Source: Glaucostegus cemiculus (lineage: Eukaryota). From it: a stretch of DNA of 64,000 bases. The stretch is taken from assembly GCA_976551045.1 (NCBI GenBank), contig CDPCPM010000012.1:40548001-40612000 (forward strand), in the 5' to 3' direction. The position numbers and the translations under genes were made by a program. The stretch's first letter is position 1. Every line of letters starts with the position of its first letter. The notes beneath the pieces are model-generated. The model was not told the DNA's origin and did not search any database. It saw only the letters and a program-made list of their open reading frames with translations. Shown here piece by piece: positions 1 through 64,000 of the stretch.

Positions 1-243
1 ATTGAACCGTCCCTTGGTACGATAAAATGGACTTTTGACCTCACAATATATCTCATTATGACCTTGCACCTTATTGTCCACCTGCACTGCACTTTCTCTG
101 TAGCTGTTACACTTTATTTTGCACTCTGTTATTGTTTTACCTTGTGCTACCTCAATGCACTGTTGTAATGAATTGATCTGTATGCAAGACAAGTTTTTAC
201 TGTACCTCAATACATGTGACAATAATAAACCAATTTACCAATT
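1..243 (+). mobile_element. Rex1/Babar-type LINE 3' end (cut by window edge)
   Basis: Ends ...ctgtacctcaatacatgtgacaataataaaccaatt; the same 3' UTR follows Rex-type RT sequence at 22235-22892 and 34721-35810. Confidence 0.8.
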
Positions 244-1266
244 TACATTGAAAATTTACTTGCAGAAAAATCAAAGGATAGGGATAACATGTACACAGAG
301 TGCCTCATTGTTAACCCTGATGGTTTGGGCATTCCTCTCTAGATCTTTACCTTCCAAGCACATCAGCTAAGAAAATTGCTGCCAGCTAGATTGCCATTAG
401 ATTTGGTGCTGAACATTTAATAACATTAAACAAGAACTGTGGTGAGAAACTAATCACCAAAAGAGAGGAAACAAAATAGCCCAAGAGGGCATTTTATTTT
501 CGTTGCCTTTTAAATCTCCTTCCACTGAAGATCTCATTATAGAGTCTGGACATTCTAATGCCTGGACATTAAAGATGTGTTATTTTAGACAGTGAAGACA
601 GATGCCAAGTGGTGCTTTGCTAATAAGACACACCTCTTTGAAAGTCTGGATTCTGCATATAATTTTAGAACTAATTGTTGATGATCACAGTTTAAATTAG
701 TCTGGATGTTTTGAGCTGAAATACTACTGATTAGAAGTAATTTTCATGGAACAGCATATAATTTTTCCCTGGACCTGTTTCCCTTGATGGTGTGGAGTGA
801 TTAGACAATATGAGCATATTGCAAATTGGCTCTGCTGGTGTCCTCCTCTACAGAAGAAGGTGATGCTTTTTCTGCCCGATTGTTGCCCAGGTTGTGTTGA
901 ATCCCTTGCAAGCTGCCCTTGATCATGGACTCCTTTCACCTGGTAACTCTTTTAAGATAGTATTGCCTGGTGTTTATTCACTTCTGAATTGAAGTCCTCA
1001 GAAATTACAGAGTAATTATTAATTGGTGAAGGCTTGATAAACTGGCCTAGTAAGTTTCTTGTTGTGCTTCATAATAAACATGAAATAGTGAGTATCCCCA
1101 TAAATTGGTTGTGGGATTGTCATCCATATCATGTGCTCTCCCATAGTAACAGATATAGGGTGTTTGAAGCTAGAGCCAGCAGCTAGAGACTGTACAGTCT
1201 CTAAATTCAAGCAAGTATTTTTATATTGTGATTGACTAACTAACGAGATTGAGTGGGTTTGAGTTA

Positions 1267-1372
1267 TCTAACTCCATCAACAAGTTTGCAAATGATGCCA
1301 TCGTAGTGGGCTGTATCTCAAATAATGATGAGTCAGAGTACAGGAAGGAGCTAGAGAGCTTAGTGACATGAT
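1267..1372 (+). mobile_element. Rex1/Babar RT fragment
   Basis: Translates SNSINKFANDAIVVGCISNNDESEYRKELESLVT, homologous to [24 protein letters not shown] of the element at 19.6-20.7 kb. Confidence 0.8.
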
Positions 1373-1650
1373 GTCTTTTTCCCAAAGGCAGGGAGTCTAG
1401 AGGAGATAGGGTTAAGATGAAAGGGGAAAGATTTAAAAGGGATCTGAGGGGCAACTTTTTAACACAGAGGGTGGTATGTGGAGCGAGCTGCCAGGAGAAG
1501 TGATGGAGGCAGGTACAATTACAATTTTTAAAGGGATTTAGATAGGTTTAGAGGGATATGGCCAAACATGGAGAAATGGGACCAGCTCAAGTTGACACTT
1601 TGGTCAATATGGATGAGTTGGGCCTGTTACCATGCTGTATAACTCTATAA
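1373..1650 (+). mobile_element. CR1 LINE 3' end
   Basis: RGNFLTQRVV-like coding remnant and CR1 3' tail gggcctgttaccatgctgtataactctataa. Confidence 0.8.
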
Positions 1651-2249
1651 TTAGTGAGGCTGGCAGTTGGACTAGTGATGGGATTGGAGGACATAGAGAT
1701 TTATGTTTGTGGTTGGGGGAAGGGAAGGGAGCAGTTTAAAACATAGTGGGTAAGCATGTCAGACTGTTGGTTTGGCAATATATTGGTAAAGCTAGGATGT
1801 TCCAGGACAGCCTATTGGGATAAGTGATCTGAGTTCCCCTGTAGATTTCACATTGGGACTGTGTCCCTGCTGTGGTAATTCCATCAGCATTATTAAGGTT
1901 GGTATGGCCAGCCTTCAGAATTTTAAATGAACTGAAATATCTTGTATATTGTTTACTGTGTCTCATTTGCAGGAAAATTATTTTAATTGCATAATACTGC
2001 AAGAGTTATACAAATGAACTTCAAGACTTAACCCTTTTTAAACTGAATCTGTTGTCCTGGGCTTTGTTGCTGTTCTGCAGTCCATCTGCCCACTGGTAAT
2101 GGAAGCGGAAATTGCTTTGGAGTATATGTGATCTGTACTGGTTAAGTGACTTCTTCATAAGGCGCATTTTTTAAATTTCCCCTTATTGCCTTGTATGTTG
2201 AGCTTTTTGCACGTGGGCCAATGAACTTCCATATGTTCTTTGATATAGA

Positions 2250-2848
2250 AAGAGGTCATTTTCATCCTATCAAGTTGGTGCTGCCCCACAGAACAATCCT
2301 ATTCCCCCACTAATTTTCCTTGTGACCTATTATAATTTTTTTTTAATTTAAAAAAAAATTTTATTTACAGCATGGTAACAGGCCCTTTCGGCCCAACAAG
2401 TCCACGCCGCCCATTTTAACCTCCCAAATTAACCTACCTGTACGTCTTTTTACAATGTGGGAGGAAACCAGAGCACCCGGAGGAAACCCACGCAGACACG
2501 GGAGAACGTACAAACTCCTTACAGACAGCGACAGGAATCAAACCCCGATCACTGGCACTGTAACAGCATCGCGCTAACCGCTATGTTATCGTGCCGCCCA
2601 AATTCTCCCTACATTCCCATCAACTTCCCCCAGATTCTACCATTCACTCACTGGGGGCAATTTATAACAACCAATTAACCTACCAACCAATGTATATGTG
2701 ATGCAGGAGAAAAATTTAGCACCCAGAGGAAACTCATGCAATAACAGGGAGAATGTACAAACTCTACACATGCAGCACTGGAGGTCAGGATTGAATCCTG
2801 GTCATTGGAACTGTGAAGTAGCAGCTCTACTAGCTGTGCCACTGTGCT
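2250..2848 (-). mobile_element. Older V-SINE (HE1-like), interrupted by a younger SINE
   Basis: Reverse tRNA-like head (ggtcaggattgaatcctgg) and V-domain (gggagaatgtacaaactc); body is split by the 2336-2599 insertion. Confidence 0.7.
2336..2599 (-). mobile_element. Young tRNA-derived V-SINE
   Basis: Near-identical to copies at 2966-3196 and 40259-40537; CpG-rich, with A/B-box-like head, V-domain and AT-rich tail. Confidence 0.88.
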
Positions 2849-2965
2849 TTTAATATTTTAATTGTAAGCTACAAAGACAGTGGCTGACAGTCTTACCCCG
2901 TGCTTGACTACAAGACACAGTACAAAACGGATGAGGCTACTACACTTGCTCATATTAGTCAGCTT

Positions 2966-3196
2966 CACGATAGCGTAGCGGTTAGCGCGACGCTGTTACA
3001 GCGCCAGCGATCGGGGTTCGATTCCCGTTGCTGTCTGTAATGAGTTTGTACATTCTCCCGTGTCTGCGTGGGTTTCCTCCCACATTCTGAAAGACGTACG
3101 GTTAGGTTAATTTGGGGGTTAAAAATGGGCGGCGTGGACTCGGAGGGCCGAAAGGGCCTGTTACCATGCTGTAAGTAAATAAAATAAAAAATAAAT
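2966..3196 (+). mobile_element. Young tRNA-derived V-SINE
   Basis: tagcgtagcggttagcgc (A box), ggttcgattccc (B box), V-domain gagtttgtacattctcccgtgtctgcgtgggtttcctcc, CR1-like tail gggcctgttaccatgctgta plus (taaaa)n. Confidence 0.88.
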
Positions 3197-4547
3197 TCCT
3201 GGGCTGAACAGATGCTGAACTTGCTGCAAGCAGGACATAAATTGTTCAACTACACATTTTACCAGGAGGTGGCAGTGTTCCTTAAAATGTACAACGTTAT
3301 ACCCGGCTGTGATCACTCACTCATGTTCCTTGTGGTGGAATGGACCCTTGTCCAACTTCTCACTTAACCCAACACATACCAAATACCTACAAGTGATCTA
3401 ATTCAACGTTTTCCAACCACATTTGATTCTTGAATGACTATTAAAAGTAGGCTAATGGAAAACTTGGCTGGAAGCTCTGAAAGGTAAATTATTTTCTCTA
3501 TCGTGCTACTTTTAAACTGCTAATAGTCTTGCCCATAGAAGGTCAAAATTCACAATCATTGTGAATCATTTTACTGACATGTTTATATTAAATTTAGACA
3601 CTTTAATTCTAAAGGTTATACTCCAACATAGCCCAGACATTGAGACTGGTAATATTACAGGTGGAAGTTGGTCTTGGTGATGGGGAGGATAACATACAAA
3701 ATCTCAGCCGAGTGTCAAATAGGGATTATGACCACTCCAGTAATTGGGTTGAGGAATGGAGTTGTTTACACAAATCTCTCAATTATTTCTGATTGCAAAT
3801 GGTTACAGTCAATAATACTCTTGACTCTTGTTTAAACTATCCACCCTTACTACTGACAATGCTACCTAAAGGAAAAGAAATCTTCCTGCATTCTTGTGAA
3901 CTGAGTTCACAGCACTGAAATGTAAATCAAATTCACAGTGTATAAAATATAATCCTTTAAAACAAACATTAGCTTTTCATGAGGTAATTACTGGCATGCA
4001 TAACCTCAAGATATTTCAGTCTTTTGTGACAGATCAATTTAAGAGATACTGAATAATTTATAGACATATCAGACATAGTACACAATTAACTGAAGCCATT
4101 CTACATCACATAAAGCCAGAGAAATTAAAACAATGAGGATCCATTAGTACCTTTCGGCACAGTGATTTTTAAACTAAAACAAGGTAGTTAATACTCAACC
4201 AGGGGTTTTGTGATGGCTTCTTTCATTATAAATTTATCTAAATCAAATTGTAAGGTAACTTCCCTATCTCTAACACTTTTGGAATACCTTGTTTAATGTC
4301 CTGTCAACCCACATCATTAAGCTTGTCTATTGAGATTTTGTTTTGTGAGATCTTGTTTCAATAGCATAAGCCAATTCATGTGCAAAATAAAGAGGAACTA
4401 CTATTTATTTTCATGCAATTGAAGGGACATTACTTAGGTGCTAAATGGCTGGAATTTTTCTTGTTTATAACTTCTAGGTTTGGGGCAAGGGGATGCATGA
4501 AGTGAGTTTCAGTTGTTCCCACAGTGTTGCCCTAAATGGTGTTGTAT

Positions 4548-4958
4548 GGGGCAGCACAGTGACTCAGCTGATCGAGCTGTTGCTTCACAGCTCTGGAGAT
4601 CTGGGTTCAATCCTGACCTCAGGTGCTGTTTGTGTGGAGTTTGCACATTCTCTCTGTGATCGTGTGGGTTTCCTCCAGGTGCTCCGGTTTCTTCCCACAT
4701 CCTAGAGATGTGCGAGTTGGCTGCTTAATTGGCCTAAATTTCCCAAGTGTTTAGGTGAGAGGTTGAATCTAGGGGAGATGAAGAGGGTATAGGAGATTAA
4801 GGAATGGAATTAATGTAGGATTGAATCTAGGGGGATTTGATGAGAATGTAGGAGATTAAGGAATGAGATTAATGTAGGATTATTGTAAATAGGTGGCTTG
4901 TGATCTGTGTGGACTCAAAAGGCTGAAAGGGCTATTTGCATGCTGTGTGTCTCTATGG
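4548..4958 (+). mobile_element. Older V-SINE with internal ~58-bp tandem duplication
   Basis: B box ggttcaatcc, V-domain, CR1-like tail; the unit ttgaatctaggggga...attaatgtagga occurs twice at about 4763-4879. Confidence 0.8.
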
Positions 4959-4987
4959 CCTATCTCTCCAATTTTTGGACTGCATCA

Positions 4988-5378
4988 AACATATGATTTA
5001 GGAGCAGGACTTGACCCCTCCAGTTTGCCTGGTTTTTGATAAGGTTATGTCTGATCTGATTGTAACCTCAATTCTGCATTTCTCCTACCAGCAGTAACCT
5101 TTCCTTACCAAGTATTCATCTATCACTACCTTAAAAATATTTAAAGACTTTTTCCAGCATCCATTTTGGGAAGGAGTTAGATTCACCACCCACTAAGAGA
5201 AAGTTTGTCTTACATCTGATTTAACTGGTGACCATTATTCTTAAACAGTGCCAACCAGTTCTAGATTCTCCCGTGAGGAAACATCATCTCCACGTCCATC
5301 TTGTCACATTTCAATTAGGTTCCCTCTCATTCTTCTAAACTCCAGTAGATAGAAGCCTAGCCTGTCCAACCTTTCCTC
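4988..5378 (-). mobile_element. Old CR1 3' fragment
   Basis: Degenerate reverse CR1 3' end, similar in layout to 36088-37035. Confidence 0.55.
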
Positions 5379-7049
5379 TGAAAATATTCTTCCCACTGTG
5401 TTTCTCACTAAGAAGGTTAGCACTTTCATTTACCTCAGTCTAATGTCCATTGCTGTACCAGAACATGCTTGAATCTCACATCCTAACTCTCCATCTTGCT
5501 TTCCTAGCACCAATCTCTCAAACCAATCCATGTCTCACCCCTCCATTGATTCATCTCCCTCCCTCCACCATCTTCCTCTGCATTGCTCATCAAATGCCTT
5601 CTCAGACTGGTCTCTTGCCATCCACCCCTTACTCCAGAGGAATGTCACTGATTTCATGTTCATGTTCAATTCCAAATTAACAGCTTTTTATCTCCTAAAT
5701 GCTGCACAGAGAGATTCATAATCATGAATATTGTGGAAATATTGAACCACTGACTTATTCATGTTTAAAATTAATAAGTTATCTGATATTCATAAAGCAA
5801 CTTCTGTCATTCATCTAGCAGTATGCATAACTGGACGTAGAGCAATAACCAAGATTTCAGTCTAAATTGTGCTTCTAAGGTGGCTTGTGAGAAGTCAGGA
5901 TTCCAAAGGCAACAACTAACCTTTTGTGCAGCTGTCAGTGGTTGTGTTCTTGCACTAAACTTTGTTTACACACTTCATTTCCATTCCAGAAATAGCAAAA
6001 GGCAAGCTCCATAAGACAACATGTGTAATATTCACTTGCTTTTCTATCTTTCCAAAATTTAGATCTTGACATTTTACTAGCTGTTTTTAATGTATTTTAC
6101 CCATTAAAGAAATGTCAAGTTGCAAGCATGCTTTTGAAGGTATTTGGAATTTGACTATGGATTAGTAAGAAGCCATTCTTTCTGGAAATGCTTGAATTTT
6201 GATCGCCCTGTCATGCTTTAATAGTGTTGTGGACTTGACGCTGCTCCAATTTTCCAGTTCTTGATTGGAAAAAATAGTTCAAATGATATAAACAAGTTCC
6301 AAACATGCAAAACTTCTATCCTAAACAAGGTTATAAATAATCTTGAAGACATTTGCTTTTGAATTATGATAAATTTTCATTTCCAATTTCCTATTATAGC
6401 ACTCATTGCAACATAGCACTTAAAAGGAGCAAACACTGTACAGGAGCAGCAAATAACTTGGGTAGGATAGAATCACGCAGTAAAGGAAGGAAAGAAATTC
6501 AAAAGCTCTTGTGTTATAACAGAGTTTAAAGAGAGCAGGGTTGAAAGTATAACCACTGAATTTGGAAAGGATGGGGAGATTACAGAGCTGAATGGAGCAG
6601 GTAATACTTTTTTTTATTGTTTTGAAAACAGTGATTTAAGGCTCTGCAAATCACTCTGACGGAGGTCGGCAAAGAATGAAAGAGGCTTTCAATTATATAG
6701 CACTTCCAAGACATCCAAATCAGTAGACAAGGTATTTCTGAACTGTAGCCCCTGTTGTTAAGGTGACCAGTTTGTGAATAGCAATGTGATAATGCCCAAA
6801 GACGGGCACTCCTGAGACCATGAAAGGCAGAAGGATAAGGACTGAACAAATTAAATTTGGAGAAAATGAGTGAATGAGTTTCAGACTTTAGGGAAGAATT
6901 TTTGAGTGATTTAATTTGCATTTATTTTTCTGATTGCAGCCTGGTTTTTAAAGTGATCTTTTGGTTACCTGCATTGAGAAGTGCCATGGTGAGGTAGAAC
7001 ATAGATATCTCATTAGCTTAGCTTAAATAGTAGTCTTCAAGTCAAAAAG

Positions 7050-9835
7050 ATTCTGGACGTAAGGTGATAGAGAGTACCCCGGTGGCTGTACCCCTTGTCA
7101 ATAGGTACCGGGGTTTAGATGCTTCAGGAAGGCCAGGCAGGGGGGCAAGAGAGGAGGTGGAGTGGCACTGTTGATCAGGGAGAGTGTTACGGCTACGGAA
7201 AAGGTGGAAGCTGTGGAGGGATTGTCTACGGAGTCCCTGTGACTGGAGGTTAGGAACAGGAAAGGGTCCGTAACGTTACTGGGTGTTTTTTATAGGCCGC
7301 CTGATAGTGACAGGGTTATTGAGGAGCAGATAGGGAAGCAGATCCTAGAAAAATGTGAGAATAACAGAGTTGTGGTGATGGGGGATTTTAATTTCCCAAA
7401 TGTCGACTGGCGTCTCCAGATGGTGAGGGGTTTAGATGGGCTGGAGTTTGTTAGGTGTGCTCAGGAAGGGTTCTTGACACAGTATGTGGATAGTCCTACG
7501 AGGGGAGAGGCTGTGCTGGATTTGATACTGGGTAATGAACCTGGTCACGTGTCAGATCTCTCGGTGGAAGAACATTTTGGTGATAGTGACCATAATTCTA
7601 TCTCCTTTATGTTGGCAATGGAGAGGGATAGGAACAGACACACTAGAAAAGTGTATAATTGGAGTAGAGGGAATTATGAGGGCCTCAGGCAAGAAATTGG
7701 AAGATTAAATTGGGAGCAGATGTTCTCCGGGAAAAGTACAGAGGATATGTGGCAGATATTCAGGGGGTATTTGGGTGGAGCTCTTCACAGACATGTTCCA
7801 TTGAGACAGGGAAGTCGTGAGAGGATGTGGGAACTGTGGTGCACGGAGGCTATCATAAAGCTAGTTAAGGAGAAAAGAAAAGCGCACAAAAGGTACAGGG
7901 AGCTAGGTAATGTTAGTGATCTGGAAGATTACAGGGCTAATAGAAGGAACTTAAGAAAGAGATTAGGAGAGCCAGAAGGGGACATGAGAAGGCCTTGGTG
8001 GGTAGGATTAAGGAAAACTCCAAGGCGTTCTACAGGTATGTGAAGAGTAAGAGGATGAGATGTGAAAGGATAGGGCCTATCAAGAGTGGAAGCAGGAAAG
8101 TGTGTATGGATTTGGAAGAAATAGCGGAGGTGTTAAATGAATACTTTACTTCGGTATTCACTACGGAGAAGGAGCTAGGGGATTGTAGTGGGGGCTTGCA
8201 GCAGCCAGAAAGGATTGAGCAGGTGGAAATTAGAAAGGAGGAGGTGCTGAAACTTTTGGAGAGTATTAAGTTAGATAAGTCGCCGGGGCCGGACGAGATG
8301 TATCCCAGGTTGCTGTAGGAGGCGAGGGAGGAGATTGCGGAGCCTCTGACAATGATCTTTGTGTCGTCGATGGAGACGGGAGAGGTTCCGGTAGATTGGA
8401 GGGTTGCGGATGTTGTGCCGTTATTCAAGAAGGGGAATAGGGATAGCCCGGGGAATTATAGACCGGTGAGTCTTACCTCGGTGGTGGGTAAGCTGCTGGA
8501 GAGGATCCTGAGAGGCAGGATTTATGAACACTTGGAGAAGTATGGCATGATTAGAAATAGTCAGCATGGTTTTGTCAAGGGCAGGTCCTGTCTGACGAGT
8601 CTTATAGAATTTTTTGAAGAAGTGACCAAGAATGTTGATGAACGGAGATCGGTAGTTGTAGTGCATATGGATTTTAGCAAGGCTTTTGATAAGGTGCCAT
8701 ATGCGAGGCTTATGGAGAAGGTGAGGAGACACGGGATCCAGGGGGACATTGCGGTGTGGATTCAGAATTGGCTGGCCCACAGAAGGCAAAGAGTGGTTGT
8801 GGAAGGGTCATATTCTGAGAGGAGGTCGGTGACCTCCGGTGTGCCTCAGGGATCTGTGCTGGGACCTTTGCTGTTTGTCATCTTTATAAATGACCTGGAT
8901 GAGGAAGTGGAGGGGTGGGTTAGTAAGTTTGCTGACGACACGAAGGTTGGGGGAGTTGTGGATAGTTTGGAGGGCTGTCAGAGGCTACAGAGGGACATAG
9001 ATAGGATGCAGAGTTGGGCTGAGAAATGGCAGATGCAGTTCAACCCAGATAAATGTGAAGTGGTTCATTTTGGTAGGTCGAATAGGTTGGCAGAATATAG
9101 AATTAATGGTAAGACTCTTGGCAGTGTGGAGGATCAGAGGGATCTTGGGGTCCGAGTCCATAGGACGCTCAAGGCGGCTACGCAGGTTGACTCTGTGGTT
9201 AGGAAGGCGTATGGTGTATTGTCCTTCATCGGTCGAGGGATTGAATTTAGGAGTAGGGAGGTAATGCTTCAGTTGTATAGGTCCCTGGTCAGACCCCACC
9301 TGGAGTATTGTGTTCAGTTCTGGTCGCCTCACTACAGGAAGGATGTGGAAGCTATAGAGAGGGTACAGAGGAGGTTTACGAGGATGCTGCCTGGAATGAG
9401 GAGCATGCATTATGAGAGCAGGCTGCGGGAACTCGGCCTTTTCTCCTTGGAGAGGAGGAGGATGAGGGGGGACCTGATTGAGGTGTATAAGATGATGAGA
9501 GGTATGGATAAGGTATATAGTCGGAGGCTTTTCCCCAGGGCTGAAATGGTGGCCACAAGAGGACATAGGTTTAAGGTGCTGGGGGGAAGATATAGGGGAG
9601 ATGTTAGGGGTAAGTTTTTTACTCAGAGAGTGGTGAGTGTGTGGAATGGGCTGCCGGAGATGGTGGTGGAGGCGGATACGTTAGGGTCTTTCAAGAGACT
9701 GTTGGATAGGTACATGGAGGTAAATAAGATAGAAGGTTATGGGTAAGCCTAATAGTGTGGGGACATGTTCGGCACAGCTTTGTGGGCGGAAGGGCCTGAA
9801 TTGTGCTGTAGGTATCTATGTTCTATGTTCTATGT
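7050..9835 (+). mobile_element. Young CR1 LINE: ORF1 remnant fused to near-complete ORF2 (APE endonuclease plus RT), inactivated
   Basis: EN motifs GGGVAL, YRPP, MGDFN, LDL, SDHN; RT motifs PGPD, NYRPVSLTS, QHGF, DFSKAFD, GVPQGSVLGP, FADD; tail (ctatgtt)n at about 9815-9835. Lesions: TGA 7240-7242, frameshift near 7950, TAG 8316-8318. Confidence 0.95.
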
Positions 9836-10329
9836 AATGTGGCTGAAACCATTATGTGGCAGTGAAGGGCCACTGCACCTTAGTGGTCTTTTCTTTCAAA
9901 TAAGCTGTTAACCCAAGGTGTACAACAAAGGATCCATGGTGAGTTGAAGAAGAGCAATCCTAACGTTGTGATGAGTGATCATCGATCAGGAATGTTAATG
10001 CTGTTTCTCTAACCACAGATACAGCCTGACCTGCCAAACATCTCCATCATTTTTTGGCTTTATTTTATGATAGCTTATTTCTAATGCAACTTGCATTGTA
10101 TAACTGAAGTATACACTAATATCCTAATTGGATATTTTTGTCCCTCAGTGGATATACAAGGTGTCAGCAATGATCACCACCCTGTTGATGGTTGTGGTGC
10201 AGTACTGAATCGCTACAATCCATGCAGGGAAGTTACTCCTCTATTACTGCTCATAAAGAGGACTGATGTTCCCATAAACCTGTTTCCATTCTCAAAGTTG
10301 AGACTGCTGTTAAAGGAGACTTTATAAAT

Positions 10330-11130
10330 TGCTGTAGAAGATCTGATAATGGACCATTGTGTGTTGGCAGTGGTGGGAGAGGAGTGGCTAATCCAGAAAT
10401 TACATTATATTGTATTACAGCTGTTTACAATTAGAGGTGAAGTGAGTAAACTTTTGCAGAGTACTTGATCTTTGACTTAAATCCTATCAGCACAGTATTT
10501 TTGTGGCTGGTCCTGTTAAGTTTCTGGTTCATGGTGACACCCAAGATGTTGGTGGAGAGTTTAATGTTAGCAATTAAGCCACTGAATAAAAAAAGGGATG
10601 GTTTAATTGTTATTGAAGCTTATACTTACTTGGTACTTTTGTGCAACATTTGTCCCTTGCCATTTATTAGTTCAAGTTTGACTGTTGTCCAGGTCTTACA
10701 TGCTAATTATAGAGTCATATAGCACAAAACCAGATCCTTTGACCCATCATGTCCATGTCAACCATCAAGTACCCATCTGTACGAATCCCTTTTACCTACA
10801 TTTGGTTCACAGCTTTCTTTCTTGGTGATTCATGTATTTTATTGATACAGTCTGCTTTATTTTCGGAGGAACAGCAAATGGAACTGAATGCAATATCAAG
10901 CCCAGCATTTTTGATGGAGGAAAAGCAGCTGAAGGTGATTGGTTCCAAATAATACCCTGAAGAATTCCTCCAACATCCTGGGATTGACCACCAGTAACAT
11001 CAATGGTCTTCCTTTCTGTGGCTATAACTGCATCCGGTAATAGTTCCATGCCTTGAAGTAATTCAATTCTACATGGATATCCCAATGCCAACCTTGGTTA
11101 ACTGCTGCACTGATGCCAAGAGTCATCTCT
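10330..11130 (-). mobile_element. Ancient CR1/L2-group LINE RT remnant with a nested short CR1 tail (about 10709-10810)
   Basis: Minus strand reads GGILQGII..PITFSCF, a decayed GVPQGSVLGPTIFSCF motif; related remnants at about 25290-25540 and 40140-41350. Confidence 0.5.
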
Positions 11131-11899
11131 ATGACAAGAGTGGCACCATTAAAAATTGCATCGTGATTTTAATTCATGAATTCATTAGCTTGTAGATTGA
11201 TGTTCCTAACATTGGTAATTCCAGCACAAAGTACTGGATTGGATATGAAGGTAGTAAGCAACCTTCTGTTTAAACATACCAAAATTGGTGGAGTTTATTT
11301 TATGCTCAGGCTGCAGATAAGATGAGTGGCACCTTTCATTTCCAATGCAACCTCACTTGCACTGCCCAGTAACTACCAGAATGTTAGTGAGAATATGACA
11401 ACAATACTTAGAACATCAATCCCCTGCAGGCTGTGTTGACGAAACATTGCAGCTCTAACACTGGGTTCAGTTAAATTTACTTGCATTTGACTTTATGTAC
11501 TCAGGGCATTACAATGCCACCTAATGAGAAAAGTGTTTGCCAATTACTCACCTGTTTTAACTGGATGAAGGGTATCCTGCTCACAATGACATAATGGAGG
11601 TTTAACTGTATGTGCTTCCATTATGTACCTTATGGGGCATATGTAATATTGGGTTGGTGCCACCATGAATTGTGCCATTTTTCTATGTGACCAGCTCCTT
11701 GTGCGTGCATATATTTGTATATATGATGAGAATATTTAGCAAGACGGTTCCTGAAAGTCTGTCTCTGTTGATAAAGTTATTGTAAGGAACACTGCTTGCA
11801 CGACAATTTTGTAAATAAAGTAATTTGTTAGTTTAAAGTTTTGTTGACATGAAGGATTCACTCATCAGAGATCACATTTTTTTGTGGGGTTCCAAAGTT

Positions 11900-13090
11900 T
11901 AGCCTGTGATAACTGCTGCTGTGTGAGACGTTATCACAGTAAACTGAAGATGAGTACATAGGGATGTGCCCAGCTGCAGAGATGTTAAACCAAGCCAGAA
12001 ATGTTGGGTGGCCAGCAGAAGGAAGTACATGTGGTAAACTGAAAGACAACAGGCAGAACAGGGGGAGTACAATCAAGGTGTCTACACTGTTACAAGTATA
12101 ATGGACAGCAACATGGAGCAGCTGAAGAACATTTCTGCACAGTGTGCACAATGAACAGGATATGAAATGTCTGTGGAGTGGATGAGATGGAGTATGCCGA
12201 GAGGGTCAGATTCAGGCTACCATCTGGACACAATATACTTGGTTTGTGAGGTCTGGCCTATGGAAGGAACACCCACTAGCTGCATCTAGATGCAAAGGCA
12301 ACCAGTGACATTTCAACTTGACTCTGCGGCAATGTATAACATCTTCCTAAAGCAAAGTAGTGTTTTTGAGGCAATGCAATCATTGCATGAGCTGTCAAAG
12401 TACAAGTGAACTATGCTAAAGCCAGCTGGGAGATGTCATCTGAAGGCAGTGTATCCAAAGAATGTGGATTTCATTGTAGTTGACCAGCCATACTTGGAAG
12501 CAGCATGATTGGAATCAGGAACTTGGAATCAACACCAGTCCTGATGCAGGGTTTCGACCTGATACGTCGACAATTCCTACCCCCTCCCCTGCCCTACAGA
12601 TGCTGCTCTACCTGCTGAGTTCTTCCAGCAGATTCTTTGTTGCTCCAGGTTCCAGCATCTGCAGTCTCTTGTATCTCCATACTTGGAAGCAGTACTGTTT
12701 TGCAAGTGAGATTGGTAAAGGCACACCATGTTAGGATCATGAAGATTGCTTCAAAAGAAGCAATCATTTCAGCACTGATTAAAGGTTTGTTCATGGAACA
12801 GAAGTGCAAAAAAGGTGCAGGTGAGCAAGTGGAGGAAGATGCTACAGCAGAGGTACTAAAGACCCGCCCCTACCAAGTTGTGGTAAGTGCAGTGAATATG
12901 AAGCCCACATCAGAACTGTAGTAGAAGACAGCAGTGCCATTATGCACACATACACCATCTAGATCATGCAGAGTCATGGCAGGAGGACATCTTGGATTGT
13001 TGGAAAAATGTAGGACCAGGTCTAACAAAACAGTTCTTCAGTCCAACAGTACATGGAGAACCTTATGCAGGCATGAAATGCAGAGACTAG
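11900..13090 (+). mobile_element. Degenerate Gypsy LTR-retrotransposon gag/protease remnant
   Basis: VTFQLDSAAMYNI at about 12305-12345 (aspartic protease D[S/T]G-like), followed by VDFIVVD and PILG-like segments; many stops. Confidence 0.5.
12504..12676 (+). mobile_element. Short Penelope-like-terminus element with hammerhead-like motif
   Basis: Perfect 16-bp TSD ccatacttggaagcag (12488-12503, 12677-12692); motif cagtc-ctgatgc-agggtttcgacct-gatac-gtc-gac at 12536-12571. Confidence 0.8.
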
Positions 13091-13319
13091 CTTGTTAGAT
13101 TGGATGTTTGGTTTTACCCTTCCTCATTACGAGAGAGAAGTGACATGTCACTTTGCACAATGCGGGTGTTTAATAATTTAAACTGAGGACTTATTTATAG
13201 GTTATCCTCTAGTACCTTACAGCCACTAAAACATACCTTTTCTTACAAATTCCAGTGTAACACAGGCACTACTGCTGGCACCTCTACCTATACAATTTTT
13301 TTCTTGATTGCAAAAATAC

Positions 13320-13556
13320 AGGCTGACATTCTAATGCAGTACTAAGAGTGCAGCACCGTTGGAAATGCTAGCTTTTGGATGTAACGTGAAGACAAGGGTT
13401 AAATCTGGACACAAGCAATAATGGCTCTGGGATCTTTTATGAAGAACCAGAGAAATTATTCGTGGTATCCTGATCAATATTTTATCTCTTGTAAAACATT
13501 GCTGATTATCTGGTTACTTTGCTTGTGGCTGAGTTTTACCTCATTACAACAGTGAC
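13320..13556 (+). mobile_element. Ancient DeuSINE (AmnSINE1/SacSINE1-like)
   Basis: ggctgacattctaatgcagtact...gaagaaccagag...gattatctggtt...cattacaacagtgac resembles the recalled Deu-domain consensus and matches the copy at 17338-17655. Confidence 0.6.
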
Positions 13557-13582
13557 GGTAGATATTATTCCATAACAACTAT

Positions 13583-13918
13583 TACAGAGTAATAGAGCAT
13601 GGAACAGGCCCTTCAGCCCATCGAGTTCATACCAAGCATTAAGCACCCATTTACATTATATTTTTTCTCCGTATGCTCCCCTCAACTCACCTCCAGATTC
13701 TACCACTCACTTGCACACTAAGGGTAATTTATTGTGGCCAATCAACCTATCAGCCCACATGTCTTTGGGATATGGGAGAAAATGGGAGCATTCTTCAGGA
13801 AGCACACATGATCGCAGGAAGAATATCCAAACTCCACACAGCAGCACCGAAGTTCAGGACTGAACCCTGATCTCTGGAACTGTGGGGCAGCAGCTCTGGT
13901 TGCACCACAGTGTTGCCC
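13583..13918 (-). mobile_element. Older V-SINE
   Basis: Reverse head, V-domain (caaactccacaca) and CR1-like tail (aacaggcccttcagccc). Confidence 0.75.
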
Positions 13919-14479
13919 AAACTGGTCTAAACTGGGCATAAGCTGAATGACTAACCAGCCATAAGTAGTTTGTTTATTTGAAAAATACTCTCAATGCCAT
14001 TACATTTTATACATGGCAGTGGGTGTTGAAGTGGATGAGTCATTTTAAGGATTCTTTTATCTACATTCTGCCTTGCATAACGACACTGCTTCCTTGATCA
14101 TTGCAATGCCGTCACTACTGATTCAGTCCATGAGATCCAATGTTGCAGAGGTATAATCACCAAAATAGTTCAGTGCATCCAATGGTGTTGCAAAATAATT
14201 CTAATAAGGGTCATTTTAGAATAATTTACAAGATAGCCAATGGAGTAGATAACATCACTGATATAAAAATTGACAGTGTGAAGAAAATAAATGGGGGCAG
14301 CTTAAACAAAGAATCAAAATTGAAGCTGCAGTCTTAAATTCAGCAAAGTATTTTCTCATTTGCTTAGAAGGCTATAATGGCAAAAGAAATCAGTGAAACT
14401 CCACAGGATCTTGAACTTAAGATATTAATGGCATACTTATTACAATACTGTAGGTGACCAATTGGCTTATGGGGTCCAT

Positions 14480-14773
14480 AGGTCTCTCAGCAAAGTAGTC
14501 CCATCAATCCCAGTCCCCTTTTTATTTCCTTGTAACTCTACAACTCATTCTCTCTCACCTCCCCTCACCCCCACCCCCTGATTCTTTTGACACTAGATGG
14601 AATTTGCAATTGCCTATCCTAGGCCGTGGGAGGAAACTGAGTATCTGGAAAAACCCATGCGGTCACAGGAAGAACACAAACTTCACACAGACAGCACTCG
14701 CAGTCAGGATTGAACCCAGGTCACTCGAATTTAGAGGCGTTCAACACCAACTACTGCACCACTATTCCACCCA
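14480..14773 (-). mobile_element. Older V-SINE
   Basis: gtgggaggaaac...acccatgcggtcacagg...gtcaggattgaacccagg. Confidence 0.65.
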
Positions 14774-14984
14774 ATAAAACAGTAGGAATTCAAGCTGAAT
14801 CTTAAGAGTGAAGTCAACATCGGGCAAATGTGAGAAGAATATTCTGTAATTGAAGTCAGAGAATCATAATTTAGCAGTCATGTAGTTATCATATTTGTGT
14901 CTGTTTGAGAGTATTGCAATTAGTTCCACCTGTCTACTTTTTCCCCAACAGTTTAGTGACTATTCCTTGCATCCAGAATCTTGT

Positions 14985-16300
14985 TTATATAGCAGAGAAA
15001 CAGCCCTTCAGCCTAACATATCCATGCTGACCATCAAGAATCCATCAATACTAATCCTAGTTACTAGCTCTTGGTGATTCAGTGCTTGTGTAGATACATT
15101 GTAAATGTTGTAAGGTTTCTGCCTCCATCATCCACTCAGGCAGTGTGTTCCAGATTCCATCCACCCTCTGGGTGAAAAATTTCTCACCCCTTACCCTAAA
15201 CCTATACCTCTAGCTTTAGACACCTCTGCTGTGGGGAAAAGTTTCCTAATTCCTACCATGTCTATGCCCTTCACTCAGAGCCCCATTCAGCTGCCTCCAC
15301 CTCAAGGAAAACAAACCCAAACTATATAGTCTCACCTCTGATCTAACATATCAATGCCTGGCAACATTTCTCCTGGTGAATCTCCTCTGCACCCGTTCCA
15401 GTGTAATCAATCCCTCATATAGTGTGGTAACCAGAATTGTACACAATAGTCCAGCTGTTGCCTACTCAATATTTTATAATGTTTTACCATAACTTCCTTG
15501 CTCTTAAGTTCTGTGCTTTGGCTAATGAAGGTAAACATCCTGTATGCTTACTTCACCACCTTATCTGTTTGTGCTGCCACTTTCGGGGCTCTCCTGACTT
15601 GCATGTCCAGGCCCCTTGATTCCACAGTACTCCCTCAGGCCCTACATTTATTGTACATGTCCTGGTTTTATTAGTCTCCCAAAGTGCATCACTTCACATT
15701 TATCAGGATTAAATTCCATCTACCATTGCTCAGCCCATCTTATCAACTGATTAATCTCATCTTTGAACCTACAACTACCTTCCTCCCAATCATGACCATT
15801 GTCAATTTTCATGTCATCTGCAAACTTACTAATCATATTTTCTACATTCATATCTAAATCATTAATGTATACAATAAATATGTACAATAAAACACAAGGG
15901 TCCCTGCACCAATCACCATGGTAGTCTGCTAGTCACAGGCTTCCAATCACAAAAACTGTTATCCTTCACCATCTGCCTCCTATTACCAAGCCAGTTTTGG
16001 ATTCCTAACCTTTTTGAACTAGCTTCCCAAGTGGGGCCTTGTCAAATGCTTTACTGAAGTCCATGTAGACAACATCAACTGTATTGTCCTTATCAATACA
16101 CTATGTTACCTCTTCAAAAAAATTGATCAAGTGGATCAGATGGGATCTCCCACTGACACTACCATGCCAACTATCTCAGATCAACCCCTGCCTTTCCAAG
16201 TATAGATTAATCCTGTCCTTCAGAATTTTTTCCAATTACTTTCTCACATTCATTTGCCAGCAATTACCTGGCTTTTCCTTGCCGCCCTTCTTGAGTAAGG
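14985..16300 (-). mobile_element. Decayed CR1 ORF2 3' half
   Basis: Reverse-strand SKFADD (gtcatctgcaaactt) and MDFSKAFDK (cttgtcaaatgctttactgaagtccat) motifs plus CR1 tail. Confidence 0.8.
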
Positions 16301-16694
16301 GTAGAAGATGTGAAACAAAACAACTACAAGTGATGCATATTTTCAAATTGTTGGGCCAGTGAAGGATAGTTGAAGGCACTTTCAATATTTAAGTTAAACT
16401 CCTGCAGGATAACAATGAGCAAGATAAATTAATGTAGTCCATACAGGTACAGCAAAGGTAATAGTGCTTTTGTCTCTAAGGTGTAGGCTTAGAATTCTGG
16501 TCTCATTCCAGTACAATATTTGGATGCTATACCTTTAGAGTTACCATCTCCATTCTTTGCTACTAACATTAAACTAAGAAGTTAGCATAGTGTGCTTGTA
16601 ATAGTTCAGTCATGGTCACATTGCAGCAAACTTCACTGGAAGCCAAGGCTTTGGATGCTGCAGATTACCTGCTGCATTTGTGATGCACAAAGGA

Positions 16695-17075
16695 AAATTG
16701 GAATTGGTTTATTATTGTCACATGTACTGAGGTACAGTGAAAAACTTGTCTTGCATTCCATTCATACAGATCAATTTGTTACAACACTGCATTGAGGTAG
16801 TACAAGGTAAAATAATAACAGAATATAGAATAAAATGTTACAGTAACAGAGAAAGTGCAGTGCAGGTAGACAATAAGATGCAAGATCATAATGAGGTAGA
16901 GTCCATCTTTTCATACTAGAGGGCCGTTTAGTAGTCTTATAACAGTGGGATAGAAGCTGTTCTTGACCCTGGTGATACATGCTTTCACACTTCTGTATCT
17001 TCTGCCTCGGTAAAGCAGCCAATATAATCAAAGGCCCCACCCGCCCTGGACATTTCCTCTTCTCCCCCTTCCCAT
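16695..17075 (-). mobile_element. Rex1/Babar 3' end
   Basis: attggaattggtttattattgtcacatgtactgaggtacagtg is the reverse of the shared Rex 3' terminus. Confidence 0.8.
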
Positions 17076-17337
17076 CGGACAGAAGAAGAAAATGAGCCAA
17101 GGATCAGGACAGTAGTACAATGAAAGTGAACAATGATACACCTCAGAATGTGATCTAATTTCCCAGGTAGCATTCTAAAGGAATGTTGCACAAGGAATGA
17201 TGCTGTGCTGTGTGCCATTCACACAGAAATCATGTCGCTGGTGCAAGAATTATTTGTGCTCAGATGTCCCCAGATGAATTTCCAGAGTGGCGCCTTTCGA
17301 CCCAGAAATGATCACAAAATAACTGACTTTTCAGTCC

Positions 17338-17655
17338 GTTGTCTTTCAGATGTTACATTAAACTGAGGCCCCATCTCAGTCTTAGAGGACTTCTGTGATT
17401 ATTATTTAAGGAAGAGCAGAGGAGATTTTTGTTGTGATTAACTGATAGGTATCCCATTGAATTATGTCAATGACTAGGTAAAATTGATTATCTAGTCATT
17501 GACATAATTCTGTTTGCAGAACTTGGCTGAGTGCAAACTGTTTGACATGTTTCCCAGCTTACAACAGTGACTAGACTTAAAAGTACTTAATTGATTGTAA
17601 AGCACTTTCAGTTGTCCAGAGCTGATGGACAGTGCTACGTAAATGCAAGCCTCTT
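17338..17655 (+). mobile_element. Ancient DeuSINE
   Basis: gtctttcagatg..taaactgaggcccc..gaagagcag..acaacagtgact..gtaaagcacttt..taaatgcaag. Further partial copies at about 9880-9990, 39765-40075 (-) and 57265-57420 (-). Confidence 0.65.
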
Positions 17656-19420
17656 ACTTTTTCCAAGCAGGAAGTGCCATACTGTACAGCATAATGCAAT
17701 TGTCAGATCACATTCTGAATCTCCATGGAATAAAAATGCGTTTCTCTGTTGAGGCATAAAGTTTTCCTCTGTCAGTTCATTACTTACTAGGTGTGTGATA
17801 TCCAGGATGTAAAATATTACTGTGAACTCAAATTGGAACAGAAATTGTACTGAATAGAAAACACCTAGCAAACTGAATTCAGCAGTGAAGCTTTTTAGAT
17901 CTGATTGGAAATCTAGCTAAAGTAATATTTTGGTAACATAATTAGTTTCAACAATATCTTTACAAAGAAACAACTGTTTAAAAAAACACTGGCTTTGTAA
18001 AATCAAGCAAAACATGTCCAGTCTCACAGCTTGATTATTGTATATCTCACATCCCACATTCTCACTTGGTATTAATCAATATTTTTCAAGATGCATTTGG
18101 ATGACATTGGTAGATAAAATATGTAACAGTAAACCCGGGTAATTTACCAGATTACAAACCACATCACTCTTAACACCCTTCCAGTCTTTTTATGAAAAGT
18201 ATGCTTGCCAAGCCTCAGATAATATGTTGAAATTGTTCCAGCTTTTTTTCCAGTAAGTTAGCAGCAGGGTGCTCTGCACCCAATTTGAGCAGCTGTAGGT
18301 AGAGGGGACTCACAGCTTCCAACTCCAAATAAAATCATCCTGTTAATAATCACCTATAAGTCATTATTATAAATCAGACTGTTTTGAGATTATTGCACTG
18401 CTTAGTCATAACTGGCTTGGTGCACAAATAAATAAGTTAACATGATAGTCACCAGTCCCAAATTTGGGAGAATAAAATCACATTCATTTACAAGAGCATT
18501 AAAATCAAAATCGCTTGCCGGGATGCTTTTTTTAAAATGGTTCTTTTGTCCTTTTTCTCTCTCCAAATGAGATCAAGCCGATCAACACTATGTGATGAAG
18601 AAGCTGCCTCTTTAATCCTGTAAAGAGACAAACATAGCTGTGGGTGGAGTTGATCCATAATGGCTCAGTCATGACTATTCTGCACACTAGCTACACAATC
18701 TCTTCATCTGCAGTTACCCCACAGAGATCTGTGCAATGGGTTTCAACTCATCTCGGCTGGATTGCATTAATACGCAAACGTAGCCAGTGAGTCGACCGTA
18801 TTGTGGGAGGGAGGACGGAATGAAGTGGAGAGGGATGCACAACAAGAAATGTTAAGCAAGGGTTGCAAATAGATGATCAATTTAGCCATTAGTGTCCTGC
18901 ACCACATCTAGAAACAATATTGGAGATTCATGCAGGCTTTCCAGTCAATTTTCCTGTCACTTAGTATATACATTCAAATTTGAAGTGGAAGGTGGTACCA
19001 CATATTGCCTGATTTATATTTTCACTATAATATTGGTCTTAATTATATATTTTCAACTGTAGAGTTAATTCAAAATGGGTTAACGGTAGTTCGACAAGGA
19101 GACAGACCTTGCAAAGGTTTTTGTGCACTGTATTAAGCTGTGAGGCAGGACTTTTGACTCTTAAGGAATCAATAGCTTGATAAGTTATGTTCAGCCTGAT
19201 AGATACAAAGAAACCAGGCTGCTTTCTGCAGATAGGAAAAGGCAGACAAACCAGCCTAATTTGCTCAGGCATGGACATCATTAGGCAGGGAAGAAAAGTG
19301 CTGATTCTACTCAGCCACAGAATATTGAATAGTGGAGTGGAATATGGCAATGCTATTTTTGGAACAGGTATATCAATACCTTGGAAGCGCAAGGTAAAGA
19401 TAACAAAAGTCCAGAAACAG

Positions 19421-21075
19421 ATGAATCAGAATCATTTTATTGTCACAACCATATATACACACACAGTATGCATAGGAGCGAGATACCGTCCTCCACAGGT
19501 GCATGTCATATTAAATAACAAGGAGAAGAGACACACTGACACACACTAAAAAAACATTAAAACCACGAAAATTAAATTAAATTCTGCAGGTTAAATAAAT
19601 AGTTTTAAAGTGAACGAACTGGTAGCGGGCATTTAAAGTGCTGGTGCATTTCTGAGCGCCTAGCACCCTTTAGTGTTAACAGGGTAGATGGAGGAATGAG
19701 AGAGTTCACAGTTCTGATGGCTTGCGGGAAGAAGTTATTGCACAGCCTCGTCGTTCTCGCCCTGATGCATTTGAGCCTCTTTCCAGATGGCAAGAGTGTG
19801 AAGAGATGATGGGATGGGTGAGAAGGATCCGACATTATATTTTTGGCCTTCCTAACACAATGGTCCTTGTATATGTCTGCAATGGAGAGAAGAGAGACAC
19901 CTATCATTTTCTCCACTGCCCTTACTATCCTCTGGAGGGACTTCCATCCAGCAGCTGAGCAGCTCCCAAACCAGACAGTGATACATTGAGTTGGGATGCT
20001 CTCGATGGTCCCTTTATAAAAAGTTTTCATTATCAAGGGATGGGAGTTCACTTTCCTCAGTCTCCGCAAGAAGTAGAGGCATTTCTGGGCTTTCTTAGCG
20101 AGGGCCGTGGTGTTAGTGGACCAGGTCAGGTCATCAGTGATGTGCACCCCCAGGAACTTGGTGCTGCCTACTTGTTCTACAGCAGACCTGTTGATGGTCA
20201 GCGGGGCGTGCACACGGCGACCCCTCCTGAAATCCACTATCATCTCCTTGGTTTTTTCCACATTCAGGGAGAGGTTGTTGTCCCTGCACCACATGGCTAG
20301 TTGCTTCACCTCCTCTCTGTAGTCCGACTCATCGTTGTCCGTGACAAGACCCACCACTGTCGTGTCATCAGCGAACTTAACAATGCGGTTGGAGCTGGAT
20401 CTGGCCATGCAGTCGTGAGTCAACAAGGTGAACAGGAGCGGTCTAAGCACACAACCCTGCGGGGAGCCAGTGCTCAGTGTGATGGTGCTCGAGATGTTTT
20501 CACCAATTTTGACCGACTGTGGCCTGCAAGTAAGAAAGTCCAGTATCCAGTTGCAGAGAGATGTGTTAAAGCCCAGTGCACTCAATTTACTGATCAACTG
20601 TTGTGGGATGATGGTATTGAATGTGGAGCTGAAATCAATGAACAGTAGTCTAATGTACGGATCCTTCTTTTCCAAGTGGTATAGCGCAGAGTGCAGGGCA
20701 GAGGAAACCGCATCATCTGTGGACCTATTTGCCCGATATGCATACTAATGAGGATCGGGGAAGGATCGATCTGATGTGCTTCCTGATTAGCCTCTCAAAG
20801 CATTTCATGACAATCGGTGTTAGAGCTATGGGACGGTAGTCATTCAGACACATTGCAGGTGACTTCTTCAGAACAAGTATGATAGTGGCAGATTTGAGGC
20901 ACTTTGGGACAACAGCCTGCTGTAGGGAGATGTTGAAGATGTCTGCAAGTACATCTTTTAGCTGGTCCGCACAGTCCCCAAGTACCCGTCCCGGTATGTT
21001 GTCCGGTCCCGCAGCCTTTCGAGGGTTGACCTGTGACAGGGCTCTCCCCACACTGATCGGGGTGAGATGAAGATG
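19421..21075 (-). mobile_element. Young 5'-truncated Rex1/Babar non-LTR retrotransposon, RT nearly intact
   Basis: ORFs 20725-21051 ([29 protein letters not shown]) and 19605-20675 ([27 protein letters not shown]); one frameshift region near 20750; tail gtgacaataaaatgattctgattcat. Confidence 0.92.
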
Positions 21076-21459
21076 AGAACATGAACAGTCCCATCAGCCC
21101 CTTGAGCCTGCATTGTAGCAGGTCTGCAGAAACTCGGGCGTGAACCATTTGAGATTAAAATTAAAGGAACCAGTTGACTACAGAGGAAACATTTGGCATT
21201 TTGTCACATCTGGTATGTTGTCAGGATCCCCCAAGGCACTTTGCAGTTAATGAGCAATAGTTATTGCTATTGTGCTGCCAAATAACAGCTATTTGTAGTG
21301 TGACCCACCCACCTACACTTACCTGCAGCCCTAAACAGCAAGTAAAATGCGGCTGGTTAATATGGTAGAAATCCAATCATGTGGTACAGCTTTTGTGTGT
21401 TTTGGTCTCCATTTGAGCTCAGTGTTTGTCCATGGTATGCAATTACACCTAGAGTACAT

Positions 21460-22075
21460 GAAACATAGACTAGCAGAGCACATGAACAGGCCCTTGGGCC
21501 AACCATGTCTATGCTGACCATGATGCTAATTTAAACTAATCCCATCTGCCTGTACCAGGTCCATATCCTCCACCCCGGCCTGTTCATGTCCCTGCCTAAA
21601 TGCCTATTAAATATTGGTTTTGTATCTTCTGCCACCACCTCCCCTGACCATGTGTTCCATGCACCTACCACTCTCTGAGGAAAAATCTTGCCTGGCCTTT
21701 AAACTCCACTCCTCTTCCCCACCCCCCCCACCCCCCACAAATCTATGCCCTCTATAATTTGGCATTTCCTCCCCAAGAAAAAGACCATCTACTCTATTTA
21801 TGCCTATCATAACTTTTCTATCAGGTCACCCTTCAACTTCTGATGCTCCAGAGAAAGCAATCCAAGTTGTCCGACCTCTCTTTATAGCTGATACTGTCTA
21901 ATCCAGGCAGCGTCCTGGAGAAACTCTTCCGCACCCGCTCCAAAGCCTTCACATCCTTTCTGTAATGTGGTGACCAGAACTGCACACAGAACCCCAAAGG
22001 TGGCCTATCCCAAGTTTTATACAGCTACAACATGACTTCCTGACTATTATAGGCAATGCCTCGACCAATGCGGCA
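21460..22075 (-). mobile_element. Decayed CR1 3' fragment
   Basis: Reverse VQFWSPHYRKDV (acatcctttctgtaatgtggtgaccagaactgcac) plus CR1 tail. Confidence 0.8.
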
Positions 22076-22234
22076 AGTATGTAGTACACCTGCTTGTACA
22101 CCTACTTGCACCCAGGTAGAACACCTTATCCCACATTGTAAGAATCAGGTGGTACTTTGCCTGTCAAGGGTGTATTTCCACTTGCATGACAGTGAAATTA
22201 ATCCACATATAATGCTACATAATTCCAACCCAGC

Positions 22235-22892
22235 CACACAGTAAAGACACTTACGTTAGACTATTGTTTATTGATTATATTTCTGCCTTCAATACTATAA
22301 TTCTAAGCAAACTCATCATCAAACTCTGACATCTGGGACTCAACACTTCCCTCTGTAACTGGATCCTTTCCCTCAATGTCAACAAAGCAAAAGAGATGGT
22401 CATTGGGTGGTGTACATGCACCTGTCTACATCAACGGTGCTGAGGTTGAGAGCTTCAAGTTCCTAGGAGTGAACATCACCAATGGCCTGTCCTGATCAAA
22501 TCATGTAGATGCCATGACTAAAAAGGCTCACCAGCACCTGTACTTCCTCAGGAAGCTAAAGAAATGTGGTCTGTCCCCTTTGACACTCACCAACTTTTAT
22601 TGATGCAGTATAGAAAGCATCCTATCTGGATGCATCACAGCTTGGTATGGCAACTGTTCTGCCCAGGACTGCAAGAAACTGCGGAGAGGTGTGAACACAG
22701 CCCAGGATGGCTGTGTAGCTGTTTCCTCTGTCGCTGTGATACTTTGTACAGCTATTGTTTTTACCTGTACTACCTCAATGCACTCTGTACTAACTCAATG
22801 TAACTGCACTATGGAATGAATTGACCTGTACAAGCTGTATGCAAGACAAGTTTTTCACTGTACCTCAGTACAAGTGACAATAGTAAACCAGT
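22235..22892 (+). mobile_element. Internally deleted Rex1/Babar copy
   Basis: KDTYVRLLFIDY..AFNTIILSKL, FKFLGVNIT and HLYFLRKLKK segments joined by deletions; shared 3' terminus caagtgacaatagtaaacc. Confidence 0.8.
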
Positions 22893-23369
22893 ACGAATAT
22901 ACATTCACCAATACAGTGCAGACTATTAACTAGAAATTGAGTCTGAAAACATAAGGAAGATCTACACCGGCACTGTTTAAGGAGATCTTTAAATGTTTAT
23001 TTTGCTGTTCTCATGGACAAGCTCTTCAGGCAAGGGTCAGATTGGAGCTTCCAGAGCCATAGATGCATTGTTTTGCATGGTGGAGAGAAGGCTGTTTATA
23101 TTTTTGCCAAAGGATGGGTTCTGGCACAACCAAGTGTTTGCCAAGAAGGGCCTGACCATTTTGTCCCTCCCACTTCAAGTCAGCAGTAGGCAGAGTGTGA
23201 CATTGAGAAGCCCGATAAAATTGATGATCCAGAATGATCTGGCTCAGTGCCAAATTCCAGTCACCTCAGCATTCCATTCTCCTCTGAAAATGAAGCAGTC
23301 AGTGCTTCAGAAACAAAGCAGTACAACGAAACCGAGATGACACCTTCCATCGTGCATGAAGCAAAATGT

Positions 23370-23516
23370 GTAACTAGCAATAGGTGGCCGTCATTGGCTA
23401 GAAATTGGCCAGCTCCTATAAAGATGAGTTAAGCTGTTGGTTCATGGAGGGTTCGTAGACCTTAGCTGAGAAGTTCAGATTGGTAGCATCGTTTTTTCAG
23501 TGCAATGCACGTAAGA
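23370..23516 (+). promoter_or_regulatory. Candidate internal promoter and non-coding first exon
   Basis: X-box-like gtaactagcaat, two ATTGG (23393, 23404), TATAAAG 23417-23423, donor cac|gtaaga at 23511. Motif evidence only. Confidence 0.3.
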
Positions 23517-24095
23517 ATGACTTGATAGTGACCGCCTTCAAGCTGTATTATATCACTCTGGAAATTCGACCGGGCATTTTCCATTGTATTTACCCTTGCA
23601 TTCCTGACAAGATATCTGCTTCAGTTACTTGCAATGCTCCATTGTCTAAGGAATGTCTTATGCTGGGAGCAACAATGTTTGAGGCAACAATGTTATTTTA
23701 AAGAAAGATGTCCCAGTCAAATCAGGTGTGACTCTTCTAAGATTTGTACTTTACCTACTCTCACTCCCAGTGTGTATTTGTTTCAGAGACATGTCTCCAC
23801 CCCGCAGACTGCACCTCCGCACCCATACCAATCCGACACCTTATCTTAGTGCACTCAAGCACAGACTGCTTCATTAACTGCAGAATTATAACAGGGACTG
23901 AAAACTGGAAATATCAGTTAACTTTCCCAATTTAGACCCTATGATGAATAGAAGGTCACAGATGAATCAGCTGATGGTGGCTGGGTGTCTACACCTTGCT
24001 AGGGAATTTCGTGAAAGGTTGCCCTAGAGATGAGGTGATTGGCTTCTAACAAGTACAGCAAATCTTCCTTTGTGCTGGATGTGACTCCAGTGGTG

Positions 24096-24309
24096 ACACA
24101 AGAGACTGAAGATGCTGGAATCTGGAGCAACACACAAAGCACTGGGGGGGCTCCATGGGTCAGGCAGCATCTGTGGAGGGAAATGGACAGTCGACATTTC
24201 GGGTTGAGACTCTTCACCTGGACTGATAAAGGGTCTCAACCCATTATGTTGACTGTCCATTTCTCCATGGATGCTGCCTGACACGCTGAGTTCCTCCAGC
24301 TTTTCTGTA
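24096..24309. mobile_element. Palindromic Penelope-like-terminus element with two opposed hammerhead-like motifs
   Basis: Inverted arms meeting at about 24225; 14-bp TSD tgactYcagtggtg (24082-24095, 24310-24323). Confidence 0.8.
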
Positions 24310-24473
24310 TGACTTCAGTGGTGTTTTCTTCCTGAGCCTCATGTACCTTTAACAGGCTCATAAAAAATTGCTACCCTGACACTGTAATTCTGAAATTGCT
24401 GGCAGCCTGGCCAAATCAACCATCGTGCTTTGAGAACAATGACCATGAGCCTTTGGAAACCAATGTAGCAAAA

Positions 24474-24746
24474 CGTGGTAGTGTAGCAGTTAGTGTAATG
24501 CTATTACAGCACCAGTGACCCAGGTTCAATTTCGGCCACTGTCTGTAAGGAGTTTGTACATTCTCACGGTGTCCGCATGGGTTTCCTGCGGGTGCTCCGG
24601 TTTCCTCCCACATTCCAAAGACATACAGGTTAGGAAGCTGTGGGCATGCTGTGTTGGCACCAGAAGCGTGGCGACACTTGCGGGCTGCCCCCAGAACACT
24701 CTATACAAAAGATGCGTTTCATGTGACTAATAAAGATAGCTGATCT
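24474..24746 (+). mobile_element. V-SINE with non-CR1 (Rex-like) tail
   Basis: tRNA-like head and V-domain as in other copies, but ends gatgcgtttcatgtgactaataaag. Confidence 0.8.
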
Positions 24747-25134
24747 TAAGGCAGACTTTGTTATCACTTCAGTATTGTGACACTGATCTTGAGATTCAGA
24801 ACAGAAGGACTGTTATCTAATGGCAGGCTGTTAAGGCCTGTGATAAAACTAAGAACGTGAGAAACACCACCTGCACTGTCAGGTGGTCAGTTGGCTAAAA
24901 AGCATAGTGTTGACCCACAAGCAGGAGGTTACTGGGGAAAGAAGTTATTGCAATCGGCCAGCTTGGTTCACTGCAACAGAAGGAAGGCCTGCTCCACGTG
25001 AGGAAGTGCAGAAGAATGAGTGACAAAGGATGGGCCTGCCACACTCAAACTGGTGACTCATTTCTGCTCCTCTTATTGGAGGTTTTGCTCATGACTGAGT
25101 AGGAGTAGAATCACATCTTGTTCACTGAGTGAAA

Positions 25135-25285
25135 GTAATAAACTTGCAGATGTTGGTAATTTGAAATAAAACAGAAATTTTGGAAACACTCGGCAGGTCA
25201 GGCAGCATCTGTGGAAAGAGAAACAGGGTCCCAGGTCTGAAACATTAGCTATTTCTCTTTCCACTGATGCTGCCTGATCTTGTTT
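25135..25285. mobile_element. Older palindromic Penelope-like-terminus element
   Basis: ggtcaggcagcatctgtggaaagagaaa...tttctctttccactgatgctgcctga inverted arms; related pieces at about 9990-10065 and 29490-29530. Confidence 0.6.
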
Positions 25286-26927
25286 ACTGGAACCAAGTAA
25301 ATGGAGCTGTTGTGAAATAGTGCTCGATGATAAGGATGTCCAAATGCTGTATGGTAACAAGAACCTCAATCATCTGTAGTTCAACTCTCTTGACTATGTT
25401 TTGATCAAGGCTGTGATGAAGTTTGGAGGTGTGTTGTCGTGTCATAGCCCAAAATGGGCATTGGTGTGTGCGTTATTGGTGAATGAATTCTGCCTGTTGG
25501 CACTTTCAATGATACTTCCATTGCTTTACTGATGAATGAAGATCACTGTGATATTTATTACCTGTACCAACTCTTTAAATCATTTACACATTTGAATACA
25601 AATAGATTGAAACATCCTGTCTCCCAGTTCTGAAAGTAGAGTCAGCAAGAAAGATGTCTATGTAATGTTAGTAGGAATTTAAATTGCAAAGTAATGATCT
25701 GTGTGTGATTACCTGAGATATACAACTTGAAACTTTGTTTTGGGGAGTTAAGAAAGTTTCCAAAACAATATAGCTTATATTTAGCCATTTTAGAAACATT
25801 TACACAACAGTTTGAACTTGGTTTCCAATATGCATTCCCATAACTTGCTGGAGCCGAGGTCAATAAATAATTGTACAGTGTTTCACAGAATACTGTAAAC
25901 AGAAGGCTTGGTACAATTTTACATGAAAATGACAAGATGGTGCTAAGTGTAAACTAAAAGCATTTCCTTGGTTGGTAGCACAAATACACTAGTTAGCTCC
26001 TCCAAAATTCAGTTTCATTTACTTAAGTGGATTGAAGTTCAGAGGTAGTGTGCAATGTACTAGTGTCATCATGTAGCGCAATTAGCACTACAAAGTGGGG
26101 AGTGAATTTCCAGGCAACAGCATCTAAAATAAGATTTGTAAGTAAAAACCTGAAGGAACAAGACGTGTCTTTAATTTTCTACATGTTCTTCAAATTATGA
26201 CTTTACTAGCCATTAACAAATTAATTGGAAAGGGGATGTTTTGTTTTAACAAGAGTTTAAAAGCTGCACACTTGAGTAAAATGATTTTCAAACAGGTAAT
26301 GGCTTGGGAGAGAAAATCTGTTTCTGCAGATTGACTGCTAATGGGCAATGTCATCAGTCAATTAACTTTATTTTATAAATTATTTTTTTAGATGTAAGGG
26401 ATTGATCTGGATCACATGGTCTTTCAGGAAGAGATTTCCAAGTTCTAATTGATTTAAAAAAAACAATCTGGATGCTACCCATTACTGTGATGTCTCACTT
26501 ATGTTTTCCATATATAACCAGAACACCAAAACAAAGTCCTAGATCACAGATCTTTTTTCCAGCATTTCACAATGGCCAATGGCTCAGCTCCAGAAGTTTT
26601 CTTTATGACGTAGACAAAGGTGTTGCCGCCTTGTCCGTGGGGAATGCCAGGCGCTACATGATACATTCCTGACCCTCAAATTTTAGCATTGGTTTTAGCA
26701 TATTCACAACTCCGATTGTCTTCCCTTCTCCTCCAGTGCCTTGTGACAAAACAAAACATTCATTTATTTATTTTCTTAAAGAATTCTTTTGAACTAGCTT
26801 AAGCAAAAGAAATTGCAATTAGCTCTCAAACCATAAAAAATCAAGCTGAAAACATCACTACCCTATTTTAAAGTTCCCTTTCCCATGCATGTGGATAGCT
26901 CAGCAAAAATCCAGCAAACAAACTAAT

Positions 26928-27158
26928 AGAACATAGAACATAGAAAAACTACAGCACAATTCAGGCCCTTCGGCTCACAAAGCTGTGCCGAACATGTCCC
27001 TACACTAGAAATTACCGGGCATTCCCATAGCCCTCTATTTTACCTAGGTCCATGTACCTATCTAACAGTCTCTTGAAAGATCCTATCATATCCGCCTCCA
27101 CCACTGCTTCCTGCAGCCCATTCCACGCACTCACCAGTCTCTGAGTAAAAAACTTCCC
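26928..27158 (-). mobile_element. Young CR1 3' end, same family as 7050-9835
   Basis: (atagaac)n tail, then the reverse complement of 9760-9810 (acagcacaattcaggcccttc..tgtgccgaacatgtccc). Confidence 0.88.
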
Positions 27159-27711
27159 AGAAATTCACATTGGTTTATATCTAAATATAGTGACAAAGTT
27201 GTGAGAGTATGTTGAATTTGCTTTTAAAATTAATTCCATTGTGGTCAACTACTACATGACCAGGATGATCTGACATAGCTGGCACAAGCCAAATAACAGC
27301 ATAACAGTTCTTTTTCTATGAATTATAATACTTTGCTGGACAATTACAGAGACTCGAGATATGAAAACAGAAAAGTTGAAACTGAGAAGGAAAATTTTGT
27401 GGTACCTGGAGGTTACTTTTTGTCATTTCTCTCTGGAGGTTAAAGCAACTACAGGCTGGCAAGTAAGCCTGCCTAAAATCCCTTCCATTGAAATGAGTGA
27501 AAAGGTAATTCAGTGAACTGTGTAAAGAGCACGTGATCAGTCCTACCAAAACTGGTGCTTAAAGGTCAGTAAAAACAAAAATGAACCATGGGGATAATTG
27601 ATAGATTACTGTATGAATACAGCCCTTTCACAAAAGGATCCTTCCCTTTCATAGACACACATTTCCAGCACCTTTTAAAGCGCTTTCAGAATTTGTTCCA
27701 TTTAGAAATGG

Positions 27712-29134
27712 TTCCTTCAGGCAGACACAGCATGGATTCAGGAAAGGCAGGTCCTGTTTGACAAACTTACTGGAGTTCTTTGAGGATATAACGAGTGCAG
27801 TTGATAGAAGGGAACAAGTGAATGCTGTACATTTGGATTTCCAGAAGGCATTCAGTAAGGTGCTGCATAAAAGACTTACCCATAAAATAAGGACGCATAG
27901 AGTTGGGGGGTAATGTATTGGCATGGATTGAGGGTTGGTTAACCAATAGGAGGCAGAGAGTTGGGATAAATGGGTGTTTCTCTGGTTGGCAATCAGTGGT
28001 GAGCAGAGTGCCATGTATCTAAATTTGCTGATGACACTAAACTGAATGGAAAAGCAAATTGTGCAGGGGTTGCGGAGAGTCTGCAGAGAGATATAGATAG
28101 GTTAAGTGTGTGGGCAAGGGTCTACCAGATGGAGTACAATGTTGGTAAATGCAAGGTCATCCACTTAGGAAGGAAAAATAAAAGATCAGATTATTTATTT
28201 AAATGGTGAAAGATTGCAGCATGCTGTTGTGCAGAGGGACTCAGGAGTGCTTGAATATGAATTATAAAAGGTTGGTTTGCAGGTGAAACAGGTTATCAAA
28301 AAGGCAAATAGAATATTTGCCTTCATTGCTAGAGGGATTGAATTTAAGAGCAGGGAGGTTATGCTGTAACTGTACAGGGTCCTGGTGGGGCTGCAGCTGG
28401 GGTACTGCATGCAGTTCTGGTCTCCTTACTTGAGGAAGGATATGCTGGCTTTGGAGGAGATTCACCAGGTTGATTCCAGAGATGGGGGTTAGTCTATGAT
28501 GAGAGATTGAGTCACCTGGGACTATACTCGCTGGAATTCAGAAGGATGAGAGGGGATCAGAGGCAGGAAGGTTGTTCCCAATGGTACGTGAGGTTAGAAC
28601 TAGGGGACATAGCCTCAAGATTGGGGAGAATAGATTTAGGATGGAGAAGAGGAGAAACTGCTTTTCCCAGAGAGTAGTGAATCTGTGGAATTCTCTGATA
28701 TTGGTGTCGGTTTGTTATTGTCACTTGTACCGAGGTACAGTGAAAAACTTGTCTTATAAACCGATCGTACAGGTCAGTTCATTACACAGTTCAGTTACAT
28801 TGAGTTAGTACAAAGTGCATTGATGTAGTACAGGTAAAAACACTAACAGTACAGAGTAAAGTGCCACAGCTACAGAGAAAGTGCAGTGCAATAAGGTGCA
28901 GGGTCACAACAAGGTAGATCATGAGGTCAGAGAAGCAGTGGAGGCTACCTCATTAAATATATTTAAGACACAGTTAGATGGATGTTTGCATAGTAGGGGA
29001 ATTAAAGGTTATGAGGAAAAGGCAGGTAGGTGGAGCTGAGTCCATGGCCAAATCAGCCATGATCTTAATGCATGGCAGAGCAGGCTCGATGGGCCAGTTG
29101 GCCTACCCTGTTCCTACTTCTTATGTTCTTATGT
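27712..29134 (+). mobile_element. Decayed CR1 RT/3' region with nested Rex 3' end
   Basis: QHGFRKGRSCLTNLLEFFE, DFQKAFSK, KFADDTK; tail ttcttatgttcttatgtt. Confidence 0.85.
28700..28927 (-). mobile_element. Rex1/Babar 3' end nested in CR1
   Basis: ggtttgttattgtcacttgtaccgaggtacagtg interrupts the CR1 between gaattctctg and cagagaagcagtggaggc. Confidence 0.8.
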
Positions 29135-30237
29135 TCTTTTTGCATTGTGTTCTTGCTTTGCTGCTATCATCAAATTATAGAATTGTTATGGCACTGAAGG
29201 AGGTCACTCAGCCTACTGAGTCTGTGCTGGCTCTAGCCGGCTCTTTGTAGAACAGTTCAGTTATTCATTCCCCTGCTCTATCCCCATAACATTCCAAGTT
29301 GTTTTCCCCATCCAGTACATATCTATTTCACATTTGAATATACCGAATGACTGTTTCACCAACCTTCACAAGGATGAGTTGCAGATCATGACTACTTTCT
29401 GCGCTAAAATGATTTTCTTCACATTCTCCTGTAATTTTTGCCCATCGCTTTGGATCTGTATCCTGCAGTCCTTGAACCATTCACTATTAAGATGCTGCCT
29501 GACCTGCTGAGTTTCTCCAGCAGTATTTTTTTGAACAGCTTCTCCCTGTTTGCCTACCTTAACTTGCTGTGATCCTTTGATCACTTCCATCAAATGTCTT
29601 CTCAGCCTTATGCTCCAAGGAGAACAATCCCAGGTTTCCCACTCTATCCTTGTAAATCTCCATGGCAACCTGCATCTATTTGGCAAAATGTCTCCCAGAA
29701 TCAAACATAGTTAGATATATACTACCACTGCTAAATTCTAATTAAGAGATAGTTGCTGTTGAAGCATGCAGAGAAGCATTAACCAAATTTTCGTGATCCA
29801 CCACTTGGCTCAAGCTGCAGCTTTTATTTTACACAGTTTAATGACTGAACAATCTGCAATTATCATTTTATCTTTTCATGTACATTAGATTCTGCTTTAA
29901 CAGTTCAGATATTATATAATTAGTCCAAACTACAACATTGTGTCACACAAACCAAGTGACCTGCTTCACTTAATCTGAGAGTACAGTTAAAAGTGACCAT
30001 AGTCTTGCCATGCATCTGTTTGCAACAAAATGTTGAATGCACAATTTGATCCCCAGAAGGTGTCTGAAGCAGATGGTTCATCAGTATAATGAAAACAAAG
30101 ATTTATACCATGCTGATGTTGTGTGTCCAGATCTCACCTGTGCAAAATCACAGAACACCATTGCAACTTTATGTGTTACCTCAGTTCTGAAATCAAGACC
30201 TATGTTGGTTGTTCTTGAATCAGTCCAAAAATTAGTC

Positions 30238-30832
30238 ATCAGTCAGGATATTGAATATAGAAGTTGGGAGGTTGATTGTACAAGATGTTGGTGAGGCCAC
30301 ACACTTGGAGTATTATGTTCAGTTTTGGTCACCCTGTTATAGGAAGGATGTGATTAAACTGGAAGGAGTACAAAAAAGATTTCCAAGGATGTTGCCAGGA
30401 CTTGAGGGACTGAGTTATAGGGAGAGGTTATTCCTTGGAGTGTAGCAGACTGAAGGGTGATCTCATAGAGGCATATATAATCATAAGGGGCATAGATAGG
30501 GTGAGTGGTCTTTTTTTCCAGGGTTGGGGAATTGAAAACTAGAGGACATAGTTTTAAGGTTAGAGGTGAAAGCTTTCATAAGAACCTGAGGGGCAACTTT
30601 TTTACACAGCGGGTGGTAGATACATGGACCCAGCTGCCAGCAGAAGTGGTGGTTGAGGCAGGTACATTAGATGCATTTAAGAAGTATGTGGTCAGGTATA
30701 TGGATGGCAAGAGTTTAGAGGGATATGGATCAGATGATGGGAAATGGGATTAGCTTGAATATATATCTTGGTTGGCATGGACATGTATGGGCCGAAGGGT
30801 CTTGCTCTGTGCTGTATGGCTCTATGACTCTA
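30238..30832 (+). mobile_element. CR1 3' fragment
   Basis: HLEYYVQFWSPCYRKDVIKLEGVQKRF, RGNFFTQRVV; tail ctctatgactcta. Confidence 0.85.
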
Positions 30833-31534
30833 AATAATTAACTTATTTTGCTGGGTGCAGTGCAGGTTTAGAACTGAGGCACCATCAGGACTTGCAACAC
30901 TCAGTCCCTGTCGAACTTCCTCAGCTCAACACTGAGAACTCTCTACAAGTTCTCCCATTGGCATCACTTTGATGTGGTAAAACTTCCTTTATTACTGGAC
31001 CATCATAAGAATATATTAAACAATTAATGCAACAATAAGTCTCTGACAGTCCATGGACTATTACGATGACTGTTGTGCTTGGGTTGTGTCCACCAGTTTT
31101 CTTGGTCTCTGCTCATTGTCAGAGTTGTGGCATCACAAGGACATTATCCTATTTGTATGGGTCTAGTGGCTACAAATGCCATTAACACAGTTGATTGTCT
31201 ACCAATCTCTTCAGCTTGGAATTCATTGATGTGCTTCCTATGTATCCTCATAGAGTCTTTCTCTGCACCACACTGCTACAGGTTTTCATCCAAGGCTAGG
31301 AATGGAAACATCTGGACTAGGAAATGTCTACCACTGGCATTGCCCACAACCCAACATTTGTATTACTTAAGGTGGTGGAAGTTTGATTTGTTTGGCTCAA
31401 ATTTGTTAGTCAACTATCACTCCTCAATGTTATGAAATTACATCAGCAGTGAACTAAGGACCGGAAGTGTAGCTTTTGTAATACCAAAAGGATGACTTAT
31501 GAGAGTTATGTGCAGAGACCACGGGCTTATTCAC

Positions 31535-32010
31535 ATTGGAATTGTTTTATTATTGTCACATGTGTTGAGGTACAGTGAAACAGTTCTCTTGCATACCATT
31601 CATACAGATCAATTCATTACAAAGTGCATCGAGGTAGTACAAGGTAAAACAGAATGCAGAATAAAGTGTAACAGTTACAGTGAAAGTGCAGTGCAGGTAG
31701 ACAATAACGTGCAAGGTCATAGTGAAGTAGATTATGAGGTCACAAGTCCATCTTATCATACTAGGGAAGCATGCAATAGTCTTATAGAATCGGGATAGAA
31801 GCTGTCCTTGAGCCAGGTAGTACGTGCTTTTAGGCTTTTGCATCTTCTGCCTGATGGGAGGGGGGAGGAGGAAGAATGTCACTAGTGGGTAGGGTCTTTG
31901 ATTATGCTGGCAGCTTCACTGAGGCAGTGAGAAGTGTAGATAGCATCCATGGAGGGGAGGCTGGTTTCCATGATGTACTGAGCTGTGCCCCCAACTCTCT
32001 GCAGTTTCTT
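31535..32010 (-). mobile_element. Rex1/Babar 3' fragment
   Basis: Reverse Rex 3' terminus plus C-terminal coding remnant. Confidence 0.8.
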
Positions 32011-32029
32011 GCACATCGAAGTATGCTGA

Positions 32030-32340
32030 CGGTGAACCCTCCATTACTCCACATTTCTTCAAATCTCATCTGCTGTGCTTCCTCTATTTCTTTTGCTACA
32101 CCATCAGCAGCTGTGCCATCAGCCATCCAAGGCTTAACCTTTGGAATTACCCCCTCCAACCCATATCACTTCTCAACTGTTTCTGCCTTTAAGACTCAGT
32201 TTAAACCCAACCTCTTTGACCAAACATTTGGGCACTTGTTTTAATTCTTTATTTTCTAGCAGTCCCAATATTTTGCCTGATTACACACTTGCAATATGCC
32301 TAGTGATATCTTACAAAGTTAAGATGCTGTTTAAATGCTG
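32030..32340 (+). mobile_element. Old L2-like 3' end immediately upstream of the exon
   Basis: Decayed AFS..LWN..FKTQFKPNLF motif typical of L2 C-termini; a similar remnant lies on the minus strand at about 52070-52340. Confidence 0.5.
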
Positions 32341-32395
32341 GATGTTTTTCTTGAGTACAAACATACAAATCTTTCTGCTTTTATTCACAATGCAG

Positions 32396-32535
32396 TCATC
32401 AATGATGGTGCACTGGACAAGAGTGCTTTTGCTGATGAAGCTGGAAGTGAGGAGGATTTGTATGAGGACTATCGGAGTGGAAATCACCGATATGGGCACC
32501 AAGGAGGAGGCGGAGAGCAGCTGGCCATCAATGAG
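32396..32535 (+). CDS. ARHGEF4: Internal coding exon of Rho guanine nucleotide exchange factor 4 (Asef), APC-binding region
   Basis: Pyrimidine-rich acceptor ...cacaatgcag| at 32395 and donor GAG|gtatca at 32536. Encodes xINDGALDKSAFADEAGSEEDLYEDYRSGNHRYGHQGGGGEQLAINE, which matches the recalled human ARHGEF4 segment MPDGALDTAVCADEVGSEEDLYDDLHSSSHHYSHPGGGGEQLAINE better than the paralog SPATA13. Phase 1 start, phase 0 end. Confidence 0.92.
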
Positions 32536-34644
32536 GTATCAAGCTTTAGATAATTAAGCAGAATATTGTTTGTTCATAAACTAGGTACACACGCAGAAGG
32601 TCGTAATAATCTGGCATCCTTTATGTAGATCAAACATTTTTTACAATAATACTTCCAGAATAATACCTCAAAATTACTGACAGACCAAATCTCCCAGTAA
32701 TATAAATGCTCTGCTCACCAAATATTCAATAAGGTACACAGTGAAATCTTGATAAATTCATATAACATGTATGACCAATATTTACAAAAAATTCCAGATG
32801 AAAATAGTCAACTGGTAGATCTTCATCTCAACCTACTTAATCCATTCATTCTGTAAATTAAATCACCACAGAAGATTTATTGTCTGTGTGCCCTAGTGCC
32901 TTTTTTTCCCAGAGGTGACAAACACTATTGCAGTCTCCAGGTGATTGCTTGTTGACTTACTGTGTTTTTGACACTGACCTTCAATAATACCATGCTCCTA
33001 CTGCAAAAATGTGCTTGAAGGAACTGTGGGTCGGTCACCTCAGTATTGTCCTACTATTTCTTGACTACATCTTCTCGAGCGCAGTTCCCCATCACATCTG
33101 CAGGATTACCGACACTATCCTCACAGAGATATCCTCTAAGTGAATGTACATTCTTCAATTCAATTTGATGCTGATATTAGGAATGTGATAGAAAGAGACT
33201 GACTGGCAAATTGTTAAGATCATTGGAGACTCTGTGTGATGGAAGGAAGTGAGAATTGATATATCTGGATTCTGTACAATAGGTGCAAATGAGAAGTGAC
33301 AATGGTAAATTGAGACTGGATTTAAGCAAATGCATTTTTATTATTTGCTTTGTTTCGTGTAAATATATTGGTGACTCTCTGAGTATCATCTTGATTGTTG
33401 CTAATCATAGTTCTGCATGGATTGCATTGCATTCAATATTTTTGGAGTTTGGTGTTTTCTATTTCTGATATTAAAGTATAGCAAATAATTTAAAATGTAT
33501 TTCTGGTGTTATTTTCTTCCTTGGAGATAAATGTATGTGCAGAATGTCTAGCGTTGTGGTTGGAATCTGACTGTGGTTGAAGAGAGTTGGCTGCCAAGTG
33601 ATCTTTGGTCTATAGCAGGCTGCCATGTTATGTAATGGTGCAAGAACCAAAGTACCAAATATGGTGTATAACTTGAAGATTAGCAAACAGCAATAAAACA
33701 GAAGAGGAATTCTCATTCATTCACTGACCTTAACAACTATAGGGCTAATTTCACTGGCGGTCTCATGATCTGTACCTGTTGAAGTCAATAGAATATAATT
33801 GGGTTCTCTGGTGGCAGGTGACCTGATCAGCCAAATCACAGATCAGCTGGTGAAATTCAAAACTGCCTTTAGTGCCTTTTTGTAGTAAGATAATTGGTGT
33901 GGTAGTAGTGTATATAACTATGTTCTGTTCATGGTAAGTTTGTTTTCTCTGTCACTGAATTTTATGGCACAGTAGTTATCATGTGGTAATGTACAGACTG
34001 AAGGACTGGCAACTATGAAACAATTAAAATCTTACTGAGCTACAATCCATAGTGAATGTCCATAAAGCTACGGCATCAATTTTAAGTAGAGCTTCAATGT
34101 TTGGTTTTAACTAATGAAAACACAAACCACCCTGAAGGCTAGTATGAAGAACTCAGTTTTTACCTTTTTATCAATAAAACTCTGTTCTAACAATAAATAA
34201 CAGCCCTGCAGAATTTCTCCTGTCATCATTCTAAATGAGCTTTGTGCAGGGAGACGCATTGTTATGTGTGTGTTGAAAAGAAAATAACCGATCTGGTCAA
34301 ATTTCTAGGGAGGGGTGATTCTACCTTAAGTCAGAGTAAGTTCCTTCCATTTCAAAACATACTGATTCTCAGATATATTGTAAAAGTGTTACCTTCTCAA
34401 GTTCTAGACAAGCAGCTCTGTTGGTGCACCACTCCCTCAGTGTTGCACTGCTATATTTTCCTAGATCATCTGTTAAATCGTATAGACTGGGTCTTGAACC
34501 CATTGCCTTTTGACTTAGAAACAGAAGAACTGCACTAAACCAATGCTGCCTATTTTGGCTTATTTTGCCCAGTTGGACATGCTTTTAAAATATGTGCATT
34601 GAACGCTCCTCTGGATGAAGATGGCACTTGAGTGACTTATTATT

Positions 34645-35810
34645 ATTGGTTTATTATTGTCACATGTACAGTGAAAAGCTTTTGTTTTACATGCCATCCA
34701 GACAGATAATTCCATACATAATTGCCTACTGCCGAAACAGGTCTGAGGTGGATGCCATTTCCCTGGCCCTACACTCATCTCTGGAGCATCTGGACAGTAA
34801 AGACACCAACATTAGACTATTGTTTATTGACTACGGTTCCACTTTCGGTACTATAATTCCAAGTAAGTGCATCACCAAACTCCAGGGCTTGGGACTCAAC
34901 ACCTCCCTTTGCAACTGAATCCTTGACTTTCTGACCAACAGATTACAATCACTGATGACAGACAGCAACACCTCCAGCACAATTATTCTCAACACTGGTG
35001 CCCCACAAGGCTCCGTCCTCAGCCCCCTACTCTACTCCCTATACATTCATGATTGCGTAGCCCTAACCCCATCTACAAGTTTGCAGATGATGCCTCCATA
35101 GTGTGCTGTATCTCAAATAGTGATGAGTCGGAGTACAGGAAGGAGATAGAGAGCTTAGTGACATGGTGTCATCACAACAATCTTTTCCTCAATGTCAGCA
35201 TAGCAAAAGACCTGGACATTGACTTCAGGAAGGGGGGGGGCGGTGCACATACTCAATTGTTCTGAGGTTGAGAACATCACCAATAGCTTGCCCAGGTCCA
35301 GTCATGCAGATGCCATGGCCAAGAAAGCTTACCAGTGCCTCTACTTCCTCAAGAGGCTAAAGAAATTTGGCAGCACCCCGTCAACCCTCACCAATTTTTA
35401 TCAATGCACCATAGAAAGCATCCTATCTGGATGCATCACGGCTTGGTATGACAACTGCTCTGTCCATGACCGCAAGAAACTGCAGAGAGTTGTGAACACA
35501 GCTCAACACATCACGGAAACCAGTATCGCTTCCATGGACTCTGTCTTATCAACTTGCTGCCTTGGTAAAGCAGCCAGCATAATCAAAGACCCCACCCAGC
35601 CTGGTCATTATCTCTTCTCCCCTCACCCATCAGGCAGAAGATACAAAAGCCTGAAAGCACATACTACCGAGCTCAAGGACAGCTCCTATCCCACTGTTAC
35701 AAAACTATTGAGTGGTTTCCTAGTACAATAAGATGGACTTTTGACCTCATAATTTACTTCGTTATGACCTTACACCTATTGTCTACCTGTACTGCACTTT
35801 CTCTGTAGCA
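34645..35810. mobile_element. Rex1/Babar copy with inverted structure (3' terminus on minus, RT body on plus)
   Basis: 34645-34720 is the reverse 3' terminus; 34721-35810 is + strand RT ([25 protein letters not shown]) ending inside the 3' UTR. Confidence 0.8.
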
Positions 35811-36087
35811 GTTCCATGAAGTGTTTTAAAAAAGATTGCCACGTTCTCATGCAGTTAGGTAGGAGGTATAATAGTTAAACAAATTACGGAATAAATGAAT
35901 TAATTTTTAATTGTCTGAACAATAAGAAATTTCATTTTTTTATGCAGGCAATAAACTTTATAGATGAAATTATTTTTTCAGGGCCAAAGAGGTATGCAGC
36001 AAATATGGCTTTGCTGCTATCATTGAATTGTTACATCACTGGCCTTTTGAGTCCATTTCCAGCTCTTTATACAGCAATTCGCACTAC

Positions 36088-37035
36088 CCAAGAACACAAA
36101 TAATAGGAGCAGGAGTAGGTGACCTGGCACCTTACGTCTGATCTGCCATTCAGTGCAATCATGGCTGATACGCCAGGTCTCTCTCCTGTACCAGTTCCCC
36201 ATAGCTTTCAATTCCTCAGTCTTTCAAGAATTTATCTACCTCCTCTTTAAATACCTCCAGTGATCTAGCTTCAACAACCCTACAGAGGTTCACCATGCTC
36301 TGAAAGAAGGCATTCTGACACACCTCAGCTTTAAATGACTGCACCCTTGGAACTATGGCCCCTTGTTCAAGATTCTCCATCTATTGGAAACATCTGAATA
36401 TCTACTCTGTCAAACCCTCTTAGGATCTTTCAATAAGATTACCCTTCATTCTTCTGAATTTCCAAGGATTCAGGTCCAAATTCTTTAGCTGCTTGTGATA
36501 GGGCAACTATTTCATCCCAGGAATTAGCCCAGTGAATCTCTTCTGGACTGCCTCCAATGCTGGTATCTCCTTTTTAAATAATGAGACCAGATTGTACTCA
36601 GTACTCCGGGGTGCCCTTACCAACATCTTGTACAAATCTAATGATACTTCCCTATTTCTTTTCTTTTTCAATCTTATTATTGATTACAAATCAATACAGA
36701 TTAATATATAGCCATAATATATGGACTGAAAAAAATGAACTAATAACAAAATATGTGTAGTGGCTGACAAGATTAAAGAAATTGATAAAAAATATTCTGA
36801 TACTCCAAATTTGGAGCTTTTTAAAAAGAGAATAGAACTCCAATTATAACATAGTTTATTATCAACATCTTCAATTGAAAATCTACTACTTAAAAACAAA
36901 AGTCAATTTTATATACATGGTGACAAATCTGATACTTCTCTATTTCTAAACTCCAACCACCTTGTCCAACCACCTAACTACTTGCTGTATCTGCCTGCTA
37001 ACTTTTTATGAATCATAGACAAAAACACGTAGTTC
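36088..37035 (-). mobile_element. Old CR1 3' fragment hosting an L1 insertion
   Basis: Reverse CR1 tail (aagaacacaaataataggagcaggagtagg) and decayed C-terminal ORF2; resumes after the TSD at 36947. Confidence 0.65.
36660..36929 (-). mobile_element. Short L1 insertion with 5' inversion
   Basis: 18-bp TSD tgatacttcYctatttct (36642-36659, 36930-36947); minus-strand 3' end ...aataataagattgaaaaagaaa; + strand ORF2 piece IKEIDKKYSDTPNLELFKKRIELQ..KSQFYIHGDKS. Confidence 0.8.
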
Positions 37036-39651
37036 CCTCATTTCCAAGCCCACCATTAGACAGCAGTCTGTCTAGTCAGTCCTATTCCTCTGCTCTTTCT
37101 CCATAGCTTTGCAAATTACTTTTTCTTAAGTGCCTAACTCAATTACTTTCAAGTTAATGAGGCTCAACAATTTTCAGGACTGGGATATGTACATATTAAA
37201 AAAAAGATGTCACATAACAGAATTCAACAGCACACACTGTCGGGATGTGGGATATCACAAGGAGAAACTTCTAGATTTTCATATTTAACTGTGCATATGT
37301 AGGCTCCAGAGGTTGCTGTCAGTTTCGGTGGTAATGAGGTGAATCCTGAGAGTTTCATCGTAATTGCAACTACAGAATTGTGTATGAAATGGATTGCTGA
37401 TTCACCATTGTCCGTCTTAAATTATTGCATAAATTCAAGATTAACCTCATTTTTCTTGCTTCTGTCTGATGGTACTTCTCTGGTAGTCTGCTGGACACTT
37501 GACCTTATCCTGCTGTTCTCTGCTTCCATTGGACTGAATAGTGGCTATGGTCTGAAAGATAATTAGAGGAGGTGAATTTTAATGTTACTCATTATCTACA
37601 ACTTGAGCTCAGTTCTTTAGATTTAAAATTCATTAGCATTGCTGGAGTTGGCAAGTTGCCCACCTTTTTGATGTCTTCTCCTTTAAATAGCATTTGCAAC
37701 CTGACGAGTATTTTTGTAAAATGAAAATGCATGTACCTTTCTCTACACACAAACTCTTGCAGATCCTTAAATGACATGACAGGTTATATTTGCATTTAGA
37801 CAAAATAATATGGGGAAACCCGAACTCTGCAGCAATGAGAGTTTGAAAGTAAAATCCATTTGTTCAAGGAGCTTTTGAGCAATTGCTTGGCCACTTTCCC
37901 TTGGGAATGCAGATATTCGCTCCAGCCCTCCATGAGTTAAATCAGAGAACTTTCCCTCTCCATCAGCAAAGGGGAAAAAATAATGTTTCTTAAAAATAAA
38001 TAAGGCAGTGAAGCAGTTAACAATATTCTGTGTGAAAAAATCTTCAATATTCTTACAAAATATGACCCCCCCCCACCTTCCTTCCCCCATCTCTCTCTCT
38101 GTCTCCACCCTCAGCACTGAATAAATGAAGAGACAGAGATTTGGAGTATCGAGTTCAAAGAGCAGCTGGAATCAGCTCTTGCCTTCGGTACCGTGTTGTA
38201 ATGAGCACTGTTGTTTCCCGGCGCTCTGGTGGGCAGTGCCGTGATCGCTGCCTCTCGGGGGTCCAAGGCAGCAACCATCAATGCTGTCACGTGAATTGGC
38301 TGTTTAATGAAGGGCCGAGTGTCCACATTTGTGAGCAGAGCTGTTCTTGCCAGAAAGATAAAAAACACCATTAGTTTCCGTTGCAGCAAACAGGAGACCA
38401 ATCAAGGCACTGACAGTAAGTGGGCGAGATTTTACAATCTACTGCGAATGCTTTAAGCACTGATTATTTTTTTCCTTCAGTATTGTAATGTGTTCTCCAG
38501 TGACATTTTGTTGTAGCATCAAGCTTGTGAATGGAGAATATTGTTGATTCTCTTGCAGCTGTTATGTCTCATGTTGTTGCTTTATTGTGGTTTCATCTTG
38601 AATAAGTTCATGCTGAATTGCAAATTGCAGCTGCTAAGATTAGATTTCCAATTTTATTCTTTTTTTTGGTACTTTTGGTGGATTTGCTGTTCATCCAAGT
38701 GAAGGCTGTTAAGGAAAGAAGGACTTGCTGGCATAGCAATGCAATTTAATAGCTATGCAATTGAAAATTGTTTATTTTCAGAGTTAAGTTTGCTAACAGC
38801 CATTTTCACATCATTTTGCGTCAATTCGGAAATTCAACTGGGAACTTCCAGGATTGGCACACCTGCGTCAGGTGCACATAGGATGATATTATTCCCAGTG
38901 CAACGTTGCTTTCGAAACCTTGCAAGAGAACTTGTTCCATGCTGTCTCGATACTGACCATTGTTGGGCACTCACGGTTCAGCATGGCTTTCTTACTGCAG
39001 TGCTAGTCTGTGATCCATATTTAACTTTCATTATCTGGGTCACTATCCCAAACTGCACCAGCCTTCAGTGCACCTCAACACCCTGAACCTACAAGGCTCA
39101 GGCCCCCATTATTCAACCCTACAATCTAAAAGAGGCTCCTGATGAACAGCTTGATCTGCAACCCACACTTCCACCTTACCACAACACCAGTCTGTTCTCT
39201 GTGCAAAGCCTCCCCACTCCTCTGCTCACTGACGTAAGGAGAAAACCCTCAACGCTCCTTCCCTACTCTGTCTTAAGATGTAGGCTTCCGATATCTGTCC
39301 CCTCCTCTGACAAGGGAAGGCTCCCAAAGTCCCTCCTCATCCTCCAACGTAAGACGGAAGCCCTTGGTGGTTGATCCCAATCCCTCAAACCCTTCTGATC
39401 AAACAAATATACAGGGCTCTGATATCTCCCCACTCTCACCATATGCAGTTGATAGCACTCTGCAGCAGTGGCCACCCAGTGCACACTTTTGGGTCCACTA
39501 GATTTTCTAGGCCACCATTTCTTACTTTGCACAACTGGGCTTCAATCATTTGAGGTGAGGAATGGCATGGTTAGATGTAAACAGAGTGTTCGCCAATCTA
39601 ACTGCCAGACCTCTTCATATCAGAAGAATTATGAAGAACAAAATTCCATTT

Positions 39652-39759
39652 GTGGTTGAAGAATCCTGATGCAGGATTTCGACCTGAAACTTTGACAGTT
39701 CCTTCCCCCCACAGATGCTGCTCGACCTGCTGAATTCCTCCAGCAGATTGTTTGTTGCT
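39652..39759 (+). mobile_element. Short Penelope-like-terminus element with hammerhead-like motif
   Basis: 13-bp TSD caaaattccattt (39639-39651, 39760-39772); ctgatgc-aggatttcgacct-gaaac at 39666-39690. Confidence 0.75.
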
Positions 39760-40258
39760 CAAAATTCCATTTATGTTGCTTCTTTCACAACCTCAGAATG
39801 TTACAAAATCACTTACAGCTAGATAGTATTATTGAAATGCAGTCAGACACTACATGGAAAACAAAACGGCTTGTTTCCAAACTACAAGTTCCACCATTTA
39901 GACATTAGTTAATGGATAATTGTTGGCTGAGGGATGGGGCGGACTACTGCAGGATCCTTTACCCAGATGGGGGCCTCAACTTAGAGTTTCTTCCAAAAAA
40001 TGGCACCTGCAATAGAGCAGCACTCCTATGGTGCTGTACTGAAGAATCAAGTGGGAATGTTTGTTCTGGAGTGGGAAGATAGATGTGAGAGTGCTTCCAA
40101 TGTACCAAACCTGCTTTTTTTTTAACTTTATTCATTCATGAAAGATGTGTCATTGGCATAACCAGCATTTATTATTGCCCATTCTTAATTCTGCTGTAAG
40201 ATGACCATGAGCAACATTCCAGAATTCAGCAGCGCTTCCAGGGAGGGGTTTCCAGAGT

Positions 40259-40537
40259 TTTAAATTTTTTAAATTTAAATTTTAAATTTTTTTAATTTTA
40301 AATTTTATTTACAGTGTAGTAACAGGCCCTTTCAGCCCAATGAGTCCACGCCGCCCATTTTAACCCCCAAATTAACCTACCCGCACGTCTTTTCGAATGT
40401 GGGAGGAAACCGGAGCACCCGGAGGAAACCCACGCAGACACGGGAGAATGTACAAACTCCTTACAGACAGCGACAGGAATCGAACCCCGATCGCTGGCGC
40501 TGTAACAGCGTTGCGCTAACCGCTTCGCTATCGTGCT
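40259..40537 (-). mobile_element. Young V-SINE with (tttaaa)-type tail
   Basis: CpG-intact copy of the 2966-3196 family, inserted in an ancient LINE remnant. Confidence 0.9.
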
Positions 40538-43149
40538 ATTTGACCTGGACAATGAAGGAATAGGATAAAATGTGACTTGTAGAGGAAGTTGCAGGTGGTG
40601 GCAATGTTTGATGGCCTTGCCCTTCTGGGTGGTTAGGGTTAAAGTGAGATGATGCCTTGGCATGTTGCTGAATGGTATCTTATGGATGGTGCTGCAGTTA
40701 CTTTATGCATCGACAGAGTCCACAAATACACATGGGATATAATATGGGGCCTTTACATTAGAATGTATGTAACCAATAAACTATATAGCAGTTCACTTTG
40801 TACCCTGTCTAAACTATTTTGCCCCAAAGCTCATCACAGCTTTAATTCAGATATGGACAAGATCTGAGGCAAGATGAGAGTAGCATTTGACAGATTATTG
40901 CACCAAGGAATCCGGGGAAAACCAAGATGGAAGTGGAGAGGGGAAAGCAAAAGAATACTTTAAATAGGATGGAGTGATAACTGATGTACTAATGGCTGTG
41001 GATGTTGTGGGCTAGTGTTTTAACCCAGTAATTCGTTTTTGCTCCATTATGAAGTGTACAAATGCATACATGTTTAAATAGCCTCACAGATCTTCAATAT
41101 TCTAACCCTACTTCCCACATATTCAGTGAAGTGAAAACACTTGCAAATAATTGCCATGGAGTGATAAATAGTTTTGCATCATTAAGAGCAGGCAAGTCCC
41201 CCCAGCTGGGAAGTGAATATAAATACCAACCTTTCACTAACAGCATTACTCCCATAGCAGATATATCCAGGGTCAAAATGACATCAAAGAACTACACTGT
41301 TTCAACAAACAAGCTTCCTCGGTCTCAGGAGAAAACACTCCCAGACACCAGTGCCACATCTATTTTGCCCACGTCACTCGTCCTCAAAGCTTGACTGAAT
41401 AATATGCTTGGTTAGTGTCATAATTGCCAGTGGTGTGCCCATAGGGATCTGGATTTCATCAGTCAGCATTTCACCTCATACATTTTTAAGCAATGCAGCA
41501 GTGGCGGGATTTCCTTTTCTTGTTTCTCTATTTATGATACTAATTATTGAGTGAGAATGAGCTGGACATGGCCAGTGCCCTGTGTTTGCCTCCACAGGAT
41601 CCCCATGGTCACATTTACCTATTGTGGCTGCATAGCTCCCAACATCCTTGAGGTCTCGCTGGAATGGCCACTCTGTGAGGTGGAACTGTCCCTGAGGGAT
41701 GATTGGGCCTCAGGAAGCAGCAACTGAGCACCACGTGATGACTTCTGACTGCTCTTGCCAAAAGGATGCCATTTCCACTATTTCTAATAGTCTTTGATGA
41801 TCATTTAGAAATAGCATTAGTATATTTTTTTAAATATCAATTATCTAAAGAATAGTACATTATCTTAAAACATATTCAACTTTTTTAAGTTAATTCAAAC
41901 ACTAATTTTATTTTAAACTAGAGTAAAAAAAAAATGTAGCTTCACCAAACTTTGTACTGAAGGTTGGCAACTCTATTCAAAGGAGTGGAGCCATTAGCTG
42001 TGCCTAAAAGCAAGCAGCCAGATATGGAGACTATCTGGCCCCTTGGCGCAGTAAGTTTAGGAACCACTGTGGATTCTGAACTCAGTCCAGGAACAGAGTA
42101 CACACAGGTTTACCTGTTGTGGCTACACAGCTCCCAACATCCTTCGTTAAGTACACATAAAATGGAAAAGGAGGAACAGGACAGATTAATGGAGGACAGA
42201 ATTGGTCAGGGGATAAATAGAATTACAGAACAGGTGTGCGAATGGATGCTTAAAAATAAAGCAGAAGAAACAGATGTTAAATAGTACTGAATTAACTACA
42301 CAGCGAGCACATACTAGAAATCGCTTTACTCTTTTAATGGTGTTAAAACAGCATCAGAGGAGTTTTGCTGCTTTTGCATGGATACTGCAATGATGGGAAG
42401 AGGGTGGGTCAGTGCACCTTGAAGTAGAGAGAAACCTAGACAAATAGCTGAAGAACAGTGACTGCAGGAGGCATATCCCTTACATGTTGGACCACATAGA
42501 CCTTCCAGCCAAGCATTCTTGATAAGGGATTGCCTGAGAGATCTCTGAAAGGAAATGCCTGCACTTTGGGGAAGCCTATGCCCATGGCTTACCTGTTTTT
42601 TTCCTGTGGGCTGAAGAAAGAGTAGATGAATTCTTTTCTCCTTGTGTGTGGACTTTACATGACTTCCCTAATGAGCAGAATCTCTGAAATCTGGCAGAGA
42701 ACAGCAGTGGTATGGGGTGGTCTTGAGGCTTGGGAGTTGACCTTGTCCAAGACTCAGGCACACATAGAAGGTAACATGAGGTTACAGACTTCATGGAGTT
42801 TGACCCTTTCAAATTAGCATGGCTCTAGAGGAAACAAGTTGAGATAAATCTGATCATTTTGTGATTAAATAAAAATACTTATTTTCAGACAAGTGAGGTT
42901 GAAAGTCACACTTGAGGACACATTTTACATATTGCAGTGCTGTTGTCATTTGCAGGAGTTTTAAGCTTGAAAAGAGATGAAAGGCCGATCAAAATTCCTG
43001 CCAAAAAATCAGAAAGTAGACACTAGGAAACGCGGAGATACGCAAAAAATTACCTGATGCCAGGTTAAGCCAATTTTCAACTGAAAATTTCTTTTGGAAG
43101 AATGTGAAAAAATTTCAAGCCCACAGTGTTCATAAGAGAACAGGTTTAT

Positions 43150-43470
43150 CAGAGGTAATATTGTGCTATGCATAATCTGATCTATGAAGGTTACTGAGAT
43201 ATAGTTACAGAAAATATAGGATTAGAAATTAGATATTATAGAATATAGCACATTTCGAAAAGACAGAGGAAAGAGGAGCTGCAATATATATTAGAAATAA
43301 CATAAAATCGGTGGAAAAAGATGACATGACTATCGGCAAGAAAGAAGTAGAATATATATGGATCATGCTGAGAGATAACTAAGAATCAGTTGTGCTAATA
43401 GGTTAGTTCACTAACAAAAAGTGAACTGAGGAATAAAAATGTAAAAAAAGGGAAATGTGTAAAGATAAGG
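43150..43470 (+). mobile_element. Very old CR1 endonuclease remnant
   Basis: Decayed VTE and FRKDR..GAAIYIR motifs. Confidence 0.4.
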
Positions 43471-43899
43471 GGTAGAAGAGTCCTCTGTTACATGCACTGA
43501 ACATTTGATGTATTAATATACGCATTTCTACTCAGTTTATAACTCCAAAGTGCATGATTGACATTATGAAATACATTGTAACGCACACAGTTTCATTGGT
43601 GTTAAGAAAATGAAGGCTTTTTATTAATAGTTCATCATAGTTGATTTGTCAGTTGAAAGTAAAAAAACAATTGTTCTACTTCGTTGGTGTGCATCTCTGA
43701 ACGACTCTCACTTTCCTGCTGATTGCAACATACAAAGTAACTATTTTTACCTATGTTGGTTCTGAGCCTTGTGGTGGCCTTTGTGCCACCACAAGATGTT
43801 CACTTCAATCTTCTGCTCCAGTGCTTTGCTGCATTTATATTGCAATATTTGGTTCACTAGCTGACCCTTGGCTAAATAGGCACATGTACATCCTTAATG

Positions 43900-45650
43900 T
43901 CTAATATCCCAATGGTCAGCATTGCAAATCTCTGATTTTTGAATAATGGCCTGAATATTCACTTTATATCACAGAAGGTACATTCTTCATTGGCATTGAT
44001 ACCACATTCCCATGCACTGCTATGCAAATTTACTACAGAAATTGGCTGTGTATCTCTTGATCTTTTCCTGATCTTTGTAGAGGCATCCTTTGCATGCCCT
44101 GATCCAGCTTCTGGCTTACCTCCTTCCAGGAAGGGTTTAACATTTTAATCTTCTTTCAGCTCAAGCATCACACTGGTCTCCACTGTCATTAAATTCCTTC
44201 TACTGTGGTGTTGATGGATCACTACCTGAATACCACACCCACCCTGGTAGAAAATGTTGCCCGTTTTCACTTACTCTCTCATCCCCCGGGTATAGTTACT
44301 CTTGTTGTCCGAGGTAATGGTGTGGTAGCCATTAATCTCTCATTTTCCATGGCAGGTTTGCTGGATCGGCAGCCTGTAATCCTGGTTTGTGCCCAAACTG
44401 GAGACTTGGTCTCCCAAGCCCACTTGTCTAGTAATCTGTTTGGCGGGGCCAATGCACCCAAAGTATGGGTGACTTCTGCATTCCTTCACTGTGCGACACT
44501 GTGACTTTTTCAAAACACAACCCCTCAATCTAAGTAACTCAGTCCAGTATATACTCATGATTGCTGCTGCACACTCATGACCCAGAACCGTGATAGAGAA
44601 CTGGACACATGGGCCCACTGGCAGCCCTTAAGTTCAGCTCCCTCATAATTCTGGCATTCCTCCTCTATAGGTACCCAGCACAGTTGTGTTCTGCCTCAAC
44701 AGATTGAGGTATTTCAGATACACGTCCCAGTGTGCAATAGGCTGACTTGCCATAGTATCAATGTGTATTCTTATCAATGCTTTCTAACTCAATAAGGTGG
44801 CCTTAAATATATAATCTGTTTCATCCTGCCTCAGTATATAACAGATTCCACTGAGTGTTCCCACTTTCACCTCCTTATTATCTGATTTTACCATGTACAA
44901 GTTATCTCAGCAGAATTGTTCCATACACTTGGCATATTGTGTTAAGGCAGTTGGAGGTCACTGTCTTTAGCCACAAATACTTTCTTAAGGAACCTGTACC
45001 AATGCAATATACCCTACTTGTGTGACACTTAAAGCACTGAGTCATCTTGAATGTAGATGCATCCAATTCCCAATCATGGACACGGGCCAGCAGTGTGCAG
45101 GACCAGCAGTCATGGGCGTTGACTGGACTGAATCTTGAATAATCAGTCTGAGGCTAGGTGCCTCCCACGATATCTCTGGGAATTCTTCTTGCACCAACAT
45201 GGCCTACAGCTTTCCTGACCTTATGCACTCCTTCACTTGTTGGTTCCCTGCTGCATCTATTTGTTGGATTCATGAGCCCTATTACCATCTATGTGGGTTT
45301 ATTCCCTGCCCATCACTCAGAGATGTGTGCTGAGTGAAACTCTCTCATGTTTTTAAGTGCACCAGCAGCTGTTCTGCACATTCCTCAAGCATTGTCCAGA
45401 AGGTTGAACTGTTTCATCTGAATGCTTACATTTACCAATCTACGTACTACACTAGTTTTCAGACTCAGTGACCTCATGATGCCCAGGCTAAAATGATCTG
45501 GATATTATACTTTTTTGCTGTGACTTTAGCCTGATTACGTAATTGTCAGCTGATTCCTCTGTATCGGGTTGCTTATAACAACATTATAGTTCTCACAATG
45601 GCTGAAGGTGCCAGTTCATTGACCCGATAAGGTTTCAAAATGTCCTTTGA
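43900..45650 (-). mobile_element. Degenerate Gypsy-like LTR retrotransposon (gag zinc knuckle plus protease)
   Basis: Minus strand CFKCH..VGYIA at about 45000-45040 (one frameshift), then IRIHIDTMASQ at about 44741-44775; boundaries uncertain. Confidence 0.45.
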
Positions 45651-45719
45651 ACCTTGTCCGTGGTTCATTGTGCTAAAAGACTCTCCAATGACTCTTATGG
45701 ATCTAGCCCTAGCACCAAT

Positions 45720-46440
45720 GTTATCTTCTTATGGAAGACAGAGCTTCTCTGTTCTCTGCCCGAATCCAAGGGAATGAAGCTGGGCAGGAGAATGAAGTGT
45801 CAGTGGGTGTTCACCTTGGGGATTGTGACCATAAATCAGTGCAATTCAAAGTAGTTATGGAGAGGGAGCAGGATGTTCTGGAAGTTAAGTATTTGAATTG
45901 GGGGAAGGTCATTTCCAACAGGACCTGACAAATACCGACTGTGTATACGTACTTGAAGGTAAATCTACATTTGGGAAGTGGGAGTCTTTTTAAAACGAAA
46001 TTTTGAGAGTTCAGAGCCAATGTGTTCTCATAAGGGTGAAGGGTAAGGATGGTAAGTCCAGGGAATCTTGGACGTCAAGGGATATTGAAGGTTGTTAAAG
46101 AAAACGGAGGAAGTATCTGGTAGGTACAGAGTACTGAAGAGGGGGAAAGCCCTTCAGAAGTATAGAGAATGTAGGAGAGGTGGTTAGGAGGGCAAAGAAA
46201 GGCTATAAAGTGTCACTGACAGATAAAATTGATGAAAATCCCAAAGCATTTTATAAAAATATTAAAAGCGAGGGTAACTGGGGAAAAAGTAGGGCCCACT
46301 AAGGACCAAAGAGGCAATCTGTGCATGGAACCAGGTGAGGTCTTAAATGAATACACTTCATCTCTATTCATTAAGGAGAAAGAGACATTTGGGATGCTAA
46401 AACTCTGGGCACATTAAGATTAAGAAGGAGGAGGTATAAT
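45720..46440 (+). mobile_element. CR1 EN-RT linker fragment
   Basis: VSVGVHLGDCDHKSVQFKVVMER and ENPKAFY..VLNEY segments. Confidence 0.75.
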
Positions 46441-49400
46441 GCATTTTGTTGAAGGCAGTGAAGTCCCAACTCATGGCTGCCTGGATACAACAATGTATTA
46501 AATGTCATGGCATACCCTGTCCTGACAGGCACACAAACACTCAGATACAGTACAACATTTTGACCTTTGGCCTATCAAAGCTGATATTCAGAAACATTTA
46601 AAAACTATTAAAATTGTTTTAAATTATTAAAAATGTCTTCAAAGTAGGTTATTTATGATTAATAGATATATAAAATAAATAAGTAAAACTAAGTTACAAC
46701 TTTTATCACTTGATTTTCATGGCAAGAATCCCCATTCATGTGCGTGGGGACCCTGGTCCTGTGGGGGATGGTGGGGGTGGGAGGGATTCTCACTGGCGAG
46801 AGTGCATAGAGTTGACATTTATCACTCATCGCACCCCAGCTGTAAAGTGACTCAAGGCGACCCGTTCACTTATTCACCTGAGAGAGGCTGAATGTCGCCA
46901 CTTTCTCTCAGCCACGAGCGCAATTCGTCTGTTTTGTCTTTTCCATGTAATTACAAAGAGATTCTGTCTTTACTTCAAACCATAACATTTCTGGTATTTA
47001 AGGATCTATGGTGTTCAGAGGAAATATTCTTTCAATCCATTTGGTTTGTTTTAAATTCTGTGGTCCTGGAAATGTCTATTCAATATTTTATGGTTTCCTG
47101 TGTGGTTTGGTCCACGTCAAAGAGCTTGGTGGTACATAAGAGGGTAGGATAATAAAACCAAATCTTCTCCAATTAACAGGGATTATATCATGCAATGTGG
47201 AGCTGAGTGGAGTGAACTACAGACAAAAATTAGAGAACTACATTGAATTTGCAGCAAAGTAACAAGCTATCTGGTTTATGCTCTTCACAATCCTGCTCCC
47301 ATTCTACTTTATCTAACCCCAACCACATGCTCCTTTCCTTTCACTAATATTTACCAACCTGGCCTTGACTTACATGTGTTTTTATCCATACTCAACCCTG
47401 TGTTATGGCAAGCTCTGCTTTTGCACAACTGGTTAAAGAGATTTTCCCTGAAATCTGTACTGGATTTATTAGTCATCATTTTATGTTTATCCACACTGTT
47501 TTAAAGCAAACACTGGGGGAATTACATTGCTATGCATAATATTCAAGAAAGAGTCTCAGATGGCATTGCAGTATGCTTAACTCGATCTTTACTGTGCTGT
47601 CATGGGTCATCAGTATTTCAGTCTCACACCCACACAGTTGCATATTTTCCATTCACTTCATCGCCCTGCTGTTGGTGTGGAGGTGTTTGGAACAGGAAAT
47701 TGCAAGTGTGAAAAAGTGATGAGTGGAGCAAATTGGTAGGAAATAATTACTCCGCAATTTCAACTGAGAAGGCTCAACATTTCTAAGTGACATGTTCAAA
47801 AATCATAGTAACTTTAATGCAGTGTAATTATATTTTAGAGATTTATAGTACATTACATCTGTCAAAAAAGTAGTTTTAAATTCAACTACAGAAGATGAGA
47901 TTAAAAAAAACTTTTGTTCTTTCTTCCCAATGATGTTAGGACCCAGATCAGTTAATTTATATTATACCATCTAATAAGGGGAAAGCAAGACAATAGTCTT
48001 AAGGTGAAATGAGAGTTGGAAAGTAAATAGAATGGAATGAGCAATTTTATTGACTGGATGTCTTCCTCTAATGTTTCATCTGTCTCTTCTGTGCCTCACT
48101 CTGTCCATTCATTCCTTTCACATGGAAGGGAAATGGTCAATGGTGTGATGGGACTGCTCATAAGTTCAATTCATAACTTCCACCAAACAGCCACGAAAAC
48201 CAAAACAATATTTGATAGCTTCAAAGTCCTGATGCCTGCTTTTGGACAGATCAATTAGTGTCTATGTTAATAACTGCTCTGGCAGATTGCAGCTTGCCAT
48301 CAATGAAATAACTTGATGGTGAACCCATGGTCTCCATTTCTCTTATTGGCTCTTATTCCCCTTTCTTCCCCTTCCCTCAGCACGAGAATAATAAATGGTT
48401 GATGACATGAGCTCAGAGTTTTCTCGAAGACCAGTGGCCAAATTATGAACTGCCAGCCATTGTGTAGCACACAATTTTGCTAACTCAGTTCCACATTCTA
48501 AGTGGTCTGAACACCATTTTTGCCTGTGCGGTAACACCCAAGTAGACAATGATATCAGTCAGTGTGAAATGTTGATTTGCAGCCATCATTGCCATTTTGG
48601 AAGTTAGTTGTGTAATTCATAGAATCTTGCACAGCTGGATTTGTACAGAGTGAGGCTCTCTGGCATTGATCAACAGCCCCCTTCAGATTGGTTAGTGATT
48701 ACCTTCAGCTGGCTGCATTGTCGATTCTATGTCTTGGCTACTTTCCTGATTTCTTCAATGTTTGTGAAACTGAAGAGTGAGTGGTTAAGCAGGAGCTGAA
48801 GGATTTGACTTAAACATTTCTTTATTAACTACTTGATCCAAGAGAAGTGCATTAGTAAACATTCCTGTCGTAACATAAGCAGAGGGTATATCAAGCTTGG
48901 AAATGGGAAAAGAAAAGGGGAGAGGTTCTCCCCAGTAGTCATGTCTGGCCAGGTTGTTAAGGGACCAGTTCTCCCACTTGGACCTAAGTCAGGAACAGTG
49001 TGCACTTCACACTGAAACTTGCTACCTTCTGCATAGACAACTACATCCTCAGAGCAGGGCAAGAACTGCATTGTCAGTGGCTGGTATTGTCACTGTGGCC
49101 CTAAACTTTGCTGCACTGTGTTATTTCCAGGCTAGAGTTGGAATATTTACAACATCCACTGTTCTTCAAGGGCAGTTGCTTACACTCCCTTTCCAAAGTG
49201 AACCAAGTAGCTTTCATCCCCACTTGCCATAGGGCAGTGTTTGGAATAAGCATCAGACTTTCTGTAGTCATCAGCTTCCCCATGGTTTAGCCTGTCACTG
49301 ATTGTATCATATCTCTTTGTGGGCACTGTATCTCAAGTAAGAGTGGTATAGATTTCATTCCCCCATAATCATAGCTAACACACTACGGAGGTCAGTGCCT

Positions 49401-51099
49401 AGTTTTCTGGCAATTGTTGCTCTGTCTGCATTCTTGACAAATCAAATCATGGCCAGTGGGCAGCACAAGTTTTTGGCTTGTGGATCTGGTTCACAACCTG
49501 CAACCTTGTGGGCAGCATGTATACAACAAAAGCCATGATATCACACAAAATGTCAGTTGTTGGCACATTTGAGACAATGCTGCTACTCGGACTGCTCTGG
49601 AAGCGTCCAGCACTACGTGGTACAATAACTGGCAGTGTATGAAAACTATAAGCAATTGGCATGTGGTTTGAAGCAGTGTGTGAGAGTGAAGTCAACCAAC
49701 GCATATTACATTTGTCCTGGTTTATTGAGACTTTTGGTAGGTAAGTGATGAGTTGTAGTACATTGGAATGTGGCATCTGATGAACCATTTACCTGCTCAT
49801 TGATTTTCCTGCACCAGTACATCCTGGACCTTGTCTCTTCACCCCTGACATGGCCATCTGGTCTCACCACCCTTGAAGAGTATATCAGAAAAGCCTCAGG
49901 CTCCCTGTAAATAGAACAGATTTGTCCTTCACTTTCTGCATCAAGGCCTGCAGTTGAACCATGCTTCTGCCATGTTGTTCTGGCCTTAACTGTGTGCTGG
50001 GTCAGAATGTGTTCCAGCACACCTGGCAACACCAGCTTCACACACAATGCATCTCCACTTTTACAGGTCTAGGTTGGCTGTATTGGCTGTATGCAGGCTA
50101 ATTGCTGCTGGCCACTTGTAAATTTTTACCCTGCTGAGGCATGTAGCCAGTGAAAGCAAACTTAACGTTGGTTACATGAAGCCACCAAGTAGCAGGAAGC
50201 ATGCAGTTTCTGCAGCTGCAAGATTTTTATTATTTTGTAAAATATGCATTGACTTTATGCCTTTGATCTGTTATGGGCTTTACTCATTAATTTTTCCAGC
50301 ATAATACTCTTCATCCAATTTTCTTATTGCTTTGTCAACTTCCACCTGCCATGATGACTTAATAGGTTTTAGCAACTAAATGGTGCAGGCCACGATTTTT
50401 CAAAATCATTGAAAATACTTGCTGCAAAGAAACCAACCATTTTCCACTTATTTTTCTGAATATCCAAAATAATATGGAGAACATTAAGAAATGAAACATT
50501 AGAAATTCCATGAAAAACATCATTGAATATAGCCAGTGAACTGACTCACATCTTTTAGTGATTTCTTTAATCTTTTTATTTAAAGGCCTCAAGTGCATGC
50601 TGAAAGCCTGAGATTGATGTTTTTGCCCTGAGTTGTCTGGCTGAATGCAGATGGTGCAGTCTGAGTTTGTTTCTTGATGTAATGCCCAAAATTGTACAAC
50701 TGCCCCTACTGTTGTAAAACAATGTATTCACAGACTGACTGCATATTACTGTAAAAGACCTACCAGTGACTACTGAAAGAATGAGGCATATCGTAAATCT
50801 GTTCAAATACATAGGGCTGTGTTTATTTTTAGGAATGAGATTCATGAAAATTCATCACTTTTTTTTAGAACAAAAGCCCCAGTCCAAACAAATTAATGTT
50901 AAATCCTGGATTTTCTTGCTGGCTTCATCTTTATCAAATGATCGTGAACTATCCTGACACCGGTTGACATTAATTGCGTAAATTTGAATGAACTCTCAGA
51001 CAACGATTCAATTAGGTTTTTACGACAGCTCTGGTTGTTGAATAGCTTTGAATATGTATCAGCCAGTCAGGTGGGCATCCTGGAATAAGAGGAGAGGAC

Positions 51100-51385
51100 G
51101 CAGAAGGAGGTCATTCAGCCTATCAAGCCTAAGTATCCCATTCTCCCACTTACTTCCTTGCAGTGTATTCTTTCTCACATAACCATGACATTCCCCCTTA
51201 TTCTCTTGCCATCCATCTACCCTATAGGCAATTTACAGAAGTGAATTAACCTACCATCCTGCTCATTTTTATGGTGTTGGAGGAAAACGGTATGCCCAGG
51301 ACCCACAGTCACTGGGAGAACATGCAAATTCCACACAGGCAGCACCTGAGGTCAGGATCACACTTGGGCCTCTGGAGCTGTGCAG
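51100..51385 (-). mobile_element. Older V-SINE
   Basis: gggagaacatgcaaattccacacaggcagcacctgaggtcaggatc. Confidence 0.65.
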
Positions 51386-54300
51386 CTGGTATTTTTCAAA
51401 TATTGCACATTACAGAGTTATAGCTTAAGTGGTTAAACAGACCTTTGGTTTTATTTTGCTGGTACACATTTAACATGTCGATAGATGTGGTACTGCTTCA
51501 GGGAATTTTGTAAAACAGCAGCAATCAGCCAATCATGATGCACCTCCAGCATTGCTCCTTCACACTGGCAACAAGGGTTGGAGCTGCAACTCGAGCTGGA
51601 CCATGCAACCTGTCAGAAGAAGCAGAGACTCAACTCATGTCTTATCTCAGTTCCAGGTTTTACCATCAGGTATAAACAGCATGTTTCCAACCAGAAACAA
51701 TTCTGCATTTTTGGACGCATGTAATTCAAACTGGTTGTGTACCAAATTATTTTCAGTAGCTGACATTGATCCTGTGTGGGAAAAGTGCATCTTGCCTTTG
51801 TGTAATGGTACACACACATTCAGCTTTTATTAAGTTCAGTGGGTTTGCAATTTGCTTCACTGTTTTTTTTAATAAAATCTCACTGTTGGTAATGTGACCT
51901 CAGTTGCAACAGCAGGGTGGAACCCACATGGTGCTATTGAATCATATTTCCTGCAAGGGGAGCTAGGAAGCGAATTAAATTCTTCATATGCCTTAGCACG
52001 TTGAAGATGACCAGCACTTACAAAGTAAAATGTAGGGGCTTCATAGGGATTTAATATTAAAAAAAGTCACATTGGGACTAAGAAGGAAATGTTAGTGCAG
52101 GTGAACAAAAGCTTAATTAAAGACATAGATTTTATGAGGCAGAATAGCCAGAGAGAGGGACTTCCAATATTTTGAGCATAGAGGTTAAAGATACAGTGGT
52201 CAAATGATGGGAACAATTGGCTGGATTTAGAAGAGCACAGAGTTCTTAAGAGGACTGTAGTGCTGGGGGAGGTCACAGAGACAGGAGGAACAAAGCCATG
52301 GAAGGCTCTGAATATGAGGGTGCAGATTTTAAAATAAATATGTGTTAGTGTATCGAGGGGCAGTGCAGGGCAGAATTTATGAATGCATCTGGATATTTGA
52401 AAGAAGTTTGCAGTAACTGTTTGAATACCTGGAACAGCATGAGCAACATGCTTTATTGGTATTGACTCCTCCTTTGCAAGATAATGGCCCAAGTCAAGCT
52501 TACCTTTATTAGTCTTGGACTTCCCATGCATATGTTGTCAAGTGATGAAGTAGATGCTGGGTGGACACATGACTGAGTCCAACAGTGGAGTGCTGAGGTT
52601 CTCAGCAGAGGGGCTGGACACTCCCTATACTCAAACTCCTCAGCTTTAAGCCAGTGCTGGCTAACATAATAATGAGGTGGCTGACTTTGTGAAAGAGAGA
52701 AAGTTGTCCATTAGTTTTACATTATTTTAATGCTTTCAGTAATTTATAACCAATTTCAAATGTGTTTAATTAAATTTGACCAACTTTTTTAAAGAATTAT
52801 TTAAATTTACATTTAACAAATTTCAAAGGCATCTGGCAGCAGTGAGCCTGTGTCTTGCTCCATGTGCACCAACCTCACAGGACACCTCTCAGAGGTAAAG
52901 GGGGAGCTTGGCCAGCTCCCTGTTGGTGTAGGTGGGTGCGTAGGCAGTGAGCCCAGGCAGTGGGGCAGATCCTGGATGACTGTGTCCATTAATTCCACTT
53001 GTCCCTTTGAATATTATCACGGCATTACTCAAGTTACTTCTTGGTATGGCCATCAAAATAAAGCCAAATGGCATGTGTTGTTCTAATGTTTAGGCTGAGA
53101 TACAGCTAAATGCAGTAACATTAGGAATCTATCATTCAACAATGTAACTGTTATGGTTATAATTCAATGTCTCCAAATATAATTACCTAATTCAACATTG
53201 TGTGTTCAGACTCCATTCATATGTTTTTCCACTGAAGGGATGGATAGTTGCATGGTTTGCTCATCCCTTCACGTTGCTAAGGCCTGCAGGTTGCTGTGTA
53301 GCTTGCATTCTATGTAGATCACCTGATTGGTCTCAGCCTCTCAGATAATCACAGTAAGTTGCCTGATTTCAGCATTTGTGTCAATTCGCACCTGCTGTTC
53401 TAAAGGATACATGAACAAAAGCCTGACTGTGCCCACCCAAGATACAGCAGCCCGAATTACATTGGGACAGAAGATCATTGCCAAGTGACTTTGCTGCAAT
53501 AACGATTCAAGTGTGATAGGTACTGAAGATCAGTTTTGTAAATACAGTAAATTAAATGCTGCAGTTTCCTGAAGTGCTTCGCTCTTGATTGCCGAACAGC
53601 ACTGTAAAACCGGTGGAATCAGCAGAGCTGCTGCTGGATTCATTTGCAAGGCTGACACAGGGAACTGCACCATAAAAGAGGGATAAGGAAAGTCAAGAAA
53701 TTTCCAGTCCTTGGAATCTGAGTGAGAGCAGCATTGACCCGTTGCTTGTTGATAGGGTGCTGGTTTTAATGCTGTCTTTCTACCAATCGATCCAGACAGG
53801 TACCATTCTTGCTTTTGATAATAGATGTCTGGGATTGAATCTAATCACCTCAAGCTGGCAAAAGCAATACTGGGCACTGAGTGATTTACCCTCTCAGAGC
53901 TTAATATGTTGTCATTGAATAATATTTTATACCCATAAGAATTTTGCGGGAGGATTCTTGTAAGTGTGAGGCGTTTCTTCATTAGATTCACTCAGTGAAA
54001 TATCTGAAAGCCTGTTATTATGAGTTATGATCTGGTTTTTAAAATAACAGTCGTGATGTGGTTGAGCTGTTTTTCAGGGTTTGCTGCCGTTCCTTTCCCT
54101 ATTTTGCATAGATACCCTGATGCCGAGGCTGCAAAGCTATAAAGAAAATAAGGCGAGATGGAATGGAACTGATTGGATTGCTCTGCTGAGAGCCAGCATG
54201 GATACTATGGGCCAATTGGCCTCCATTGTCATTACAATAAGCTCTCTTTAGTCCAGCCAATAACTCTGAAAGCCACACGAGGCAATTACTGTGTACTTAT

Positions 54301-55494
54301 TTGCCTTTTCCCCTCTAATAGAACCAGCACATTGGTTTGTCAAAATTCAAAACTGATCTACCGTATCTAAACCCATTGCTAAACCTCAAACTATAAATCA
54401 CTAATCTCTCATATTCTCTGACTCAAATCAAGCATTAATGCTGTCTTTTTTCTCTCTTGCTATTAGCACAAAACTGAATTTCTACGGTTAAGGTCACCTC
54501 TGTTTTCTGTAGCTCTCAACATTCTCTGAAGAGCCTATCATGCTTTACGTATGAGCATCAAACCTACTTGCCCCAACTCCTTCCCTTGCTGATCTTCCTG
54601 GCCAGTTTGTGCATCAGGGGTTAATTCTGCCAGTTTCCTTCCTCTTCTGCCCACTCACATCCATCAATTCCTCCTTAAAAAACAAGTCAACTGTCTTGAC
54701 CAATGTCTGTTTGTGCATGAACAATACTTGCTATCAATGGTTGTACCGCAGACTATTGCACAACCTCATGGATTTGACTGGAACTTTGATCATATGTTGG
54801 GATCCTTTATCTAAGTCCCCCCAGCAAGCAGCGCTTTCGATGACCTGCTCTACCTAAACAACAGAAAGACTAATGTGATACCAAGTCTACCAGACCTGCT
54901 ACTCTGGCATATAATTTCTTCAAACATCCTATCTTAGCAAATGCTTTTCCTTGAGTTCCCATAAATCAGAGTTTCTCACAAAGATATTCTCTCACTTCCT
55001 CCATATTCCTCTGATTCTTTTCCCAGATTTCTCACAGCTCCCATTGGACCCATTGATATTTATCACATCCATCCAATCCACCTCCTTATCAGTTGGTCCC
55101 TTCCCACCAAACTCTCACTGCCCAACTTTCCTCTCAGGCCCCTATGTGGCAGAAGTTGTAAAAATGCCCTCTTTCACATCAGTCAGCCCCATCTCTCCAC
55201 CAAAATATACACAATTCCTCTGCATTTCATTAAAGTCTTTGACTATATTGATCTCTTCAAATTTCTGCTCGGCTCCCTCTACCTTAGCATTCCATTCAAA
55301 ATGTCATAACAGGTCTGTTGTTATGTGCCCCATTTTCACAAATCATTCTGAATATGTGCAGCATTTAACATGTTCAATAATTTGCCAATCCTCTGTTGTC
55401 CATCTCTGCCTGAATAACCTCAACCTTTCCAACAAAGACTGAGGGCACCAGCGAAGGCGTTACTTCCTATTCCCATAACCTTATCTTTGGAGAC

Positions 55495-55907
55495 CTTCAA
55501 GCTCCTTTGCTCAGCTTTCCATTATCCCTCATTTACTTAATGTTCCTGGGTGTCATCAGCTTGCTCATGCATGCTGACAACATTGGACTCATTTATAGAT
55601 TTATGTACAAGTATAATGCAGTGATAGCAAAAAACAATCTGCTGGAATAACTGAGCAAATCGAGCAACATCAATGAGAGGGATGGAATTGTCGATGTTTT
55701 TGGTCAAAACATTGTACTGCGATGATAGCTTCCATTTATCCAATGGATAACTGGAGGCAGTGCAGCTGCTGCAGTACTAGTGTCAAGTAAACAGTCTGAC
55801 AAGACAAGAATGGGCAATGGAGAAGTAAACCTACATGAGCAAGCTGATGACACCCAAGTGCACCAGGTAAACGAGGGGTAATGAAAGCTGAGGAGAGGAA
55901 ATTGAAG
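55495..55907. repeat. MITE/foldback-like element with ~70-bp inverted arms
   Basis: Left arm ..ctcagctttccattatccctcatttac..tgggtgtcatcagcttgctcatg (to 55569) is the reverse complement of catgagcaagctgatgacaccca..gtaaacgaggggtaatgaaagctgag (from 55834); a Penelope-like piece is nested at about 55625-55715. Confidence 0.7.
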
Positions 55908-56185
55908 CCATCATTGCAGTATATTTGTTTGTAAGTCTATTAATCAGTCACATGTGTAAGTGACAGAATGACACTATCCTTTGCGTGATGTAAGTATATC
56001 TAACTGTTAGTGTGCAATAAAATGTACACCGTATTTTGAAGCACCTGGTGTCTCCAAAAGATTATTACACGTAGTACCTATCAGCACTACAAGACCTGCT
56101 TGCAGACCACTTCCAAATGACTACAATCACCTTCAGTTTCTGACACAGATTCCATCCTTTTCCACTGCCATGGTGTTATATTAGA

Positions 56186-56543
56186 TTCATAGAGAGATAC
56201 AGTGCAAAAACAGGCCTGTTAGCCCATCGAGTCCACACTAACCATCAACAACCCATTTTTACATTAATTATATTTTTTTATTCTCCCCAGATTCTCTTCA
56301 AATCAACCCCCCCCGCAAGATTCTACCTCTCACCTACATAGGAGGGCAATTTACCATGGCTAATTAACCTATCAACCTGCATGCCTTTGGGATGTGGGAA
56401 GAAACCAGAGCACTCAGAAGAAACTCACACAGTCACAGGGAGAACATGCAAACTCCAAATAGACAGCTCTTGCGGTCAGGATTGAACCTGTGTCTCATGC
56501 ACTGTGAAGCAGTGGCTCTTCTAGCTGAGCCTCTGTTCCGCCC
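56186..56543 (-). mobile_element. Older V-SINE
   Basis: CR1-like tail, V-domain and reverse B box ggattgaacc. Confidence 0.75.
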
Positions 56544-59066
56544 AATTATTGAACTAAACTGTTTGGAACCTGGGCATTCTCTTCAATACTAAGCTGAGCT
56601 CCAACTTATATCTTGGCATAACAAATCTTGCCAAATTCCACCCCCAGAAGATTGTCCATCTCTCTCCATATTATCCAAATTTCATCCAAATTAAACCATT
56701 TGCTACCTCTAATCTCAACTTTTCCAATATTGCCATTTGCTGTGCTCTTTCTCCATTGAGTGTAAACTTCAACTCATCTGAATTTAGCTGTCTGTATCCT
56801 ACCTCCAATTAATTAAATTCATCCATCCTGTGTTCCCTGATCTGCATGACTGCCTCTCTGAGCCCCCGCACCTCCAATTGGAAATGCTCAGCCTTGTAAA
56901 TAAAAATATGGAATGTTATGAGGGAAATATTCATTGAATGCAAAACATTTCAAAGAGGATTTTAGGTCATTGGGTAAAACAACAAAGTGCAAATGTTGTC
57001 CCCAAAACAAAATATTAGTTAGTTTCAAAGGATTGATATGCACAGAAATAACCCATGGCTGTCACTAACACAACTTTTTCTCCTTTCAATTGTAAATGTC
57101 ATATTTTCTTTAATAATCTCAGTGCCTAATTAGTTCATAATTAGCATGATTTAGCATGATTGTTACAGTTGCTACTTTTTTTTATACCTTTATATCTTCA
57201 TGTTGATAAAGCACTGGCACATCAATTAAAATCAGGAAGATTTTATTCCCTCTATCAACAAGAAAAATGCATTTTTATAGTACCTTACACAGCCTTGAGA
57301 GGTTTTCAAGCATCTTTCTAAACAAGTGCTTTAGAGGTTTTGCCGCTGTTGTAATTTATGGCACAGCTAATTTGTATTCAACAGCATCCCACAGACAACA
57401 ATGTGATAATGATCACGATGAAATGCTAAACCTATATAAAGTATTAATTTAACCCCAGATGGAGTATAGTATCAAATTCTAAAAGGGTATAAAGGTTTTG
57501 GAGAGAATACAGAAGATATTTGTTAGGACTCGAGTGTCACCCTGGATTTTTAAGCTGAAGACCATGGAGTGGATGTGAACTCACACCCTGCTGACTAAGT
57601 ACGCAATCTATAAGAGTAGTTGAATGGGTTGCCATTTAGAATACGTTTTGTACAGGCTTTGGCCTGAAAGGCTTTGAGTGGTTTGTTTCCATTTGACGCT
57701 CTTCTTAGCTTTAACCTTTCCATTCTTGAACTGGTGCCATACACTTAATTTCAGATGATGCCAAGTGATTATACTGTGAAAGAATGTCAAATCATTGTCA
57801 CCAAACTGAATGGTTTCTCTGTTCTGAAAACTCTGAGGCCGATAGGGACATAGCCACTTGTGAATAGTCATATTTTCCATTTTGGTTTTCCTTTTTCTAA
57901 AATTCTCAACTTAATTCAGAATCTCACACAAAGTATTTGAAATAAAGGTCAGAACCAAAGAACATCTCTTACTGAAGAAAACACTCATTTCTACTTTTTC
58001 CTGGTTCTGGATATAAAGCAGAGATCCTACTACTTCACTACACAGGTGAAAATTAGTAAGCATATTCATTTTTCAATTTATAAGCTGATTAATCTTCTTG
58101 ACATTTGCACAGGATCATCGTCATACATTCTTGCTTTAAGTGTGTAATGATTCTGCTGTCATTTACACTAGATTTGCTGATCATTCTGGTTTTGGCTGAT
58201 TTGCATTTGTTATTGTAGCGTTCAAATCTGTCTAAAATATCAACAGTAGGAGGTTTAAAACTTCAGCAATTCCTTACTTACCATGAAATAATTTAGGTGT
58301 GGATTAGAAATCAGACATTCCCTTGGTAATGAGTTTGGAATGAGGTTGAAATACATTGGTTTTTGTTCTTTCTAAGGGGTTATGGTAACAAAATTCTGGG
58401 GGATACTGGCTGTTTCTTCATGTTTCTGATTCTGGTGTACTTTTGAGGCTGACACTAGTTTGCCTAGATATCCTCTTTTATTGCTTGTGGTCCTTGTGCC
58501 TGCATGACATACAATGCTGATGCTTAATAGAGAGACCTAATGTTATTTGATTGAGGGTCCACCAGAAAGGATGTGGCACTCAAGAATGAATTGAGCCTGT
58601 GATGTCTTCCAGTTATTTATGCAGCAACAAGGATGCTAATCATACAACAGATAAGTAGGTTTTCAGAAAGTGAGGCTGCTCCTGATCCTTGGTCCTGCGT
58701 GAAAGGGCCTCTGCCATCTTTCCATTCCCTGGACTTTATAGCGTTGTCCCAGAAGGATTGAGCTAAGCCTCCACATTCTGCAGAACCACTCCAAAGAGTT
58801 AATGAAGCAGGAGGAGATGAGAGGGATGGCATGTCTGTAGGATGTGTAGGATGGAAATGTGGGAATCAGCAATCTTGAACTCCCACAATCATCCCAGTCA
58901 CCATCTGTCTAGAGGTGTATGAATTAAAGGGTAATACTCAGCTTATATCCTACTCCTGCTGAGGAAACATTCAGGTACGAAGCCACTGCTTAGTCTTCAA
59001 GATGGATTCAGTGAGCACTTTTAACACAGATACTTAACAATAAAGGAATCGGTTTAGAAACATCCA

Positions 59067-59182
59067 GACACAATAGACTGCAAATGCTGAAATCTGGAGG
59101 AACACACAAGGTGCTGGAACTCACCGGGTCAGGCAGCATCTGTGGAGGGAAATGGACAGTAGATGTTTCATGTGGAGACCCT
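59067..59182 (-). mobile_element. Penelope-like-terminus element, single arm
   Basis: gacacaatagactgcaaatgctg..gggtcaggcagcatctgtggagggaaatggacag..gagaccctt, same family as 24096. Confidence 0.75.
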
Positions 59183-59737
59183 TAGAAATAAGTTGACTGT
59201 TATGTAGGTAAACATGAAAACCAATATGCATACAGCAAGTTCCCCAAAACACTAATAATCAATGGTATTGTAGATATGCTTTGGACGTTGTGAAGATATG
59301 GTTGGAGTTATTGACAGTCTCATAATACATCCATTGAAAATCTTTAATTTTTTTTTCAACTTGCTGCCATGTTGGAATATTATGGTGTCAGATGCAAGAG
59401 CTGGATAATAGGATTTAAATTGTTTCATAGAGTAGTATAATATGAAACAGTGTCCTTTATGCTGGATTGAAGTGTATGTTTAGTTTAAATTCTGCTGCTA
59501 TATTCATCATCCCATAACATTGTGCTGGGATGTTATGGGCTAATGATATTGGGATACTTGGGATGGAGTGGCTTTTATTTGCTCCTGATTATTTCTACCA
59601 CTTACTTGAACGTTCTTAGGCTGACTTGGAATGTACAATGTCATTCCCAATTGCAATATCTCTGCATCTTGAGTACAGAATTCACCCAGAACATAAAAAT
59701 ATTAATGAAGAAAAGACTGTAAATGCCACTAAATATC

Positions 59738-60087
59738 CACACAGTGCCAGAGACCTGGGTTCAATCATGACTTCGGGTACTGTTGGTGTAGAGTTTAAAT
59801 GTTCTCCCTGTGTCCACTTAAATTTCGTTCAGGTGCTCCGGTTTCCTCCTGCATCCCAAAGATGTGAGGGCTGGTAGATTAATTGATTACTGTAAATTGC
59901 CCCTAGTGTGTAGATGAGAGATAGCATCTTGAAGGAGTTTATGAGAACGTGGAAGAATAAAAACTGGGGATTAATGTAGCATTAGTGTAGTTGGGTGGTA
60001 GATGTTCAACACAGACTTGGTGGGGTGGGGGCAACCGTAGGAGCGATCAAAGGTCCTGTTTCCGTGCTGTATTTCTCTATGACTCTA
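59738..60087 (+). mobile_element. Older V-SINE
   Basis: B box ggttcaatc, V-domain, tail cctgtttccgtgctgtatttctctatgactct. Confidence 0.75.
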
Positions 60088-61721
60088 AGATATGGCGCTT
60101 AATGTGATGGTAAGGACAGTCACTGATTTAGATTTGTTATATTTTACATTAAAACTGTTTAGCCTTAAAATATAAAATTGTGGTGTAAAATATTGTTATT
60201 TGAAAAGGAAGATTACATATAATTCACAATTTATTTAAAAGTTTATGCACAGAATACTAGTGAGTGATGTATAATGTTTTTTTTGAGAAATTCTTATGCA
60301 ACCAGCATATTTATGCAACTGGCATCTCCCATTCCCCATGGGTGCTGGATGGCTGAAAGTATTCTGTACCCTGATCGTGTCATGGCAGATTTCTTGAAAC
60401 AAAGGATTTCTTTTGCTTTGCCTTATTGGACTATGCATATATGATTATTTTCTGTTTCAACCTTAGAAGCATACTTTATTGATCCTTATCTTTCTGCTAT
60501 TTCAAACAGGTGCTCATTCTAAAATGTTAGTATATTAGTGACAGTGAGAGACCAGAATACTGCTCTGACACTGCATTAAAAGGTTTAAACATGCACAGTT
60601 TTTGCATCTGACAATTTGTCGTAACAGCACAGATTGGCTGCTCCAATCATTAATACTTTAGGAGCCATTTCCCAACAGTGTTGTTGATAGATTTATCACT
60701 ATGCCATTAACCATGTCATTTCTCTCATCCAGAGTACCAAAACGTACTTAACATTGTTATCCTTTATGAGACAATTTGAATATTCTATGAATAACAGGAG
60801 TAACTTTGCAGTGCCTAGTTGACAAATTTGTAATCCATTATTAAAATTAAAACACTCTCCTCTAATGGAAATTAAGAGAAAAACTATTTTAACTGTGCTA
60901 CTTATGAGAGTTATAATCAATTTTTCTTACCTGTGATTGTAATAATTGGCCTGTACTGTTTTTACGATGGGGATGAGAACAAGGGCCCTGGGAATTAAAG
61001 ACCAGGTTGTGGCTTTCCTTTATCTAAATTCTGCAAATGTATCTATTGTAGTAAATGCAGTTTCAAAATGCTTGGTAATAACTCTTCTACAAGGAAAGTT
61101 TTGCATCCTCTTCCTGCCGCTTGGCCCTTCACCCACCACTCCCACACCCCATCTCTCCACCTTTTTCCCTCTTCTCCCCAACCCCCAATGCTGCCTATCA
61201 CTACTGGGCTGAGCCTTGCATTTTCAATGGTAGATTTCTGGAGGGCTCTCTTTGCCAGATGTCTCCCACTATTTGGCAGTCCAGGAATGCCTGGGTCGCT
61301 CCTCTTGGCATCTGTCCTCTAATGCAAAGGTCAGGAGACTCCCAGTTCCAGTGGCGTAGTGAGGAAGCAGTGCAATCACAGCATGGGAGAGGAAAGGAGG
61401 GGAAGGTCAGAGGTTCAGTGATCAGAGGGTAGCTCTGTCACCTTCTGACTCAAAGGCTGGCATTTAATCTTACACCAATCAGCAGGCTGGATTATTGGGC
61501 TAATATTTATTCTAATTAAACAATTAGTATGAAGCATATCTTCAAGGTATCACATTAACAACTGGATGCTTGGGTAATTCATGTCTTCTGGAAATGTAAG
61601 CTCCTCACAGTTACATTGGGTTGAGCATTTTTGATCTTTAATTGGAGGACTTTGCAACCTGCCAACAAGTCCTGATTATCACTGCTCACATTTCTTTGTT
61701 GACCAGGTGCTAGTAGTTTAA

Positions 61722-61990
61722 CGACAAATTGCAGGAGGAACTCAGCGGTCAGGGAGCATCTGTGGAGGGAATTGGACAGACAATGTTTTGGGTCATGACC
61801 CTTCACCTGGACTGGAAATGGACAGTCGACCTTTCAGGTCAAGACCCTGCATCAGGACTATCCAGATGAAAGGTCTCGACCGGAAACATCGATTGTCCAT
61901 TTCCCTCCACAAGTGATGCCTGACCCACTGAGTTCCCCAGCCTCTTGCTTTTTGCTCCAGATTCCAGCATCTGCAGTCTCTTGTGTCTCC
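61722..61990. mobile_element. Penelope-like-terminus element with three hammerhead-like units (two tandem on minus, one on plus)
   Basis: Units at about 61776-61814 (-), 61823-61860 (-) and 61861-61893 (+), within long inverted arms. Confidence 0.8.
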
Positions 61991-62369
61991 AAGGTGCCCA
62001 TTGTTATTCAACTTTCAGTCTATTTATTGCTAACATCGTGTTAGCCCATGAATTTTAAGTATGCTGAGGTGTATGACTCAGAGCAAACAATCTACTGTAC
62101 AACAAATGTAATCAATTCACTCAATAAACATGCTATTTGAGAAGCAGAGGAACCATCTACAGCATCTTTGATCAGTAATAGCTGTAATTCTGCCTGAAGA
62201 ATGCAGAAGTGAGTGATAGTTACTCATTAATTGTGGGCCTAAATTCAATATCTGTCAGTTATGGCAAGCTTGTTTGATAGGGAGCTTGCTCCATTATCCT
62301 GTGCTGTTTAGCTACAGGCTTATCACCACATACACTTTTGTTTTTAACACCGCCTCAGGTTCCACCTTT

Positions 62370-62718
62370 GGTTCCTTTTCTTGTCCTATTACCATTCCCT
62401 TTCACATTGAATCATCCACCGTTTTGCATTTAATCTCTCCTGCCTACACTTTCTCTCTCACAGATCCCTTGCCCCTTCTCCTACATTTGTACTTGCTATT
62501 AAACTCATTATGTCTTCAGGATGTTTCAGTTCTGGTGAAAGGTCATTAACCTAAAATATTAAACAAATAACTACAGATGGTGGAAATCTGAAATGAAAAC
62601 ATTAATTCTATTTCTCTGTTCACACATGCTGGTTGAACCTGCTGAGTGCTTCCAGCACCTTCAGTTTTTGTAACCTAGAATGTTAACATAGTTTCTTCCT
62701 TCACAGACAGTCTGACCT
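62370..62718 (+). mobile_element. Older Penelope-like terminal repeats, interrupted at 62718 and resuming near 63935
   Basis: cagttctggtgaaaggtcattaacctaaaat (decayed hammerhead-like motif); ctgacct|...|aagtatttccag is split by Rex and L1 insertions. Confidence 0.55.
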
Positions 62719-62743
62719 AAATTGGTAAACTGAATGGTTTATT

Positions 62744-63712
62744 TTTTAAACCTAAAATTTTATCAATAATTTCATCTTTATAAAGAAATGGAAAAGAAGG
62801 TATAGTAGCTTTTAAAAAATTTCTAATCTGCAAATATCGAAAGAAGTGTGATCTAGGTAAATTATATTTATTAGACAGCTGTTCAAAAGATGCAAAACAG
62901 TTATCAATGAATAGATCACAAAAGCATACTATTCCCTTCCTTTTCCATAAAGAAAAAGCTGTATCTAGTCTAGATGGTTGAAAAAAAAATAGGTTGTATA
63001 GGACTTGACAAAACAAATTTAGTCAATCCAAAGAATTTACGAAATTGAAACCATATTCGTAATGTATGTTTAATGATTGGGTTAGTCATATATTTACTTA
63101 ATTTGGTAAGTGCAAAAGGAAGTGAAGCTCCTAAAATAGAGAATAACGAAAATTCAAGTGTTGATTGATACTCAAGATGTACCCATTTAGGGCATTGAAT
63201 AACATTTAAGTCTTGTGTCCAAAAAATTAAATATCTGATATTGATTGCCCAATAATATAATCTAAAATTAGGCAAGGCCATACCACCATCCTTTTTCAGT
63301 TTTTGTAAACATTTCTTACTTAGTCTTGGATTCTTGTTCTGCCAAATATATGAAAGAATTTTAGAATCAACCTTGTCAAAAAAAGACTTTGGGATAAAAA
63401 TTGGAATCGCTTGAAATAAATATAAAAATTTTGGTAAGATATTCATCTTAATTACATTAATTCGGCCTATCAGTGATAAAGACATTGGAGACCACTTAGT
63501 AAGCGATTGTTTAACTTGGTCAAATAAAGGTAAAAAATTAGCTTTAAATAGATCCTTATGTTTATTAGTAATTTTAACACCTAAATACATAAAATAATCA
63601 GTTACCAATTTAAAGGGTAACTGGCTATAAATTGAGGTTTTCATATTCAGTGGAAAAAGTTCACTCTTATTAAAATTTAGTCGATAACCAGAAAAAACAC
63701 TGAATTGATCTA
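62744..63712 (-). mobile_element. L1-clade ORF2 fragment (late RT and C-terminal region)
   Basis: FSGYRLNFNKS, YLG, LSLIGRINVIKMNILPKFLYLFQ, GGMALPNFRLYYWA, FFRYLQIR; perfect 17-bp TSD aaactgaatggtttatt (62727-62743, 63713-63729); one frameshift near 62990. Confidence 0.9.
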
Positions 63713-63933
63713 AAACTGAATGGTTTATTATTGTCACATGTACTGAGGGACAGTGAAAAACTGCTTTGCATGCCATCTATACAGATCATTTCATCCTATC
63801 AGTACATTGAGGTAGTACCAGGAGAAAACAATAACAGGATCCAAAATAGAGTGTTACAGTTACAGAGAAAGTGCAGTGTAGGAAGATAATAAAGCGCAAG
63901 GCCATGACATGGTAGATTATATGCTCAGGAGTC
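63713..63933 (-). mobile_element. Rex1/Babar 3' end whose tail served as the L1 target
   Basis: ggtttattattgtcacatgtactgagg..agagaaagtgcagtg shared terminus. Confidence 0.8.
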
Positions 63934-64000
63934 TAAGTATTTCCAGTTTTTCTTTCACATTTCCAGAATCCACAATATTTTACTTCAGTGTTATGTATGA

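Follow-up and report, generated by a model that had tools for sequence, protein, structure and literature searches.

Minimal hammerhead ribozymes (min-HHRs) were defined by Cervera and De la Pena in 2014 in the terminal repeats (pLTRs) of metazoan Penelope-like elements (PLEs) (PMC4209133). The consensus given there includes an extra base before helix II, a G10.1-C11.1 pair, and palindromic 15.2/16.2 positions, and adenine at position 9 (A9) is kept in 56 of the 56 alignment rows examined, among which there is no cartilaginous fish (PMC4209133). As described in that report, min-HHRs do not cleave as monomers even when intact and cleave at a low level as dimers (PMC4209133); a review (PMC6765202) summarizes the work of Lunse et al. 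on dimer cleavage, and changes in the core are described as usually cutting hammerhead activity sharply (PMC3088659). Published insertions of endonuclease-bearing (EN+) PLEs combine partial tandems with a truncated, inverted copy next to them; one end bears a tail of 30-40 bp, and duplications are described as well (PMC8557442, legend to Fig. 2; PMC3846280). The pLTRs alone are reported to be able to drive integration in trans (PMC3846280), and the role of the hammerhead in EN+ PLEs has been called unclear (PMC8557442). For a PLE of Anolis, Frangieh et al. (2024) tied the tail to two internal reverse transcription start sites, described the ribozyme as protein-assisted, and reported that mutants left in vitro insertion unaffected (PMC11167929). 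Retrozymes derive from pLTRs according to Li et al., whose study includes one chondrichthyan genome (bioRxiv 10.64898/2026.07.22.740005), and PLEs are reported to have expanded in whale shark introns (bioRxiv 10.1101/443036).

Here we analyzed a 64-kb stretch of DNA from Glaucostegus cemiculus (referred to below as the window), in which positions 61722-61991 form a locus of ~270 bases made of three units of one repeat. The full repeat unit is ~135 nt long and consists of a minimal type I hammerhead motif followed by a body and an optional tail of ~40 nt. Judged from its layout, the repeat is most likely the pLTR of an endonuclease-bearing Penelope-like retrotransposon. Units 1 and 2 lie in tandem on the minus strand, spaced by 46 nt and 76% identical, and unit 3 lies on the plus strand, head to head with both (Table 1); the inverted arms are 78-82% complementary. 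The original prediction had placed a second tandem unit at about 61776-61814 and a third, inverted unit at 61861-61893, and both are borne out by the motif positions in the table. Tandem Repeats Finder reported no array at the locus. In the predicted fold, the whole locus forms a single long hairpin that pairs units 2 and 3 (-138 kcal/mol, z -9.5), with unit 1 in its loop. Because the units are just 76-82% alike and unit 1 deviates at position 9, the locus may stem from two events or from two templates.

Table 1. Units of the focal locus and related pieces elsewhere in the window
Feature	Positions	Strand	Remarks
Unit 2	61722-61814	-	motif 61777-61814 and body; without tail, ends ~43 nt before full unit; reference offsets 1-92
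Unit 1	61815-61860	-	46-nt partial tandem copy; motif 61823-61860
Unit 3	61861-61991	+	inverted full-length unit; motif 61858-61895, body, tail; offsets 4-135
Tail	61950-61991	+	only on the unit 3 arm; family's sharp 3' end at 61988-61991
Candidate decayed target-site duplication, left copy	61703-61718	+	partner 61990-62005; 11/16 match
Sister insertion	12488-12692	+	single full unit 12536-12679, position 9 = C, inside perfect 16-bp target-site duplication
Sister insertion	24080-24323	.	head-to-head pair (24091-24310), one arm tailed; duplication 14/16
Decayed piece	25112-25290	.	short inverted second arm; possible duplication 13/16
Body fragment	29477-29531	+	without motif
Solo unit	39661-39769	+	position 9 = C
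Decayed solo unit	55626-55710	-	
Solo unit with tail	59066-59183	-	front half of core absent
Divergent copy	62300-62670	+	motif 62527-62565, second piece 62580-62670, after pyrimidine-rich stretch
Weak, very decayed piece	9968-10056	+	E 0.017

Pieces related to the repeat were found by BLAST at 10 loci of the window (15 pieces), in keeping with the roughly ten pieces predicted from the letters alone. One of these is weak (10013, E 0.017); a control with the reversed window gave nothing under E 0.25. Seven of the 15 pieces start no more than 4 nt from the front edge of the motif, one of the seven being the reference itself and another, the copy at 62527, possibly extending further upstream. The sequence upstream of this copy is 72% pyrimidine, against a window mean of 50% (standard deviation, 7), and the stretch ends in AG right at helix I; no second copy of the pyrimidine stretch of 62300-62670 was found in the window. 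It may belong to the upstream part of the element or be a 3' splice site, such as has reportedly been described in Drosophila Penelope. Two further observations concern the surroundings of single copies. At 12504-12535, the duplication is separated from the motif by 32 nt with a weak likeness to a tail piece that is inverted and in part doubled; 1.4-4.6% of random 36-mers reach the same score. An inverted pair at 55495-55578 and 55825-55907 (80% over 84 bp) brackets the family stub at 55626-55710 and is possibly a MITE-like element of ~410 bp (55495-55907) into which the stub inserted.

We then placed the focal motifs on hammerhead numbering. The hammerhead parse proposed earlier for the minus strand of 61823-61860, the motif of unit 1, is confirmed: all five pairs of helix I and all four of helix II can form, each count including one G.U. 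Unit 1 carries a single core change, C at position 9 (C9), together with a G.G mismatch at 15.2/16.2. The core of unit 2 is changed at three positions (U4A, A6G, and G12A), and the motif of unit 3 combines U4A with a broken 10.1-11.1 pair. A Cervera-type min-HHR descriptor that allowed one core change matched unit 1 as its sole hit in the 64-kb window and gave no match in 40 Markov-resampled 64-kb controls, which is how the check for a minimal type I hammerhead turned out; requiring a perfect core left no match in the window. Rfam returned no hammerhead match up to an E value of 10, for either the whole window or the locus alone. An Rfam match to MIR856, whose 38.9 bits fall short of the gathering score of 297, was rejected, as it reflects the long hairpin alone. 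Taken singly, the motifs fold no better than shuffled sequences (z of -1.2, -0.2, and +0.9 for units 1, 2, and 3).

Eight motifs of the window could be aligned in register; the one at 59190 was excluded as the front half of its core is missing, leaving seven for scoring. Each of these seven carries at least one core change, in agreement with the earlier view that no copy has a perfect core and that the copies may be inactive; the focal copies are probably inert and unable to cut. At the four CpG pairs of the motif, 19 of 56 cells are changed, 16 of them by C>T or G>A; at the other positions, 20 of 168 cells are changed. Judged by these letters, CpG decay accounts for much of the damage to the motif. 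Because the CpGs of the motif include G12, 15.2/16.2, and C17, methylation decay would break the core quickly.

Position 9 stands out as an oddity. C occupies this position in three of the seven scored window copies, and among reads of related organisms over unit 1, A is present in only 41% of the DNA reads and 34% of the RNA reads; for these two reasons, C9 marks a subfamily and is not a private mutation. The U4A change is common to the motifs at 61777-61814 (-), 24188-24225 (-), and 61858-61895 (+), two of which also have A6G, and these motifs could be a second subfamily with an altered core. In the open-licence literature, we found no published description of a position-9 or U4A core variant, nor of shark hammerheads or fixed stub starts. 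As for the covariation expected of the stems, none above shuffles was seen among the seven close, decayed window motifs, whose score of 0.12 was equaled by 304 of 500 shuffles; the divergent 62527 copy, a single decayed one, shows two pair swaps, with A-U in place of G-C at 10.1/11.1 and U-A in place of C-G at 2.1/1.1.

We mapped four sequencing runs of related organisms on 61500-62200. In the run of raw DNA reads, the flanks had a depth of ~1.9 and the tail one of 41,500, giving a ratio of ~20,000-22,000 that is rough, given a relative's reads and thin flank coverage; in the same relative, depth over the motif was ~3,000-3,800 times that of the flanks. The tail (61950-61991) forms the depth peak, and the reads contain opposite-strand joints from 61724 to 61949/61952. 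Beyond the sharp 3' end of the family at 61988-61991, the sequence is unrelated and the loose read ends agree at just 0.32-0.38. At positions where the focal units deviate, the family letters in the reads are C/U at 15.2 (94%), G at 10.1 (83%), A6 (68%), C at 11.1 (58%), and G at 16.2 (54%), shares that lean towards the reference letter. The min-HHR layout (CUGANGA core, extra base, helix II, GAAA, two bases, NUH, helix I, and no helix III) is reproduced by the majority of the window family and also, among the variant rows listed, by the relatives' reads. The G10.1-C11.1 pair and the palindromic 15.2/16.2 are present in the family letters and broken in the focal units. Together with the descriptor match, these majority features support reading the motif as a minimal type I hammerhead.

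We considered whether this likeness could be a chance resemblance within a repeat of some other kind, for instance a MITE or a satellite fragment. Such a resemblance would agree with the lack of an Rfam match, of a folding signal, and of covariation, but the descriptor matched none of the 40 controls, specific min-HHR features recur in the window majority and in the relatives' reads, and the PLE-type tail and the inversion are independent signs; we regard chance as having almost no probability. Scarcely more credible is that unit 1, lying exposed in the loop formed by the hairpin of units 2 and 3, still works as a variant ribozyme at this locus. Its two intact helices, its lone core change, its place in the hairpin loop, and the presence of C9 in other copies would speak for activity, but A9 occupies all 56 of the published min-HHR rows examined, and even intact min-HHR monomers are reported not to cleave (PMC4209133). 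Moreover, the G.G at 15.2/16.2 is private, with 94% of the relatives' reads differing; the tandem partner, unit 2, is sequestered and has three core changes; and the predicted fold of unit 1 is not that of a hammerhead.

The relatives' data also bear on transcription and on whether the insertion is shared. Per base read, the repeat was about five times rarer in a relative's RNA run than in the DNA run (4.0 versus 21.6), the two runs coming from different organisms. Retrozymes are marked by abundant unit-length RNA, linear and circular; in the RNA run, a single one in which short RNAs may be lost, the repeat was present, but the motif was not enriched, read ends did not accumulate, and the flanks were not covered. 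Sense-strand reads were in excess by 1.4-1.6 in one RNA run, a figure that hinges on how the library is read and was set aside. A search of sequencing runs listed none with half of the locus words and no RNA run, which says nothing about expression. In a relative, two contigs span the left and right junctions with 27 and 24 element letters, below the 31-letter rule, and suggest that the focal insertion is shared with that relative.

The insertion signatures argue for a Penelope-like origin. The two clear inverted insertions each have a longer arm, reaching offset 135, and a shorter one that stops at ~92-96; the longer arm, which has the tail, exceeds the other by ~39-43 nt. At sister loci, flanking duplications are well above chance: the pair at 12488/12677 matches at 16 of 16 positions, a level reached by 1 of 300 random pairs, and that at 24080/24308 at 14 of 16, reached by 0 of 300. 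The candidate at 25112/25274 has a null of 1%, and three further loci show no significant target-site duplication. The focal pair of Table 1 is not better than chance, as 14% of random pairs equal it. Because its duplication flanks the whole head-to-head pair, 24080-24323 was inserted as one piece, and the focal locus likely was as well. The traits of EN+ PLE insertions are thus present in the window: a partial tandem and an adjacent inverted truncated terminal repeat (61722-61991; 24091-24310), an optional one-end tail of 30-40 bp, and target-site duplications at the sister loci 12488-12692 and 24080-24323. This layout supports the Penelope-like origin that had been proposed for the repeat.

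Based on these observations, we consider it about 85% probable that the pieces are truncated insertion products of an EN+ PLE, formed by copying from two sites, an early stop, and a second priming or template switch. An autonomous element elsewhere would supply the reverse transcriptase (RT) and the GIY-YIG endonuclease. Reverse transcription would start at either of two sites, ~95 and 135 nt behind the front edge of the motif, and these alternative starts would explain why arms occur with or without the tail; it would then stop early, close to the front edge. A second priming or a template switch would add the inverted arm and the partial tandem, and staggered cuts would leave the 14-16-bp duplication. 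For the motif of the parent element, cleavage after GUC would require a dimer paired via the palindromic 15.1-16.1 segment. After insertion, decay of methylated CpGs and drift would have broken the cores.

The original prediction had instead proposed a non-autonomous, retrozyme-like family. In this alternative, the repeat is a dedicated SINE-like or retrozyme-like element, a ~135-nt unit with its own transcript, PLE proteins acting in trans to copy it from short masters. It would accommodate the starts near the front edge of the motif in 7 of 15 pieces, the sharp 3' end, the lone unit within the perfect duplication at 12488-12692, and the fact that no window copy has an open reading frame (ORF) attached. 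It would also suit the reported integration of pLTRs alone in trans (PMC3846280) and derivation of retrozymes from pLTRs (bioRxiv 10.64898/2026.07.22.740005). However, two or more complete units do not follow one another head to tail here, the tandem copy being a partial one of 46 nt, and consecutive units have no complete hammerhead, units 1 and 2 carrying one and three core changes, respectively. With no array and no complete ribozyme, the focal locus lies outside the definition of a retrozyme. The scarcity of the repeat in the RNA run relative to the DNA run of a different organism, the flat motif depth and read ends there, and the possible longer upstream part of the 62527 copy also weigh against an independent short element. 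Arm-to-arm junctions, furthermore, vary widely among the relatives' reads, as expected if the end of an autonomous element had inserted independently in each case, in truncated form. We therefore do not uphold the retrozyme-like interpretation, which we judge unlikely, and retain truncated insertion of an EN+ PLE as the preferred reading.

We searched for a reading frame that would link the repeat to its presumed parent, as an EN+ PLE is expected to have, upstream of its 3' repeat, one ORF coding for both a telomerase-like RT and a GIY-YIG endonuclease. Pfam detected no GIY-YIG domain in 262 of the 350 window ORFs of at least 55 aa, its RT matches (8319-9743, 19608-20744, and 27617-28206) are LINE-like and distant from the repeat, and a six-frame motif scan of the window gave nothing PLE-like. 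One frame is open across the whole unit in two copies, 12537-12677 (+) and 24093-24224 (-), where an ATG directly follows a pyrimidine-rich CAG, and the parent ORF may begin with this frame. A protein search with this frame found no longer relative. A profile search gave 23 weak matches, of which most of the 20 short ones look like frames that happen to be open across further copies of the repeat and the three long ones were rejected as unrelated repeats. Ten of the weak matches were looked up and proved to be sequencing-run contigs, and no RT or GIY-YIG domain was present in the 22 of 23 that were scanned. Neither ORF P0021 nor the frame that lies upstream of the copy at 62527 returned anything further when used as a query. 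Pattern scans had no matches in viral, metagenome, and prokaryote contigs, collections that are not expected to hold this animal, so these blanks are uninformative. The anticipated link to RT or GIY-YIG did not emerge from the window ORFs covered by Pfam, the six-frame scan, or the protein searches, and because the repeat is not linked to a PLE reading frame, we infer its PLE membership from structure.

The same searches recorded other retroelements in the window. A LINE at 7243-9746 (+) has AP endonuclease and RT Pfam matches in three frames and is presumably CR1-like. LINE RT sequences with a PF09004 domain, which we take to be Rex1/Babar-like, are present at 19605-21093 (-) and 35204-35731 (+). 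A 268-aa open frame at 62970-63776 (-) has no Pfam match; to us it resembles the C-terminal portion of an ORF2 of the L1/Tx1 type.

The fixed edges and the abundance of C9 led us to a further, tentative proposal, which we hold to be possible though doubtful: instead of being randomly truncated, the stubs would be complete copies of the element's RNA leader, with fixed ends, and the C9 subfamily would have spread to thousands. The transcript would begin at the front edge of helix I, which we take to fit an initiator pattern, and reverse transcription would start internally, ~95 or 135 nt downstream; given such an internal start, each early event would yield a fixed-ended stub free of any ORF. 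With the C9 subfamily at thousands of copies, either the ribozyme would be dispensable for spread in vivo or there would be an unreported, tolerated core. If the stubs are indeed leader copies, then tens of thousands of them would form a natural record of PLE copying and of whether the hammerhead matters. The C9 subfamily and the fixed stub ends offer a way to test, from genomes, the role of the hammerhead in EN+ PLEs. Anyone screening such genomes for hammerheads will meet dead motifs by the thousand, and the focal locus itself is of small importance, being likely an inert remnant of a described class.

In comparison with known systems, the locus most likely belongs among the truncated products of PLEs. 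It resembles the animal non-LTR retrozymes (PMC7229834; bioRxiv 10.64898/2026.07.22.740005) in being non-coding, in its type I hammerhead, and in its kinship to the pLTRs of PLEs. As described, however, those retrozymes are head-to-tail complete units, typically of 150-450 bp, with working ribozymes and circular RNAs, whereas the focal locus has a 46-nt tandem fragment, broken cores, and an inverted arm. The pLTR of Poseidon PAc from Anolis carolinensis (PMC11167929) likewise has a hammerhead, then ~100 nt and a tail with two ends, and there, too, no RNA-seq read ends at the cleavage site were reported. PAc differs in being intact and tested in vitro, whereas the focal family is known from stubs alone and no protein starting in the focal unit was found. 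Relative to the complex insertions of EN+ PLEs (PMC8557442; PMC3846280), the focal stubs are free of any ORF remnant and not assignable to a clade (Neptune, Poseidon), and the duplications, 8-10 bp in the rotifer examples, are 14-16 bp here; the arrangement at 61722-61991 and 24091-24310, with the one-arm tail and the sister-locus duplications, is the same. With respect to the min-HHRs (PMC4209133), a large part of the focal family has C9, whereas A9 stands in 56 of 56 published rows. The family majority agrees with them in lacking helix III and in having the additional base ahead of helix II, a G-C closing pair, and a palindromic 15.2/16.2, and the family occurs as thousands of dispersed solo copies and as close opposite-strand pairs, as in schistosome, coelacanth, and frog.
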